The position numbers and the translations under genes were made by a program. 64,000 bases of DNA from positions 46,718-110,717 of the IMG/VR virus record IMGVR_UViG_3300028591_000002; one strand, 5' to 3'. How positions within the stretch are numbered: position 1 is the stretch's first letter; each line of letters begins with the position of its first letter. The stretch is from a virus. Taxonomy: Duplodnaviria; Heunggongvirae; Uroviricota; Caudoviricetes. Under the pieces are notes generated by a model. That model did not search any database and had not been told where the DNA came from. It was given only the letters and a program-made list of their open reading frames with translations. Positions 1-64,000 of the stretch are shown here, piece after piece.

Positions 1-2
1 CT

Positions 3-323
3 TATCATTAGAATTATATTGAAGCCCCTATCACACAAGCAATATAGGAACATAGAGCATATCAAGACTTATTTGATAATTTACAATTATAGCAGAATTT
101 AGACTATGATTTTGATTCCGATTATGAATATCAAAAATTAGTACAAAATTATCAAGATGCTTTAAATTCTGGAGATTAGGCTTCAGCTGATATTGCTTAT
201 AATAAAGCACTTTAGTATAGAAAATCTAAATAGTAGAATAAATACAATGAAACTTTGGATTATTTTAGAAGAATGAAGAGATTAAGACAAAGATTTCCTT
301 ATACTACTGTATATAGACCATAA
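3..323 (+). CDS. 3' end of a recoded (TAG=Gln) virion-module protein, truncated by the window edge
   Basis: Frame 3 is open from base 3 to TAA at 321-323 except for several TAG codons; reads as plausible protein (..YQDALNSGDQASADIAYNKALQYRKSKQQNKYNE..). Confidence 0.75.
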
Positions 324-328
324 AATAT

Positions 329-2122
329 ATGAAAATAAAAATGTATTAGAAAGGAGGGGGATTTGCTTCCTCCTTTACTCCCTTAAGTATATAGAATCCA
401 TATTAGGGCTTAGGATTATAGTTTCTTCAAAAACTATCTGGAGTTGGAGCTGCTACAAAAACACAATCATCTTCAGGAGCAGATTCTTCTTCATCTGGAA
501 TAGATGTAAAGGAAACTTTATCCTTATTAAAAAATATGGAAGGATTAGATTCAGATGTTGGTATTGCTATGAATTCTATAAGAAAATCCGCATTAACTAA
601 TAATTTAACAGGAAGTTCTAGTGCATTATCTGATTATTACAGAAATATTTAGATAATAAACAAAGTTAAATCTAGTAAAGATGCTTACTAGAAAGCATTA
701 GAAATTGTTAAAAGTAATGAATGTATGGGAGAAGCTGCTATTACTTCTGAAGGAAAAGTAGTGGTAGAAGATTCTTCTGGAAATTTAAAACAAGTAGAAG
801 CTTTAGAATACTTACACAATAAAGATAATTATAAGATTATAACTAATAATGCTCTATTACAAATGAGAGCAAACGATCCCAGAATGGCTTTTAATAATTC
901 TCTTTTAGAAATTGCTTAGAATGGTGTTGGTATGGATAAAATAATTAAAAGTATTAATACAATGATTTCTAGAATGGGAAAAACATCTCAAGAGGATTCT
1001 TTTGAAGATTAGGAAGTGCAAGAAGGAATAATTGCAATAAAAGAAGGAAAAATAGAAACTTAGAGGGAATAGGCTATGCTTGCTATTGAAGCTATATATC
1101 AAACCTTACCACAAAATTATAGAACTTTATTAAAGTTAAAATCAGATGGAACTGAAAACGGGGTTAAAAAGTTGATAGCTGATATAGTAGCAAGTAAGAC
1201 TTCTGTAAAAACTAAAGATACTTCAGAAACTTCTTCTTCAGGATCTGATTCAGAGTCTTCTCCAACATCCGCACTTTCTTCAATTAAGGGTGGATTAAAT
1301 TTAGATTCTCCGATGGCTTTAGCTTTAGGTATGGGATATCAAGATACAGTTGTTTTAAATCCTGGAACTCCTTATTAGATAGAAGCTTTAGGGGTTTATA
1401 ATGAATTTATAAAAGAAGGAAAGTCTATAGGTTCTAATTCTACTTTATAGGATGCAACTCAATCAGAAGTGAAAGGTCAATTAGATTTTAATTAGGCTAC
1501 GATGGGTGGTTCTAAACTTTCTGAATCTAGATTTGACAGAGTGTTGTTAAAAACTGGAGATTTTGTTGCTATAGATTTACCTTTAGATGCTGAGGCATTA
1601 AAATCAGGAAAGAAAATTCCAGATTTTAGACATTTAAAAGAATATTATGAAATCCAACAAAAAATTAAAAGTGGATAGGTTTCTGATCCTAATGAAATTA
1701 ATAGAATGTGTAGAGAAGCCCATCTTCCAGATATGTTTGTTGGAAATGAATTAAATACAAGGGCTTGGGGAAGATTTGCGGCTGTTAGAGGAACTGCTGA
1801 AGAAACTGCTTTCGAAAATCCTAAAACAGTTTCTTGGGATGACCCTACATTAATAAATGCTAGTGATAATGAAAGAGAAATATACGAAGAGCATATAGCT
1901 AAATTGTCCGGAGATAAAAAATATAAGATTCCAGGAAATTGGTTATTTGGATATAACCATCTTGTAGAAGGAACTATTTTTATACCTATTAGAACTGGAA
2001 TAATGGCTTCCACTATTTCTGGAAAACAACACTTAAAAGTTCCTGGAAATTCTGCACATGATGCTTATGTTAGGGATAAATTAACTGGCTACAGAAACCC
2101 AGGACCATTGACTTCACAATGA
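329..2122 (+). CDS. 597-aa recoded virion/cargo protein with N-terminal YQKGG motif and Ser-rich linkers
   Basis: ATG at 329; track fragments 725, 1076 and 1706 are all in this frame and separated only by TAG; ends TGA 2120-2122. Starts MKIKMY(Q=TAG)KGGG. Confidence 0.85.
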
Positions 2123-2123
2123 T

Positions 2124-5100
2124 ATGAATGACTATTTTTTAAATTATGTAACGAATCCAGAATTTAATCCTAGAGATTTTTCTTAGGTGGGACTAGATGC
2201 TACTAATACTTCTATAAAGCCTAAAAGTATCTATGAAGGTTTAGACAGTGTTCAAAAAATTCCTTTATTATAGACAAATGGAAAATTTGATTAGGATAAA
2301 TTTAATATAGCATATAAGAATGCTTTAGATGGATATAACGATTTAACTGCTCAAAAATATAATCAAAATGCTATAGATAATATAACTTATTTTAGAGATG
2401 ATATTTTTGCTCCTGTAGAAAAAAGAAGAGTTGGACCTGATTTTGTAGTATCTAAAGTTGCAAATCCAATGAAATAGACCACTGGATTTAGAAATTTTAA
2501 TGTTCAAGAAGAATCCAAATGGTCTTTAAGAGAAGTAGCAGAAGCAAATAAGGTATATGATCCAATTACTAAGAAATATTTAGATGTTTCTCCTAATGAT
2601 AGAGGGTTCTTTAAAAATTTATTTGATCCTTTAGTATTAGCTACTTGGGATTATGATGCAGATGAAAATGGTAATAAAACTAATGACCCTTCTAAAGTAG
2701 TTTATACAAAAGGAAGTCCTAAATATGATGAAGAAGGAAATCCTTATTATGAAAAATTAGGAGGCAGAAGTATTTATGGCAAACAAGTATTATCATCTTG
2801 GGATACTCTTACTGTAGATGGTTCTGCTTGGAATAAATTTGACTTTTTTGATGCTGATGACAAAGAATCTTCCACTACTAAAACTTTAGTAAGAGATGTT
2901 ATTAAAGTAGCTCCAGCATTTATACCTGGAATTAATACTTGGTATATAGGAGCTAGAGTAGTAATGAATATGGGGGATTTAATGGCTAAGGCTTCCAAAA
3001 TATTTACATTTGATAGTGATAATGCTACAGCTTCTAAAATAGAAGGAATGTTTTAGGGTTTATCTTTTTCTACTTCAGACTATAGTTCAGAACACACTTG
3101 GTCAGTGGAAAATATATTAAACCTTGGAGCAGATGTATTTACTCAATTAGCTGAGCAACGTTGGATATTTAAAAATATACCAAAATTATATGGTAAATAG
3201 GATATAACTAATGATTTAGAAAGGCAAAAATTTCTACAAGACGCAAGAAGTACTAGATATAAAGAATTATTAGCGGATTTAGAAAAAAATCCTTCTCAAT
3301 ATGCTTTAAGAACTACAGAAGACCTTATTGCTTCTGCAGAACATGCTGCTCAAAGAGACTTAGTTAATTTCTCTGATAAAGTTTCAAAGTTGGGAGAAAA
3401 ACTTTCTAAGTTATATATGACTGGAGTTACTGTAGCAGATTCTTATGGAGAAGCTAAATAGTCTGGTTTAAGTGATTTTGAAGCTGCTTTATTTACTTTA
3501 GGATATGCTTCTGGTGAATATTGGTTATTAAATACTGGAGTAGGAGAATAGATTCTTCCAGAATTAAGATTAGAGAAAGCTAGATGGCGTAGAGCTGCTC
3601 AAATATTAACTTCAGAAGGAAGACCCGAAATTTCAGCACCTAAAAGTGAAAAGTTAACTTGGATGCAGAAATTCTTTAACTTAGGAAAGATGGCTGCTAC
3701 GGGGGATACTTCTGAAGCTTCAAAATCTTTTGGAAAAAGATGGGCAAATACTTTAAAAGATATTTTTACTGGAGATTTGTAGGAAGCTTCTACTTTAGGA
3801 GGTTCTATGTTTAAGACAGCTTTAGCCCATTCTTTGGGAGAAGGTGTTGAAGAAACTTCAGAAGAATTACTATTAGACCTTTCTAAAACTTTATTTAATG
3901 CAGCTGCTTGGGTAGCTGGAAGTGATTCTAGAATGACTCCTTGGGAAAATATAGGAGACAGATATGGAATGTCTTTTGTAGGAGGTCTTATTGGTGGAGG
4001 ACTTGGAACTGGATTATCTGTTGATACTTTTAAATAGTTTCAAAATATCCAAAATATGGATAAAACATAGGCTTTTTAGGAATTAGTTCATTTAGTAAAA
4101 GAAGGTGAAGGAGAAAATTTTCTAAAAACTGTTAATAGACTTACTTTAGGTAATAAATATTTAAAATTCAGTGGAGATGGGGAAGTTGTTGTTGATAAAA
4201 ATGGAAATGTAGAGTATGCTTATCAACAAGGAGATTCTTAGGATAATATGGATTTAACCTATAAAAAACAATTAACTAATTATGTGTAGGCTATAAATGA
4301 TATATTAACTACTGAGGGTGCCAGAATTTCTGATGATTCTCTTATTTCTAGATTTTTAGGAGATTTAAAAATGTCTAAATTAGCTAATTCTAATTTAGCT
4401 GGGTCTTACTTATAGGAATTTAATTCTGTAATATCAAAGATAGTTAATCTATCAATTCAATTGAGAAATCTAAAAGAGGGAGGTTCAGACTCTCAAGATT
4501 CTAAGAAAAAAGAAGAAAATGCGGAACAAATTTCCAAATTAGAAGCTGAATTAAAAGAAGCTAGAGAATTAAAGGAATCTTTTTTAGATGGAACTAAAGG
4601 TGCTGCATTTGTAAGACAGGCATTATTTGAAATGCTTGATAGAATTTCAGAACCTTGGATTGATACTAATTTTATAAGTTACGCAGAAAAAGCAGAAAAG
4701 AAATCTATAAAAGATATACCTGAAGCTAGATTAAAATAGCTTAAAGAAAAATGGGATATTATTGTAGGGGGAAGTTAGGTTGATAAAATACGTCAAATAG
4801 CAGATATTTTTGAACTAAACAACAGAAATATAAGTCAGCCTATTAAAGACTTTATAAAATAGTATTTTGAAGAAGAAACTTTGTTAAGTAAGATAGCTAA
4901 GAAGTATAATTCAAAATTAATGAATTTAAACTTTCAAGCTGCTTAGGGAAAGATAACTAATGAAGAATTTCTAAAGAATTCAAAGGAGTTCATAAAAGGA
5001 GATGAATGGTTATTTGCAGAAGCCCTTGCTGAATTTACTGGAACTGAAAATATTGTAGACAATATAAAAAATCAAATATTAAGTGCAGACGACTTAAAAT

Positions 5101-8100
5101 CTGAGGATATGTAGTTTACTCCAGAATAGCTACAAGATTTAATAAATACCATACAATTTCATACTGGAACTCAAATTACAGACCCTTTTACAGAAATAAC
5201 TGATGAACTTTTACAAAAAACTTAGAAAGGAAGATTAGAACAATTTATAGGAAATACAATAGTAAATAATTAGAATAAACTATTAGAAGATTTTAAAAAT
5301 AGTCAATTTATTTCTCCAGAAGTACATGATTTTATAAGAAATCTTTTAAATAAATTTAATTTTGATGAAGTTCTGAAAGGATAGCTTTCAGCAATTATGA
5401 AAGATTTGAAATATATTCCAATACAAGAACTTCTAGATTTTTATTCAGTAGGATTAGGGGGATAGAAAATAAGTGAAATCTTAGAATACTTAAGAAATCA
5501 AATTAAATTTCTAAATAAGTCCGGAAATCTTCAAGAATTTGGATATGATGGGAAAGTAGAAGAACAAATAAAATATGCCCATCAAGTTATTTAGATGCTT
5601 GGCTCTCACATTTTGGCTGCTAGAACAGATGAAATAAGTTTAGGAAATCTTTGGGGTTATAATGCAACAGTAAATAAATTAGATAAAGAGGCTAATTTAG
5701 CTGAATTAACTAAGGAATAGGCTAATACTATTTTATATAATTTAAATAATTTTGATAGAGAACTTACTTTTTATGAAAATTTATTCAAAGTAAATAGTGG
5801 TCAAAAATTATCTGAATAGGCTAAGATTAATACTAAAACTCATGTATTATTTGTTAAAACATTAACTAATATAACAGATACTGCTCCAGATGATTTGGAT
5901 GAAATGAAAGCTTTAAAAAAGGTTTTAGATTCCTCTATTTTAACTAAGTCCTTAATTGATTCTGAAGAACCTGATTATTATTTATCTGAAGAAGACCAAA
6001 TTAAATTAGAAAAAGAAAGACAAAATATAGAATCTGCTTTACATAATTTATTAAATGTAAAAGATTTTGATTTAGGAATTTTTATAAATTCTTAGAATTT
6101 TAAATTTATATAGGCTAATAACCAAATCTTAAATCTTGAAACAGAAAATGTTTCTCCTTAGAATTTTATAGCTTGGTTAGCCTTCACGGCTGCTGTAGAA
6201 CCTAAGGCTTTTTATAGAGATTATATTGACTCTATAGCAGAAGATTTTGCAGCAATTCCAGGACAAGAATTTGCTTTAAAAACTTCTTTAGCATTCTTGT
6301 TAAATCCAGATAAATTTTATAAATTTGGAGACAAATATAATGAAGTAGTTGAAAACGAAATTGTAAATCAAGAAGATGATGATGTCGATAATAATTCGGC
6401 AGTAGGGTTTGATAATCTTAAGCAATTCCCAAAAGATTCTGACTCTTATTTAAAATATTTACATACTTTCTTAATTGAAGGAATTGCAGGCTCTGGAAAA
6501 TCTACAGCAATGTTTTCTTTAATTTTAAGAATTATTAGAAATAGTGAATTTAAGGATAAACTTCTTAGTAATGTTTGGATTGTCCATGGTGTAGAAGATC
6601 CAGGAGTAATTGATACTAATTCAGAAGAATATAAAAATGGAATAGCAGCAGGTTTCTCTGAAAGTGATTTATATAATGGATGGAGAGCTTATCTATTAGG
6701 GTTAAAATTAGGATTTACTCCAGAAGAACTAGTTGGTAAGTGTTTTAATAGAGCATCTTATCTTAAGAAAATTTCAGTTGGATATAATAATTGGAAAACT
6801 GATAAATAGGGAAACATTTTATACGATGGTATAAAACTTAGAACTAATTCAGATACTTTAACAACTGTATATGATGTTGAATTAAATAAGAGTATTGAGT
6901 CTCCTTCAATGATATTAATGGATGAGGTGACTAGATTTTCTCCTTAGGATTAGGAATTATCAGAGAGATTTCAAATTGAAAGAAATATTGCAGCTGTAGC
7001 TGCAGGAGACTTTTCTCAATTATGTGCTCAAGGAATACTTAAAACTGGAGACGATGCAGAGATTTTAAGAAATCATAGAAATAATTTCTTTTGTAGTCCA
7101 AAATTAGGAACAGCTTTAAGACCTAATAATAATCTATAGGATTAGGCTACAAAAATAATTAGAGAAAGTCTTGTAAATCCTGATATTACTAGTTAGTATA
7201 ATGCTTTTTTTGAAGCTGCAAAAGACTTTTATGCTTCTAATGATGCAGAAGGATTAAATGAAGTAGAAAGCATTAAAGTCCCTTATTATGAAGAAGAAGG
7301 TAAAGGTTTGTATGGACTTAAGATAGAATCTAATGATGTAGTTTATTATGAAGGAGAACTCTCTGATGAAGAAAAAGCTAATTATGTATCAGAGTCTTTA
7401 TAGAAGTCTATAACAAATTTACTTAGAACTTTAAAACCAGGAGAACAACTTCATTATATCTGGGATGGTATTGAAGATTCTTCCGTTAATAATGGAGCTT
7501 TAAGAAAATTCTTAAGAAATTTAAATGAAGCTGGAGAGTTTAAAGGAAAAATAGACTTTACTAAAAATGGTGCTTCTCAAGGACAAGAAGGTCAATATTA
7601 TATCGTGGATTTAACTTTACCTGCTAAAAACGATATTTACGCTGGAGAATAGAGATTGGAAAACGAAGCTAAATTAGATTATTTAAAATATATCTATACA
7701 GCTGCTTCTAGAGCTACTCAAGGAACTCTTATTGTTACAGACCTTTCTTTGTTTGAATCTGAACAAGCAGATTTAATAGAATCTAATTTAAGTACTGAAT
7801 CCATAAAAGCTTTTAATGAGTAGAGAAAGAAAGTTCTAAATGAGTCTTTAGGAGATTTTAACGGGCATTTACAATTAGTTAATCCAATAAAAACTCAAGT
7901 CTCTACTGATTAGCCTGCTACAGATGTTGTAGAAAGTCAAACTGATACTTAGGCTGGTTCTGAGAATGGAGATGGTTAGAACGAAGACTTTGCTAATGAT
8001 AATAATATCCCATTTTTAAATCCAATAGAAAATAAGGATGATAAACATTATAATATGTTATTACATTCTATGCCAGCTAATGAATCTGGTTTAAGAGAAG

Positions 8101-11072
8101 TTGAAGTTGAAATAGAAGGAAAAATAGTTAGAAAATTAAAGAGAACTGAAGCGGATTATAAAAAAGGAGCTAAAAACTTAGGTACTAGAATTGATAATAT
8201 TCATGGATTAGTCTAGGGAACTATGGATTAGAATGGGAATATAGTAGAAAAGTCTATTTTATCTGGATTTGTAACTAATCCTTCTGATTTACCAGCTTTT
8301 ACATCTGATGATACTTTAGATGATTAGGATAAAGCTATAAAATTATTAGAAACAATTAGAAATTTAGGTTTAACTGAAGAAGATAAATCTCAATTAATAA
8401 ATAAATTAAATTATGCTTTAGGAATAAAATCTGGAGTTACCATAGGAGTAGATTATATGTTTAAATGTTCTACTCAATATCCAGAAAATGAAAAGAAAGG
8501 AAAAGAAACTAAACATAAAAGTCGAAAATTCTTTAGATATATACAAGAAAAAGTCTTAAATATATTTAGTTCAAAACCAAAACAACTAGAACCTAAGAAT
8601 AAAACTATTGATATGGTTATATATGCCATAGGTAAGGATGGAAACAGAGTAAATATGTTAGACATTCCTTTAGTTGTATTTACAAGTCCTTATACAATGT
8701 TAAATACTTCTGATTTTGCTCAATTAAAAAGCGATTTTAATAGTATTTATAATAAGGACTTGAAAAAGATGTTTATAGGTTTATAGAATAAAGCAAATAA
8801 GACTCCTTAGGAAATGTTAATGTTACAACATATTCAATTATTCTATTTAAATGAAGATTTTGTTCATTATTTTGATTGGGGAAATGATACTTTAGTATCA
8901 AGAGCACAACAATCTACTGGAATATTTACATCTTTCCATTAGAGAGGTATAGTAGGAGTTACTTATTAGGAAGAAGGTTTCGAATACGGTGGAAAATGGA
9001 TGACTTTAGATGAAATTAAACAAATTCCAGGAAATATAGTGTCTAATCAAGTATATGTTAATACAAAATAGGATGTTTATTTTGGAGAACCTTACGGAAA
9101 GAAATCAGCTATTTTAAAAGGACATCCATTTATTTTAGTATCTAAGGATTCTAGTTATGAGGCTTATAGTGATAAAGATAAAATGATGTTAAATGATTAT
9201 CTGGAATGGATTAAAGATCCTAATAAAAAACCTAAGGTATCTAGAATTTATGTTTCTTCTCCAAAATCTAATGTTGGACAATATATAAGAAATTTATCTT
9301 ATGTATATGAAAAGGGAAAAACTTCAGATTCTCAATTTGGTAATATGATTGCTTCTTTTAGAATTTTACAACTTATAGCTAAGGACAATTCTAATTTTGA
9401 TAAATCTTTAGAAAAGTATTTTTTAGATTAGAGAACAACTCCTGATGCTGCAAGTTTAGGAGAAGCTGCTTTTAGACCTACATGGAATGGAATTAAAAAA
9501 GGAATTTCAGAAATTAATAAATACATAGAAGAAAATCTAAAAGAAACTGGAGTTAAAGAACGCAATATTGAAGAATATGAAGTAATTCGAAAATTATTAC
9601 AGACTTCTATGGAAACTTTAGCTCAAAAAAATCCAAACATATTTAAAGCAATTATTCCAGAAAATGCCAATATACATAAATATGAAAAATCTAAAGTAAC
9701 TCTAAAGAATTATCTACAGCAAAAATTAGTAACTTTTGTAATGTTAGATAGTGAAATAGAAACTTTAGAGGATGGAAAAGAAGCAAAAGCTTTTATTAAA
9801 GCTCACAGTGATGTATTTGAAGACGATGAAGCAAAAGTAAAGGATAAATATACTTATGTTAAAGCCAAAATAGAGGCTATGAAAGCTGACCTTGATGGTT
9901 GGAAGACTTCCGAAGATACAGAACCTGGTATATATTATAATTTAAAATTAAATGAAGCAGGAAAAATATCTGATGAATATGTTCCAGTAAATCTTAGCTT
10001 AGTCTCTTATTATGGTGCTCCAATAAGAGTTAATGGTAAGTTAGATTCTCCATCTTTTACTTTTGATGTATTACCTCTAATTCAAGAAATTTTAACCACC
10101 TATTCCACAAAAGATGATACTACTGAATATAATGATTCTTTTTGGAAAAATATTAAACCTAGTGGTACTAATATGAAACCAAATAGGTTTAATAAACATA
10201 ATACTAGATTTTTATTAGGGGTTAAAATGCCTGTTATTCCTGAAATAAATCCTATTGTTGATTAGAATATAAAAGATATAGAAGGAAAACTTGACTCTAC
10301 AGTATTGTCTTTTTTAAATAATAGTAGTTAGGACCTTAATACTTTAAAACTTGAAGCTTTAAATAAGAAGATTTTATTAGCTGTTGATAATGGAAAAGTT
10401 GTAAAATATAGAAAATTAAGTTCTAATGAAACATATGATTCAGAACAAAATGGAAATTATGTTATAAAAGATAATACTGGAACATATTTTTATAGTGTTA
10501 AAGACTTAAGTGAAACTAATTATATTCCTAATGAAACAGAAAAATCTAAAGATTTTGAAAAATTAATGGAAAAAGTAGAAAATCTTTCCATAAGAAAAGG
10601 GGATTCTAAAATAGAATTTACTGAAAATAACTTAAATACTTTAATTCAATAGTCAAATACTTTCGAAGACTTTATAAGCAACATATTAGATCAAAACGAT
10701 TCTTCTATTTCTGATGAAGATTCAATAAAAGCTTTAAAGGAATATTATGATGAACAAAAATCTGCAGAAAAGGATAGTTTATCTTTATTCCCAATACCTT
10801 TAAAAATTGGCAGTGTAGAATAGGAATGTTCAGAATCAGATGTACTTTAGACATTAGTTAATTACTATGAAAATAATGTAGACGAAGAGAGTTTAGAAGA
10901 ATATAAATAGAATTAGAATGATCCAAATTTAGATAAACTCTTTGAAAGATACTCTACACAAATGGCTCTTAGAGAAGAAAATAAAGAAAATTTCAGACCA
11001 TATTTTGATAAAGTAATTCCTAAAATCTTTGATGAATCTGTTGATATTAATGATACTTATTGTAATACTTAA
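2124..11072 (+). CDS. ~2982-aa recoded giant virion cargo protein containing an SF1 (UvrD/RecD-like) helicase domain
   Basis: Fragments 3807, 4461, 5895, 6297, 8457, 9183 and 9609 share one frame. Walker A GIAGSGKS (6480-6503), Walker B LMDE (~6915-6926), AGDFSQL (~7002), SQGQEG (~7575), YTAASRA (~7695). GEGVEETSEE followed by a Gly-rich hydrophobic segment at ~3835-4020. TAA 11070-11072. Confidence 0.85.
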
Positions 11073-11077
11073 AAATT

Positions 11078-14000
11078 ATGAGTTGTATAAATTTAAAGGC
11101 TTTTAAAAGAGCCTTAGCTAAAAATATATATAAAGCAATAGACCCAACGTCTTAGCATATCGATAATGATATAGCTCAAGCTTTATTATCTCTAGAGAAA
11201 GAACTCTCTAAAGAGTATGGAACTGAATTTTCTAGAAAAGATTTAGTAGAAATCTTAGATAATTTACTAGAAAATCCGTTTTATACTTCAACAATTTCTG
11301 AAACTTTAGTTTTAGAACGTTTAAAAAGTAATTATAAAATAATTTTAAACCCTAAAACTAATATACAAGAGACTTCTGGTTAGAGTAAGCCTGCTAAGGC
11401 TGATTTTGATTCTAAAATAGAGGTAGGGGATAATTCATTCCTCTACCGATATTTTGGAACTTTTGCAGAAGTCAGAAATGTCTTTAAGAATAACTTTAAA
11501 CAAGACATAGTAAGAAATATACTTTTAGATTTAGAAAATTTTAAATTTGTAGATTCTGTAGAAAGTTTAAATGAAAATATAAGGAAGTTATAGGAATCTT
11601 ATGTTGATACTATTAAACAATATCTAGAATCTATAGGTAACGAACATATAGCTAAATAGATTACCCCTATTTACGACATTCAAAAAGTTAAAACAATAAG
11701 AGATGTGTTTAATCCTGAAGTTCTTGACTTTTTGTCGGAACATTGGGAAGTTGATGATAAACTATCAACTATAATAATTGATAAGAATAATTTAAAATAT
11801 AGAGCCTATTAGAGTTTTGTAGCTCTAATGACTTTTGATAATTTATTAAAATCTATTTTTGGAAAGACAATAAATATCGAAAGAGAAGGAGTTTTTGATA
11901 ATGTACATCTTAATAATTATAATATTGTAAATGCTTCTACCATGATTACTAAATGGATGGTAGATGATGATACATATAATGAAATTGAACAATTAAGTGG
12001 AGTAGTAAAATTATTAATTTCAACTTTTCCTAAATATGTCGGGGATAAATTAGACCCAGTTGGAAATTTAATGGATTTTAATGATGTTCAACAATTATAT
12101 TCTAAAATATTATAGTTAAGTAACTATTTTTCTACAGTAATTCCAGGAGATTCTGAAGTAGGTGTTTTAGATGAAAAACCATTAGCTATGGTTTCTCCAG
12201 ATACTCCTTTAAAAAATATAAAATTAACAGTTTAGGAAATAAAAAATTGGTTGGCAAACACTGTAGGAAATAATTTTGCTGAGTATTATGTAAATAAATT
12301 TGTAAGAGGTAAGAATTTATCTTAGATAATATCAGCTACTAGAACTAATCCAACTATAGGATTACCTATTTTATTTTATATATTAAATAGAAAAAGTGAA
12401 TGGTTATTATCTCAAAAATTAATAAATAATACTCAATATAATGCTTTAAAAGGTTTATATTATAATATTTTTGATTTATCTAACACAAATAGAGGTAATA
12501 ATACTATTCCTCCTTTAGTTTTATTTTCTTTAAAGCAAAATGCTGGAAGTACTTAGCATAATAAAAATTATTATAATAGTGTATGTCAAACTTTAATATC
12601 TTCAGCAGGAATTAATAGATTCTAGGAATCCTTAAAAGGAGATACTACTGGAGTTGTAAATATTAAAGATACGAAATAGACAATACAATTAAAATAGTTA
12701 AATTGGGAACTTAATGCTAAATATAGTATAAAAAATACAAGATTTTAGTATGGTTCTGAAGATATCTTTAATTATAGATTTTTAAACTCTGCAGAAAGAG
12801 GAGATAACAAACAACTCTTTGAAGTGAACTTTCAATATAATAAGAAAAATAAACTACGAATAACTTAGAATACGCAGGGAAAAATAACTATTTATAAAAA
12901 TGGGTAGGAAGTAACAGAGAATGTTGTATTTGATAAATCAGATTTAATATCATTACGTCCTTTTTTCTAGGAAGCATTAGGTTTAAATTTTAAAGATTCC
13001 CAGTTTACAGATATGTTTATTTTAGGGCAAAGTGGAGATATTAATAATGTAAATGGCCCTATAAAAACTCTATTAGAATTTATTATAGGTATTCTATATA
13101 TTGCAGAAGCAAATAGAACCCTTAATTCTAGACACGAGGCAGAAGCTGATACTTTTTATGATGCTTTTAAAAATCAATATTTTGAAGAAGGTTCAGCTAT
13201 TCCTTCTTTAAGAAAAGGCGAAGATGTAGTTCAAACTGATGTTATTACTAAAAAAATGTTTCCAGTATTACAATCTTTATCTGAAACTCAACAATTTTCA
13301 GAAGGAAGTAGTTCTGAGGGTACTGGAAAAAGTGGTGATGGTAGTTAGTTAGCTTTACAAGGATTAAATATGTTAGGAACTATTCTTAGAGAGTAGTTTG
13401 ACGAACAAAATTCTAAAGCAGATAGTGCAACTAAAGGATTTTCTATATTAAAAGCTTTTAATGGATTAACTATCAAAAGAGGGGTAGATTCTTGGGATGG
13501 ATTTAAAAATAGTTTAAAATTTAATGCTTTAGAACATTTTAGTTCTTCTTTCCTATATGATTTTTGGGCTTCTATAAATAAAGCATTAGAAAGTAAACAC
13601 CCAGAAAGAGAAATGATTTTAATCCATTCTGCAGTTATTTCTGATAAATCAAATATTCCTTACATATAGATTCCATTATCATTTTTTGGAAAAGTAACTA
13701 AAACTGGATTTAGTTTTCATTTAGATTTACCAAAACTTAAAGCTAAAATAGAAGAAGAATTTGGAAATTATTATTCTATAATGTGGAATAATATTGTAAA
13801 GGATTTTAAAGAACTAGGTGCAAATTTTAATCCTTTAAATAATTTTACTGGAATAAATACTTTAGCCAATTAGCATGCACAAGAAATATCTTAGATTCCT
13901 TAGAATTGGGCTAAATTACGAAAGAATTATATTAAAAAAGTATTACATGATGCTATTGTTGCTAAAAATTCTAAAGTAGAAATTATTGAAGGACTACATT

Positions 14001-17000
14001 ATTGGTTCGATAAAGAAGGTTTTATAAGAGTAAATCCTACAATTATAAATCAACTTTATAGATGGGGAAAACTTGGAAATACTGTTACTCCAGAAGAAAT
14101 AAGTTTATTAAAAAAGAATATAGAAGAAATTAATCAGAAATTAGAATTATATTTTCATATAATTGACAAGAAAACTTTTGAAACGGCTACAGAAGAAGAT
14201 TTAGAAATGGAAGCTACTATTGATAAAGACCCAGACATAATACTTTATAGAAAATATATAGCTACTCCTATAAATACTTTATTGTGGGATTATCAAATAA
14301 ATGAAACTGCTAAAGATTTCTGGAAAAGAAAGGAAATACAAGTAATATCTGATTTGATTCAATTATCTCCTAGACCAATAACTATTAAAAAAGCAGAAAA
14401 AATAAAACCAGGATTAAATGCTTTAAATACTGCCTTAGTAAAAAATAATTGGACTTTAGGAAGTAATATGATATTACTTAAAATATTTAAAACTTCTTAG
14501 GGAGTTGAAAGTCAATATAATATAACTTCTTAGTTAGATTTAAATAACTGGTGGCCTTTAGAATTATTACAAAGATTTGCTGAAGAACTTCAAATTGATT
14601 TTGATAAAATAAATATTGATAATGCAAAATTTGATTTATTATATACTTTAAAATAGATAAATTCAAATTGGAAAACTTTACTTATTAAAAATAGGGAGAA
14701 GTATTTAGGAAATAAAATTATCAAAAGTCTTCTTAATTAGGATTTAAATCCTTTAATTCAGGGAAAAACTGAAAGAGTCTTAAAAAATAAGGCAAAAAAG
14801 GAATTCATGAGATACTATGGTATAACCTCTAAAGAAGATTCTAAATTAAAAGATTTTGAAGATAATTGGAATAATTTAACTAAAAATAGTGCAGGATTAA
14901 CCAAAAGAGATATTTATCTTAAATATGCTTTTTTAAGGGAAAGTCCTAATTTTAGAGAATCTTATACTGGACTTTTAAATGATTCTAAATTATAGCAACA
15001 ATTAATAACTGCTGGACTCTTAAATCAAGAAGATTTAGAAATAAAAGACCTTGATTCTAAATTTAAAATACAAGTTAATCCAGAAATAGCTAGATACAAT
15101 GCTTTGGATTTTTGGATGGGAGAAGAATTTACTTGTGCTACTGTTGGTACTTTTGCTAATCACCCATTTAAGAATAATCCGTTCAAAACTGACGTACGTT
15201 ATATAGAGGCAGAACAATATGGACAAGAAACAAAACGTACTGTTACTATATCTTCTTCTAAACATGCTTATGCTAGAGGATTAATTAATGGTATAAAGAG
15301 AAGATATACTGTGGCAGTAGCAGAAGATTTAAAAGATGCTGTATATAATGTTTATGGAAAGAAGGATTCTGCAACACCTTTAGATGGTGCTACTTTTGGA
15401 AATACTTTAACAGCAAATTTAGAAAATAATTCCTTATAGGATTAGGCTGTTGGAGAAGATAGAAAACCTATTGCCCATGCTCATCATAATGCTACAGGTT
15501 CTGGAAAAATTGTAAAAACAGCTATGTTTGTAGCGGTTAATTCTAAAATTAGAGATTGTTACAATTTTTCTTAGTTAACTGAATAGGAATATATGTCTGG
15601 AAAAGTAAATGGTTTCTATGGTATTTTAAATAAACATATGAATAAAGTTAATTGGACAGATGAATTAGGAAATATTAAAGCTTATAACTGGACTAAATCT
15701 TATCAAGGTACTACTATTAAATATAAACCTTCATATGTTTATAACCCATATAATAAAAAACATTATAAAATAATAGCTACTTTTAATGAAGCTACTCAAA
15801 ATACTTCAATTCAATGGTTAGAAGTAACTAGTAATGGAGAAGAGACTGGTAAAAAATATAATTTTAATGGTTCTGATACATTAGTAAAAAGGATTACTTC
15901 TAATTGGGACTTATGGAAATATGTATTTGGTGGAGAATTTTCCGAACATATTGGGAATGATGGAAGGTTAACTTATGAGAAAGACGGAACTTCTTTTGAT
16001 AATTTAACTAATGCCGCTATTTATGTTGCCGACAGTAAACTAAACTCTGAAGCAAGTTTTAGTAGTGATGACTTATGGTAGCCTTTAAAAGAATGTTGTA
16101 TCGATTATATTATAACTGCAGGTGCTATAAAACAAGGAGCAGCTAATGTAAATACTACAGAAATTTACACTAATTCAGATTACAATGTTACTACTATGAA
16201 GTTGGATACTTTTGATTTAGGAATTCAACTTAATGCAGAACATCATGCAGATGAAGCAAAAGTATCTTTAATGACTTAGGTTGTAAATGCTATTGGAGCT
16301 AGGGGATTTAGTTATGCTTCAGCAGAAAAAATATATAATGGACTTTGTTATTTAACCGAATCTTCTATAAAAGACATTTTAAATGGATTAAATTTATAGC
16401 AAAACTCTAATGATGTAGATTCTATTAAAAATGCTATGTTAAAGGTATTAGTTAAAGTGTTGGAGTACACATCTGATACTGATGGTAATATTTTAAATTC
16501 TATAGCAGCAAATCTTAAATAGAATCTTAAAAGTGGAAATTTAAGATATAGTTAGGTACTTGGAGATTTACCTTTAAGCCATCCAGCTATTTATAATCAA
16601 ATTGTTAGAAAGTGTGCTTCAGAACTTGAGAAAGTAGCTGTTAGAATTAAATTTCCAGGAGGTATGGATGTATTAAATCCTTCTAATGGAATATATTAGT
16701 TAATAGGAAATGATATAAAAGGTAGATTATCAGCTCAAGAAATAGCTAAATTACAAGAAGAAGCTAATGCTAAAAATTTAAAGGCCTATGAAATAAAACT
16801 TGAAAGAAGTTATTATATAGAAAATAATGGACAAAGAGAAGTAGTATTTGTAGGAAATCCAGAAGTTTTATGGGATTTAAGGAATAGAATTAATAAAGAA
16901 AATTTAATAGTACATGAAGCTGTAGAATTAGGAAGAGAATTAGGAACTTATGATGCTATAATAACTACTGGAAAAGAAGGTGCTCTTGAATATTATACTT

Positions 17001-20000
17001 TATTTGATTTAGCTTCTATTCATAAGTGTTATAAATATCAAAAAATACTTGATGATGATTCCAGTACTCCAGAATAGAAAAAGGAGGCTAGTAAAAATCT
17101 TATTCTAAGTAAAAGACTTTTACAATAGGATTTAAATGCTTTAGGTTCTGGACATAACAAATATATTACTGTACTTGATGCTGAAGGTAAAGAAGTACGA
17201 AAATATGTTAGAAATGTTTCAGTAAATCCTTATGAAATTATTTTACCTAAACATTATGAAACTACTTTTGGATTAAGAGCTGAAGATAACTTATCTGAAA
17301 TAGAGAAAGATAAATTCTTTTTCTTAAAAAGAGTTTTAGAGCAATTAGAACCTAAAACTTTAATAAGTAATTTTGATGTAGAATTAATAACTCCTTCAGG
17401 AAATAACTTTTATTTATTAAATAAAGGAAATTCCGTACCTAAAAATCTTACAAAAGTAGAGAATCTAAATACTGAATGGGATGGAGAAAATTTATGGTTA
17501 TTAAATATTAGAAATGAGAGACTTTTCACTATACCATATACTGAAAATGAAGGGGAAATAATTCCAAACATAACTATTTATAATGACTTTAATGGAGTTC
17601 AAATTATAGAAACTGATAAATTAGATTATTTTCTTGACTCTTTAAATTATACTTCTGTAAGAATAGGTAGTGCAAAAGTTTCTAATGAAGGAATTTTAAA
17701 TTTAATTGGAGCTTTACAGAATTCTTCAAGTCCATTAATTAGAAGTCTTTTAGAAAGTCTTGGAGAAGATGGAAATTCATTAGTCACTAATTTAAAATAG
17801 TATAGAACAAACTTTAATAAGTAGTTAAAACAACTTAAAGATGGGCTTAGAATTGGCAATATTAATGTTAATGAATTATCTCCATTTTTTAAATAGGTAA
17901 TTAAAAATTCCTTAGAAGTTCATACTTCTTTCTTGAAATCTTTAGAATATATAGTTTCAAGAACTCCAGCTCAGTCTCACCAGTCTTTCATGGCTATGAA
18001 AGTGGTTGGATTTGATAATAGAGGATTAAATTCTGCTTATGTTTCTAGATGGTAGATTTGGTTACAAGGTTCTGACTATGATATTGATAAGGCTTCTGTA
18101 TTAGGATATCAATTTAGTAGAGGTAAATATATAGGATGGAGTAATTTCTTTAATTATGATTCTATAGAAAAACTAAAAGAATCTGAAAAATTACCTTTTC
18201 CTAATGGTAAAGAGTTAGAAAGACTCTCTGAAGAACAAATAAATGCTAGAAAAGTAAGAGCATTTGATTATATGGTTGTTAAAGATATTGACTTGATATC
18301 TGAACCTAATAAAATTACATATACTTTTGGAGATGGAACAAAAGTAGAAATTCCTACTAATTATGATGGAGAACATTATACTTATAATTTAATAGAAAAT
18401 TAGGAAATAATAAATACTTTAAATCCTATACAAAAGTATTTATTAGCTAATGCTTTAAAAAATAAATTAAATGATTAGGATATAGTATTATTACCTAAAT
18501 CTAATAACGGTTATAATTTTGAGAAATTAGGAATTGATAAAGAAGGTGTATATAATTCTATGAATACTGATTATACCTACGATATAGCGTATTATTTATT
18601 AAATATAGCTGATCCTGGAAATCTAGCTGAATTTATCAATATCTTAAGTTCTTTAGGATTCGTTCCACATAATGATATTTTGACTCCATATTTTAAGGAA
18701 TTTGATGTCGATAATTAGGATATATTGAATGACTTTATCATAGTTAATATGCATAATCTATACTTTGAAAACCCTAAGAATAAGGGATTAAGAAGAGAGG
18801 CTTTAATGAACTTTATTTCTTCTGTAATGGCTTAGGCTTCTTCTTCTCCAGAAAACTTAATATAGGGACAGTCTGGTGTAGACTCTGAAGTTGATAAAAC
18901 AAGTACAATACTTAAAAGACCTGAATTTTCTAAATTAGCAGCTCAAACTCAATTCTTTGATAGAGGAGCCGTAACAAGTAAATTTAGGTAGTTAGTATTA
19001 ACTTTAGCAGGAAAAGAGAATGTTGGTGTTGTAGCTTCTGCAATGAAAGTATTTGAAGCTATGAGTTAGTATTATTATTAGGTTTTAAATAGAGGTTCTA
19101 AAAAAGAATAGGAAGCTTTATTATCTAATTTACAACTAATGGGCAGAAATATTAGACTTATAGCTAATTCAGCAGTTAGAAATAAAGTAGATATTAAATC
19201 TTAGGCAGTCTTAGATGCTTTAAATGAAGTTGATAATGATTTAGATGCTTTCTTATTATTTTCTGCCTTCCTAAGTATGGCCACAGATAATGCTAAAGAC
19301 CCTAAATTAGCTAAAATTAATGCAGGTCCTGAAATGATGGGAATTTATACTGCTGGATTTGTGTTAGGAGTAGATTTAGAAACTCTTATTTCAATAGCTT
19401 TATCAGAAACAGGACTAGTAATTTCTCAATTACAAGGTGGAAATGTATTTGAAGAGAACTTAGGATTTAATAGAATTTCTCAGGCTATTCAATACTTATA
19501 GAATGGTCCTAATTTAAATTATCTTAAAGGGGAAAGTGATATTATAAATGTTTTAGGAAAAACCTTAGGACTTCCTTCAAAGGAATCTAAAGGTCCGTAT
19601 AAAACTAATTATCAAGCAGTTGTTTAGGCAATAAACGGTTTAAGTTTTAAAGGTAAAAAAACTTTAATTAAATCCCTTAGAGGTTATCTAAGTAAAAATG
19701 AGGAAAAATAGGAAGTTAATTAGGATGCTTTAGTTTATAATGTTAGAAGAAGATTAAAAAGAGAATTAGCCAAAAAGCGTAAAAGCGTTGAAAAGCTTAA
19801 TCTTAAAGAACAAACTAAAGGAGCTCTTACAGAAAAAGAAAACGCTAGAAGAAATAATTATAATGTATCAATTTCTCAGTTATAGGAGCATATTGAAATT
19901 TGTGGATAGTTATTAAGAGGTTTGATTAAACCAGAAAATATTGAAAATAATGACTATCTTAAAAATTTATTCTCTTCTAATATTATTGATTTTAAAGAGA

Positions 20001-21901
20001 CTTTAAAGAGTTTTAAAGAATATAATTTTGAAAGTAAAAATAAGAGAGAACTTTTACGTAAATTATGTTAGGATATAGAATTACATCTATATTATACTGA
20101 AAAAGTCTAGGGAGATTATATGACCGATGATGAAGGGAATCAACATGAAATACTTTCGATTATAAAAACTTTAGATAATTTTAACTAGGAAATGGGAACT
20201 TTAAGAGGAGACTTAAAATTAAATTAGGGACTACCTAATGGAATTGAAGACCAATAGTCCTTTATTTCTAGTTTTGAATCAGGATTTAAAACTTTTTGGA
20301 CAGAGGCTAAAGAAACTCCTCTTTTAAAGGCTTTAAAAGAAGTTAATACCAAGTTACTAGGTTCTGATATAGATCCTAAAAATATTTCTTTAAAACATTT
20401 TGTTCTAAATACTCCTGTTGCAAGTTTTCTTTAGAAAGAAGGTTCTGTAGACGGAGAATATTAGAACTATGGATATAGAGATTTAGTTCAAGATGCTTAC
20501 GAGGGAATAAAAATAGGTGTAAACATTTATAAAGTAATGTGGGATATTGCTCATTATAGAGGATATTTAGAAACTGTAGCTGTACTACAAGGGGGATTAG
20601 AATCTGTAATGGGTATTTATAAAAAATCTAATGAAGCCGTTAATATAGTTAATTAGTATTATGGACAATGTTCCGCTGCAGATGCTATTAAACGAAATAA
20701 AGCAACTACTAACTTTATTATCAGAAAAATGAATAATATTTATTTACATACTATATAGTTAAATATAAATGGAAATAATATTATGTTAGGTACTAAAGAA
20801 GGAAATGCTGCTTTTAGAAAATGGATGGAAATTCAAGTATTTCCTGAAATGAGTAAAACATTATCTCTTAATGAATTTGTTAAATCTTTAACTACTACTG
20901 TTTATAATTTTAATCCTAGACATAATACTACTATAAATTATACTTCTAAAGTTTCTATGTCTCCAAGAAGTGATTATGAAATAGTTATATTTTCTAAAGT
21001 TAAATAGGCTTTTAATAGATTATAGTCTAAAGACCTATATAATTGTGGTTATTCTTTAGTAGATTTAATATTCTTTTATAATTTAATTGCTTATAATGGA
21101 ACATCTGGAAGATCTTCTTTCACAAATTTATTTGAAGATATAATTATAAATAAAGGAAGTGCTGCTATTAATAATTATAATAAATATATTTCTTAGTTAG
21201 ACTTAAATCCTGATGTAAACTTTAAACTTTCTAGTTAGGATATTTAGGAATTATTAGTAGAAGCAGCGCCTGTTGTAACTATTTCGGATTTACTTTCTGG
21301 AAAGAAAAAACCTATAAAAGCATGGGTTTAGGATGAAAAAACATTTAAATTTCATTTAGTTGAAAGAATAGACCGTACTACTACTAGAGGTGATATTCCG
21401 GAGTACATGACAGAGGAATTTATGGGTGAGTGGGAATCGCCTGATATTCCTGAGGATGTTCCTATGGATGAAAATATTGGAGGAGAAATCGATGAAGAAA
21501 TTGTTTCTAATAGAAAAGGAATTAGAGAAGTTGCTGTTCCAATTGATTCTGATGAAAATTCTAATATATATAAAAGCTTTAATTATAAAGAAGTAGCAAT
21601 CTCCTCTAACGACTTAATCTCTCCAGTTTTAGATTCTTATGATTTTGTATCAGAAAGTAAATTATTAGAAACTGAAAAAACCTCTATTTTAAGTCTTATT
21701 GATGATAAAAAAATAAAAAGGTATAATAACCAAGACTTTGAAATAACTTTATCTCCAGATAAAGGAGAAATTAAAGTTAAACTTGGAGATCATACCTTTG
21801 ATGAAGTAGCTGTTAAACTTATTAAAGATGATAATGGTATTCTATATTATGAAGTTGATTTAGAAAAAACATTAGAAAATGATAAAAATTGTAATAATTG
21901 A
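11078..21901 (+). CDS. ~3607-aa crAss-like virion RNA polymerase (two-barrel, beta/beta'-like), recoded TAG=Gln
   Basis: Ten track fragments (11828 to 21407) lie in one frame. Catalytic GSDYDIDK at 18068-18091, preceded by RTPAQS, matches the DFDIDK-type motif of crAss-like virion RNAPs; also DGATF and GIQLNAEH segments. TGA 21899-21901. Confidence 0.9.
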
Positions 21902-22968
21902 TGAATGCTTGTGATATAAATATTAAATCAGATAGATTCCAGACTTTGAAACATAAGTCTGGAGTCTCTGATTCTGTTTTAGCTACTACTGTAGCTGAAA
22001 CTCAAAATAAATATGGAAGAAATCCTAATTTAGATGAAATACCTGGAGCTAATTCAGAAGTATATTTGAGAAAAAATATTAAAATTGATGAAAATAATTT
22101 AGCTGAAACAGAAGAAATACTAGAGTATACTAATACGACTACTCCTGAAGAAGCTATGATTAAAATAAATAATTAGATGCATTAGGATTTAGAAGTTACT
22201 ATTTCTCCTGTTGGTTCCTTATCTTTCGTAAATATAAAAAGAAGACCAAGTGCATATGATTTAAAACCTAAGCCTTTTGTTGAAGCTCAAGAAGATGTTT
22301 CAGATTCTAAAAATACTATGGCATTAAGATTAATGCTTGATAAATTTAAAGAAAAATATGGAATAGACATAAAATATGTTGATTCTAATGAAATAAAAGA
22401 TATGAATATACCAAACGCTGGAATAGTAAATGCCTTTGTGTATAATGGAGATATTTATGTAAATACGGATGTTGCTAATGTGAAAACATCTTTAGTTCAC
22501 GAATTAATGCATATATTTCTAGGAGCTGTTAGATTTACTAATCCAGAATTATATTTTTCTTTGGTATCTTCAGTTGAAGAATTGGATTATTATGAGGAAA
22601 AAAGCCTAGATTATCCAAATAGAACTAGAAATGATGTAAATGAGGAAATATTTGTTTCTGAATTTTCTAAATATATTACTGGAATCCCCAGCTTATTTAA
22701 TAATTTAGATGAAAAAATTCTAAATTAGATAGATTATGACGTTAAAAGAGTTTTGGACTCAATGTTAATGGGAAACTACAGTGTTAATAGCTTAAAAAAT
22801 CCATATATGAAATCAATAGTGGACTTAGCCAGATTAACAGAATCTACTGTAGTTAATCAGACAGATAATTTGGCTTTTATTCAATATTCTTCTAAAATAC
22901 ATAGATAGGTTTCTAATTTAAAGGAACAGTTATTTAAGGAAGATAAACTTGTAGAAGATTGCGTATGA
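21901..22968 (+). CDS. 355-aa zincin-like metallopeptidase, virion cargo locus (recoded)
   Basis: ATG overlaps the RNAP stop (TGATG); fragments 21898 and 22318 are in frame; HELMH (HExxH) at 22498-22512 with a downstream EE at 22642-22647; TGA 22966-22968. Confidence 0.85.
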
Positions 22969-25900
22969 AATGTACTTATACTTTAAATAATAGAACTTTT
23001 AATTCTGAATTAGAATTAGAAGAATATTTAATAAAGAATTCTCCCTATCTAAAAGATATGGGAGATGTAGTTTTTGATAGAAGCAATTATTAGAATTTTG
23101 CTACTAATAGATTATTTGAAGTTCATAAGAAAGTAATGGAGACTACTAAAACTAAAGTTAAAGTAAGATCTGTTGAAGATATAGAAAATATGATAATTAA
23201 TGGGGACGATATCTGGGATTTAGATGATATGATTTCTTTAGATACTGATTCTTATATTACTATATCTGATTTAATTAGGTCTATGAGTACTGTAGAAGGG
23301 TATTAGTTAACTCCAGTATTTAGGCCTGAAGAATATTGGAAGAGAGCTTAGGTAGCTTTTGCTGATATTGCTAGTTTTTAGGAAGGTTCCGATTATTATG
23401 GATTAATTCCATTTATATTTGATAAAAATTCAGATGGTTCTTATGATATTCATGCTATTACAGATTAGGAAGAATTTAAAAAGGCTAGAGAACACGTAGA
23501 ATTTGTTTGGAAGACTCAGAGTTTAATTGGTACTGCAGTTCATAATGCTATAAGTGAATATTATAAAAATTGTAAAGACCATGACCCAGAAAAATTTTCT
23601 TCAGATAGAAATAAAATAAAAAATAGAATCTTAGAGAATCTTAAAGAGAAAGATAAAGAATATCTAAAAAATCATATAGATAACATTTTAGATATTTGTG
23701 AAAACTTTAATAAAAAATTAGTAGATAAGTTTGGAAAAGGGTGCATAGTCCTTCCTGAATATGCTATTTAGGGGGAAGGTAATTTTAATGGAAAATTGGC
23801 TTAGGTTGTAGGTCGTTTGGACTTAATAGTTTTAACAGAAGATGGAGCTTCCATAATAGATTTTAAATGTTCCCCTAAGGATTATAGAAATTATAATGAT
23901 ATTAAAGTTAGAACTTTTGATTATCAATTAGCAGCTTATAGAAGAATGTTAATTGAATCTGGATTAGTGTCTTCTAGACATAAAGAAAAATGTTCTTTGT
24001 ATGCAGTACCTATTAAGTTTGAAGGTTTTAGATATGATAAAGAAAGTAATAGTTGTTTCTATGATGAATTATCTATAGAAGATGATGCTTTCAAAGAATT
24101 AAGCGTGAGTTCTAAAACTGCTGGAGGTAGTGAGTATGATACTGTAGAAACTAACTTAGATCAAGTTTTTGTTCCTAAAGAAGATAAACTTCTAGATGTG
24201 AATGGAATATTAACAAATGTAAAAGATGAATTAGATGCTTTCTTTCCAGATGTAAATAATTCTAATGTTATTGATGATACTTTTGTAAAAGATTATATTG
24301 AAAGACACGGAGGTATAAGACCTAATTCTGATGGAGGTTTTGATTTTTATTGGAAGAAAAATCCTAAATATCCCTCAGACATTTTACATAAAGACACAGA
24401 AAAAGAGTTAATTACTAAAATAAAAGATATTTTAATTAGTAGACAACTTCGTATGGGAGAAAATACAGAAAGTATTATAAAATCCTTAAAAGAAGCTTGG
24501 GAGAAAGGAGATAAAAGATATTTTACATATAATGCAAAAAATTATAGAGGAGAAGGTAATAAAGAATACACTCAAGATAGACTTTAGAAATATGCTGATA
24601 TAAAATGGAAAATATTTGAACTTCCAACTGGATATCAAGATATTCTAAGTTCTATGGGTATAATTTTATTAGAAAATAAATATAATAATCAAATAGATGT
24701 AGTTAAGATTTCTAGTAGTGATTTAGAGCATAGAGTAAAATTAGGGGAATCCAGACATACTATATTTGGAAGATATTTAGATGATACTAGGGCAAATAAC
24801 AATAATACTCAAATTAAACCTTTAGAAAATTTTTAGGGAAATATTGAATTAATCTAGGCAATGGCCGTATTAAATCAATTATCTCCTGTTCTTGCTGATA
24901 AAATTATTGGAAATATTTAGGTAATAAGTCCAGATTTATAGTCTGGGATGACATCAAGTAATAAATAGCTCTTATATAATTATTCTACTTTATTAAGACT
25001 ATCAAATAAACAAAATAATTTCTATTATGCTGGAAAGGGAGATATAAAAATGGCTGGTTATGTAGATTTGGCTAAATAGAAATTACAAGAAATATTATTT
25101 GATGATACTGATAATGATTCTATAATAGACAATTACAAATTCAAGAAATTTAAAGGTTATATTCCTAAAATAGATGAATATAATAATGATTTCAATAAAT
25201 TATATATTCAATTAGATTTATTAAGAAAAGATATGGAGAAAGAGTTTGGTTCTCTTCTAGATAGTATAAATACAACTCTTACGGAAAAGAATGAAAATGA
25301 AGACCCAAAATACACCTTATATAGATATATTCTTATGGGGATGGGAGAATTAAAAGGAATTACATATTCTCAACAAGTTTAGGAACATGAAACTATACTT
25401 GATGGTAGCGTTAGAAAAATTCTTACTGAGGGTTGGAATGGAACTAGAATTGATAACCCAGGTTCTCTTAAAAATGATAATCTTAATAAATTAGCTGAAT
25501 TAACAATGCAGCAATATGATAAAGTTAGATAGGATTTAATTAGAGTAAATTATAAAGTAAGAGAATTAACTAAAAAACTTAAAGAAGATAAGCAATTTGG
25601 AAAGATTGCTAGGTATACTTTTGGAAATTAGACTTCTATGTATTCCAATATGTATGATTCTACAGTAAAAGATGATTTATATTTTAGAAATCCTTGGGAA
25701 GATGATGGACATCTTTCAGAAGTAGAAAAAGAGTATTTAAAATATGCTATTACTCTGATAAATATGTAGAGATATAATGGAATCACAGAAGATAATATTG
25801 AGGATTTAGTAAATGCTGACCCTGATAAATATTTAAGAGTTCCTCTAACTAAAGGTGATTTAGGAGCTAAAACAGCAAATAATGGAGGATTTTTAAATAT

Positions 25901-27896
25901 GATTAGAAGCAGGTTTAAAAAATTAGACTTAAAAAATGTTCTTACTGAAAAGTGGTGGGATTAGGCCAAAGATAAAATAAAAGATACTGTATAGAATATT
26001 TATGCAGAATCTGATGAAAATAAAATTAGACAAAGTCAACAATGGGAAATGGTTTCAGCTTTTTCATATGGGGAAAAAGAAGATACTAGAAAATCTGAAT
26101 TAAAAAAATATGGTAAAGATTATTATGAAACTAATTTAGAAAAACTTTTATTGAAACATACTTAGGCTTATTCTGCAAAAGAACATTTAGATTAGGTGTT
26201 TCCACTTTTTAAATCCATAATGTTACATATATCTAATTAGGGAATAGTTAAAAATGAATAGTTTGTAAAAGATTTACAATATGCATAGGATTTTATAAAA
26301 AGTAAAATATTTAATGCTCCATTAGAAGATGTAGATAAATGGGGATTTGCTCAATGGGCTGCTAAAAAATTAATGCAACAAGCTTCTAGAATTGCTTTAT
26401 GGATGAACCCTAGACAGTTATATCAGGGAATAGATGGTTTTTGGAAAGATATCTCTTTACTTATAAAAAATCCAGATGGTAAAGAATCATTTACTAAGAA
26501 AAATTTAACTGAGGCTGCTCTTTGGGTATATGCTGATATCAAACATTTCGGGGATGACTTTACAGAAGCTGAATTATTAAATCAAATGTATGGTCTTAAT
26601 GACATGGATGCTAATACTTTAGCTGATAGACTACATCAAGATACTGCTGGATTTTTTAATTTAGATTCCTTAGGTTTTAGATTTTCTTCTAGACCTGACT
26701 ATTATAATCGTTTAACCATATTTGGAGCACAAATGAAAGGAGATGGATGTTTCGATGCTCATCATATGGTTAATGGTAGGTTAGAATACAATTGGAAAGA
26801 AGATAAAAGATTTGATAAATTTGCAAATTGGACCGAAGAATAGTATAAAAATGCTAGTGCTGAAGATAAAGCAGAATATAATAAATAGAAAGCATTATAT
26901 ATAGCAATGGCTAAGGAATTTGTGGAAACTGGATTTAAAAATCCTGATGGAAGTGATTTTGTATTAGATTTAAATAAGAAATATGCTTTACCTAGAGCTT
27001 ATACAAATAGACAAGCTGAAAGTATGAAAGAACTTGCGGACAAGATTTATGGATATTATTCTCATGAAAAACGTTCTTTAATTCAATCTAATACTATTGG
27101 AGCAATGTTTTTCCAAATGTTTACATATGCTTCTTCTAAGAAAAATCAATATATTTCAGGAAGATTATATAATCAAGAAGGAGAATATGAGCATTACTAT
27201 GACACCTATATTGATGAAGAGGGTAAAGAACAAAAAAATTATTGGTATCAAATATTAGATGAAAATGGAGATACTCAAATAGTTGATTAGAATCATTTAC
27301 CGGAAGGAGCTGACTATATTCCATTAATGTAGTGGAAAGGTAGACCTTCTGAAGGGGCTATAGTAACACTAATGCGATTTGCTCAAATAGCTGCTTAGGG
27401 AGATCCAGAAACTGGAGAAAAGGGTATTTGGGCAGCTATTCATAATTATCAAAATGCAAAAGATGTTGATAAAGCTTTATATAGAAATAACTTAGGTTAG
27501 TTACTTTATGATTTTATAGGATATCTTTTTGTTGGAATATTCTTTGCTCCTTTAATGGTATCATTAGCTGAAGATTTCTCTAAGGATATTGGAGACGAAT
27601 CTTTAGTTCCAGCATTTATAGGTTCTTCTTTTACTATAGGTGCTGAATGGCTAAAAGCTTCTGGAGATGATTTTAATCCTATTATATCTTTAGGAGGTAG
27701 AGGTCTTACATGGACTCCATTCTCTTTACAAACTCTTTAGAGAGTTGGAAAAAATGTTGGAGGAGTAATAGGAGGATCTAAAGATGGTTATGATGCGTTA
27801 ATAAATACTTTTGGTGCTACAAGAGCTACTAAACCTGTTTGGAATGTAGTTAAACTTGATTTATTAGGAAGAGAAATTGGAGACAAAGGTGAATAA
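22965..27896 (+). CDS. ~1643-aa recoded giant virion cargo protein with a PD-(D/E)xK (AddB/Cas4-like) nuclease domain
   Basis: ATGA overlap with the previous gene; fragments 23817, 24654, 26373, 26907 and 27555 are in frame. GTAVH..PEY..GRLDL..IDFK..YQLAAY at ~23529-23945. TAA 27894-27896. Confidence 0.85.
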
Positions 27897-27939
27897 GAAA
27901 AAATAAGTTTGGAGATAAAACATTCTTTGATGGAATAAC

Positions 27940-27970
27940 CAATTTATTTTCTGTTGAAAGATAAATTGGA
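27940..27970 (+). terminator. hairpin after the cargo operon (possible terminator or processing site)
   Basis: ccaatttattttc-tgtt-gaaagataaattgg forms 13 bp with one bulge; no strong U-tract. Confidence 0.4.
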
Positions 27971-28060
27971 CCTTACCTTAATTATATTAAGACAAATCTT
28001 TTATAACATTAAAGAATAATTAATTAGATTAATTTTTTAGTATTTAAAGTTAAACAAATT

Positions 28061-31000
28061 ATGAAAAATTTAACTGGTTTATATTGGGAAAATTAGCAAT
28101 TTCCTAGTAATATGTATGATAACATTACTTATACCTTTAATATTGGAACAGTTACTGCATATTACGATGATAATTCCTCTTCAGTAATAACTGAAGGATT
28201 TACTTTTGAATCAGACAAAGGGTCTATAGGAAACTATTCTAGTATTACTAATTCTCTTGAATTTACTTCTCCAAAAAAAGTATATAAAGAAGAATAGGTA
28301 AATATAACACTTTCTTATACGGAAAATGGTATTACATAGACTGCTACAGTTAATTGTACTATACAACCAAACCCAATGCATAAGTCTGATTGTACATTTG
28401 ATACTATACAAAAAAACATTCACAGAAGATGGAATAGATTTATAAGAACATTTCTTCCAGATACAAGATTAATATCAAAACTTAATGTAGAAGATACTGA
28501 AAATCCTGTATCTTTAGGAGATATAAGTAAATATTCTGAAATAGAAGTTGATGGTAAAAAGATTACTCCAGAAACTAATAATTATACTTTTAATTCTACT
28601 GGAACTCACACAATTAAATATATTTTAAAAGAACCTGCAACTTTAACAGCTTAGATATTAAATGATTCTGCTATAGAAGAAGTTACTATACCAAAATCTA
28701 TAAATAGTATTTCATCTAATGCTATTCCTAATAGTACAAAAAGAATAACAGTTTCTTCTGGTAATTCTGCTTATTATTCTGAAGATAATGCTGTAGTTGA
28801 AACATCAACACACAAATTAATTTTTGGTGTAGATACTGTACCTTCTGGAGTAGTAACTATAGGAGAAGAGACTTTCAAAGAAAAAGATATTACATATATA
28901 GTAATTCCAAGTAGTGTAACTACAATAGAAGATTCTGCTTTTGATTCTTGTGAAAATTTATTAAATATAACTTTTGGTTCTAATGTTTCTTCAGTTGGAA
29001 ATAATATCTTAGATGGTTGTTCCAATATTTCAACTATTACTTTTGAAGGAGCAGTTCCTCCTACATTAAGTAGTAACTTTGGAACTATTAATGATGATTT
29101 TATTATTTATGTTCCAATTGCTAACGTTTCTGATTATAAAACTGCTTGGAGTCAATATGCAAGTAAAATAGTAGCTGATAATAGAATAAAAGCTAAATTC
29201 CATGTTGAAGATATTACATAGTCTGTAGAGTTAGGAGGATATGAACTTTCAGGAATTTATCCAGATGATGGAATGCCTGATGAAGAAACTCCTAGTGTAT
29301 ATCAATTTAAAACTCCTGGAGAACATATTGTTTATTATACTCTATAGGATGAAACTACTATTCCATCTATGTCTTTTGAGTTATGTGAAGCTTACGAAAT
29401 AAATCTTCCTAGTACTATTACTTCAGGACTTGTTGGAGGTTGGTCTGGACCGTTTGCAGCTTGTCATAATTTGATAACTGTAACTATACCAGAAAATAAC
29501 ACATACACCACTATAGATGGATGTATAATTGATAAAAATACTAAAACTGCTGTACTTATATCTAAAAATGCTATTCTTCCTACAGATAGTAACTTAGTAA
29601 CTACAATTGGACAAAACAGTTTTTTAAATTGTGATAACATTGAAAGTATTGGAGAGTCAGGAACTAATGTAGATTTTGTAATTCCAAATAATATAATAAC
29701 TATGAATTGGGAGGCACTAGCTAGTGGCTTATCTAATTTAAAAACTATAGTAATACCTAATACAGTAACTATTCTTGGTGGAGAAAATACTTTATATGCT
29801 AATGATAATTTAAAATATGTATATTTTAAATCTTCTACCCCTCCTACATCAGAAGATCCTGATTATGATATTGTTCCATCTAATTGTAAGATATATGTAC
29901 CTTCTTTTAGAGCTTAGGATACTTATAGAAATGATTCTTATTTTAGTAATTACTATAATCAAATATAGGTATGGCCAGAATGTAACATTTCATATACTTT
30001 ATCATTATACACTGATCCTGATATACCTCAAACTACTAATTCAGCAGAATCTGGAATACATTCTAATGCTTTCGGAAATGCAAATATAACTTCTTATTAT
30101 ACTGATATTGATTATGATCATGGTCATAAAATAGGAAAAATAACATTCGACAAAGATGTAACTACTATTGGAGATTATGCTCTATATGCAACAGATCTAA
30201 AATATGGAACATCATTTACAATTCCAAATAATATAATAAGTATTGGAAATTATGGTCTAGCTTGTAATGCATCTATAAGTAGTGAATTTACTTGTTTACA
30301 AAGTATAGGAAATCATGCCTTTGAAGGAAGTATAAATAGTAGTTTAATACTACCAGAAACTCTACAATCTATAGGAGAAGAAGCATTTAATAACTGTACT
30401 AAATTATAGTATATTTATATTAATGCATTAGTTCCTCCAACTTTAGGAAATAATGCATTAGATGGAACTTTTGATATAATTGTTCCATTTGAAGTAGAAG
30501 ATTTATATAAACAACAATGGCCTACTTATGCTAATAGAATAAATCCTTCTAATTATATATTATATAAAGCATCTTCAGCTCTTTCTACTACTACTTCTAA
30601 TTATAGTAATGGTATACATACTAATGCATTTGGAACTACTTTTAAATCGTATTAGTATTCTAATGGAATTGGAATTATTAAGTTTGAGAGTGCTCCATCT
30701 ACGATTGGCAGCGATGCTTTCAAAGGTTGTTCAGATCTAACTTCTGTCACCATCCCAAACAGTGTGACAAGTATTGGAAGCTCTGCTTTTTATAACTGTT
30801 CAAGTCTAACCTCTATCACTATTCCTTCCAGTGTGACCAGCATCGGAAATGGTGCGTTCTCTGGCTGTCGTGGCTTGACCTCTATCACTATTTCTTCCAG
30901 CGTGACCAGCATCGGGTCTCGTGCGTTCGAGTATTGTAGTGGTTTGACATCCGTCGTTATTCCTAACAGCGTTACCAGCATCGGGGATTATGCGTTTTCT

Positions 31001-33385
31001 GGTTGTAGTAGCTTGACATCCATCGAGATTCCTAACAATGTATTAAGTATAGGTTCATACGCTTTTTATAATTGTAACAGATTAGTTTCAGCAACACTAG
31101 GAGAAGGTATTTCTATTATTTCTGCATCATTATTTACTAATTGTACTGAATTACAAAATATAATTATAAAAGGCACAATTACTTCTATACAATCCAATTC
31201 TTTTGAAAATTGTAATAATTTGCCTATAGTAAATAGCATTATGTATGCAGATGTAATTGCATTATCTGTTACAGATAAAACTAAAACAACTTATAGTTTA
31301 AAAGAAGGAACATAGTTCCTTTGTAGTAATCTGTTCTCTGGCTGTTTAAATTTGATAAATATAGAAATTCCTAATACAATTAAATATATTGGAAATCAAG
31401 TATTCTATAATTGTACAAGTTTAACTAATATAACTATTCCTAATAGTGTTATACAGCTAGGATCAGGCGTTTTCCAAAATTGTTATAATTTGGAAGAAGT
31501 AATACTAGGAACTGGAATAAGTGCCATTCCAGCATACACTTTCTCAAATTGTCATAAATTAAGTAACTTTGTAATTCCAAGTAATATTGTCTCTATTGAT
31601 GCTGTAGCTTTTAATGAATCACTAAAATACTTTAATAATATTTCAGTGGAAAATGGTAATACTGTATATGCAACAGACTCTGTGAATAAGATATTAATAG
31701 ATGTAAATACTAATACTTTAATTATGGGATTCAACAATACTGTAACAATTCCTAATAATATTGTTTCAATATATCCTTTTGCATTTACTAATTGTTCTGA
31801 ATTACAAAGTATTAATATTCCAACAAATGTTACTAATTTATATTCTACTACTTTTTAGGGATGTGATTCAATAAATACTATAACAGTAGATGAACATAAT
31901 TAGTTCTATGACTCTAGAGATAATTGTAATGCTGTTATACAGAAAAGTACGAATTCGATAATTCTAGGCTGTAAAAATACTAAAATACCAAATAGTGTAG
32001 TTTCTATAGGAGGAGCATTCAAATATTGTAAGGGTCTTACCTCTATAGTAATTCCAGATAATATTACTTCAATAGCTGAATCTTTCTATGGATGTGAAAA
32101 CCTTACAGATGTAATATTGGGAAAAGGAATATAGAGTATAGGTTATTCTATATTTACAGGCTGTGCAAACCTAACAAAGGTAATACTTTTAGGAACAAAT
32201 GTGCCAACAGGATCAACTGGAATATTTACTGATCTACCTAACAATTGTATAATATATGTTCCTTCCGATAGTCTTTAGAATTATAGAAATACTTGGAACT
32301 CTTCTTCTACAGTATGGGGAGGAAAAACTGTTGATGTTACTACTAAAATATAGGCTTTACCTTCTCATATTATATATAAGGCTTCTTACAAGCTGAATTG
32401 TGAAGGAGATGAAGAGGATCCAGGATTTAATACTAATGTAATTGCACATATATTTGGAAATGGAATTGGATTATTATTATTTGAAAATAATGTTACTTCA
32501 ATTGGATGGAATTCTTTTATGAAAACTCAATTAAAAGAAATAATTATTCCAGACACAGTAACTTATATAAGTTAGGATGCTTTCTTAAATTGTCCTATTG
32601 AAGTTATGGAAATACAAGCAATTACTCCTCCAAGATTATAGTATGATGATATTCCAGATTCAACAATTATATATGTTCCAGAATAGAGTGTAACTGCATA
32701 TAAAACAGCTTCTAACTGGAGTAATCATGCTAGTAATATAGTTTCAAAAAATATGGTATTAATTTATAAATCTTCAAGTAAGTTAGCTGAAGTTTAGAAT
32801 GCTGGAGATAGTGGTATAAATACTAATGCTTTCAACGAGAATATTGTAACCCATACTTTTAAAGATGGTGTTGGAACAATTGTATTTGATTCTAATGTTA
32901 CTAGTATAGGAAGTGGAGCATTTACAGGAATATAGTTAACTGATATGGAATTTCCTAAGTCTATCACTTATATAAGTGACTCTGCATTTCAATAGTGTAG
33001 TTTACCTACAGTAAATTCTTATTTAACTTGCTTAGGTACATGTATTGTGAGAAGTTCTTCTTCTTCAGGTTTAAATTATATACCAAATAATACAGAATTT
33101 ATAGCAAGTGGGGCTTTTAATATAAGTGCTTCTTATGTAAGCTCCATTACTATTCCTTCTAAAGTTCTATATATAGGTGATAATGCATTCTATTTCTCAA
33201 GTGGTTATACTAGTAGTACACTAACTGTTACAATAAAGGCTATAGAACCTCCTGTAATAGGAAGTAATGTATTTAATATTGGTTATGGAAGAGCTTTTTC
33301 AATATTAGTTCCATATGCAAGTGTTAATGCTTATAAAACTGCTTGGAGTTCTTATTCTAATTATATTTCTGGTGCTAACATTTAA
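28061..33385 (+). CDS. ~1774-aa BspA-type leucine-rich-repeat (LRR_5-like) protein, recoded; candidate adhesin or receptor-binding protein
   Basis: Fragments 28112, 28376, 29369, 30764, 31352 and 33047 are in one frame. Many IPxSVTxIGxxAFxxCxxL repeats and six PPxL..VP..YKxAW-type caps. TAA 33383-33385. Confidence 0.88.
30761..31030 (+). repeat. tandem 69-bp (23-aa) LRR repeats with high mutual DNA identity and elevated GC
   Basis: agtgtgacaagtattgga (30761), agtgtgaccagcatcgga (30830), agcgtgaccagcatcggg (30899) and agcgttaccagcatcggg (30968) recur with an exact 69-nt period. Confidence 0.85.
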
Positions 33386-33400
33386 TTTTTAAAATAAAAA

Positions 33401-33448
33401 AATAAGGGGGAAACCACAGCATAATGCCGTGATTTCCCCCTATTATTT
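33401..33448. terminator. bidirectional intrinsic terminator between the convergent late (+) and early (-) modules
   Basis: aataagggggaaa-ccacagcataatgccgtga-tttccccctatt, flanked by an A-tract on the left and a T-tract on the right, between convergent stops at 33385 and 33449. Confidence 0.85.
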
Positions 33449-33679
33449 TTATTTAGATTGTTGTATCAATTCGATTTCTTTATTAATGTAAAAGATAGCC
33501 TTTTTTAAGTCTTCTATAGTTTTATCTTTTTGAGATAACATGGAATCTTCCTTTAATCCAGCCCTCCATAAGTATTTAATTGCATTTCCTATACAAAAAT
33601 CCCTATATTTTGTAATTTCAATACACTCAACACCAGATGGATCACTAGTATAATGTTTAGGATGGTCCACATTATTCAT
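33449..33679 (-). CDS. DUF3310-like phage protein
   Basis: VDHPKHYT..VECIE..GNAIKYLWRAG.K..EDLKKA.FY pattern. Confidence 0.85.
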   Translation of the reverse strand: MNNVDHPKHYTSDPSGVECIEITKYRDFCIGNAIKYLWRAGLKEDSMLSQKDKTIEDLKKAIFYINKEIELIQQSK

Positions 33680-33938
33680 AAGAAGATTCTATTTGTTTTA
33701 CTAATTTAGAATAATCTTTACTTAAATCTTTATCATCTACATAAAAAGATATAGAATCATCTATATCTGTTGCTTCAAACCATAATGGATCTTCTTTATC
33801 TTCCACATAGGGTTCTAATACTTCCCATAATGATTCTCCCGCAACAGTAACTTCCATTTCATTTTTAGTTCCAGAAAATAAAACTATTTCTCTAAAAGGA
33901 TACTGTTCTCCTTTAAACTCAAATAAACCGTTGTTCAT
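33672..33938 (-). CDS. hypothetical acidic protein
   Basis: 88-aa ORF overlapping both neighbours in the operon. Confidence 0.75.
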   Translation of the reverse strand: MNNGLFEFKGEQYPFREIVLFSGTKNEMEVTVAGESLWEVLEPYVEDKEDPLWFEATDIDDSISFYVDDKDLSKDYSKLVKQIESSYE

Positions 33939-34378
33939 ACTGTATGTGATTTTACAATGTCCGCAATCATTTTTCCATCTGCTGCAGGATATGCTTCCTT
34001 TAATTTCTTGATAACATTTCCCATATCTTTCTTATCTATTTTAGGATTAGCTGAATCATACATACCAATTAACACTATTTCTAAGTCACTCCTTGAAGGA
34101 ATTCTAGGCATAAATTCTTTAAGATATTTAGCTTGTTCCATTTCAATATCAGCTAAATCTATTCTATTATATTGTGAATATATAAGAGCTGCATCTTCTC
34201 TTTCAGATATTAATTTCTTTAAAATAGAAATTTCTGCAGCATTATCTAAAGGTTTAGCATTTTTAGCTGTCTTATATTGTAAAAAAGCATTTTTAAGTGC
34301 TCTTAGAGCTTCCTTTTTTTGTTGATTCCCTTCTTTGGTCGCTTCCAAAATTTTAGAATCCAGTAAGTCTACTATCAT
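33935..34378 (-). CDS. GatB/YqeY domain protein
   Basis: 147 aa; ALRALK..ILKKLISEREDAA..YNR.DLA..E...L..FMP..DMGNVIK..ADGK is the YqeY pattern. Confidence 0.9.
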   Translation of the reverse strand: MIVDLLDSKILEATKEGNQQKKEALRALKNAFLQYKTAKNAKPLDNAAEISILKKLISEREDAALIYSQYNRIDLADIEMEQAKYLKEFMPRIPSRSDLEIVLIGMYDSANPKIDKKDMGNVIKKLKEAYPAADGKMIADIVKSHTV

Positions 34379-34403
34379 AATTTCTTATTAAAATTTAGAA
34401 AAT

Positions 34404-34431
34404 AAGGCACCTGTCATTCGGCTGGTGCCTT
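34404..34431 (-). terminator. intrinsic terminator
   Basis: aaggcacc/ggtgcctt stem followed on the - strand by ttattttct. Confidence 0.7.
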
Positions 34432-34494
34432 TTTATATATACCAACGGGAATTTGTCCCACTCTAAATCTCAAGCCTTTTAGAGAGTAAAATTT

Positions 34495-34719
34495 TTACTC
34501 TTCAGTTTCTGGCTCCTTATCGTTGCAATCTAAATCTTCTATATTTTCCTTATTAACTTGGGCTTGATTATTTTGAGGTAGTATATTAGTTGGAGCACCT
34601 AATCTTGCTGCAATAAGTGCTGAATTAATAGCATGCTCAAAAATTCCAGTAAATAATATATCTTGTTCTTTCCCCATAAGTTCAAGGGATACATTGTTAA
34701 TATTAAAACTAAATGTCAT
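34495..34719 (-). CDS. hypothetical protein
   Basis: Probable ATG at 34719 (MTFSFNIN) inside the track ORF 34495..34755. Confidence 0.65.
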   Translation of the reverse strand: MTFSFNINNVSLELMGKEQDILFTGIFEHAINSALIAARLGAPTNILPQNNQAQVNKENIEDLDCNDKEPETEE

Positions 34720-35377
34720 AATAAAAAGGTTTATAAGAAATTGTATAAGATTCATCTACTACAGAAACATTGACTACTTTAGTATTTTCCAACATTTCAA
34801 TTTCATGGTTTGAAGAATGTAAATGCCCATGTACTAATAACTTAGGATTTTTCTCCAAAACAACTGATCTAAGAGCTTCATTTCCAATATGTATTCCATT
34901 TCCCCAACAAATATCACTTGCTCCATAAGGCGCATCATGACTTACAACTATATCACAGTCTTTAGGCATTCTTGAATAATAATCATAACAAGCTTCTTGA
35001 TTTTTCATAAACGCCCAATTACCGAATACTTTACACACTGGAGTTCCAAATATTTTAAGGATTCTACCATCTTCAGTCATATATTCAGCAACTTCATTTT
35101 CTAAATATATAACTTTAGTTCCTCTAAATATTTCTTTAATTTTTGGAGTATTATTCTCAAATGCAAAATCATGATTTCCAGCGACTAAAATAATATTTTC
35201 ACATGGTTGTTTTTGACACCATGGAACAAATTTTTTCTTTAACCAAGATAAAGATTGGGGAATATTTCTTTGCATTTTAAGTGGAATAACATCACCACAA
35301 ATTAATAATAAATTACATGGTTCAATATTTATATTATTTTGTAAACCATGCATATCTCCTATTGCACAAATTTTCAT
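34709..35377 (-). CDS. calcineurin-like metallophosphoesterase
   Basis: DMHG, GD, GNHD and HGHLH motifs; ends in TAG with a TAA two codons later. Confidence 0.9.
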
Positions 35378-35658
35378 AATGAATATGATGGGTCATCAGA
35401 CAATACATAAGAATAATCACTTTTATAGTTGTTAATACAACAATTTTTAAATTTTTTACCTGAACCACAAGGACACGGGTCATTTCTATTTATTTTAAGA
35501 TTTTTTCTTACCCAAGGAGTATGTGCTTGATGCCATATTTGTTGAAATTTAGCACTATTTGCAATATTTTTTAAATCTTCTTCAGTAATTTCTTTATCTT
35601 TTGGATTGTCAACAAGCTCCACTGCTTGAATTTCTGGAGTAAGTTTTTCGTCTTGCAT
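35374..35658 (-). CDS. SEC-C motif (zinc-binding) protein
   Basis: [17 protein letters not shown]. Confidence 0.9.
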
Positions 35659-36218
35659 TGTTCATCAATTTTACTTTGTACCTCATTCCAAGATACTGGT
35701 TTATAATTATTGTTATCTACTCCAACATCATATTGAAATCTATGTAAATTAAAGTATGGATTACTTTTACAGGAATGAATATGCCCAAATAACTGGTATA
35801 CAGCATTTTCAGGTTTTCTAGCACATCCACCCCAACTTAAAAAAGGAAAGTGATTTAAATAGACACTTCTATCTCCTAATTGAATTTGTAATTGATAAGT
35901 GGTTCCTTCAAATAATTCATTGCATAATGAATCTTTTAGATGTCTATCATGATTTCCTTTTACAAGAATAATCTTTCCATTGAGTTGGTTTCTAATCTCT
36001 CGTATTCTATTACTTCCACAAAAAGCAAAATCTCCAAGATGAAATACAATATCATCAGGTTTAACTACATTATTCCAATTTTCAATTAATCTTTTATCCA
36101 TTTCTTCAACACTGGAGAAAGGACGTTTACAGTATTCTAATATATTTTTATGTCCAAAATGAGTATCAGATGTAAAAAATATTTTGGACAATTCTTCTTC
36201 TTTAAATTTAGTTACCAT
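35571..36218 (-). CDS. calcineurin-like metallophosphoesterase
   Basis: SDTHFGH, GDFA, GNHD and GHIH motifs. Confidence 0.9.
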
Positions 36219-36448
36219 ACATCAGTATCAGTTATATCATAAAGATGTCCATTACAAGACATCTTAGTAGTATACCCAATCCCATTAAGTTTGAAGATAA
36301 ACTCTTTGTCTCCTTCAATATTTTTTATATATTCCATTTGTTTTGGTGTCAACTGAAATTTATAACAAGATTGGTCTGTGTTATTCACTAATTTCTGTTT
36401 AGTAAAAAACTTTTTTATTTTATTAATAAGTTGGAACATAGTCTTCAA
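36212..36448 (-). CDS. hypothetical protein
   Basis: ORF in an overlapping operon array. Confidence 0.7.
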   Translation of the reverse strand: MKTMFQLINKIKKFFTKQKLVNNTDQSCYKFQLTPKQMEYIKNIEGDKEFIFKLNGIGYTTKMSCNGHLYDITDTDVW

Positions 36449-36758
36449 GTATTGATGTTCCTATTCTAATTAAAGCTTTAGCTACTTCTATACTTTCCAC
36501 ATATTCTGGAAGATTTTCGACTTTTTCACGTATTTCATACCAAAAATCATCAAGAGAATCTTCTACCATTTGAATATGTGTATCTAAAAGATAATCATCA
36601 AGTTCTTCAATGACACTTTCTTTATCTTCATCACTTATAGTTTCATTTGGATTATCGCTTAGATATTTTTCTACTATTTCTTTAGCCTTATCCTTGTAAT
36701 AATCTCCATATTCATCTTCCTTTACATAATTATCATACAATTCTTCAGCTGTTAACAT
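36423..36758 (-). CDS. hypothetical highly acidic protein
   Basis: 111-aa D/E-rich ORF in the operon. Confidence 0.75.
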   Translation of the reverse strand: MLTAEELYDNYVKEDEYGDYYKDKAKEIVEKYLSDNPNETISDEDKESVIEELDDYLLDTHIQMVEDSLDDFWYEIREKVENLPEYVESIEVAKALIRIGTSILEDYVPTY

Positions 36759-36870
36759 AAGTAACTTTCAATTTTTTAAGTTCTTCAATAATTTCATCTT
36801 TAGATTTATTAGATTTCACAATTTCTATAGCTCTTTCTAAAGCATAATTCCAACCCCTAACATAACTCAT
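36745..36870 (-). CDS. 41-aa small protein (below the ORF-track cutoff)
   Basis: ATG at 36870 overlaps the TGA of the upstream gene; MSYVRGWNYALERAIEIVKSNKSKDEIIEELKKLKVTYVNS fills the operon gap exactly. Confidence 0.6.
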   Translation of the reverse strand: MSYVRGWNYALERAIEIVKSNKSKDEIIEELKKLKVTYVNS

Positions 36871-37055
36871 TCTTTCACTGCTTCTATTGAGTCAATTTGC
36901 CAATCATCTGTTGTTAAATCTCCAGGTTCATAGGTATTAGTCATATCTAAGTCTAATAAGTCATATTTACTTAATATTTCATCAGCTGAATCTGCTTCAA
37001 CTGTATAAGTTCCAGTTTCAACCAAAAACTTAGTAACATTTACTTCATATTTCAT
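36867..37055 (-). CDS. hypothetical acidic protein
   Basis: 62 aa, ATGA-coupled. Confidence 0.7.
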   Translation of the reverse strand: MKYEVNVTKFLVETGTYTVEADSADEILSKYDLLDLDMTNTYEPGDLTTDDWQIDSIEAVKE

Positions 37056-37687
37056 GGTATATATAAAATTGTTGGATTGTTTTTATGAACATCTATATCT
37101 GGATATCTCTCTTTAAATTGTTGAAGATTAAATGGAGTTGTTATTAAATGATATCCATTTTTAGTTGGAATATCTGTAATAACTTTTGCAATTCTTAACG
37201 GATTATGTAATAAAGTATGTGGTTCACATTCTTTATCTATAAAATCAGCAATTTCTCCCCAAGAAGGTTCTAAATTAGGATATTCCATACTGTGGTCAAT
37301 ATCTACAATCCATCTAGGGTCTTCTCCCTTTATCATTCCAGCACAAGTATTCCAAGATTTCCATATCTTTTTATAATCTCCATTATATATTCTTTCTGAA
37401 AGATATTTTAATTGAAGTAAAGCTGTTTTTCTTATCGATTTTTGAGTCAGATTAATATATGCTCTTGCTCCAAAAAATTCACAAAGTTTTTTAACTTCTT
37501 CTTCAACATAATCCAGACTTTCTAGACTACAAATAAAATATGATTTAATTAATCTATTTGCAGCTGGAAGGTCTGGATGGTCTTTTCCTCTTCTAATAAT
37601 TTGTAAATGATAGTATACATCATCGTTTGGAAATTCTAAAAGAGATTTTATTAACTCAAAATTATCAATCATAATTTCGTTCATCAT
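37052..37687 (-). CDS. conserved phage protein with AEP/PrimPol-like motifs
   Basis: WIVDID and PTKNGYHLI resemble AEP motifs I (hhhDhD) and II (sxxGhH); the assignment is motif-level only. Confidence 0.5.
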   Translation of the reverse strand: MMNEIMIDNFELIKSLLEFPNDDVYYHLQIIRRGKDHPDLPAANRLIKSYFICSLESLDYVEEEVKKLCEFFGARAYINLTQKSIRKTALLQLKYLSERIYNGDYKKIWKSWNTCAGMIKGEDPRWIVDIDHSMEYPNLEPSWGEIADFIDKECEPHTLLHNPLRIAKVITDIPTKNGYHLITTPFNLQQFKERYPDIDVHKNNPTILYIP

Positions 37688-38030
37688 AAATAATCTCAGG
37701 TAAATCGTCCTCTGATGTAGGGCCTCCAGGAATATAATCTTGAAGATCTTTTACAGACATTTCTTCTGATTCAAAACTACAATCACATTCCCAGTCCTCG
37801 TATGCTTGATCGTAAGCTTCTCGTTCTTCTTCTTCTGATTCATATTCTTCATCTTCTAAATGAAGCATCCAGCTATAATCATTCCATAACTCATTTGTTA
37901 TTTCCGAATAAGGAAAATTAGGACAATCTAATGGATCTTCTTCAGAAAATGCACAATAATATTGTTCTGTTCCACAAATAGGAGCAGATGCTTTTACTAG
38001 CCAAGATTTAATCTGTTTCATGTAATACAA
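37665..38030 (-). CDS. hypothetical highly acidic protein (probable paralog of 43476..43736)
   Basis: EDEEYESEEEEREAYDQAYEDW run; W.V..S.P N-terminus. Confidence 0.75.
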   Translation of the reverse strand: MYYMKQIKSWLVKASAPICGTEQYYCAFSEEDPLDCPNFPYSEITNELWNDYSWMLHLEDEEYESEEEEREAYDQAYEDWECDCSFESEEMSVKDLQDYIPGGPTSEDDLPEIIYDERNYD

Positions 38031-38394
38031 ATGTTATAAATTTTTGTTCTTCTTCATCATATATAGTACATAATGGATCACATTCATTTGGATTAAATTT
38101 AGTATTACCTAAATCAAAATCTTCATACCAAGAATTAAGTTCGCATATAATAAATCCAGACCATCCATCTGGACCACCTAAGAAATCATATCCATTTTCT
38201 CTTTTTAATGTGAATCCACCTTCATCTTCTTCAATTAAATCAGAATCAATTCTCTTTAACCATTCTTCTACATTATTGTCTCCGTAACATTTAAATTTAT
38301 GTAAATTAAAAGGCCAACCAGAAAATTTTTCTTTTATAATTCTTTTAGCTAAATCTAAATCTTCTACAACTCCATACTTATTAATTCCTTTCAT
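38008..38394 (-). CDS. hypothetical protein
   Basis: 128-aa operonic ORF. Confidence 0.75.
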   Translation of the reverse strand: MKGINKYGVVEDLDLAKRIIKEKFSGWPFNLHKFKCYGDNNVEEWLKRIDSDLIEEDEGGFTLKRENGYDFLGGPDGWSGFIICELNSWYEDFDLGNTKFNPNECDPLCTIYDEEEQKFITFVLHETD

Positions 38395-38707
38395 TATGCT
38401 CCTTTATTTTATTATATATAAACTCATATAATCCATCATTAATTTGATATTCTTTTATAATGCCATCGTCTATAAAAGCAAAGCAGTCTATATCATCATC
38501 TTCATATTTGTGGAATACATTTTCTTCTATAAATTGATATAAACCTTCCTTAAGTTCTTCATCAGTAGGATTATTTTCTTCTATGTAATCCCACAAATCA
38601 TCTTCATAAGTCCATTCCCAAAGTTTATCATAAAATGCTTGTTCTGTAAGATTTAAAAACGGAATACGTTGTTTATCTTCTATTATTACTAAGTTATATT
38701 TAATCAT
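38381..38707 (-). CDS. hypothetical acidic protein
   Basis: 108-aa operonic ORF. Confidence 0.75.
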   Translation of the reverse strand: MIKYNLVIIEDKQRIPFLNLTEQAFYDKLWEWTYEDDLWDYIEENNPTDEELKEGLYQFIEENVFHKYEDDDIDCFAFIDDGIIKEYQINDGLYEFIYNKIKEHNERN

Positions 38708-38897
38708 AATAATTTAATATATCTCTTATAAAGTTCTCATAATCCCATTTAATAGCATATGGATATTTTTTATAGAAATCTTTAAATGATTGCATCCAAT
38801 ACTTAAATACCTGTTTTTTAGTAATTGTTCCAGTAATATAATGCGATTCTTTTATTTGATTTAAAATTCCATTTCCTATATAAATTGGTTTATCCAT
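38700..38897 (-). CDS. hypothetical protein
   Basis: 65-aa operonic ORF. Confidence 0.7.
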   Translation of the reverse strand: MDKPIYIGNGILNQIKESHYITGTITKKQVFKYWMQSFKDFYKKYPYAIKWDYENFIRDILNYYD

Positions 38898-38989
38898 TTA
38901 ATAAATTTCTTTTGATAATCTTTTAATTTAATATGTTTATTATTAACTAAACAATATTGTTCTATAAAAGTTATTATATCAATCATCAT
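38876..38989 (-). CDS. 37-aa small protein ending in TAG (backup TAA at 38861)
   Basis: MMIDIITFIEQYCLVNNKHIKLKDYQKKFIKWINQFI fills the gap between neighbours and overlaps both. Confidence 0.55.
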   Translation of the reverse strand: MMIDIITFIEQYCLVNNKHIKLKDYQKKFIKWINQFI

Positions 38990-39296
38990 AATCTATCATT
39001 TCTGGCAAATATTCAATATTATTATTAACATTTTCCATTAATAATTGTTCATAAATTTCATTTAATTGCCATTCCTCTAATTCAGATAAATCATATTCTT
39101 CATTACTTCCTTCAAGCATATAAGCTATTTCTCCAGAACCTGGAATTTGCCATATTTTATTTATATGTAACATATCTAATGTGGATAATCCATATTCTTC
39201 TCCAGTTTCTAAAAGAATATATACATCTAATTTATGTTCTGAATCAGTGAACATTAAATAAGCTGAAATTTTGTTCCATATATTATTCATGACCAA
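38979..39296 (-). CDS. hypothetical acidic protein
   Basis: 105-aa operonic ORF. Confidence 0.7.
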   Translation of the reverse strand: MVMNNIWNKISAYLMFTDSEHKLDVYILLETGEEYGLSTLDMLHINKIWQIPGSGEIAYMLEGSNEEYDLSELEEWQLNEIYEQLLMENVNNNIEYLPEMIDYDD

Positions 39297-39748
39297 AATA
39301 AACCATACCCAATATGTCCTATATGTCTACCTTTTATATCACAACTATAGAAGGGTAACATTGGGAGATTAAGTATCTCATACTCAAATTCTGTATTATA
39401 CTTTTTAATAAAAAGACAAACTATTTCTGCTAAACTAAGAGAATCTCCTATATAATAATCTTCACAAAAAGGTTCTTTAAATATAAGTTCTTTTTCTACA
39501 AACTCTGGAAAAGTTTTAACAACTTTTTCCGATACTGAATTGTCTTCATATTCTGTAGCTATTTCATTAACAATATTTAATTTAGACTCTTCTACTGATT
39601 TAAAATAGGCTTCTCTAGCTTGTTCTACAGTAAAATTACTTTTTACAATAAACCAGTCACATTTACCATGACCATCGTCACTCCAATCTCCTATTGGAAT
39701 TTCCCATAAATAATTTAACATAATATATTTTTTTATTAATGAACCCAA
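39287..39748 (-). CDS. hypothetical protein
   Basis: Operonic ORF; IGDWSDDGHGKC and GHIGYGLF motifs; true start probably MLNYLW. Confidence 0.75.
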   Translation of the reverse strand: MGSLIKKYIMLNYLWEIPIGDWSDDGHGKCDWFIVKSNFTVEQAREAYFKSVEESKLNIVNEIATEYEDNSVSEKVVKTFPEFVEKELIFKEPFCEDYYIGDSLSLAEIVCLFIKKYNTEFEYEILNLPMLPFYSCDIKGRHIGHIGYGLFWS

Positions 39749-41925
39749 AAATCATTTATTTCTGGAGTTGCACTTAGAGGCAACCTTTTACAAAAAGGTT
39801 TAGCACCTTCTTCCATACATCTTACTAATATTTTAGACATTTCATCAACTATTTCAACCGGACATTCTATATTTATTTCATCATGTGCAGGCACACAATA
39901 TTTAACTTTAAATAATAAATCATGGGATTTAATATAGTTAAATAATTTTATAGAAGCTAATTTAAAACAACAAGCACCTCTATTTTGAATTCTATAATTA
40001 ATTGAAAACTTCTCAAGTTCTTTCTTTTGTTTTAAATACTTATTTATTTTTCCTACATCGGAATTATAATATCCAGATTCTTTTTCTCGATTATAATATT
40101 CCCAAAAATCAGAACGATTTGCATATTGTTGAACTTCGGCAAGTTCTTCCCAATTAGGAATATGGTACCTATGTCCAGTAACAGGATTCATTAGAATATA
40201 ACCATCTCTCATAACAGCCATTCTACAATAATCTTGATATTTTTTAACTCCTGGGAAACCTTCCATATAAGAAGTATAAATAATTTTAGCTTCTTTTAAA
40301 GGAATACCTGCATTTGCATGAATAGTATTATAATCACCACCATAATTTATGGCAAATTCAATACTTTTAGCATTTTGTCTTTCATTATGAAATAATTTAT
40401 TAATATCTTCAATTCTAGTATCTCTAGGAATAATATTTGGATAACTCATATAGGCTACTAGAGCATGCATATCTCCACAGCCTGTTCTATATAATTCTAA
40501 CATAGCAGGGTCATTAGCTACAGAAGCTAGTAATTGACTCTCCTGAGAATCATAATCACAAGATATCCATTTATTATCTTTTTCAGCTACAAAACAAGCT
40601 CTAGTTTCTTTATCTCTTGGAAGCTGTTGGAGATTTAATTTATAAGGACCTCCACCACTACTTACTCTTCCAGTATCTGTACCTAGTTGATGAAAATCAA
40701 CGTGAATTCTATGTGAAACAGGATTAATTGCTTTTAACCAGTTTTCTCCAAAAGATTTAACAACTTTAGAGGCTTCCTTATATTCCAAATAAGGTTTAGA
40801 AATTGTAGAAACATTCATTTGTTTCTCGATTACATCAGAACCTACAGATTTCCTTTTTTCTTTAGTCTTCTTATCAAATATTTCAAGATTATATCCAAGA
40901 AGTTCAAAGAATGGGATAATCTGTTTAGGACTATCCCAATTTATTATACATTGAGGTTCTAGATTAAAACCAGTAAATAAATCCCCTTGAGTATCTATTT
41001 TAATATATGGAAATTTCTCCCTAACTTTAACCCCATAAAGCAATCCAACATCTGGATTATTAGATTGTCTAGTGAATACTTCACCTTTAATCATAGGGTG
41101 TAAAGTTATACCAAATTTTTTTAGAGTTTTAATATCATGACAAAACTGGGTTTCAACTATATATTCTCTTTCTATAGTTAAATCTTTTGTATTTCCATTA
41201 TTAGCATAAAAATATTTAACTACCCAATCATTTAATTTCTTACTGGATTCATTCATTTTAGCTTTATCTTTAGCCATTTTAGATTTCCATTTATTTACAT
41301 CTAATTTGACTCCACAAAGTTTGATATAAGCTAAACATTTTACAAATTCATTTTCTAATTTTAATGCTTTCTCAAGTTTCTCCTCTCGGATTTTAATCAT
41401 TTGTTTATCTCTGATATCAGAAAGATGCATTACATCTCCAGCAGCATAAACAATTACTCTTTCAGATAAACCTTCTGTAATAATTTTACCTCTTACAGAC
41501 TTATCTAAATCCTCACTAAAATATCTAAAATAGGTATCTTTTAAAGAATATCCAACATCTTCATATCCATTATTAATTAATTGTTCAGCCAACATTCCAT
41601 CATAAACACGGTTTGGCCAAATACCATAATGATATAAAAACATTAAGTCAAATTGAGCATTCCAAAATAGAAAAAGTCTATTAGATTCTAAATATTCTTT
41701 TATTCCTTTTGGAATGCCTTGAGATACATCAAATACAAACTGATTTTTTTTATTTCCTAATTGAATAGTTAATAAAGGTTTAGTATATGGGTCTAATCCC
41801 ATAGTTTCAGTATCACATTCACATTCATTTAGAGATTCTAAAAGTTCTAAAGCCTTTTCTGCTGATATAATCTTATATTTATCACTCTCCCATAGACTCT
41901 TCTGATTGCTTATTAAATATATCAT
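39736..41925 (-). CDS. polA: family A DNA polymerase with 3'-5' exonuclease domain
   Basis: Exo DTETMGLD; motif A DYDSQE, motif B RQNAKSIEFAINYG, motif C PAHDE; uninterrupted 729 aa in the standard code. Confidence 0.97.
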   Translation of the reverse strand: MIYLISNQKSLWESDKYKIISAEKALELLESLNECECDTETMGLDPYTKPLLTIQLGNKKNQFVFDVSQGIPKGIKEYLESNRLFLFWNAQFDLMFLYHYGIWPNRVYDGMLAEQLINNGYEDVGYSLKDTYFRYFSEDLDKSVRGKIITEGLSERVIVYAAGDVMHLSDIRDKQMIKIREEKLEKALKLENEFVKCLAYIKLCGVKLDVNKWKSKMAKDKAKMNESSKKLNDWVVKYFYANNGNTKDLTIEREYIVETQFCHDIKTLKKFGITLHPMIKGEVFTRQSNNPDVGLLYGVKVREKFPYIKIDTQGDLFTGFNLEPQCIINWDSPKQIIPFFELLGYNLEIFDKKTKEKRKSVGSDVIEKQMNVSTISKPYLEYKEASKVVKSFGENWLKAINPVSHRIHVDFHQLGTDTGRVSSGGGPYKLNLQQLPRDKETRACFVAEKDNKWISCDYDSQESQLLASVANDPAMLELYRTGCGDMHALVAYMSYPNIIPRDTRIEDINKLFHNERQNAKSIEFAINYGGDYNTIHANAGIPLKEAKIIYTSYMEGFPGVKKYQDYCRMAVMRDGYILMNPVTGHRYHIPNWEELAEVQQYANRSDFWEYYNREKESGYYNSDVGKINKYLKQKKELEKFSINYRIQNRGACCFKLASIKLFNYIKSHDLLFKVKYCVPAHDEINIECPVEIVDEMSKILVRCMEEGAKPFCKRLPLSATPEINDFWVH

Positions 41926-42310
41926 TATAATTAGCAGGTAATAGTTTAAAGTTCTCTGGAGTATCTCTAACTACCACCATTCTAGGTCTCCAATATTCTC
42001 CTATTTTTCCTTTAATACATCCAAGACCTACCCATTTTATATCTGGAAATTTATTAAAGAAATATTGAATTAGCCAGGTAGTACAATTTGGAATCTCGTA
42101 GTCAGCAATATACATCATTACAAACTCATTTGGTTTTATATACCCTCGAATATGCATATGCCAGTTATAATGATATTTATCACAAATATCACTATGCTTT
42201 TGATCTGCATCATTTCTATTTATTACATTTATTCTTGACTCTTCATCTAGAAAAAATGGAATTCTATTTCTCAGAAATTCAGCTTCTTTAATTTTTTCTT
42301 GTTCAGTCAT
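41882..42310 (-). CDS. hypothetical protein
   Basis: 142-aa operonic ORF. Confidence 0.7.
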   Translation of the reverse strand: MTEQEKIKEAEFLRNRIPFFLDEESRINVINRNDADQKHSDICDKYHYNWHMHIRGYIKPNEFVMMYIADYEIPNCTTWLIQYFFNKFPDIKWVGLGCIKGKIGEYWRPRMVVVRDTPENFKLLPANYNDIFNKQSEESMGE

Positions 42311-42584
42311 TTCCTACATTTGTGATTTTTATATATCCAGTTCTAGATATACCAAGTATTTTTAAATTTTCATATTCAATGGTCCAATTTGATAGGTATT
42401 CATTAAGATATATTCTCGGTATACCTAAAAGGTCACAGCATTCTAACACAAGACTAACGGGAATATGTTTTTCAAAAACTATTTCTTTAGTTTCTCCATT
42501 TTTAACTGCCGTTAAGGCATTTGTTATTCCTATTTTCATAGAAGTAATTCCTGTAGCTATATCACTGTAAATATATTTATTCAT
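42303..42584 (-). CDS. hypothetical protein
   Basis: 93-aa operonic ORF. Confidence 0.7.
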   Translation of the reverse strand: MNKYIYSDIATGITSMKIGITNALTAVKNGETKEIVFEKHIPVSLVLECCDLLGIPRIYLNEYLSNWTIEYENLKILGISRTGYIKITNVGND

Positions 42585-43483
42585 AAAGTTCCTTTATTTG
42601 GTTGTAAACATATAAGACCTTCATTTCTCCACATATCTACACATTTTTGACTATCTTCTAATACAGTTACAACACTATATTTGTTTAAAATATGTTGTTC
42701 ATAAATTTCTTTCTTAACAATATCTCCACTTCTATAGTCTTGTTCTTTTCGCATTAGTATTTTGGAATATCTAACATTATGATTGTTTAACCATTCCTCA
42801 GTAGCTACTCTTGCAGATTCGTCCCTACCTGTTAAAATAATAACTTCGTAATAATAAGACAATATATTTACTATTGAGATAAGATTTTCACAAGGAACAT
42901 CATCAAGCATTTTCTCTGGCTCCCCATAAAAAGACCTTCCAGAAGTATTAAAACATAATGTTCCATCCATATCAACAATAATACAGTCTGGAAGATTAAC
43001 ATCATCAGCTTTCCAACTGTTAACTATATTATTATTTAATATAGCAGTTATCTTATTTCTATATGTTTTATAAGTTTGTCTTATAACAGATTCTTCTACC
43101 GGATTAAGTCTATTTGCATTTCTTTCTAAACATACGTTAAGAGGAACGTCTAAAAAGTTTTTAAATTCTATCGTATAATTAGAACCTGTACATTTATTGA
43201 ATTCTTCTACAATAGATTTAACTTCATTTACAGAAGTATCACTAAGATTCATATTATCGACGACAATATCTAACCCTTCATATAAAGAATCTTTAATAAT
43301 ATTCTTTCTTATAGTTTTAATTCTTTGATAAAGCCCTTTAGTATTATAAGGCTCTCCTAACATTTCACCAATAGAATCATTATTAACCCTGACTCTATGT
43401 TCAGGGTCCTCAAGTACCCAGGCTTTTGCCCAAGTACTTTTACCAGAACCCTGAATTCCTCTACATAATATAACTTTACTCAT
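42581..43483 (-). CDS. pseT: polynucleotide 5'-kinase/3'-phosphatase (T4 PseT-like)
   Basis: N-terminal P-loop GIQGSGKS plus C-terminal HAD DMDGT..TGR..K..ED. Confidence 0.93.
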   Translation of the reverse strand: MSKVILCRGIQGSGKSTWAKAWVLEDPEHRVRVNNDSIGEMLGEPYNTKGLYQRIKTIRKNIIKDSLYEGLDIVVDNMNLSDTSVNEVKSIVEEFNKCTGSNYTIEFKNFLDVPLNVCLERNANRLNPVEESVIRQTYKTYRNKITAILNNNIVNSWKADDVNLPDCIIVDMDGTLCFNTSGRSFYGEPEKMLDDVPCENLISIVNILSYYYEVIILTGRDESARVATEEWLNNHNVRYSKILMRKEQDYRSGDIVKKEIYEQHILNKYSVVTVLEDSQKCVDMWRNEGLICLQPNKGTL

Positions 43484-43736
43484 ATATTATAATATTACTA
43501 GGAAATTCGTCCACTACTTCTAAAGATATATTACAACTTTTCACCCAAGCATCGTATGCTGCTTCACAAGATGCATCATCAATTTCAGTGTCATCAGATC
43601 CCCAATCCCAGTCTTCAAAAGAATCATCTATAAAATCATCATAATATTCTGTAGGTTCATTTTCAGACTCTATTCCATAACGGTCAACTTCTTGTACAAA
43701 CGGACTTGAAACCGTAACTACCCATTTTTTCTTCAT
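43476..43736 (-). CDS. hypothetical highly acidic protein
   Basis: 86 aa; DDFIDDSFEDWDWGSDDTEIDD. Confidence 0.75.
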   Translation of the reverse strand: MKKKWVVTVSSPFVQEVDRYGIESENEPTEYYDDFIDDSFEDWDWGSDDTEIDDASCEAAYDAWVKSCNISLEVVDEFPSNIIIYE

Positions 43737-44572
43737 ACTTCCTTATTTAAATTAGTTGTTCTTAAATATTTTAATGCTTTATCTTTTAATTGTCTAGCTC
43801 TTTCATAAGTTACTCCAAACTTTTCTCCAATACTTTCTAAAGTTTGAGAATCACATCCTATACCAAAATACATTAATAGTATATCATGTTCTCTTTCTGG
43901 AAGTTTATTTAAATACATATTAATTGTATTAGACATAGATTTCTTTAATACTTCCCCATCTGTTCTTTCAATATTGGTATTTGGAATAACATCTAAATAA
44001 GTACCTTCTTCTTCAGAGAACGGAGTATCCACAGAAATAATTTTAGCCTCAGCATTTAGAAATTTATCTATTTTATCAATAGGTAAATCAACTAAATCTT
44101 CTAATTCTTCAGTAGAAGGTTTTCTTTCATTTAATAATTCAAATTTAGCTATTGCTTTTTTAATTTTAGAAGCAGAATGGATTTGACTTAAAGGAAGTCT
44201 AATAGTTCTTGATAAATCAGAAAGAGCTTGAGTAATTGCTTGACGAATCCACCAAACAGCATAACTAATAAATCTAAACCCTTTATCAACATCAAATTTT
44301 TCAGCAGCTTTAATGATTCCATAATTTCCAGCTTGAATTAAATCCATTAAATCCAAACCTTGACCTTGATATTGTTTTGCAACAGATACTACAAATCTAA
44401 GATTAGAATTTATTAATTTCTCACGAGCTTTTAGGTCTCCATTTTGAGCTTTTTTAGCTACTTCTTTTTCTTGTTCCGGAGTTAAGATTTTAATTTTAGC
44501 TATGTCTTTAAGATAATTATTTAAAATACCACTTCTATCAGTGATACTTTGTTTAATTTGAATCGATTTCAC
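43733..44572 (-). CDS. rpoD: RpoD/SigA-family sigma-70 factor (short Bacteroidetes type)
   Basis: Region 1.2 YLKDI, region 2 NLRFVVSVAKQY..DLIQAGN..RFISYAVWWIRQAI, region 4 TLESIG..TYERARQL. Confidence 0.93.
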   Translation of the reverse strand: MKSIQIKQSITDRSGILNNYLKDIAKIKILTPEQEKEVAKKAQNGDLKAREKLINSNLRFVVSVAKQYQGQGLDLMDLIQAGNYGIIKAAEKFDVDKGFRFISYAVWWIRQAITQALSDLSRTIRLPLSQIHSASKIKKAIAKFELLNERKPSTEELEDLVDLPIDKIDKFLNAEAKIISVDTPFSEEEGTYLDVIPNTNIERTDGEVLKKSMSNTINMYLNKLPEREHDILLMYFGIGCDSQTLESIGEKFGVTYERARQLKDKALKYLRTTNLNKEV

Positions 44573-45989
44573 TATTATTAATCATTTCAATATCAACGTC
44601 TCCCTTATCTATATTTTTAGCTTCCTTCTCTAAGAACTTCTTACATTTTAATTTAAAACATTCTGGAGTTTTATCAAAATTTATTCTTAAACAAATTCCT
44701 TCTCTAGGAACTTTATTATTACACATTGGCTCAAGTTCTTCCATAAAGAAATTTTTATCTTCTTGAAGTTTAAGAAGAATATCTTCATGCCAATGTTCAA
44801 AAGTTGAAACTTCTGGATATAAATCTTTTAAAGTTCCAGAATAAATTATAGGAAGAGGAATAATTTTATTCTTAAGTTCTGGGTGATCATAAGTTAATTT
44901 TAAGACATAATCGACTACTTCTACAGGTTCCCATTCATATTTCTTACCATCTTGTACATTAGTAGTAATACGATATATCATAAGAACATTTTCTTCAGGA
45001 TTACAACCATAATCATACCCCTTTTGAATAGAGTTTCCACAAATTTCTCCATAGAGAGTTACATCTTGAGGAATTATATCTTTCAGAATTTGATAATATT
45101 CTTCCCAGACATCTCTCTTATAATATCCTTCAGTAACTTCTGGATTAATATTCTTATTCTTAATTACCTTTCTAGAAGAATATACAACGTCATATTTTAT
45201 ATAATAAGTAGGGAAAGTTTCTTCTTTAAAGAAATTAATTACTTTCTTATACCAAGGCAATTTAATAGGGAATTTAGTCTTTATATTAGAATATATTGCA
45301 GAAGTTCCATGCATTTTTACAGATATAGTAACTGTATCGTTTGGAGAAATCTTATACATATTCTTTTGTAAAGGAGCTGTATCATAATGAAAAGCAAATT
45401 GTCCTGGAATCATTCTATCAAACTTCTCAATTTTATCTTTCTTAGGACTAGAACCTTTCTTATGCTCTTTTTCCTTTATTGGAGGAACATATGCTTTAAC
45501 AAATAATTCCCCATTAACAGTATCAAAATCCTTATTTAAGATTTCTTCCAAATTTAATGTCTTTACTTCTGGACAAAATCTGGCTAATTCATCTACACTG
45601 AATAAATATCCCATAGATAAAACTCCTCCAAGTTTTATCATTCTAACTCTTCCATATTTATTAAAATATCCTACTTTACTTTTAGCTTCATCGATTTTAC
45701 CCTCTTCAATAAGAGCATTTATTTCTTCGGCATTAGCATTTCTATCTCTTTCACTAAATTCAAATAAATTATTTAAAGATAGAAAAGTAGAATTTAGTTG
45801 ACATTCATTAGAAGCATAAAATAGAATATCTCCTTCTTTTACCTGATCTTTTCTAATTACTATAACCTCCCCATTTACTACTGTAGTTGCTATTTTATCC
45901 CTATTTGGAATAGGAGTAATTTCTCCAATTTTAACGGCATTACAACAGTATTCAGAAGTTCCCTCTTTAGACATTGTCAGTATTTCCAT
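44553..45989 (-). CDS. Rnl2-family RNA ligase with N-terminal extension
   Basis: Nucleotidyltransferase motifs VKMHGTS, LYGEI, REGICLR and FKLK. Confidence 0.85.
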   Translation of the reverse strand: MEILTMSKEGTSEYCCNAVKIGEITPIPNRDKIATTVVNGEVIVIRKDQVKEGDILFYASNECQLNSTFLSLNNLFEFSERDRNANAEEINALIEEGKIDEAKSKVGYFNKYGRVRMIKLGGVLSMGYLFSVDELARFCPEVKTLNLEEILNKDFDTVNGELFVKAYVPPIKEKEHKKGSSPKKDKIEKFDRMIPGQFAFHYDTAPLQKNMYKISPNDTVTISVKMHGTSAIYSNIKTKFPIKLPWYKKVINFFKEETFPTYYIKYDVVYSSRKVIKNKNINPEVTEGYYKRDVWEEYYQILKDIIPQDVTLYGEICGNSIQKGYDYGCNPEENVLMIYRITTNVQDGKKYEWEPVEVVDYVLKLTYDHPELKNKIIPLPIIYSGTLKDLYPEVSTFEHWHEDILLKLQEDKNFFMEELEPMCNNKVPREGICLRINFDKTPECFKLKCKKFLEKEAKNIDKGDVDIEMINNSEIDSN

Positions 45990-46368
45990 GTTCTCTAATC
46001 TTGTTAATTATATAATTTAACATTCTATTTTTATTTGGAAAAGACGCTTTCCCTTTCCAAGTATTTCCCCAAGTATCAACATATTTAGAAGCAATTTTAT
46101 AGTTTTTATAAATACTATTATACTTTTCTAAAATTTCTTGGGCTTTATCTTCAGAAGGATGGTTAGAAGCAATTATTTTATCAAGATTTATAAAATATAC
46201 TTCTAACCATCCAGATTCATTAACATCTAGTTTTCCCCTAAGTCTTCCATCGGCACTTTTTACTTGAATACTCCAAGCTTTCCTATCGTAAAAAGTTTTA
46301 GGAACAAATTTTTCTCTAGGAGTAACTAGCATTACTGAAGCTTCTTTAGTTGCTTTCTTTCTAGCCAT
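45967..46368 (-). CDS. hypothetical basic protein
   Basis: 133-aa operonic ORF. Confidence 0.7.
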   Translation of the reverse strand: MARKKATKEASVMLVTPREKFVPKTFYDRKAWSIQVKSADGRLRGKLDVNESGWLEVYFINLDKIIASNHPSEDKAQEILEKYNSIYKNYKIASKYVDTWGNTWKGKASFPNKNRMLNYIINKIREHGNTDNV

Positions 46369-46369
46369 A

Positions 46370-47611
46370 TTATTCTAAATCCCATCTAAAACATTTAAAG
46401 GCTGGTTGTAATGGAACTCCTGTAGTAACATTACCTCCATTGGAATAGTAAAAGTATTTACATTCTCCAATATGTCCTTTATATTTAGATTCAAAATTAG
46501 CTACATATTCCTCTTTAACAGATTTATCTCCCATTGGCTTAGCTTTAAAAAGATTTCCTACTGGAGTTTCACATATGAAAACCATATCTTCAGCCCCTCT
46601 TAAACCTAATTCATAATCAACAACTCTAAAACACCCATCTTCATACTTCTTTATTTTTATCATACAATTCTTACGAGAACCAAACTCATAATTAGCATTT
46701 GGATCTCTAATAACAACTCCTTCCCAACCTTCTTCTACATATTTATTATGCAACTTCATTATATTATCAAAACCACTTACTTTAACCTGAGGAACTATTT
46801 GCATTTGCAAATCTCCTTTATTAAATTCATGATAAGGATTAAATCCTATACCTAATTCTTTGGCTGTTTGAATAAGTAATTTTAATCTTTTTTTGAAAGG
46901 AATTTTTGGAATCATTATATCATAGATATAGAATTGAAGCCAATCGCAATCATAAGCATTTTTTTCTAATCGAGCAGCTCCATTAATTTCTTGAAGAGTT
47001 TTTCCATGTTTATAGAGTTCTCCATCTAAAATCCAATCTGGATGATTTTTAAAGAATTCTATTAACTTAGGATGTTCCGCAATATGAGTTGTTGCTGGAT
47101 TGTAGTCATGCCCACCCCGCGAGGATGTTCTAACTTCTTTACCTGTCCAATAAAAGGACGCTCTAAGTCCGTCAATTTTTCTACTGGCATACCAATATTC
47201 TAAATTATCAATTGTTTCTCGTTTAACATTTGTATAAGATTTAGCAAGCATATGCTTTTTAATTCCATTAGCATCTGTAGCATATTCTGGAAGCATATTC
47301 TGTAAATCCTCTTCAGAGTATTCTTCTGGGTTTTTATTAATCTCTTTATAACCTTTATCTTTATATTCTTTAACAAGGGAATCGAATTGTAATTGAGTTT
47401 GTTCTTGGACAGTTCTCTTTACTTTTCCCTTTTTCACATAAATCTCAGGTTGCTTAGTTATTTTTCCATTTAATTGCCAAGTATACCTATTTATTACATA
47501 TCCACTAGAATAGTTTAAATATTCTACTTTAACACATCGAATTTTGTTCTTAGCATCCCTTGAAATTAAATATGCTAAAGATTTATCAGGTTCTTGATTA
47601 AATAAATCCAT
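46370..47611 (-). CDS. ATP-dependent DNA ligase
   Basis: KIDGLR, LDGELY, YDI, EGVVIR, IKIK and a C-terminal OB domain. Confidence 0.93.
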   Translation of the reverse strand: MDLFNQEPDKSLAYLISRDAKNKIRCVKVEYLNYSSGYVINRYTWQLNGKITKQPEIYVKKGKVKRTVQEQTQLQFDSLVKEYKDKGYKEINKNPEEYSEEDLQNMLPEYATDANGIKKHMLAKSYTNVKRETIDNLEYWYASRKIDGLRASFYWTGKEVRTSSRGGHDYNPATTHIAEHPKLIEFFKNHPDWILDGELYKHGKTLQEINGAARLEKNAYDCDWLQFYIYDIMIPKIPFKKRLKLLIQTAKELGIGFNPYHEFNKGDLQMQIVPQVKVSGFDNIMKLHNKYVEEGWEGVVIRDPNANYEFGSRKNCMIKIKKYEDGCFRVVDYELGLRGAEDMVFICETPVGNLFKAKPMGDKSVKEEYVANFESKYKGHIGECKYFYYSNGGNVTTGVPLQPAFKCFRWDLE

Positions 47612-47964
47612 TACCTTTTATAAGAAACTGGTCCGTCACTTATTAATAAATCATCTGCTGGAGAATAATCATTTATAACAGGAACAATATCATCATATAA
47701 AATATTATTTATAATATATTGTTGATATTCTTTATTTCTTTTTTGTAAAGCTTCCGATATACGCAATAAATCATTTTTAGCATAACTATCAGTTAAATAT
47801 ATATTTCCAATATAAAAATATTTATAATCTTCAGTACAATTAACTGATAATATTGCACTTTCAGGTTTTTCTTGTTTGTATATGGAATAATTGTCCATTC
47901 CATATTTATCAAAAGGACATCTTTCAATAAATTTAATAATGTCGTTAACTATAGGTAGTTCCAT
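47611..47964 (-). CDS. hypothetical protein
   Basis: 117-aa operonic ORF. Confidence 0.7.
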   Translation of the reverse strand: MELPIVNDIIKFIERCPFDKYGMDNYSIYKQEKPESAILSVNCTEDYKYFYIGNIYLTDSYAKNDLLRISEALQKRNKEYQQYIINNILYDDIVPVINDYSPADDLLISDGPVSYKR

Positions 47965-48286
47965 TTTTCAAATATATTTTATCAGAATGTAAATATTTCC
48001 ACAAATCTTCAATAGTATCTAATTTTATCTTATGTTCTTCTTTACCAAATAGTGTGACATTTTCAACAGAAACTACTTTACATACTTCAGCTTCATATAA
48101 CCACCAATATATAAAGTCAATACCTGCATCTGAGAAATATTCTCCTAACAAATAATTGAATAAATCTTGAGATATTGCATAAAGTTCACTATCGTTAAGG
48201 TCAACACCTAAATCACATAAACTATCAATAATAGAATCAAACTTTTGAAAACGTTTGATTCCATTAGTAAATGTTTCTAATGTCAT
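47945..48286 (-). CDS. hypothetical protein
   Basis: 113-aa operonic ORF; IYWWLYE..LDTIEDLW pattern. Confidence 0.75.
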   Translation of the reverse strand: MTLETFTNGIKRFQKFDSIIDSLCDLGVDLNDSELYAISQDLFNYLLGEYFSDAGIDFIYWWLYEAEVCKVVSVENVTLFGKEEHKIKLDTIEDLWKYLHSDKIYLKNGTTYS

Positions 48287-48795
48287 TTCTTTTCAGTGCT
48301 TCCAAAACCACCTTCTCCTCTTTTAGTTTCAGAAAGTTCTTCTACTTCTTCAAACTTTACTTTTGGATAAGGTAAAATAATTAATTGTCCAATAGTTTGT
48401 CCTGGTACATATGGAGCAATAGCTAACATACTATTAATGTATGCTCTAATTCCTTTGTCAGTGTTAGAGTCTAATTCAATAAAAGGTCTAGGATTTACAT
48501 TATCTCTCCTTTTGTACATGAATAAGAGTTCTCCACGATAGTCAGCATCAAGAGTGCCTGGTGCATTAGGAATATAGAAATCCCCCTTAGTATTTCTACT
48601 TTGAGGTCTTAAATCCATAAAATATCCTTTAGGAATTTCAAAAGCTAATCCTGTATGATAAACATATCTATCATTTTGAATATCATATTCAAGTCCAGTA
48701 GCTGTAATATCCATTCCAGCGGCATCTTCTGTTGCATATGCAGGAATAACTGCATTAGGGTCTAATTTCTTAAATTTTACAATTACTTCGTTCAT
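48283..48795 (-). CDS. dut: trimeric dUTPase
   Basis: AGMD, TG, GTLDADYRGEL, GQL, RGEGGFGST; motif II reads PQS-RN instead of the usual RSG/RSS. Confidence 0.95.
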   Translation of the reverse strand: MNEVIVKFKKLDPNAVIPAYATEDAAGMDITATGLEYDIQNDRYVYHTGLAFEIPKGYFMDLRPQSRNTKGDFYIPNAPGTLDADYRGELLFMYKRRDNVNPRPFIELDSNTDKGIRAYINSMLAIAPYVPGQTIGQLIILPYPKVKFEEVEELSETKRGEGGFGSTEKK

Positions 48796-48977
48796 AATGT
48801 TACTTTAATATTAGGTTTAATATCCTCAATTCCCAACATATCTTTTTCATTTTTTGTTAAAGAAAAATAGGGAATATTCTTATCTGCCCACTTAATATAA
48901 TCTGGATTAGAAAGTATTAAATCAGAAACTTTCCATCCTTTATATTTACCAAAAGTTAATCGTCTGTCGCCGCCCAT
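48792..48977 (-). CDS. small protein with an exonuclease X C-terminal / DUF3820-like motif
   Basis: LTFGKYKG..V......PDYIKW. Confidence 0.7.
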   Translation of the reverse strand: MGGDRRLTFGKYKGWKVSDLILSNPDYIKWADKNIPYFSLTKNEKDMLGIEDIKPNIKVTL

Positions 48978-49222
48978 AATACTAATTTATCAATAGCGTT
49001 TCCATTTTCTGAATAAAATACTTTTATTGTACTATCTCCTTTAGTTATTACCACAAAAGGATTTTTATGTGCTCCCCAATGAGATTTAAGTTTATAGGCA
49101 GCACTTTTATCCTTTTTAGAAGTTATGTCATAGATAGTTAAACATACATCTTTCTTAAACTCTACAAAGTCGATAATCTCTCTATCAGAGGAATTACCAA
49201 TCACTATTTGTACATTGTACAT
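48956..49222 (-). CDS. hypothetical, possibly thioredoxin-fold protein lacking CxxC
   Basis: 88 aa; WGAHKNPFVVI resembles a cis-Pro loop region; weak. Confidence 0.5.
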   Translation of the reverse strand: MYNVQIVIGNSSDREIIDFVEFKKDVCLTIYDITSKKDKSAAYKLKSHWGAHKNPFVVITKGDSTIKVFYSENGNAIDKLVLWAATDD

Positions 49223-49691
49223 TTTTCCAAAAAGATTGAGTTATATTCTTCAATGAATAAGTATATCCAATATCTACAACTTTAAACATATTTTGATTAG
49301 TAGTTCGCATATTTAAACCTCCTAAAGATTCTATATAAGGGCCTAACTTAATATAATCAAAATATTTTAAGTCAATTTCTTTTGGTAATTTATCTCTTCC
49401 AGAATACCAACCTACTTTTAAATCAGGAAATTCATCTTTAACATATTGTGCTAAATGAGTAACACTAAGAGGATCACTATCACCTCCCATGAATCCAACA
49501 CAAGTTATTCCTTCATTTTTATTTATAAGTTCAGTTAATTTATCTCTAGATAAAAATATACCAATATCCTCTTGAAGTTCTGGACTATGACATCCCGGAC
49601 ATTTAAAAGGACAATTGGTAATATTTATACATAAAGATACTTCATCTGGAAATTCTCTAAAAACTACTTCAGAATCACTAAACTTCAGCAT
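49194..49691 (-). CDS. nrdG: anaerobic ribonucleotide reductase activating enzyme
   Basis: CPFKCPGCHS radical SAM motif, GGD, KLGPY, TTNQ; lies close to nrdD. Confidence 0.93.
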   Translation of the reverse strand: MLKFSDSEVVFREFPDEVSLCINITNCPFKCPGCHSPELQEDIGIFLSRDKLTELINKNEGITCVGFMGGDSDPLSVTHLAQYVKDEFPDLKVGWYSGRDKLPKEIDLKYFDYIKLGPYIESLGGLNMRTTNQNMFKVVDIGYTYSLKNITQSFWKNVQCTNSDW

Positions 49692-49971
49692 CTAATTCAA
49701 ACTCATTTATACTAATTGTAATGTAACATTCTGCAAATCCTTCATTCTCTACATAGGAACATTCAGAATAAGTTTCTCCATGAATTTCATTATCTAATTC
49801 TAATTCTAAATCTCCATAAACACCTTTATCAACATCCTTTAAGAAATTAAGTATATATTTACTCATTTCTTCTTCAGCTTTTTTCATAGAAGAATATACT
49901 CCTATAACATTAACATAAGAATCCACAGTAGGTAAATATCCTATATCGGATAAAACATAAACTTTACTCAT
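49678..49971 (-). CDS. hypothetical acidic protein
   Basis: 97 aa; ends TAG immediately followed by TGA. Confidence 0.7.
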   Translation of the reverse strand: MSKVYVLSDIGYLPTVDSYVNVIGVYSSMKKAEEEMSKYILNFLKDVDKGVYGDLELELDNEIHGETYSECSYVENEGFAECYITISINEFELDAEV

Positions 49972-50707
49972 AATAAATTACTTTTCCTTCTTTGGTTAAA
50001 ATACTTGGTTTGTGACAGTCAGTATAATATATTGGATTTTTATAATTAGTTACTCCTGGACCTAAAGTTAAAGAATTAACTAATTCTTTTATTTGAGAAT
50101 GACCTACTATTTGAGTGTAATTTTTATATTGATTACAGAATAAAGTTTCCCTTAAATCTGCCCATACACAAGAACCAGAAGTAGACCAACCACCTCTACT
50201 ATAACCAACCCAACTAAGGAAACTTATAGCTTCCTCATCTCCTTTAAACATTCTTAATAAAAGATTATTTAAATTTGTAGCTGTAGAAAGATGTTCATTA
50301 TAGTGTTTGGAATCTTCAAGAGCTTTTCCCCAAGTCTCAGTTATGCCAGCATGAGTAAATAAAAACTTATCTACTTCATAAGCTAATTGGAAATACTTAA
50401 TATACTTATTAAATAGTTCCTTGATTTTTGGAGCATATTGGAATGAATATCTAGTACTTTCAGAAAAAGTATCAAAGATATAATGTAAATCATGATTTCC
50501 TAATAAAGCTATTACTCTATCAGAATTTCTTTCAATAAATTTGAAAACCTCAATAGCATTAACATATGCCATTTCATCCGTAATTCCTTCTTGAGGATAA
50601 GGGTCAAAGTAATCCCCTAAAAATATAATTTTACCTTTCCAATTATTACAAGGTTCTCTCCAAAATGTTCTTCCATGAACATCTGGAATTATTAATATTT
50701 CTTCCAT
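49964..50707 (-). CDS. calcineurin-like metallophosphoesterase
   Basis: DVHG, GDYFD, GNHD, HAG and GHSQ motifs. Confidence 0.9.
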   Translation of the reverse strand: MEEILIIPDVHGRTFWREPCNNWKGKIIFLGDYFDPYPQEGITDEMAYVNAIEVFKFIERNSDRVIALLGNHDLHYIFDTFSESTRYSFQYAPKIKELFNKYIKYFQLAYEVDKFLFTHAGITETWGKALEDSKHYNEHLSTATNLNNLLLRMFKGDEEAISFLSWVGYSRGGWSTSGSCVWADLRETLFCNQYKNYTQIVGHSQIKELVNSLTLGPGVTNYKNPIYYTDCHKPSILTKEGKVIYYE

Positions 50708-50709
50708 AA

Positions 50710-51180
50710 TTAACTTATATTAGCTACACAGTCTATAAAATCTCCATCAAATTCATTAGTAGCTGAAGAGATAAATATTTTAAAATTCTTGACATATTCT
50801 TTAAGACTTTTGAGGTCCTTTACTTCTTTCTCTAAAGTCATTACTTCTCTTATAGTATCATAAATAATGTCTGGATCTTTATTAGTACCAAGAACAGTAT
50901 AATATACTTTTAGAGAATTTTCATTTTCTTCAATGTCTCTTTGTATAGCATCAAGTACTGTTCTAAAATCTTCTGGAGATATACGAGTATATTTAGTTTC
51001 TTCACCACAAAAAGCTATAGATAAGTTATCATGAAAATAATGATACATTTCATTATTTCTAGCATAACAATCAATTTTTAGAGGAACACCTTCAGATAAT
51101 TTTATCTCATGTACCCCTTCCATATTTTCGAAAGTCTTTACTTTCTTAGGAATTAAATAAAAAGTTAAATAACTACTCAT
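50710..51180 (-). CDS. hypothetical protein
   Basis: 156-aa operonic ORF. Confidence 0.75.
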   Translation of the reverse strand: MSSYLTFYLIPKKVKTFENMEGVHEIKLSEGVPLKIDCYARNNEMYHYFHDNLSIAFCGEETKYTRISPEDFRTVLDAIQRDIEENENSLKVYYTVLGTNKDPDIIYDTIREVMTLEKEVKDLKSLKEYVKNFKIFISSATNEFDGDFIDCVANIS

Positions 51181-51466
51181 GCTTAATGTCTTTAATTCGT
51201 GATTTAAAATCTTCTACTAGAGTATTTAATCCCTCATCAGAATCAAAACTCCAATTATCAGTTTTAATATTTATAAAGAATCCCCCACCACCATCACGTG
51301 TACTCAGAGTAATTTCTTGAAAATTCCCATCCCTATCTTCTGTACAGTCTGGTTCTTGGGCATATATTATTTTAACTTCTTGAATTCCAATATATTCATT
51401 AGAATCATAAGTACTTTTTTCATATGGATAATCATCCATTGGAACTATTTTCACTGCCATAAACAA
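51173..51466 (-). CDS. hypothetical protein
   Basis: TRDGGGGFFINIKTDNWSFD motif; ends in TAG with a backup TAA at 51146. Confidence 0.7.
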   Translation of the reverse strand: MFMAVKIVPMDDYPYEKSTYDSNEYIGIQEVKIIYAQEPDCTEDRDGNFQEITLSTRDGGGGFFINIKTDNWSFDSDEGLNTLVEDFKSRIKDIKHE

Positions 51467-51695
51467 ATTCTTCTAAATCTATTAAACCAGTATGTCTTTT
51501 AATTACTTCATCTTCATTTATTAAAATTAATGTTGGAAGATTTTTAATTTTGTACTTATCTACTAATTCTTCATTATCCTCAACATTTACTTCTTCAATT
51601 TCAATATCTGGATGATTCTTTTTAAAATCTTCAAGTTTTTTACTCAAGACTTTACAAGGACCACACCAATCAGCATAAAAATCAATTAATTTCAT
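51432..51695 (-). CDS. trxA: thioredoxin
   Basis: DFYADWCGPC..LPTL. Confidence 0.93.
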   Translation of the reverse strand: MKLIDFYADWCGPCKVLSKKLEDFKKNHPDIEIEEVNVEDNEELVDKYKIKNLPTLILINEDEVIKRHTGLIDLEEFVYGSENSSNG

Positions 51696-53839
51696 AATTT
51701 TCCGTATACCCTAGTTTTTTGTTCTATTTGTCTACCTTCTGACCAGTTAATAATTTTAGTTAGATATCCGATAATTCTATCCCACAAAATTATATTTTTG
51801 GTTTCTCCACATAAAGGACATTTATCAAATGGTTGTTTCATTATAAAACCACACTTTCCACACTCACAATTTGGAATATTGAAAGTGAAATACTGACAAC
51901 CTTGTTCAGCAGCAAACTTAAGAAGTTTCTTATATTGTTCTTTAGATAAATGTTCTGCAAGATTTATGTGAGCGGCACTTCCTCCATCTAAATAGTCTCC
52001 TATATAATTCTTACCATGCAATACAAACTTATCTAATACACTTATATTTGGATCATTTGGTTTAAATACATAAGAAGCATATAGATTAGTATCAGAAGGA
52101 ACCCAGTACCCATCAGTTTTATCCCAATTATAATTCTTAATAGCAAGACTTTCTGCAGGTACACATTCAGTATTAAAAGTTACTTTATGCCCAAAATACT
52201 TACCGTTAGCAGCATTATTTAAATCTTTAATTATCCAGAAAATAGTTTGACAAAATTCTTGATATTCAAGGTTATTATTGCATTCTATTCCTAAATATTC
52301 TGCGGCTTGATTTAAACCATTAATTCCAATAGTTAAATATTGTCTATCTAAAGAAATAAAACCTGCTTTATAAACTGGAAGAAGTCCAGCGTCATACATA
52401 TCCCATAAACATTCGTTATACGCTATGTGATATTTATAAACTCTATCTAATATAGTATTTAGGTAAAGACGTAAACTATCATACTGATTCCCAACAAGTG
52501 GAACTCCTCCAATAGATTTACACCAATCTTGGATTATTCTATTTAAATTAAGAGTAATAACAGATTTACTTCCAGTTTCTACTCCAATATTACCATTGGT
52601 AAAGTTAAATTCCTTTGTAGTAACCTTATTTTTAAGTCTACAACAACTTGATAATGAGTCAGCAGTATCACTTATGTAAGTAAAGAAAGAATGACCTCTT
52701 GCATATTCCTCAGCTACAAATTCAGCCATTTCTTCATCCTCAAATTTACCATCTTTGTAAATAAGAGCAATAGATTCTACAGGGAAAGTTATAAGACATC
52801 TAGTTCTTTCATCATTAAACCACATCATAAATTCCTTTTGTAACCATTTAACTGATTCCCAAGTAGGTTGAGTTCCATCTGGAAAATAGAAATTTCCAAA
52901 CATGGATTCAAAAAATGGTTTATCGAAATAACTAAAGTTTACAAATGCTGATTGCATACCTCTAGCGGCTGAAGGTTGATTTATTGAATAAATAACCTGT
53001 TGAAAATACTGATGAATTTGTTTTTGTATTGTTTTACTTCTAAGACATATATCACTAGTTATTAGTCTATTAAAGTTCTTATAATAATCATCCCCCCATT
53101 CTTTCCTTGCAAAGTAATCAAAACATACCAAAAATTCAGGTGTTGCAACTGCTCCTGCAAATTGTCCAGATACAGCAAATATAAGATTTATATACATTCC
53201 ACAGAAAGAATCCAAATTTTTAGGACAAGCAGATAAGCCACCTAAATCTCTAATTCCGTTTACAAGGAATGGATACATACTTATACTACAACAATAAGGA
53301 GCTATTGGACCCATAAAGGTAGACTCGTCATGTTTATAAATAATATGATTATTTAAGTCTATTTCATATTGTTTGGAATTAAAGTCTGGAAATAATTCTT
53401 TGAGTTTGTCAGTAATCATTCCTCGACTTACAAGAATATTTTCTGGCTTATGTGCTTCTGAATTTAAAATTCCAATATTCTTACCTCCAACATTACTATT
53501 ATCATCAATAGTAGCATTAGCTGTATTATTAGAATTTTTATATCTATTTATAAATTCCTTTTTAGCTTTAACTAATTTTCTAGCTTCATCATGTTTCCAC
53601 TTATAAATTAGATATTCATCAGCAACTTCATCAAAATCAAATGCTCTTAAAGTTTCAATGACCTCATCTTGAATCTCATCAATAGAAATTCCATCCCAAA
53701 GTTGTACATTGTTTACAATCTCATCATATACTTTTTCATCTACACTATAATCTATAGAAGTAAAAGCTGCTTTTATAGCATCTTTTATCTTCATAGGATT
53801 TACCTCTTCATACGTACCGTTTCTTTTTAATACTTTCAT
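51692..53839 (-). CDS. nrdD: class III anaerobic ribonucleoside-triphosphate reductase with ATP cone
   Basis: N-terminal KRNG ATP cone, SSCCRL, C-terminal CGKC/CPLC zinc site and RIIGYL glycyl-radical loop; ATG at 53839. Confidence 0.96.
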   Translation of the reverse strand: MKVLKRNGTYEEVNPMKIKDAIKAAFTSIDYSVDEKVYDEIVNNVQLWDGISIDEIQDEVIETLRAFDFDEVADEYLIYKWKHDEARKLVKAKKEFINRYKNSNNTANATIDDNSNVGGKNIGILNSEAHKPENILVSRGMITDKLKELFPDFNSKQYEIDLNNHIIYKHDESTFMGPIAPYCCSISMYPFLVNGIRDLGGLSACPKNLDSFCGMYINLIFAVSGQFAGAVATPEFLVCFDYFARKEWGDDYYKNFNRLITSDICLRSKTIQKQIHQYFQQVIYSINQPSAARGMQSAFVNFSYFDKPFFESMFGNFYFPDGTQPTWESVKWLQKEFMMWFNDERTRCLITFPVESIALIYKDGKFEDEEMAEFVAEEYARGHSFFTYISDTADSLSSCCRLKNKVTTKEFNFTNGNIGVETGSKSVITLNLNRIIQDWCKSIGGVPLVGNQYDSLRLYLNTILDRVYKYHIAYNECLWDMYDAGLLPVYKAGFISLDRQYLTIGINGLNQAAEYLGIECNNNLEYQEFCQTIFWIIKDLNNAANGKYFGHKVTFNTECVPAESLAIKNYNWDKTDGYWVPSDTNLYASYVFKPNDPNISVLDKFVLHGKNYIGDYLDGGSAAHINLAEHLSKEQYKKLLKFAAEQGCQYFTFNIPNCECGKCGFIMKQPFDKCPLCGETKNIILWDRIIGYLTKIINWSEGRQIEQKTRVYGKL

Positions 53840-53845
53840 AATCAA

Positions 53846-53853
53846 CAAATTTA
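53846..53853 (-). promoter_or_regulatory. candidate Bacteroidetes sigma-A -7 element upstream of nrdD
   Basis: TAAATTTG on the - strand matches TAnnTTTG, 6 nt before the nrdD ATG and just downstream of a hairpin. Confidence 0.5.
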
Positions 53854-53874
53854 GTGAGATATAAAAATATTAAA

Positions 53875-53914
53875 ATTTTCTGAGATTTACAAAACAAAAA
53901 AATCTCTGGAAAAA
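53875..53914 (-). terminator. candidate intrinsic terminator
   Basis: gagattt/aaatctc stem extended by ttttc/gaaaa; followed by tttt on the - strand. Confidence 0.55.
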
Positions 53915-54691
53915 TTACTCTAAACCTAAAATGTCTTTAACTAGAAGAGTCTTCTCACATTTATTTATAATATCTTTATCCTTATTACTTATAAGTTCGG
54001 TAAAGGCATTATAAACATTGAACATTGTAGTATCTTTATCTCCCACAAAATAAGGGGATTTAAAGTCTTTAAATAATAGTTTATAAACATCAACAGCAGT
54101 AGAAGTAGCTAATTTTGCTTTACCTAAACCATTATCATAAGATAAATCAAGAGTATTGATTACCCATTTTCCAAGATTTTCGTTTATATTCTCTTCGGTA
54201 TTTATGAATGGAGTGTTATGAAGAGATGAAAGAAATTGTTCTATTTCATTAGTTTTATTTATAATGTTATCTAAACCTCCAAATTTAATAGCTTTAGTTG
54301 ATTGTATTTCTTGAACATTAAGATATGTAGGGTCAAATACACATAGATTACAACAGGCTTTGTTTAATCCTCCTCTATAAAATTTTACAATAGGTTTACG
54401 GACATCTAGACCGTACACCATACCAATTACATCATCATGATTATCAATCTGATAACTTTGTGGTAATATTGCTTGAATCCATACTCTATTATAAGTTATA
54501 TCTTCAAAGTCTACATCTTCTCTTTTAGTAACAGTAATTTGTTCTGGAAGTTCTACTTTAACTTGAAAGTTATCTGTAAGTTTGTTCATTCTTTCTAAAA
54601 AAGGTTCTACATAAGCTGCAGTTTGAAAGAAAGATTTATCTTTAATTTTAGTTGCTTTTCCTTTTAATAATTCATCAAGTGTTATTTCCAT
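53915..54691 (-). CDS. conserved crAss-like protein, possibly DUF932-like
   Basis: 258 aa; YGLD..CCNLCVF..YNAFTE pattern resembles DUF932; not confirmed. Confidence 0.5.
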   Translation of the reverse strand: MEITLDELLKGKATKIKDKSFFQTAAYVEPFLERMNKLTDNFQVKVELPEQITVTKREDVDFEDITYNRVWIQAILPQSYQIDNHDDVIGMVYGLDVRKPIVKFYRGGLNKACCNLCVFDPTYLNVQEIQSTKAIKFGGLDNIINKTNEIEQFLSSLHNTPFINTEENINENLGKWVINTLDLSYDNGLGKAKLATSTAVDVYKLLFKDFKSPYFVGDKDTTMFNVYNAFTELISNKDKDIINKCEKTLLVKDILGLE

Positions 54692-55289
54692 TTTCCTTAT
54701 ATTTTAAAATTCTGTCTATAATCATATTAAATGGAACACACAAATCAGAATAATCTTTCCATTTAAAAGCTATAGAATTATTAAGATAATCTTCATTAAG
54801 TGCTAAAGCACTCAAAATATCCATATCTTTATAAGCTTCATGGGGAGTAATATATTCTCGCTTACAAATCTCTGTGATTTCTTCTATTACTGTTTTAGCT
54901 TCCGGGATAAAAATTATTTCACACCCTTCTTTAGTACTAATCATTATGAACATAATTTTGTCTCGAATTTCTTTTGGATACATAGTATAATATACAAAAG
55001 ACTGACATAAAGCGGTTATTCTATTACCTTGAGTTGCTTTTAGCTTAGACTCATTTTGTCCATAATATATTTCCCCATCAATATCAATTTCTATTAGTCC
55101 ATCATTTGTACATCCTTTACAATGTGGAAATTTCCTTTTAATCATAACAACTTTTCCACTAGATGCTTTGAATAATACTAATTTGATTACATCTTCTACT
55201 TCTACTTCAGAATCTACATCTTTGCTAATTGGATTTACCATTTTATTAAGTAAATCTTCCCCAACTTCTTCTGTAAAAATGTTCGACAT
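54675..55289 (-). CDS. hypothetical protein
   Basis: 204-aa ORF with CKGCTNDG. Confidence 0.75.
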   Translation of the reverse strand: MSNIFTEEVGEDLLNKMVNPISKDVDSEVEVEDVIKLVLFKASSGKVVMIKRKFPHCKGCTNDGLIEIDIDGEIYYGQNESKLKATQGNRITALCQSFVYYTMYPKEIRDKIMFIMISTKEGCEIIFIPEAKTVIEEITEICKREYITPHEAYKDMDILSALALNEDYLNNSIAFKWKDYSDLCVPFNMIIDRILKYKENGNNT

Positions 55290-55330
55290 TTTTATTTTCG
55301 TGAGAAATGTAATCAGTCGTAAAAAATAAA

Positions 55331-55360
55331 AGCGATTACCGGATTTCTCCGATAATCGCT
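55331..55360 (-). terminator. intrinsic terminator
   Basis: agcgattaccgga-tttc-tccgataatcgct stem followed on the - strand by tttatttttt. Confidence 0.8.
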
Positions 55361-55390
55361 CTTAAACCACTTATATTACAAAAAAGTTAA

Positions 55391-55975
55391 TTAAGCCTCA
55401 ACACCAAATACAAGATATGTTCCAGGATGAGAAGCCTTAGAAGGAGTATATACCACCTTGAATGCAATAGGTTCACCTTCAGCAACTTGCTTAGTATATG
55501 TGCAAATTATATCGCCTCTAAAACCTTTTTTCTTATAAAGGTCTTTAGCAATTTCTTTAGCCTTAGCTTTAGTTTCCTGAGTTGCTGCGATTACTTCTCC
55601 TGTGGAAGCATCCTTAATTTCATAAGTAGTCACATACTTTCTCTTTCCTTGTGTATTCTTAACATCAGTTAAGGTGTAAGGTCTTTCACGAGTATCAGCC
55701 ACAGCTGCTTCGATAGTAATTGCAAAACCAATACCAGGAGCACATTTAGTGTGTTTCTTAAGATACTCAATCATAAATTCTTTCTGAGCTGCATCTGTGA
55801 TAGCTCCTTGATTCTTTTCCTTCCAATTTTTATAAGCCTTAGTTGCATCACCATTAATCTGGAATGGAGCCGCACTCCATGCTTCCTCTTTTGTTCTACC
55901 AGTTACTTCTAATTTCTTAAAGTTTACAAACTTTGTTTCTACGTTTTTTGCCATAATTTTTAATTCATTTTTCAT
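55391..55975 (-). CDS. conserved hypothetical protein with its own promoter and terminator
   Basis: 194-aa K/A/T-rich ORF; apparently monocistronic. Confidence 0.8.
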   Translation of the reverse strand: MKNELKIMAKNVETKFVNFKKLEVTGRTKEEAWSAAPFQINGDATKAYKNWKEKNQGAITDAAQKEFMIEYLKKHTKCAPGIGFAITIEAAVADTRERPYTLTDVKNTQGKRKYVTTYEIKDASTGEVIAATQETKAKAKEIAKDLYKKKGFRGDIICTYTKQVAEGEPIAFKVVYTPSKASHPGTYLVFGVEA

Positions 55976-56044
55976 TTTTCACTAATCATCTCTTCAACTA
56001 AAAATTATCTTCCATAATCCAGCATCTCTTCGATGTTGGTGATA

Positions 56045-56080
56045 CAAATATAGGCACTTGAGTAAGACTGCCCAAGTGCC
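56045..56080 (-). promoter_or_regulatory. Bacteroidetes sigma-A-type promoter overlapped by an inverted repeat
   Basis: TATATTTG (TAnnTTTG, 56045-56052) with CTTG 20 nt upstream; inverted repeat ggcacttg-N12-caagtgcc (56053-56080). Confidence 0.65.
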
Positions 56081-56101
56081 AAATAGTTAATAAATGTTAA
56101 A

Positions 56102-56455
56102 TTAGAATGGAACATACTTATTTAAGATATCCTTTATTTTTGGAATTATTTCTTTATCTTGCAATCCAAAAGTTGGAAAATTAGTACATCCATATGAAAA
56201 ATCCTCCGCTAAAACTGCAATAGTATCTAAAAAATCTTCTGGAATACTCATTCCAGATGCTATTTTATAAACTACTTGTAAATAAGTTGCAGTTGGATTT
56301 TTCTTTTTAATTTTAGTTACAACATAACCAACTAAGGCGATTAAAGCTAATTTTTCATTAATATCACTATTAATGTATCCTAAACTAAAATGTTCGCTAT
56401 ATAACTTAGCTTTTTCCTTGTAGGTCAATTTCTTCTCGAAATCCTTCATATCCAT
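56102..56455 (-). CDS. hypothetical protein
   Basis: 117-aa ORF. Confidence 0.75.
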   Translation of the reverse strand: MDMKDFEKKLTYKEKAKLYSEHFSLGYINSDINEKLALIALVGYVVTKIKKKNPTATYLQVVYKIASGMSIPEDFLDTIAVLAEDFSYGCTNFPTFGLQDKEIIPKIKDILNKYVPF

Positions 56456-57443
56456 TACAAGTATAAAATGCCACAGTTTTTAATAATCTGGTAAATTCAT
56501 CCATTCCCTTCTTAAATAACTCTTTAGTCATAGGAGTTACTTTTGTATAATAATCTGGGAATGTTTCTACTACTAAGAAATTACTTTTAATAGTAAATTT
56601 CTCGTTTTTAATTTTATGTTTTACGTACAGTTGAAGTAGCCAACAGTACATAGCCATTTCTCTATAATAATGATACTTATTTATAGATTTTCCAAACTCT
56701 GTAATATATTTTCCAGTAGTTTTTAAATCATTTACTGTTATTACATTATTTTCTAAATCTATATTATAATTATCCAACTTACTCTTAAGTCTTAATTTAA
56801 ATGGCTTATTACCAGGGACTTCTACTAATACATCCATTAAAATAGCTTTTTCATTAGCTGTTTCCCCTGTCTCAGGATGTAATAAACTCTGAATTTCTTT
56901 ATTCTTATTTAGGGCTTCTAAAACTTTCTTTAAATTATTTCTAGCTTTAGCATCTAAATAAATCGGGGTTTTAGTAGAAGTATTACCAGACTCAAATAAC
57001 GCTCTGTTTCTCCAATAAGAATTACATTTGTCTCTTAGTTCAGTAATCCTCTTTTCATTAAGGCTATTTTTATAGTAATCTATCTTTTGGGAAGCTGCTC
57101 GTATTTCATCGTCTGTAGGAGGAATTCCACTAGGATTATATAATTCCTCAGCCATAGCACCAGCTTTGGCTGTTGGTCTCTCTACAGAATCTATTAGTTC
57201 AAAATCTTCAGGTTGAAGAGTAAGTTCATGAACAGCACTACCAAATACTAGACTATCACTATATAATTTAGGTCGTGTTTCAAAAAATTTTTCTGGAGAA
57301 CCGTCCTGGTCTGGATTAATTAGTGTTAATCTAGAATTACTAATGTAATTAGAATATTTGTCTGAAAAATAGATAGCATCATCTATATCCTCTAATCTTA
57401 AAGTTTCAATTAGAGGGGTAATTTTAATCTCACTTAATTTCAT
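56406..57443 (-). CDS. PD-(D/E)xK exonuclease, RecE/ExoVIII (DUF3799)-like
   Basis: FGSAVH, KSKLD, NDLKTT and YYREMAMY; ATG at 57443. Confidence 0.85.
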   Translation of the reverse strand: MKLSEIKITPLIETLRLEDIDDAIYFSDKYSNYISNSRLTLINPDQDGSPEKFFETRPKLYSDSLVFGSAVHELTLQPEDFELIDSVERPTAKAGAMAEELYNPSGIPPTDDEIRAASQKIDYYKNSLNEKRITELRDKCNSYWRNRALFESGNTSTKTPIYLDAKARNNLKKVLEALNKNKEIQSLLHPETGETANEKAILMDVLVEVPGNKPFKLRLKSKLDNYNIDLENNVITVNDLKTTGKYITEFGKSINKYHYYREMAMYCWLLQLYVKHKIKNEKFTIKSNFLVVETFPDYYTKVTPMTKELFKKGMDEFTRLLKTVAFYTCNGYEGFREEIDLQGKS

Positions 57444-57808
57444 TACCACCTAATATTTCCATTTCGAAGAATCATATCTATAATATCATCCGCAGGAACA
57501 TCAAATTTTTCTGACAAATCGGATAAAGTATCTATTATAGTTTTTCTATTATTAAAATATTCATCCTCTATTTCTTCCAAATGTTCATCCCATCTATCAT
57601 TCACATAATCAGTAAGATAATTATGCAATTCTTCTTTTTCTGATTCATCTTCAAAGATTATACCAAACTCTTTTGCTAAATCATCTATATCAATATCATC
57701 AACATCTGTATCATATTCAAACCATTTAGCATCAATTATCAATTTGGCAACGGATTCAATATCAGAAATTTCTTCTTCTTTAATTTCTTTAGTTACTATT
57801 TTTTTCAT
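57443..57808 (-). CDS. highly acidic hypothetical protein (tandem paralog A)
   Basis: C-terminus FNN..I...L...FDVP.D.I..MI.N is shared with the next ORF. Confidence 0.75.
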   Translation of the reverse strand: MKKIVTKEIKEEEISDIESVAKLIIDAKWFEYDTDVDDIDIDDLAKEFGIIFEDESEKEELHNYLTDYVNDRWDEHLEEIEDEYFNNRKTIIDTLSDLSEKFDVPADDIIDMILRNGNIRW

Positions 57809-58200
57809 TTATTCCAATTTTTAATAATCATTTCAACAATTGCATCATTAGGGACTCCAAATTCAGTGTCCATTTTACTATAGAGTTCTAAAGATTCTAA
57901 GATACTCTCTTTATTAGAAAAGAATTGACTTTCCACACTTCGAAATAGTCTTTCATTATGTTCTGAAAATAAGGTACAAAGTTCAGTAACAAATTCATTC
58001 AACTCTGTAGGATTTTGAAATGTGACATTATAACCATAAGGCATATAATCTTCTACATTTTGCATAACATATTCAAAATCATCTTCAATGAATTCATCTG
58101 AAGCAACACTTCTATAAGATTCTAATGCTAATTCCTTTATAGAAACATTAATTTCAGCACTAAGTGTTTTTACTACTTCCTCTTCTTTAGTTACTTTCAT
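57805..58200 (-). CDS. acidic hypothetical protein (tandem paralog B)
   Basis: FSN..I...L...FGVPND.I..MI.N. Confidence 0.75.
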   Translation of the reverse strand: MKVTKEEEVVKTLSAEINVSIKELALESYRSVASDEFIEDDFEYVMQNVEDYMPYGYNVTFQNPTELNEFVTELCTLFSEHNERLFRSVESQFFSNKESILESLELYSKMDTEFGVPNDAIVEMIIKNWNK

Positions 58201-58681
58201 AAATCATTTTATTATAAACATTTTCTATTTCAGACATACTCAATGAATATACTCTATATTCTGTTTTATAATCTCTATTATATGGACTATCCATAAGTAA
58301 ACAAGGAATACCTAGTTTATTTAATTTTTCAAAATTATGAATAGAATCGTCAATAAATACATCAACTCTACCCTTAATTCTAGATGCTTTATCAGCAAAA
58401 TAACCAGGTACTTGATAAACAGGAGCCTTTGGAAACTCCTGTTTATCCAAGTATTGTTTAGTCCAAGGTTTAGGATTAACTCTTGCAGTACAATATAAAG
58501 CTGGAGTAAAATCAGGTTTTCTTAAAACTGGTAATGTTAACCAAAAATTCTTATCTTTTTTAAGAACTCTTTCAACATTTCTAGTTATGTCAGAAGATTT
58601 TTTTGGATAACCAAATCTTTTAAAATACTCCCCATAGAAATCTGCAACAGTTTGGTCTAAATCTAATCCTACTCTAAGCAT
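58187..58681 (-). CDS. HAD-family 5'(3')-deoxyribonucleotidase-like phosphatase
   Basis: DLDQT, K, FIDDS motifs. Confidence 0.85.
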   Translation of the reverse strand: MLRVGLDLDQTVADFYGEYFKRFGYPKKSSDITRNVERVLKKDKNFWLTLPVLRKPDFTPALYCTARVNPKPWTKQYLDKQEFPKAPVYQVPGYFADKASRIKGRVDVFIDDSIHNFEKLNKLGIPCLLMDSPYNRDYKTEYRVYSLSMSEIENVYNKMIYESN

Positions 58682-59604
58682 ATTTCTTTAATTGGATTTA
58701 AGTTAAACGAGCTTGGAGTAATAATCACCTTGTTTTCTTTTAAAATTACATTCTTAGAATATGCTTCTTGAGGATATGTACTTACTGGTAATTTTGAATT
58801 TTTAAGATATGGATAAAAGTTAGCTCCAAAAGCCACATTATTTATATCATTCTTTATTATTTCATCCTGAAGATAATCAAATACACCTTCTTGTAGTCCA
58901 GAATCACTTCTTCCATGTTTCATTAAAGGAAGAAGAACATGATAGTGAATATTAGAACCAAAATCTCTTGTAGACACAACAAAATCTTCTACAGATTTTT
59001 TATTAGAAATCAAATGATGAATCATCACTTTACATTCACCATATTTGAGAAGATTATCTATAGCTCTAAGTGCTCTAAATCTAAGTAATTCATTACCAAA
59101 ACTTACAGCTACACCACCTACAAAATTTCTAGTAGCTTCTAGGATTTCTTGACATCCAGTAAAATTAGTATTAGATAAAATTATACCATTAGTAGTATAA
59201 TTCGGAACTACATTAGTCTCATATACAGTCTGTAAGAATTTAGGAAAATCTGGATGGATAGTAGGTTCTCCTGTTGAACCAATAGCAATTTGAAATGGTT
59301 TAAGAGTCTTAGTAACTTTCTTAAACTTTTCTTCTGGATAAAAAGCCATCCACTTTTTCCAAGTTTCACATATATTTGGAAAATCTTCCCCTTTTTTAGT
59401 TGCAGCAACGTAACAGAATGGACATTCGGCATTACATCTTGTAGTAATACCTACGTCATAGAATTCAGATAATTCTGGAGGAAGTTCCATAATACTTTCA
59501 ACACTATCTCCAAATCTTACAGTCTTTAAATTAGACCACAATGCATTATAATTATAATCTTTAAGTGTTCTTAGTTTTACACCCCAATCTTTAAAATCTT
59601 TCAT
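58669..59604 (-). CDS. radical SAM enzyme
   Basis: CNAECPFC, GEPTIHPDF, TTNG; ends in TAG. Confidence 0.92.
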   Translation of the reverse strand: MKDFKDWGVKLRTLKDYNYNALWSNLKTVRFGDSVESIMELPPELSEFYDVGITTRCNAECPFCYVAATKKGEDFPNICETWKKWMAFYPEEKFKKVTKTLKPFQIAIGSTGEPTIHPDFPKFLQTVYETNVVPNYTTNGIILSNTNFTGCQEILEATRNFVGGVAVSFGNELLRFRALRAIDNLLKYGECKVMIHHLISNKKSVEDFVVSTRDFGSNIHYHVLLPLMKHGRSDSGLQEGVFDYLQDEIIKNDINNVAFGANFYPYLKNSKLPVSTYPQEAYSKNVILKENKVIITPSSFNLNPIKEICLE

Positions 59605-59795
59605 AAATAATTAAGAGGTTCTTCAGTTTCAACAAATTTTTCGTAATTCAACTTATTTTCTACCCAAGAAACCCATTCCTCTGGAACAAACCAAGAATTT
59701 TTACTTGAATCAAAGTAACAATCCTCTTTATAATTCGGATGGTCCATGTAAAATTGAATTTCAGGCCATTCTACTCTAATAAATTTCTCTAACAT
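59601..59795 (-). CDS. hypothetical protein
   Basis: 64-aa operonic ORF. Confidence 0.7.
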   Translation of the reverse strand: MLEKFIRVEWPEIQFYMDHPNYKEDCYFDSSKNSWFVPEEWVSWVENKLNYEKFVETEEPLNYL

Positions 59796-60175
59796 TAAGT
59801 ATAATATTCTCTAAATTGAAAAATACCATCAATATAACTTATAAGGTCTGCAGCATGTTTATCTTTTGGATTCTTAGCAACAACATTTATTCCTTCAAAA
59901 GCAGGTCTATCATATTGATCCAATGTTAATGCATATTCTAATAATTCTTGTTCATTTTCTGGTTCTCTATTAAAAGCGTCATAGAAATCCTCATCTAAAA
60001 ATGAGTCTGGAATAAGACTTATTTCAAACAAATCATCGAATTTTTTATCACTGCCAGCAATCTCAAGAATAGAATTAACTAATTCCTTTATTCTATTAAT
60101 TCCTTCTTCATCATAAACACAGTAAACTTCAGAAGAAGAATTTGTGATTATATCACTAAAACCAATAATTACCAT
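59795..60175 (-). CDS. SDxITNSSSEV-motif protein 3
   Basis: MVIIGFSDIITNSSSEVY. Confidence 0.85.
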   Translation of the reverse strand: MVIIGFSDIITNSSSEVYCVYDEEGINRIKELVNSILEIAGSDKKFDDLFEISLIPDSFLDEDFYDAFNREPENEQELLEYALTLDQYDRPAFEGINVVAKNPKDKHAADLISYIDGIFQFREYYT

Positions 60176-60453
60176 TCGTAGTCTATTTTATATTTTCCTT
60201 TCCAAGGTTCAAGAACTTTTTCAAGACCTGGTTTAAATATCATATCTAATTTTTCAAACCAACAACCATAAGCAAAAGATACTGATATAAAGCCATTATG
60301 CATATGAGTACCTCCTTCCATATTATCACTTTTTCCTAAATTTTCTATAGTGTTATAAATTTCTTCTAATATTTCTTTATTATCCGCAGTAATAGTACAA
60401 AATACTTCTGAGGAAGAATTAGTTATAACATCTGAAATACTTAAAATTTTCAT
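60169..60453 (-). CDS. SDxITNSSSEV-motif protein 2
   Basis: MKILSISDVITNSSSEVF. Confidence 0.85.
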   Translation of the reverse strand: MKILSISDVITNSSSEVFCTITADNKEILEEIYNTIENLGKSDNMEGGTHMHNGFISVSFAYGCWFEKLDMIFKPGLEKVLEPWKGKYKIDYEW

Positions 60454-60917
60454 CCTAAATGTTCTCTATGAATAGATTCAACTTCGGTTTTCCTTAATTT
60501 ATTTCTTTTTTTATAATCAGGTTCGTTCCAATCATAATAAGGAAGTTCTATTTCTCCTAAATCTTTAGCATAATATCCAGAGAATTTCTCTTTGAATTTA
60601 GGAAAATTATATAAACTACTTATAAATTCCATAAGCCAATATGGAATAGTATTATCATCAACAGAATGAATTAACAAATCATTTTTAGCTACATGATAAT
60701 CCCAATTAATATCAATATAAGAACCCTCTGCTATTTCAAATTCTAATATTTCATTAATATTTAATTCAAGTATTTCACATAAATTCTTTATTATTTCAGG
60801 AACTTCCTTATTTATTTCATCCTGAAACTCTGGTTTAGCATGAATTATAAATACCTCACTAGAGGAATTTGTAATAACATCTGATATACTTAATATTTTA
60901 GCTATCATAGTCTTCAT
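60450..60917 (-). CDS. SDxITNSSSEV-motif protein 1
   Basis: KILSISDVITNSSSEVF. Confidence 0.85.
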   Translation of the reverse strand: MKTMIAKILSISDVITNSSSEVFIIHAKPEFQDEINKEVPEIIKNLCEILELNINEILEFEIAEGSYIDINWDYHVAKNDLLIHSVDDNTIPYWLMEFISSLYNFPKFKEKFSGYYAKDLGEIELPYYDWNEPDYKKRNKLRKTEVESIHREHLG

Positions 60918-61119
60918 TTAAATCAGTTACGATTAAACCATAGGACTCACATTCGTCTTGAACATCTTCCCATGTATCTAACCCTATCAAATCTACTTTA
61001 TCATTTACATCTTCCAAAATTAAGGAAGCTTTTTCTATTGCTTCTTTATAGGAAGAAGCTACAACTTGTCTTTGATGTTCAGTTTTTCCTTTAAAATAAG
61101 AAAATTGATATGTATTCAT
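60898..61119 (-). CDS. hypothetical acidic protein
   Basis: 73-aa operonic ORF. Confidence 0.7.
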   Translation of the reverse strand: MNTYQFSYFKGKTEHQRQVVASSYKEAIEKASLILEDVNDKVDLIGLDTWEDVQDECESYGLIVTDLNEDYDS

Positions 61120-61673
61120 AATATTTTATGTTGTTTAGTGTAAGCATCTAAAAGGTCATAGAAAAAATCTTCTTCTACCATAAAAATAATATTGTTAGAA
61201 GATATAGTATTCTTTTTCCAACATAAACAAAATGGTTTAGATTTATCAGGACATTCTTCTCTAATTCCAAAATAATTTGGAGTATTAGCATAATTTTTTA
61301 CTTGAATATTTACAGGTAACTTACGTTCTGTATCACAAATATCTATTTTAGAATTATCCATCTTTTTGGATTCTCCAGCTGACCTTTCGCAGCCAGTATA
61401 TCCAATTTCTCTTAATTTATCTCTCACTCTATATTCTAAATCCTTTCCCTTAGATTTAGATTTTCTAGCTTGATAAGATTTTTTAGTATGTTCATCTAAC
61501 CATTCGAATGTTGTACCATCTTTTCCTCCACAACCTTTCTTATTACATCTTATTTTAATGCTTGCCACACTTAAGCCTAATTGTTCACTAGCTTCTTCAA
61601 TAGATTGAAATATCTAAACTGAACCGTCTTTCAAAGTTGCTTTGCATGAAGTATTCAATATACTTTTAGCCAT
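61116..61673 (-). CDS. Holliday-junction-resolvase-like PD-(D/E)xK nuclease with N-terminal NUMOD1-like HTH; 185 aa when the internal TAG is read as Gln
   Basis: ATG at 61673 overlaps the primase TAA; in frame with track ORF 61116..61568; single TAG at 61614-61616. KSKGKDLE..ERS..DI..IQVK nuclease core. Confidence 0.8.
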
Positions 61674-62650
61674 TACTTTAATTTTTTTAAATATAGTTTT
61701 AAGAACTTAATTGTTCCGTCTTTACCATTCTTTTTATAAAAATCACTAATATCTTTAACTCCATATTTAAATGGAATCCAAAAATAATTAAGTTCTGGAT
61801 AGCTTTTTCTTATCTTTATTAAATTAGTTAATCCAGGTCTATCATTATCATAAAAAACAACAATATGTTTAAATCTAGACTTTAAATCTTTTAACATTTT
61901 TTCTGTAATAAATAAATTCTCAGAATTTGGAGCAATAGATGCTATACCAAAACTAGCAAGACACATAACATCTTTCATACTCTTAGTAATAACTAAAAGT
62001 TTTCCTTCTTTTGGAAGTTGCTTATATCCTTGAACTTTTTTTGCAGGCCAATTTGTTAAAAATCTATATTGTTCTCTTTGTGAATAATATATTCTCCATA
62101 ATTCTTTTCCTTCATATATTCCCCCAAAATATCCAAAAGTTAATTTACTATTAGAAGTAAATAATTTATCATTTAAAAAAACATTTTTACAAGAATATAC
62201 ATCATATTTTTTAAGTAATTGTGGGGTTATTCCAAATTGAGACCACCATTTTAATTCAGATTCAGAAAAATCTTTTATTTCAACACCTATTTTTGCAGGT
62301 TCTTGATTTTCAAACTTCTGGACAATTTTTGTAATTTTTTTGGGTGTACTTCCATCCTTTAATCCAAAATCTTCTGCAATTATATTTATAGCTTCATAAT
62401 AACTAACTGAATATTTAGCCATTACTACTCCTATAAAATTTAACTGTTTACCAGTAGCGAAATCATGAAATAATATTTCTCCATTTTTACTTTTATAAAA
62501 AGAACAAGTTACCTTGTTATCCTGTCTTAAAGGATTCTTATATAAACCCTTTTTGACAGGAATACCAAGATAATGACTTAGATATGTTTCTTCAGAATAT
62601 TTAGAGATTAAATAGGCTTTATCAATCTTTTGGTTTATTCTGAAATTCAT
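61673..62650 (-). CDS. dnaG: DnaG-type (TOPRIM) primase, crAss-like
   Basis: N-terminal NPLRQD..CSF..HDF, ITKSMKDVM, YDNDRPG, KDISD. Confidence 0.9.
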   Translation of the reverse strand: MNFRINQKIDKAYLISKYSEETYLSHYLGIPVKKGLYKNPLRQDNKVTCSFYKSKNGEILFHDFATGKQLNFIGVVMAKYSVSYYEAINIIAEDFGLKDGSTPKKITKIVQKFENQEPAKIGVEIKDFSESELKWWSQFGITPQLLKKYDVYSCKNVFLNDKLFTSNSKLTFGYFGGIYEGKELWRIYYSQREQYRFLTNWPAKKVQGYKQLPKEGKLLVITKSMKDVMCLASFGIASIAPNSENLFITEKMLKDLKSRFKHIVVFYDNDRPGLTNLIKIRKSYPELNYFWIPFKYGVKDISDFYKKNGKDGTIKFLKLYLKKLK

Positions 62651-62662
62651 ATCTTATTACAA

Positions 62663-63346
62663 TTAAATATCTCCTAAATCAAGATCATCAATACCATCAC
62701 CTGTATCTGTATCTATGTCATTGCCACCTGCATCTTTCATTGGTGTAGGTTTAGCACTTTCGTATTCTTTCTTTTTGCTAAGTTCCCATGCAGTAAATGC
62801 AAGATTATCCCCTAAGAATCTTTCAGACATAAAAGGTTCTCCAGTTTTACTATTAATTCTTACAAAATTTGGAAGAGCAGCATAAACTGTACCTGCATTA
62901 TTTCTACCCGCAAGAAGTAAAGAAGTTGTTATAGTACTGCCATCTAATACTTTGTGTAAGAGAGCAATAAATTGGTCAAAAGTGGAAATTTTTCCACACG
63001 CTTCCATGAATTTATCACGTTTAGTAGGTGCAAATGTTTCTACTAAATGAACTGCAAAATATTTAATTCTGTCCATATCTGAAGGCATTTCAGATTCATG
63101 TCCATTTGCATTAGCTATCTTACGTCTTTCCTCTCCATTTTCTCCTGGTTCAAATATTCTCTCTTTATAAGAACCTTGTGGACAAGTAAATGTAAAGTCC
63201 CATGCTCTCCAAGTTCCACCATCTTTGCGATTTCCTGTTACTACATCGCTAATACCTTCGAATTTTACTTCATCATAAATGTTCCAAGCTCTAAGAAACG
63301 AATTTGTTTCTGTACTTACTTTTGCAATATTACCAAAATTTAGCAT
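62663..63346 (-). CDS. putative single-stranded DNA-binding protein
   Basis: Adjacent to primase; aromatic beta-rich core and acidic tail (DIDTDTGDGIDDLDLGDI); inference. Confidence 0.55.
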   Translation of the reverse strand: MLNFGNIAKVSTETNSFLRAWNIYDEVKFEGISDVVTGNRKDGGTWRAWDFTFTCPQGSYKERIFEPGENGEERRKIANANGHESEMPSDMDRIKYFAVHLVETFAPTKRDKFMEACGKISTFDQFIALLHKVLDGSTITTSLLLAGRNNAGTVYAALPNFVRINSKTGEPFMSERFLGDNLAFTAWELSKKKEYESAKPTPMKDAGGNDIDTDTGDGIDDLDLGDI

Positions 63347-63383
63347 ATTAATTCAATTTTATATTACTACTAACTGATTATCT

Positions 63384-63971
63384 TTAAAGTTCGAAATTGA
63401 AGTCATCATCACCGATTTCTTCTTCATTTCCACCATCTTCTACAACATCTACTTCAGGAACTTCAAAATCTTCTTCAGGTTCTGGTTCTGGAGTAGTCTC
63501 TATAACCACCTCAGGAGTATTCTCTCCTCTGAGGATAAATAAACCACCTTTATTAGGATGTGGTTCTAGAGTGAACTCTGTACCATAATTGCTAAGCTCA
63601 TCATTAACTTTACCTCTACAACTTACTGTATTAGTCTTAGTTAATTTATTACCTGCTTTAGTTCCCCAAGCTTCACTTGTTCCTATAACAGGATAAGTCT
63701 TTTTCTTAAACTTTTGGAACTTAATATCTATGGTTTCTCCTGGTTCTACGCCAAGAGCATCAACAGCACCTGTAGTAAGAATATATTTATTCTCCTCAAG
63801 TCTTAAAATAGGATCTGGATTCTCATCCACTTTGGACTTAGATGAACTTCCACTAGATGCTCTAGGTTTCTTAATTGAATCTTCTTTAAATTCTCTCGAA
63901 TCTTTGAAAATTTCACCAGTTTCTTCATCTACCCATTCTGTGGTAATAGTTTGCTTTACAATTTTATACAT
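63384..63971 (-). CDS. conserved replication-module protein with acidic tail
   Basis: 195 aa; PEPEPEEDFEVPEVD..DDDFNFEL. Confidence 0.75.
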   Translation of the reverse strand: MYKIVKQTITTEWVDEETGEIFKDSREFKEDSIKKPRASSGSSSKSKVDENPDPILRLEENKYILTTGAVDALGVEPGETIDIKFQKFKKKTYPVIGTSEAWGTKAGNKLTKTNTVSCRGKVNDELSNYGTEFTLEPHPNKGGLFILRGENTPEVVIETTPEPEPEEDFEVPEVDVVEDGGNEEEIGDDDFNFEL

Positions 63972-64000
63972 TAATAACCATTATTATAATCGTTAATAAC
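63971..64000 (-). CDS. 3' end of an upstream gene truncated by the window edge
   Basis: ..VINDYNNGY-TAA overlaps the ATG at 63971 (TAATG). Confidence 0.45.
   Translation of the reverse strand, partial: VINDYNNGY

Follow-up and report, generated by a model that had tools for sequence, protein, structure and literature searches.

No phages are more abundant in the human gut than the crassviruses, and how they store megadaltons of protein, including an RNA polymerase, and inject it into the host remains to be explained (Bayfield et al., 2023, PMC10172136). In a viral DNA of 64,000 nucleotides (IMGVR_UViG_3300028591_000002:46718-110717; hereafter 'the window'), four neighboring genes would encode a split 'polyprotein' of injected cargo: a helicase-like protein, an RNA polymerase (RNAP), a zincin peptidase, and a nuclease protein, together 8,587 aa (Table 1). 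The late genes of this phage read TAG as Gln; the genes of the block are open only when TAG is a sense codon, that is, they form four clean ORFs with TAG as Gln and are broken up under translation table 11.

Table 1. Cargo genes and their terminal Cys codons; coordinates are those of the window.
Feature	Coordinates	Strand	Remarks
Gene 1, helicase-like cargo protein P0001	2124..11072	+	2982 aa, ORF with TAG as Gln
Gene 1 C-terminal Cys2980, TGT	11061..11063	+	third residue from C-terminus, ..TYCNT, stop
Gene 2, virion-type RNA polymerase P0002	11078..21901	+	3607 aa
RNAP Cys3, TGT	11084..11086	+	start MSC
RNAP Cys3605, TGT	21890..21892	+	third residue from C-terminus, ..KNCNN, stop
Gene 3, zincin-like protein P0003	21901..22968	+	355 aa
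Zincin Cys4, TGT	21910..21912	+	start MNAC
Zincin Cys354, TGC	22960..22962	+	second residue from C-terminus, ..EDCV, stop
Gene 4, protein P0004, N-terminal PD-(D/E)XK nuclease domain	22965..27896	+	1643 aa
Nuclease protein Cys3, TGT	22971..22973	+	start MKC

The first-pass annotation of this DNA had noted cysteines at the facing ends of the four proteins and proposed that they link the proteins end to end. With TAG as Gln, a Cys indeed lies 2–4 residues from the end at each of the six internal termini, and the two outer ends are free of it (N-terminus MNDYFLNY of the helicase-like protein; C-terminus GDKGE of the nuclease protein), as is the end (PLTSQ) of the 597-aa protein encoded upstream. 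The proteins are also as poor in Cys as had been claimed: 0.35% (0.20–0.56% by protein) vs 1.76% in the other ORFs of the window. Residues 1–1539 of P0001, the start of the chain, and the last 381 residues of P0004, its end, lack Cys altogether, and the only two Cys of the zincin are the terminal ones. At these frequencies, the joint chance that each of the six internal termini has a Cys within four residues is 7e-12 to 2e-11; among the 40 other window ORFs of at least 100 aa, such a Cys occurs at one of the 80 termini (Fisher p = 1.5e-8).

The identities of the proteins rest on motifs and profiles. P0001 has a Walker A motif (GIAGSGKS) at residue 1453 and by itself gives only a sub-threshold match to an NTPase profile; many of its homologues match PF13604, PF13245, or PF01443. 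P0002 contains DYDID, a catalytic motif of the DxDxD type, at residue 2333 (window positions 18074–18088), and this type of motif is shared by seven of eight homologues. With filters off, the RNAP family profile yields scores of 12–19 bits, that is, weak similarity, and its four included matches are all RNAP-bearing proteins; the matches to crassvirus RNAPs are weak and local, around the catalytic loop. P0003 has the HExxH helix and downstream Glu ligand by which a zincin-like metallopeptidase is recognized (HELMH at 200–204; H200, E201, H204, E248, and E249 do not vary among 89 sequences). It has no match in Pfam or PHROGs, the latter having none for three of the four cargo proteins. Its AF2 model (pLDDT 92.6) places both Cys in coil tails beyond the first and last helices; fold searches with this model gave no clear match (Foldseek best E 0.12; VIA best Z 3.8; VIA Z 2.8 over 129 residues with Pro-Pro endopeptidase). 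The zincin profile does not match phi14:2 gp65, crAss001 gp47, and similar proteins, a tblastn search of GenBank phages with the zincin returned two records only, and some zincin homologues bear an ART-PolyVal insert. P0004 matches PF12705 over residues 186–332 (33.8 bits vs a cut-off of 22) and the phrog_298 exonuclease (E = 2.6e-7).

A BLASTP comparison of the window proteins with the phi14:2 and crAss001 cargo gave no match at E ≤ 1e-3. In two relatives (L005 and L007), PF25731 (crAss_MUZ, the crassvirus muzzle protein) is found upstream of the same cargo block. The proteins of the block are present in the particles of crAss001 and phi14:2 according to virion proteomics; by analogy, the four proteins of the present phage are probably packaged and injected, and we assume, likewise from other crassviruses, that their copy numbers are equal.

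Homologues of 22–70% identity and cultured crassviruses nearly always have the terminal Cys, and hundreds of relatives obey the rule that facing ends carry one. In full-length zincin homologues, the N-terminal Cys is found in 204 of 208 and the C-terminal Cys in 208 of 208; the four proteins lacking the former are all truncated gene calls, and in 102 of the 208 the two terminal Cys are the sole ones. Across 89 sequences (25–70% identity), C4 and C354 are invariant, on a par with the HExxH site. The helicase-like family has a Cys within its last 10 residues in 116 of 120 members and within its first 10 in none. In the three of the four exceptions that were looked up, the last Cys is set back 15–38 residues from the C-terminus and the N-terminal Cys of the partner RNAP is retained; this is not a correlated loss. 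Every unfused RNAP homologue has a Cys at positions 3–6, and every complete one has a Cys in its last three residues; Cys3 of the nuclease protein is invariant in the five aligned homologues (5/5) and is also found in L018. Across phages, the Cys lies 0–9 residues from the C-terminus and 2–6 from the N-terminus. The gene ends are correctly assigned; annotated starts without the Cys proved to be followed by an internal M-x-x-C start.

Among cultured and GenBank crassviruses, the rule is obeyed by phi14:2, crAss001, DAC15, crAssphage LMMB, crAss002, cr113_1, and FpV4. The phi14:2 cargo trio has four Cys in 5,398 residues, every one at a facing end: the last residue of g067, Cys3 and the next-to-last residue of g066, and Cys3 of g065. 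In crAss001, the single Cys of gp47 is the third residue from the end, that of gp49 is Cys5, and gp50 carries Cys5 together with one nine residues from its C-terminus; FpV4 gp32 has one Cys in 4287 aa, the next-to-last residue. Because g067, g065, gp47, and gp49 have one Cys each, an intramolecular bond is impossible in them, and N-to-C cyclisation is ruled out.

The same phages bear on whether the pattern might be accidental or reflect a signal in the nucleotide sequence where genes are tightly coupled. The three junctions in the window are very tight, as previously described (a 5-nt gap, TGATG, and ATGA), and TGTAAT occurs at two of the C-terminal ends, as might suit such a signal. However, the partner genes of crAss001 and DAC15 are on opposite strands, so no DNA, gene-junction, or translational-coupling signal can be the source of the terminal Cys; the rule is also kept at 22–45% identity despite differing codons and adjacent residues, and p for chance is about 1e-11. 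We therefore give this explanation practically no weight.

Fusions are known for each of the three joints. Nine natural fusions lack the Cys pair where the proteins are fused and retain it at their remaining joints; the linker of the P0218 fusion is as long as that of the split form minus the overhangs. The pairs are thus correlated as the first-pass annotation had anticipated and, together with their conservation, this supports its end-to-end reading at the level of sequence. Where an RNAP gene is split by a LAGLIDADG insert, which is probably an intron, no Cys flanks the interruption. A FastTree tree of zincin domains contains at least three changes between the free and fused states; most of its branches are poorly supported, so we give it little weight.

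The fusions also bear on whether the terminal Cys act singly, each binding the portal, the capsid, or a second copy of its own protein, sensing redox state, or capping the active-site zinc of the zincin as a cysteine switch. Bonding partners are not deducible from sequence alone, and lone terminal Cys occur in other cargo-like proteins (an 861-aa protein of LMMB, crAss002 gp30, and FpV4 gp30). Against such unpaired roles, the counts always match, each N-terminal Cys being preceded by one C-terminal Cys; no Cys occurs at the outer ends (0/120); fusion abolishes the whole pair at one joint and does not affect the others; and a cysteine switch fails for phi14:2 g067/g066, the zincin being in the third protein. 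We regard unpaired action as improbable.

We conclude that the separately translated proteins are probably joined by a reducible head-to-tail link, most likely a disulfide, that stands in for the peptide bond found in the polyprotein forms. Each protein would bond post-translationally, through its C-terminal Cys, to the N-terminal Cys of the next; the disulfide would probably be formed or locked within the particle, out of reach of the cytoplasmic reductant. The product would be a single unbranched thread of about 8,600 residues. Because the Cys are so close to the ends, each joint would add little to the thickness of the peptide chain and could traverse portal and tail channel unfolded. Threading would preserve the order of the cargo and its 1:1 stoichiometry, and in the reducing host cytoplasm the links would open and the enzymes separate; in single-polypeptide relatives, the peptide bond would play the same role, with the zincin thought to cut it. 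From what is observed, namely the position and conservation of the terminal Cys, the scarcity of Cys elsewhere, and the absence of the pair after fusion, we infer what kind of bond it is, when it forms, that the chain is threaded whole, and that reduction releases it. The placement of Cys at the facing ends provides the one Cys per partner that an interchain disulfide requires, and intermolecular disulfides are present in the crAss001 particle, in the tail (Bayfield et al., 2023, PMC10172136).

Several observations count against a disulfide. Disulfides are unstable in the cytoplasm, the site of assembly, so the termini would first have to meet in another way; the 24 internal Cys kept in the cargo proteins of the present phage make mispairing possible; two fusions (P0131 and P0208) still have a single Cys about 20 residues or less from the joint; and in three helicase homologues, as noted above, the last Cys is 15–38 residues away from the C-terminus. 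We also count the anoxic habitat of gut phages, the conserved zincin Glu near the C-terminal Cys, which could be a metal ligand, the reliance on other crassviruses for packaging and equal copy numbers, and the weak match of the window proteins to those of phi14:2 and crAss001.

The facing termini could instead be held together by a metal ion between them (Zn, Fe, or Cu) or by some link other than a disulfide, and the first-pass annotation had allowed for 'shared metal sites'. Such a bridge could form in the reducing cytoplasm, removing the assembly problem, and zincin C-termini conserve L-x-E-x-C, with the Glu two residues ahead of the Cys, while zincin N-termini are often C-x-N. However, a stable metal site usually needs three or four ligands, and each side has a single Cys to offer, with no other residue, and hence no other ligand, kept at most termini. 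A metal bridge also gives no reason for the purge of internal Cys from proteins of 2,000–4,000 aa, which fits better with redox chemistry than with a metal site. We consider a bridge of this kind unlikely, if somewhat less so than unpaired action.

A true peptide bond, made by a reaction like native chemical ligation or trans-splicing with release of the short overhangs, would account for the split and fused forms being in the same register, and an N-terminal Cys together with a Cys before a short C-terminal overhang resembles a splice junction. However, no Hint/intein domain is present and no ligase candidate was found; the overhangs (0–9 residues at C-termini, 1–5 at N-termini) leave no room for an intein, and the three proteins are listed separately in the virion proteomics of crAss001 and phi14:2. 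Ligation is therefore very improbable.

If the terminal Cys do form reducible links, they would explain how the order and stoichiometry of the cargo are preserved, how giant proteins follow one another through a narrow channel, and why Cys is nearly absent from them. A covalent thread would set both the order of the injected enzymes and their 1:1 dose and would make the start of infection dependent on host cytoplasmic reductants. For crAss-like phages in general, we see about an even chance that separately translated giant cargo proteins become covalently linked, head to tail, in a linear thread post-translationally, with disulfide and peptide bond swapping freely as genes split and fuse. In practice, the M-x(1-4)-C rule aids annotation by correcting the start of crAss002 gp33 and those of several metagenomic gene calls, and it separates protein-level gene splits from intron-type interruptions.

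The closest known counterpart is the Crassvirales RNAP block (gp67-gp66-gp65 in phi14:2, of which gp66 is PDB 6VR4; gp47-gp50-gp49 in crAss001), which likewise groups giant proteins about an RNAP of the DxDxD two-barrel type, has a zincin and a C-terminal module, and follows the same terminal-Cys rule. The present block differs in having four proteins, with a separate 355-aa zincin whose Cys at each end create a third joint; in reading TAG as Gln in late genes; and in sequence, the similarity being weak and local. We found no mention of the terminal cysteines in published accounts of the crassvirus RNAP block and no description of terminal-Cys cargo linkage in the published literature.

Phage N4 also ejects a giant virion RNAP with helper proteins (gp50, the vRNAP, with gp51 and gp52) and strongly avoids Cys, its three ejected proteins having none in 4,294 aa; without any terminal Cys, it can have no such link, and its vRNAP is a single polypeptide of a different RNAP family. 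In AB toxins (e.g., diphtheria toxin and the clostridial neurotoxins), the cargo is tethered by one disulfide, passes unfolded through a narrow channel, and is freed by reduction in the target cytosol; these are non-phage proteins in which one disulfide joins two chains from one precursor, whereas the link proposed here would join a head-to-tail series of separately translated giant proteins, and no homology is implied. The intermolecular disulfides of the crAss001 tail join tail hub and ring proteins (Bayfield et al., 2023, PMC10172136); they share with our proposal their occurrence in a crassvirus particle, but they staple structural subunits side by side and are neither end-to-end cargo links nor meant to open on entry. 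Finally, polyvalent proteins and fused crAss polyproteins (Iyer et al., 2017, PMC5512222; Drobysheva et al., preprint 10.1101/2020.03.07.982082) also deliver many effector domains with the DNA and have a zincin as hub domain; their modules are joined by peptide bonds and are thought to be cut apart by the peptidase, whereas in the present block the modules are translated separately and apparently re-joined via Cys pairs.

Translated with table 11, the part of the window that encodes the chain (the four consecutive genes of the putative cargo: a helicase-like protein, an RNAP, a zincin, and a PD-(D/E)XK nuclease protein) is fragmented into short ORFs, and an in-frame TAG is visible near 22906 in the raw sequence. 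When TAG is read as Gln, six long ORFs are obtained in the late + strand block (329-33385), with 4-74 TAG codons apiece as sense codons; most of the − strand genes have 0 or 1-4. The window comes from a 178-kb virus record that is complete and bears terminal repeats; no tRNA genes were found within the 64-kb window, so any suppressor tRNA must be encoded elsewhere in the genome.

Proteins of the window and of cultured relatives, with their motifs or cysteines
Protein	Position	Strand	Feature
Helicase-like protein, 2982 aa	2124-11072	+	Walker A at residue 1453; AAA_30, AAA_19 or Viral_helicase1 in homologues
RNAP, 3607 aa	11078-21901	+	DYDID motif, residue 2333
Zincin, 355 aa	21901-22968	+	HELMH
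Nuclease protein, 1643 aa	22965-27896	+	PD-(D/E)XK domain scoring over Pfam cut-off
BspA-type LRR protein, 1774 aa	28061-33385	+	PF13306, E = 8e-167
Thioredoxin, 92 aa	51468-51695	-	PF00085, E = 2e-19
phi14:2 g067, first protein, 1797 aa			one Cys, the last residue
phi14:2 g066, middle protein (vRNAP, PDB 6VR4)			two Cys: Cys3 and next to last
phi14:2 g065, last protein, 1421 aa			one Cys: Cys3
crAss001 gp47, first protein, 2341 aa			one Cys, third from end
crAss001 gp50, middle protein			Cys5 and Cys nine residues from end
crAss001 gp49, last protein, 1349 aa			one Cys: Cys5
DAC15 g61, first protein			one Cys, third from end
DAC15 g63, middle protein			Cys5 and last residue
DAC15 g62, last protein			Cys4

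The first-pass annotation claimed a Cys at every internal terminus of the chain, that is, on both sides of each joint between consecutive proteins, and this holds for all six (..TYCNT*, MSC.., ..KNCNN*, MNAC.., ..EDCV*, MKC..); the gene junctions are, in order, a 5-nt gap, TGATG, and ATGA. As also claimed, terminal Cys are absent from the outer ends (the first N-terminus and the last C-terminus) and from the upstream 597-aa protein, and the chain proteins are Cys-poor (30 Cys per 8,587 residues, 0.35%), the zincin having only its two terminal ones. In the window's 40 other ORFs the Cys content is 1.76%, and 1/80 of the termini have a Cys; the chance probability of the six-terminus pattern is 7e-12 to 2e-11 (Fisher p = 1.5e-8 for the internal termini vs the termini of the other ORFs). 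The window holds the four-protein form of the cargo block, with the zincin as a free 355-aa link bearing one Cys per end. The 1774-aa LRR protein, separated from the chain by 164 nt, is Cys-rich (39 Cys, 2.2%) with none terminal and therefore lies outside the chain; it is likely a host-binding or surface protein, outside the Cys-poor cargo set.

Word-index and exhaustive HMMER searches together yielded 208 full-length zincin homologues (25-70% identity). Cys occurs among the last three residues in 208/208 and at positions 2-6 in 204/208; in 102 the terminal pair are the sole two Cys. The four without an N-terminal Cys (P0100, P0103, P0104, P0119) begin at a conserved internal EYQ motif and so are truncated gene calls, their true starts probably lying upstream. 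The invariant columns among 89 diverse aligned zincins are C4, G154, H200, E201, H204, E248, E249, D286, N339, and C354; both terminal Cys are thus conserved as strictly as the catalytic residues. An AF2 model (pLDDT 92.6) places both in coil tails, beyond the first and last helices. Homologues of 546-707 aa (e.g., P0066, P0093, P0175), into which an ADP-ribosyltransferase domain of the ART-PolyVal type (PF18760) is inserted, retain both terminal Cys.

The other chain proteins follow the same pattern. Of 120 helicase-like homologues, 116 carry a Cys within the C-terminal 10 residues and none within the N-terminal 10 (mean Cys content 0.19%; the C-terminal Cys is the sole one in eleven); in the three of the four exceptions that were looked up, a Cys lies 15, 22 or 38 residues before the C-terminus, and the partner proteins still begin MNC, MANTC or MSKC. 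Among RNAP homologues (22-50% identity), all but two, a truncated fragment and a fusion, carry Cys both at positions 3-6 and within the final three residues. For the RNAP of the related locus L001, an internal start (L001:369-430) restores the usual M-x(1-3)-C N-terminus; the called start is probably wrong. Nuclease homologues start M-x-C, and their last 50 residues are Cys-free.

Cultured and GenBank phages have matching joints (table): crAssphage LMMB has ..SFSCM* then MSC..; cr113_1 has ..FICNL* then MYKC, the latter that protein's only Cys; and Flavobacterium phage FpV4 gp32, 4287 aa long, has its only Cys at the next-to-last position, and the protein after it begins MAC... In crAss002, ..SFVCS* precedes an over-extended gene call (gp33) in which an internal start is MSC (L011:13088-13190); the annotated start is probably wrong. 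A DNA-level or translational-coupling signal is excluded because the first protein's gene is on the opposite strand to its partners in crAss001 and DAC15. Upstream of the block, a lone near-terminal Cys also occurs in other cargo-like proteins of LMMB (861 aa, ..QSCR*; L010:1576-4161), crAss002 (gp30, ..RCGGKKKIA*; L011:2393-4066), and FpV4 (gp30, MKKKC..; L014:4054-5850), but not in the window's upstream 597-aa protein.

Nine natural fusions, in which neighbouring modules are one polypeptide, were examined for Cys near the fused joint. The joint is Cys-free within 200 residues in the zincin+nuclease fusions P0218 and P0267 (in P0218 the linker has the length of the split form minus the overhangs beyond the Cys) and within 300 residues in the RNAP+last-protein fusions of LMMB and crAss002; Cys is also absent from the joint of the RNAP+zincin fusion P0271 and from the vicinity of the joint in the helicase+RNAP fusions FpV4 gp32, cr113_1 gp38, and cr10_1 gp32. 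One Cys is retained in P0208 (RNAP+zincin, ~20 residues upstream of the joint) and in P0131 (helicase+RNAP, near the joint). In the contexts of P0208, P0218, P0267, and P0271, unfused joints keep the Cys pair wherever readable. The HExxH zincin is not always the same chain protein (it varies by family; L004, L009, L010, L011): the first protein carries it C-terminally in crAss001, LMMB, and crAss002, whereas in phi14:2 the last protein carries it N-terminally. A rough tree with weak support suggests at least three separate changes between free and fused states. In one relative (L015:1-10004), a LAGLIDADG endonuclease gene interrupts the RNAP gene; at the break, neither RNAP piece carries the Cys typical of protein-level splits, and the interruption is therefore probably an intron.

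These patterns suggest that the Cys would act pairwise across the joints of consecutive proteins, taking the place of the peptide bond present in fused proteins; an intramolecular bond is impossible where a chain partner has only one Cys. A disulfide is the most likely and most economical chemistry for such a link: only Cys is conserved at most termini, and internal Cys have been purged, as would follow from a need to prevent stray cross-links. A metal bridge may instead join the facing termini, a reading with which the E-x-C conserved in zincins is consistent. The thioredoxin gene lies in the − strand block, and the relative L017 has a thioredoxin too; the window's is probably linked to nucleotide metabolism, but a phage thioredoxin could also affect whether the proposed links are oxidised or reduced.

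Published work covers the set of three cargo proteins, the polyproteins in which they are fused, and the zincin; no reference to cysteines at the termini or to disulfides in the cargo was found in the crAss001 atlas, the gp66 preprint, the crAss genome survey, the polyvalent-protein paper, or the N4 ejection paper. Observations on two known systems also fit a disulfide: the ejected proteins of phage N4, vRNAP (3500 aa), gp51 (644 aa), and gp52 (150 aa), have zero Cys (EF056009, 14524-27524), and crAss001 particles contain intermolecular disulfides, in the tail (PMC10172136). Placed at the extreme ends, the Cys would give an unbranched joint, which would suit the passage of unfolded cargo chains through portal and tail that has been proposed for crAss001.

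Follow-up and report, generated by a model that had tools for sequence, protein, structure and literature searches.

In a crAss-like phage of the ruminant gut, the gene of a putative junction nuclease carries one in-frame TAG at codon 20, and comparison with related loci shows that TAG is enriched and retained in the nuclease gene while the neighbouring genes exclude it. What is new here is a lineage in which the TAG is found at a changed position, codon 20. We consider it probable, if by no great measure, that the TAG acts as a selected translational lock of one codon that ties the nuclease to the suppressor tRNA(CUA) of the phage, and the full enzyme is probably made only once this TAG-reading tRNA is active.

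The DNA analysed, from here on the window, is one stretch of 64,000 nucleotides taken from a complete virus record of 178,291 bp that has direct terminal repeats, in which it occupies bases 46718-110717. Runs containing the window sequence derive from the gut of sheep, cattle and goat, and the DNA of the primase resembles that of crAss-like phages. The features of the nuclease region are the following (positions in the window):

61116..61673, minus strand: putative junction-nuclease gene at full length, 185 codons from the ATG to the TGA (61118-61116), TAG being read as Gln
61614..61616, minus strand: in-frame TAG, codon 20, in the first beta-hairpin of the N-terminal domain (model strand E19-22)
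61671..61673, minus strand: ATG start of the nuclease, base 61673 being common to the primase stop TAA (61673-61675)
61566..61568, minus strand: GTG, codon 36, the first canonical start past the TAG, where the 150-aa ORF of code 11 begins
61488..61673, minus strand: N-terminal NUMOD1 / I-HmuI-like DNA-binding domain (residues 1-62), from a fold match, the binding being predicted
61131..61466, minus strand: C-terminal Hjc-like PD-(D/E)XK domain (residues 70-181), from profile and fold matches
61673..62650, minus strand: DnaG-type primase, free of TAG (PHROG 12622, 9e-36, and Toprim_2), with no gap to the nuclease start
60898..61119, minus strand: downstream 73-aa ORF, its ATG overlapping the nuclease stop (ATGA)

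The nuclease frame is open over all 185 codons with the exception of the one TAG, and it reaches back to the ATG at 61673 at the primase stop, as proposed in a preliminary description of this DNA whose coordinates all proved right. The same description had located the TAG in an N-terminal NUMOD-like HTH region, and codon 20 was indeed found in the first beta-hairpin of the model, while the GTG at codon 36 is placed inside the recognition helix of the HTH (model helix H36-44). When the TAG is read as Gln, the tryptic peptide across it is DGSVQIFQSIEEASEQLGLSVASIK. Public databases list the nuclease in truncated form, with 150, 81 or about 179 aa, as a result of gene calling under code 11. Within the window the claim proved right that no other minus-strand gene has an internal TAG: 52 minus-strand genes were analysed and the nuclease alone has a real one; the other apparent internal TAGs (41882-42319, 45967-46506, 49194-49706 and 34495-34938) were rejected because an ATG comes directly after the TAG or the frame is a non-coding overlap frame. 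The 73-aa ORF downstream heads a chain of small overlapping genes and has homologues in only 3 of the 80 related loci described below.

The phage is TAG-recoded in its late genes and keeps the standard code in its replication block. The plus-strand genes at 373-80102 of the genome, which encode TerL, the portal and very large proteins (the longest 3,607 aa), contain approximately one TAG per 50 codons, and the same density, about 1 per 50, is found in the plus-strand genes of the window (329-33385). In 13 large late plus-strand genes TAG accounts for 325 of the 786 Gln-type codons (41%); TerL has 12 in-frame TAGs, and there are late proteins with 59-74 each. With TAG taken as sense, open frames cover ~1.0 of the first 36 kb of the window, compared with ~0.4-0.9 otherwise. 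The 52 minus-strand genes of the window stop at TAA (30), TGA (18) or TAG (4). A search with ARAGORN revealed a tRNA with the anticodon CUA (cta) on the plus strand at genome 169864-169938, outside the window, whose closest counterpart in the genome is the phage tRNA-Gln(ttg) with 69% identity. TAG is presumably decoded as Gln, as indicated by the Gln-like body of tRNA(CUA) and by one TAG column of TerL that is otherwise mostly Q.

Two regions on the minus strand outside the window, genome 170131-174711 and 146153-147925, are also heavily TAG-recoded with 2-15 TAGs per gene. Among these genes are a Peptidase_M15 and a phage lysozyme (170131-174711) and a YkuD-like protein, forming a lysis cassette on the "early" strand that adjoins the tRNA(CTA) gene at 169864-169938. 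Since this recoded lysis cluster is on the minus strand, the use of TAG tracks gene class and not strand. ARAGORN also reported a tRNA with the anticodon TTA at genome 141349-141421 (minus strand, outside the window), which would read TAA, yet the phage uses TAA as its main stop codon.

The codon-20 TAG is present in contigs of four runs from four studies (a sheep RNA library, bovine, sheep and bovine) which cover 61597-61637 and show no variant at 61614-61616, and it recurs in the JGI metagenome contig L102, 99% identical to the window. It is kept in samples of both sheep and cattle, from runs released 2018-2025. The contig of the RNA library spans 61269-61876 unchanged, where DNA carry-over is possible, so that it constitutes no proof of transcription. 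The preliminary description had allowed for the TAG being a sequencing error or confined to one isolate, and the four runs of four studies together with L102 speak against both; a one-base error of assembly or sequencing at the TAG is refuted by the identical three letters in the four-study contigs and in the independent JGI contig, which leaves it a probability close to nil.

The 90% protein cluster of the window's nuclease includes 185-aa calls with Q as well as 150-aa calls from the GTG, drawn from ENA, Logan and JGI assemblies, the 150-aa database calls starting with MASIK or VASIK. A sister variant that is ~98% identical after codon 36 appears as paired calls of 187 aa and 81 aa (protein calls only), suggesting that it also has an internal stop. 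The closest protein relatives of the window's nuclease are P0002, P0124 and P0126, the latter two being sister lineages. When viral contigs were scanned with patterns for close relatives of the codon-20 region or of the MKMAKVN leader, no match was obtained.

To characterise the protein, homologues were collected in a search of 5.8 billion proteins, giving 241 sequences, nearly all of them 177-199 aa long and aligned from residue 1-6. Their consensus, LNTSCKATFKDG..EF.SIEEASE.TG.S.A.IKIRCNK, has E26, A28, K40, R42 and N44 as invariant residues. The preliminary description had asked whether homologues possess the N-terminal HTH or begin at the GTG; the domain is kept in more than 200 of them and they do not begin at the GTG. 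The 35 codons upstream of the GTG are real coding sequence and make up half of the conserved HTH domain, and since the GTG is situated inside the recognition helix, a protein started there lacks that half.

The AlphaFold model of the nuclease (mean pLDDT 84.6) has two domains. In its N-terminal part, residues 14-40 matched two Pfam families below their cut-offs, PF22083 with 19.4 bits (cut-off 27) and PF07453 with 16.2 bits (cut-off 22.8). The model shows here the beta-hairpin and helix-turn-helix fold of the DNA-binding module of homing endonucleases, residues 1-62 being superimposed on residues 112-174 of I-HmuI (1u3e) with a VIA-align Z of 8.2, an rmsd of 3.1 and a Foldseek probability of 1.00, and on the DNA-binding domain of I-TevI (1t2t) with a VIA-align Z of 5.9. 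A mobile homing endonuclease gene was considered and rejected, as the gene follows immediately on the primase in each of the 80 related loci and behaves as a core gene.

The C-terminal domain was matched by the profiles PHROG 244 (labelled junction resolvase, 1.2e-9) and PF24608 (8e-4), and a profile search of the PDB gave weak matches to Hjc (2eo0, 4tkk and 1hh1, E 0.005-0.014) with the motif aligned. Model residues 72-181 compare with 1gef (Z 7.5, rmsd 3.4 over 97 residues), 1ob8 (7.2) and 2wcw (6.2), all of these being middling Z scores, and Foldseek gave probabilities of 0.90-0.98 to 4tkd, 2eo0 and 2wj0. The invariant residues E80, D111 and K126 correspond in the alignment to the catalytic E, D and K of Hjc, while an invariant Q124 is found at the position of the second Glu of Hjc. 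Taken from profiles and model, the nuclease is most likely a Holliday-junction or branched-DNA resolvase. Its C-terminal domain resembles by profile and fold the archaeal Hjc/Hje enzymes (1gef, 1hh1, 1ob8, 2eo0) and the Hjc of Thermus phage 15-6 (7bgs), a likeness that combines a weak sequence match (the E values above) with Z scores of 5-7.5 and from which junction cleavage is only predicted. Unlike Hjc/Hje, the nuclease of the window has the invariant Gln in place of the ExK Glu and an extra NUMOD-like HTH at its N-terminus. The replacement, at 61296-61304 in the window (codons 124-126), is family-wide (NIQxK) and unusual in an Hjc-like resolvase.

The position of the TAG was compared in 80 related IMG/VR loci with 48-77% aa identity. 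Of these, 75 contain exactly one in-frame TAG, which is located at codon 3-7, downstream of the ATG and ahead of the conserved motif LNTS (for example MKK-TAG-ELNTSC, MAKK-TAG-TNTSV and MSKSN-TAG-NLNTA). In some lineages a GTG, TTG or ATG directly behind this 5' TAG could bypass it, and it is at such a GTG that code-11 calling has started many database entries, which begin with ME-LNTSC or VE-LNTSC. No ATG, GTG or TTG follows within at least 13 codons downstream in about 45 of the 75 loci, so that the conserved domain can there be translated only by read-through. Counting Gln-type codons over the 80 loci gave 75 TAG and 1 CAA in the leader and 280 CAA, 82 CAG and 1 TAG in the body. In L026 a CAA occupies the very codon that is TAG in its sister sequences, in support of the Gln reading. 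The base after the TAG is A or G in 73 of the 75 relatives; as these loci are not independent, and as late-gene TAGs show an ordinary first-base composition, no significance is attached to this.

A TAG at codon 20 is absent from all 80 related loci. The corresponding column is a variable surface position, occupied mainly by K (43 loci), H (13 loci), Q (9 loci, CAA each time) and E (9 loci), and Q occurs in 47 of 121 proteins, so Gln, expected by the preliminary description at the TAG, is common in this column. On whether the TAG is conserved in recoded relatives the answer was divided, negative for codon 20 and positive for the same gene, with its codon 3-7 TAG in 75 of 80.

All long relatives with a 5' TAG are TAG-recoded in TerL. 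The nuclease has no TAG in L010 and L012, in the short contigs L020 and L026 and in the L106 clade, and since L010 and L012 are TAG-recoded the lock is not obligatory. L021 is the only TGA-recoded long relative and contains neither TAG nor TGA in its nuclease, by which a convergent TGA lock was rejected. In L032 (3843-4361 of a 4.4-kb contig) a second in-frame TAG was observed at the column of the invariant E101 (GESK replaced by G-TAG-NR), which could be a sign of a decaying copy or a Gln replacing the invariant Glu.

When 38 neighbour genes were compared with the 80 loci by tblastn, the more than 300,000 codons aligned contained one in-frame TAG, compared with 13 in the nuclease HSPs, and the primase, which lies beside the nuclease in all 80 loci, had none in 26,043 aligned codons. 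Walking upstream from the alignment start of each ortholog, no neighbour gene showed the pattern of an ATG, a TAG and no further start; g115825 and g95911, two candidates for further genes with a 5' TAG, were artefacts with the ATG inside the aligned region. The retention of the TAG also differs from that in a late gene: TerL of 17 genomes has 100 columns with TAG, shared by a median of 1-2 genomes and a maximum of 9, while 15 of these 17 have the 5' TAG in the nuclease. The overlap with the primase was rejected as a cause of the conservation, as the overlap frame varies among lineages or the overlap is absent, and so was a role of the TAG as a same-frame primase stop, an in-frame TAA or TGA being located 0-23 codons upstream. 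In L013-L015, L022, L030, L050-L063 and others the primase frame enters the nuclease gene by 14-31 nt, and the primase TAA arises inside conserved Leu/Thr-Asn codons (cTAAat, acTAAt) in two frames depending on lineage.

A tree of 54 distinct nuclease sequences with SH-aLRT support placed the window in a clade with 99% support. Of the seven other sequences in this clade, six carry the 5' TAG, and in the remaining one, L002, an ATG comes immediately behind the TAG. The closest sequence with DNA outside the window's cluster, L103 (79% identity), begins MSKK-TAG-VLNTSC, while the leader of the window, MAKSILNTSC, has no 5' TAG and the TAG is located 15 codons further in. As the window is nested among members with a 5' TAG in this clade, the 5' TAG is ancestral and the codon-20 TAG a derived replacement. 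The tree requires at least five losses of the 5' TAG, involving the L021/L106/L010/L012 group, L020, L026 and the window, and a replacement TAG is found only in the window's lineage among those that lost it. With one replacement event only, a selected relocation rests on a single case. The replacement is situated inside the folded domain with no nearby start codon to bypass it.

In the proposed mechanism, a ribosome starting at the ATG at 61673 would meet the UAG at codon 20, where the release factor of the host would free a peptide of 19 residues. Before suppression the intact nuclease would therefore be absent from the cell, and a start at the GTG of codon 36 would give a protein without half of its DNA-binding domain. 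With the phage tRNA(CUA) active, the UAG would be read as Gln and the full enzyme would result. Selection would act on the gene and not on the position of the codon, the ancestral lock being at codon 3-7 and that of the window at codon 20. The proposal would further have suppression set in later than transcription of the primase-nuclease operon, and nuclease made early would be harmful. Scans for sigma-70 promoters, terminators and the Bacteroidota-type promoter TTTG-N19-TAnnTTTG were at chance level and gave nothing between primase and nuclease. Resolvases such as T4 endonuclease VII and T7 endonuclease I are needed to debranch DNA before packaging and would, if present early, damage replication and recombination intermediates; by analogy both the need for debranching and the early harm may apply to the nuclease of the window.

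The preliminary description had proposed that the resolvase is made only after the code switch. This stands as far as the nuclease is singled out for TAG suppression (in 75 of 80 relatives, with essentially no TAG in the neighbours), and is weakened by the codon-20 position being unconserved and by L010 and L012 having no TAG. A wider formulation, in which selection keeps at least one amber codon within the first ~20 codons of the nuclease, at a free position, and the code change serves as a gene-specific checkpoint on a nuclease in an early operon, is put forward tentatively, with slightly less than an even chance of being right. Whether recoding is a regulatory timer or a drifted code is hard to test on late genes with dozens of recoded codons, while in the nuclease the whole effect would fall on one codon of one enzyme, long kept, making it a minimal falsifiable system. 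If the wider formulation is true, there would be a natural circuit of the type "amber mutant plus suppressor" consisting of one codon and testable by one base change.

Other explanations of the TAG were weighed against a selected lock. In a gene already dependent on suppression because of its 5' TAG, the TAG at codon 20 may have arisen and the 5' TAG been lost, both by chance, with neither position nor retention under selection. Such tolerated drift would suit a TAG at the variable surface position of codon 20, the second, body TAG of L032 and the fact that several lineages lost the 5' TAG without replacement, only one replacement event being seen. We nevertheless judge it unlikely, since TAG makes up 41% of the Gln-type codons in late genes but only 1 of 363 in the gene body of the relatives, so that a body TAG is not neutral, and since every strain sampled from the clade has the codon-20 TAG, whatever its host or year. 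The UAG might instead control dosage, by holding a toxic-prone nuclease at a fixed fraction throughout infection through competition of release factor and suppressor tRNA. Junction resolvases are required in small amounts only, and a lone TAG is placed so that failed attempts cost a very short peptide, both in keeping with this idea, which we consider improbable. Late proteins with 59-74 TAGs need near-complete suppression late in infection, when one TAG barely lowers the yield; its effect is thus to be sought in the period of weak suppression, and timing is favoured over dosage.

A real truncation is more improbable still. The TAG would here be a nonsense mutation, the working protein would have 150 aa from the GTG at 61568, and the upstream 35 codons would be decaying. 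The gene callers and the ORF track do choose the GTG, and within the 90% cluster the N-terminal 30 residues diverge faster, residues 6-35 being 83-87% identical against 98-99% elsewhere, which corresponds to the 82nd percentile of comparable pairs and hints weakly that the part before the GTG is under relaxed constraint; moreover T32, nearly invariant in the family, is L in the window's nuclease. Against this, a start at the GTG falls within the recognition helix, and the domain to which this helix belongs is conserved in more than 200 homologues. Five distinct sequences of the cluster show neither a further stop nor a frameshift upstream of the GTG and retain the ATG at the primase stop as well as the invariant I25, E26 and A28. 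Elsewhere in the phage, TAG has a sense reading at more than 300 sites.

The selected lock can be compared with known systems. Recoding of TAG to Gln ("code 15") has been proposed as a translational block on late and lysis genes in gut phages including crAss-like ones (bioRxiv 10.1101/2021.08.26.457843; Yutin et al. 2021, PMC7886860). The genome of the window is like these phages in being TAG-recoded, in having a tRNA(CUA) and TAG-rich structural and lysis genes, and in keeping its replication module in the standard code. It differs from those cases by a single TAG within codons 3-20 that is family-wide, by the avoidance of TAG in the other Gln codons of the gene and by a position that changed once. 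Borges et al. also described an intron homing endonuclease of the "Agate" phages that is situated inside an early gene and preferentially TGA-recoded, for which a late-infection delay was proposed (bioRxiv 10.1101/2021.08.26.457843). Unlike this endonuclease, the nuclease of the window is encoded by a core syntenic gene beside the primase and is not a mobile element. In the literature searched, no description was found of a single family-wide TAG in a core junction nuclease.

T4 gene 49 (endonuclease VII) may be a parallel for a delayed nuclease. The nucleases I-TevI, I-TevII, I-TevIII, segB and mobE of T4 are located in early transcription units and are translationally delayed by an RNA hairpin that hides the ribosome-binding site, together with a late promoter (Edgell et al. 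2010, PMC2988022; for gene 49, endonuclease VII, the review refers to Barth et al. 1988). As proposed for the window, a nuclease in an early transcript would likewise be left untranslated until late. The block would differ from the T4 hairpin in being a stop codon readable only by a phage tRNA.

Some further uses of TAG were observed in minus-strand genes. In the window, the radical-SAM gene (58669-59604, minus strand; 3' end 58585-58671) ends with ICLE-TAG-D-TAG-I-TAG, that is with three TAGs in alternate codons, past which the frame is open for 23 more codons to a TAA, and a tail of 28 residues would follow the code switch. Three other genes of the early block (34703-35377, 49675-49971 and 51146-51460, minus strand) end in TAG and have a back-up TAA or TGA 1, 0 and 8 codons later, respectively; these back-up stops fit an early block written to tolerate both readings of TAG. 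Outside the window, on the minus strand, two ORFs of no assigned function contain one isolated TAG each, at codon 29 of genome 132108-132665 (L083:7109-7666) and at codon 115 of genome 162337-163017 (L085:2338-3018), with no nearby alternative start, and these two may be additional single-codon locks.
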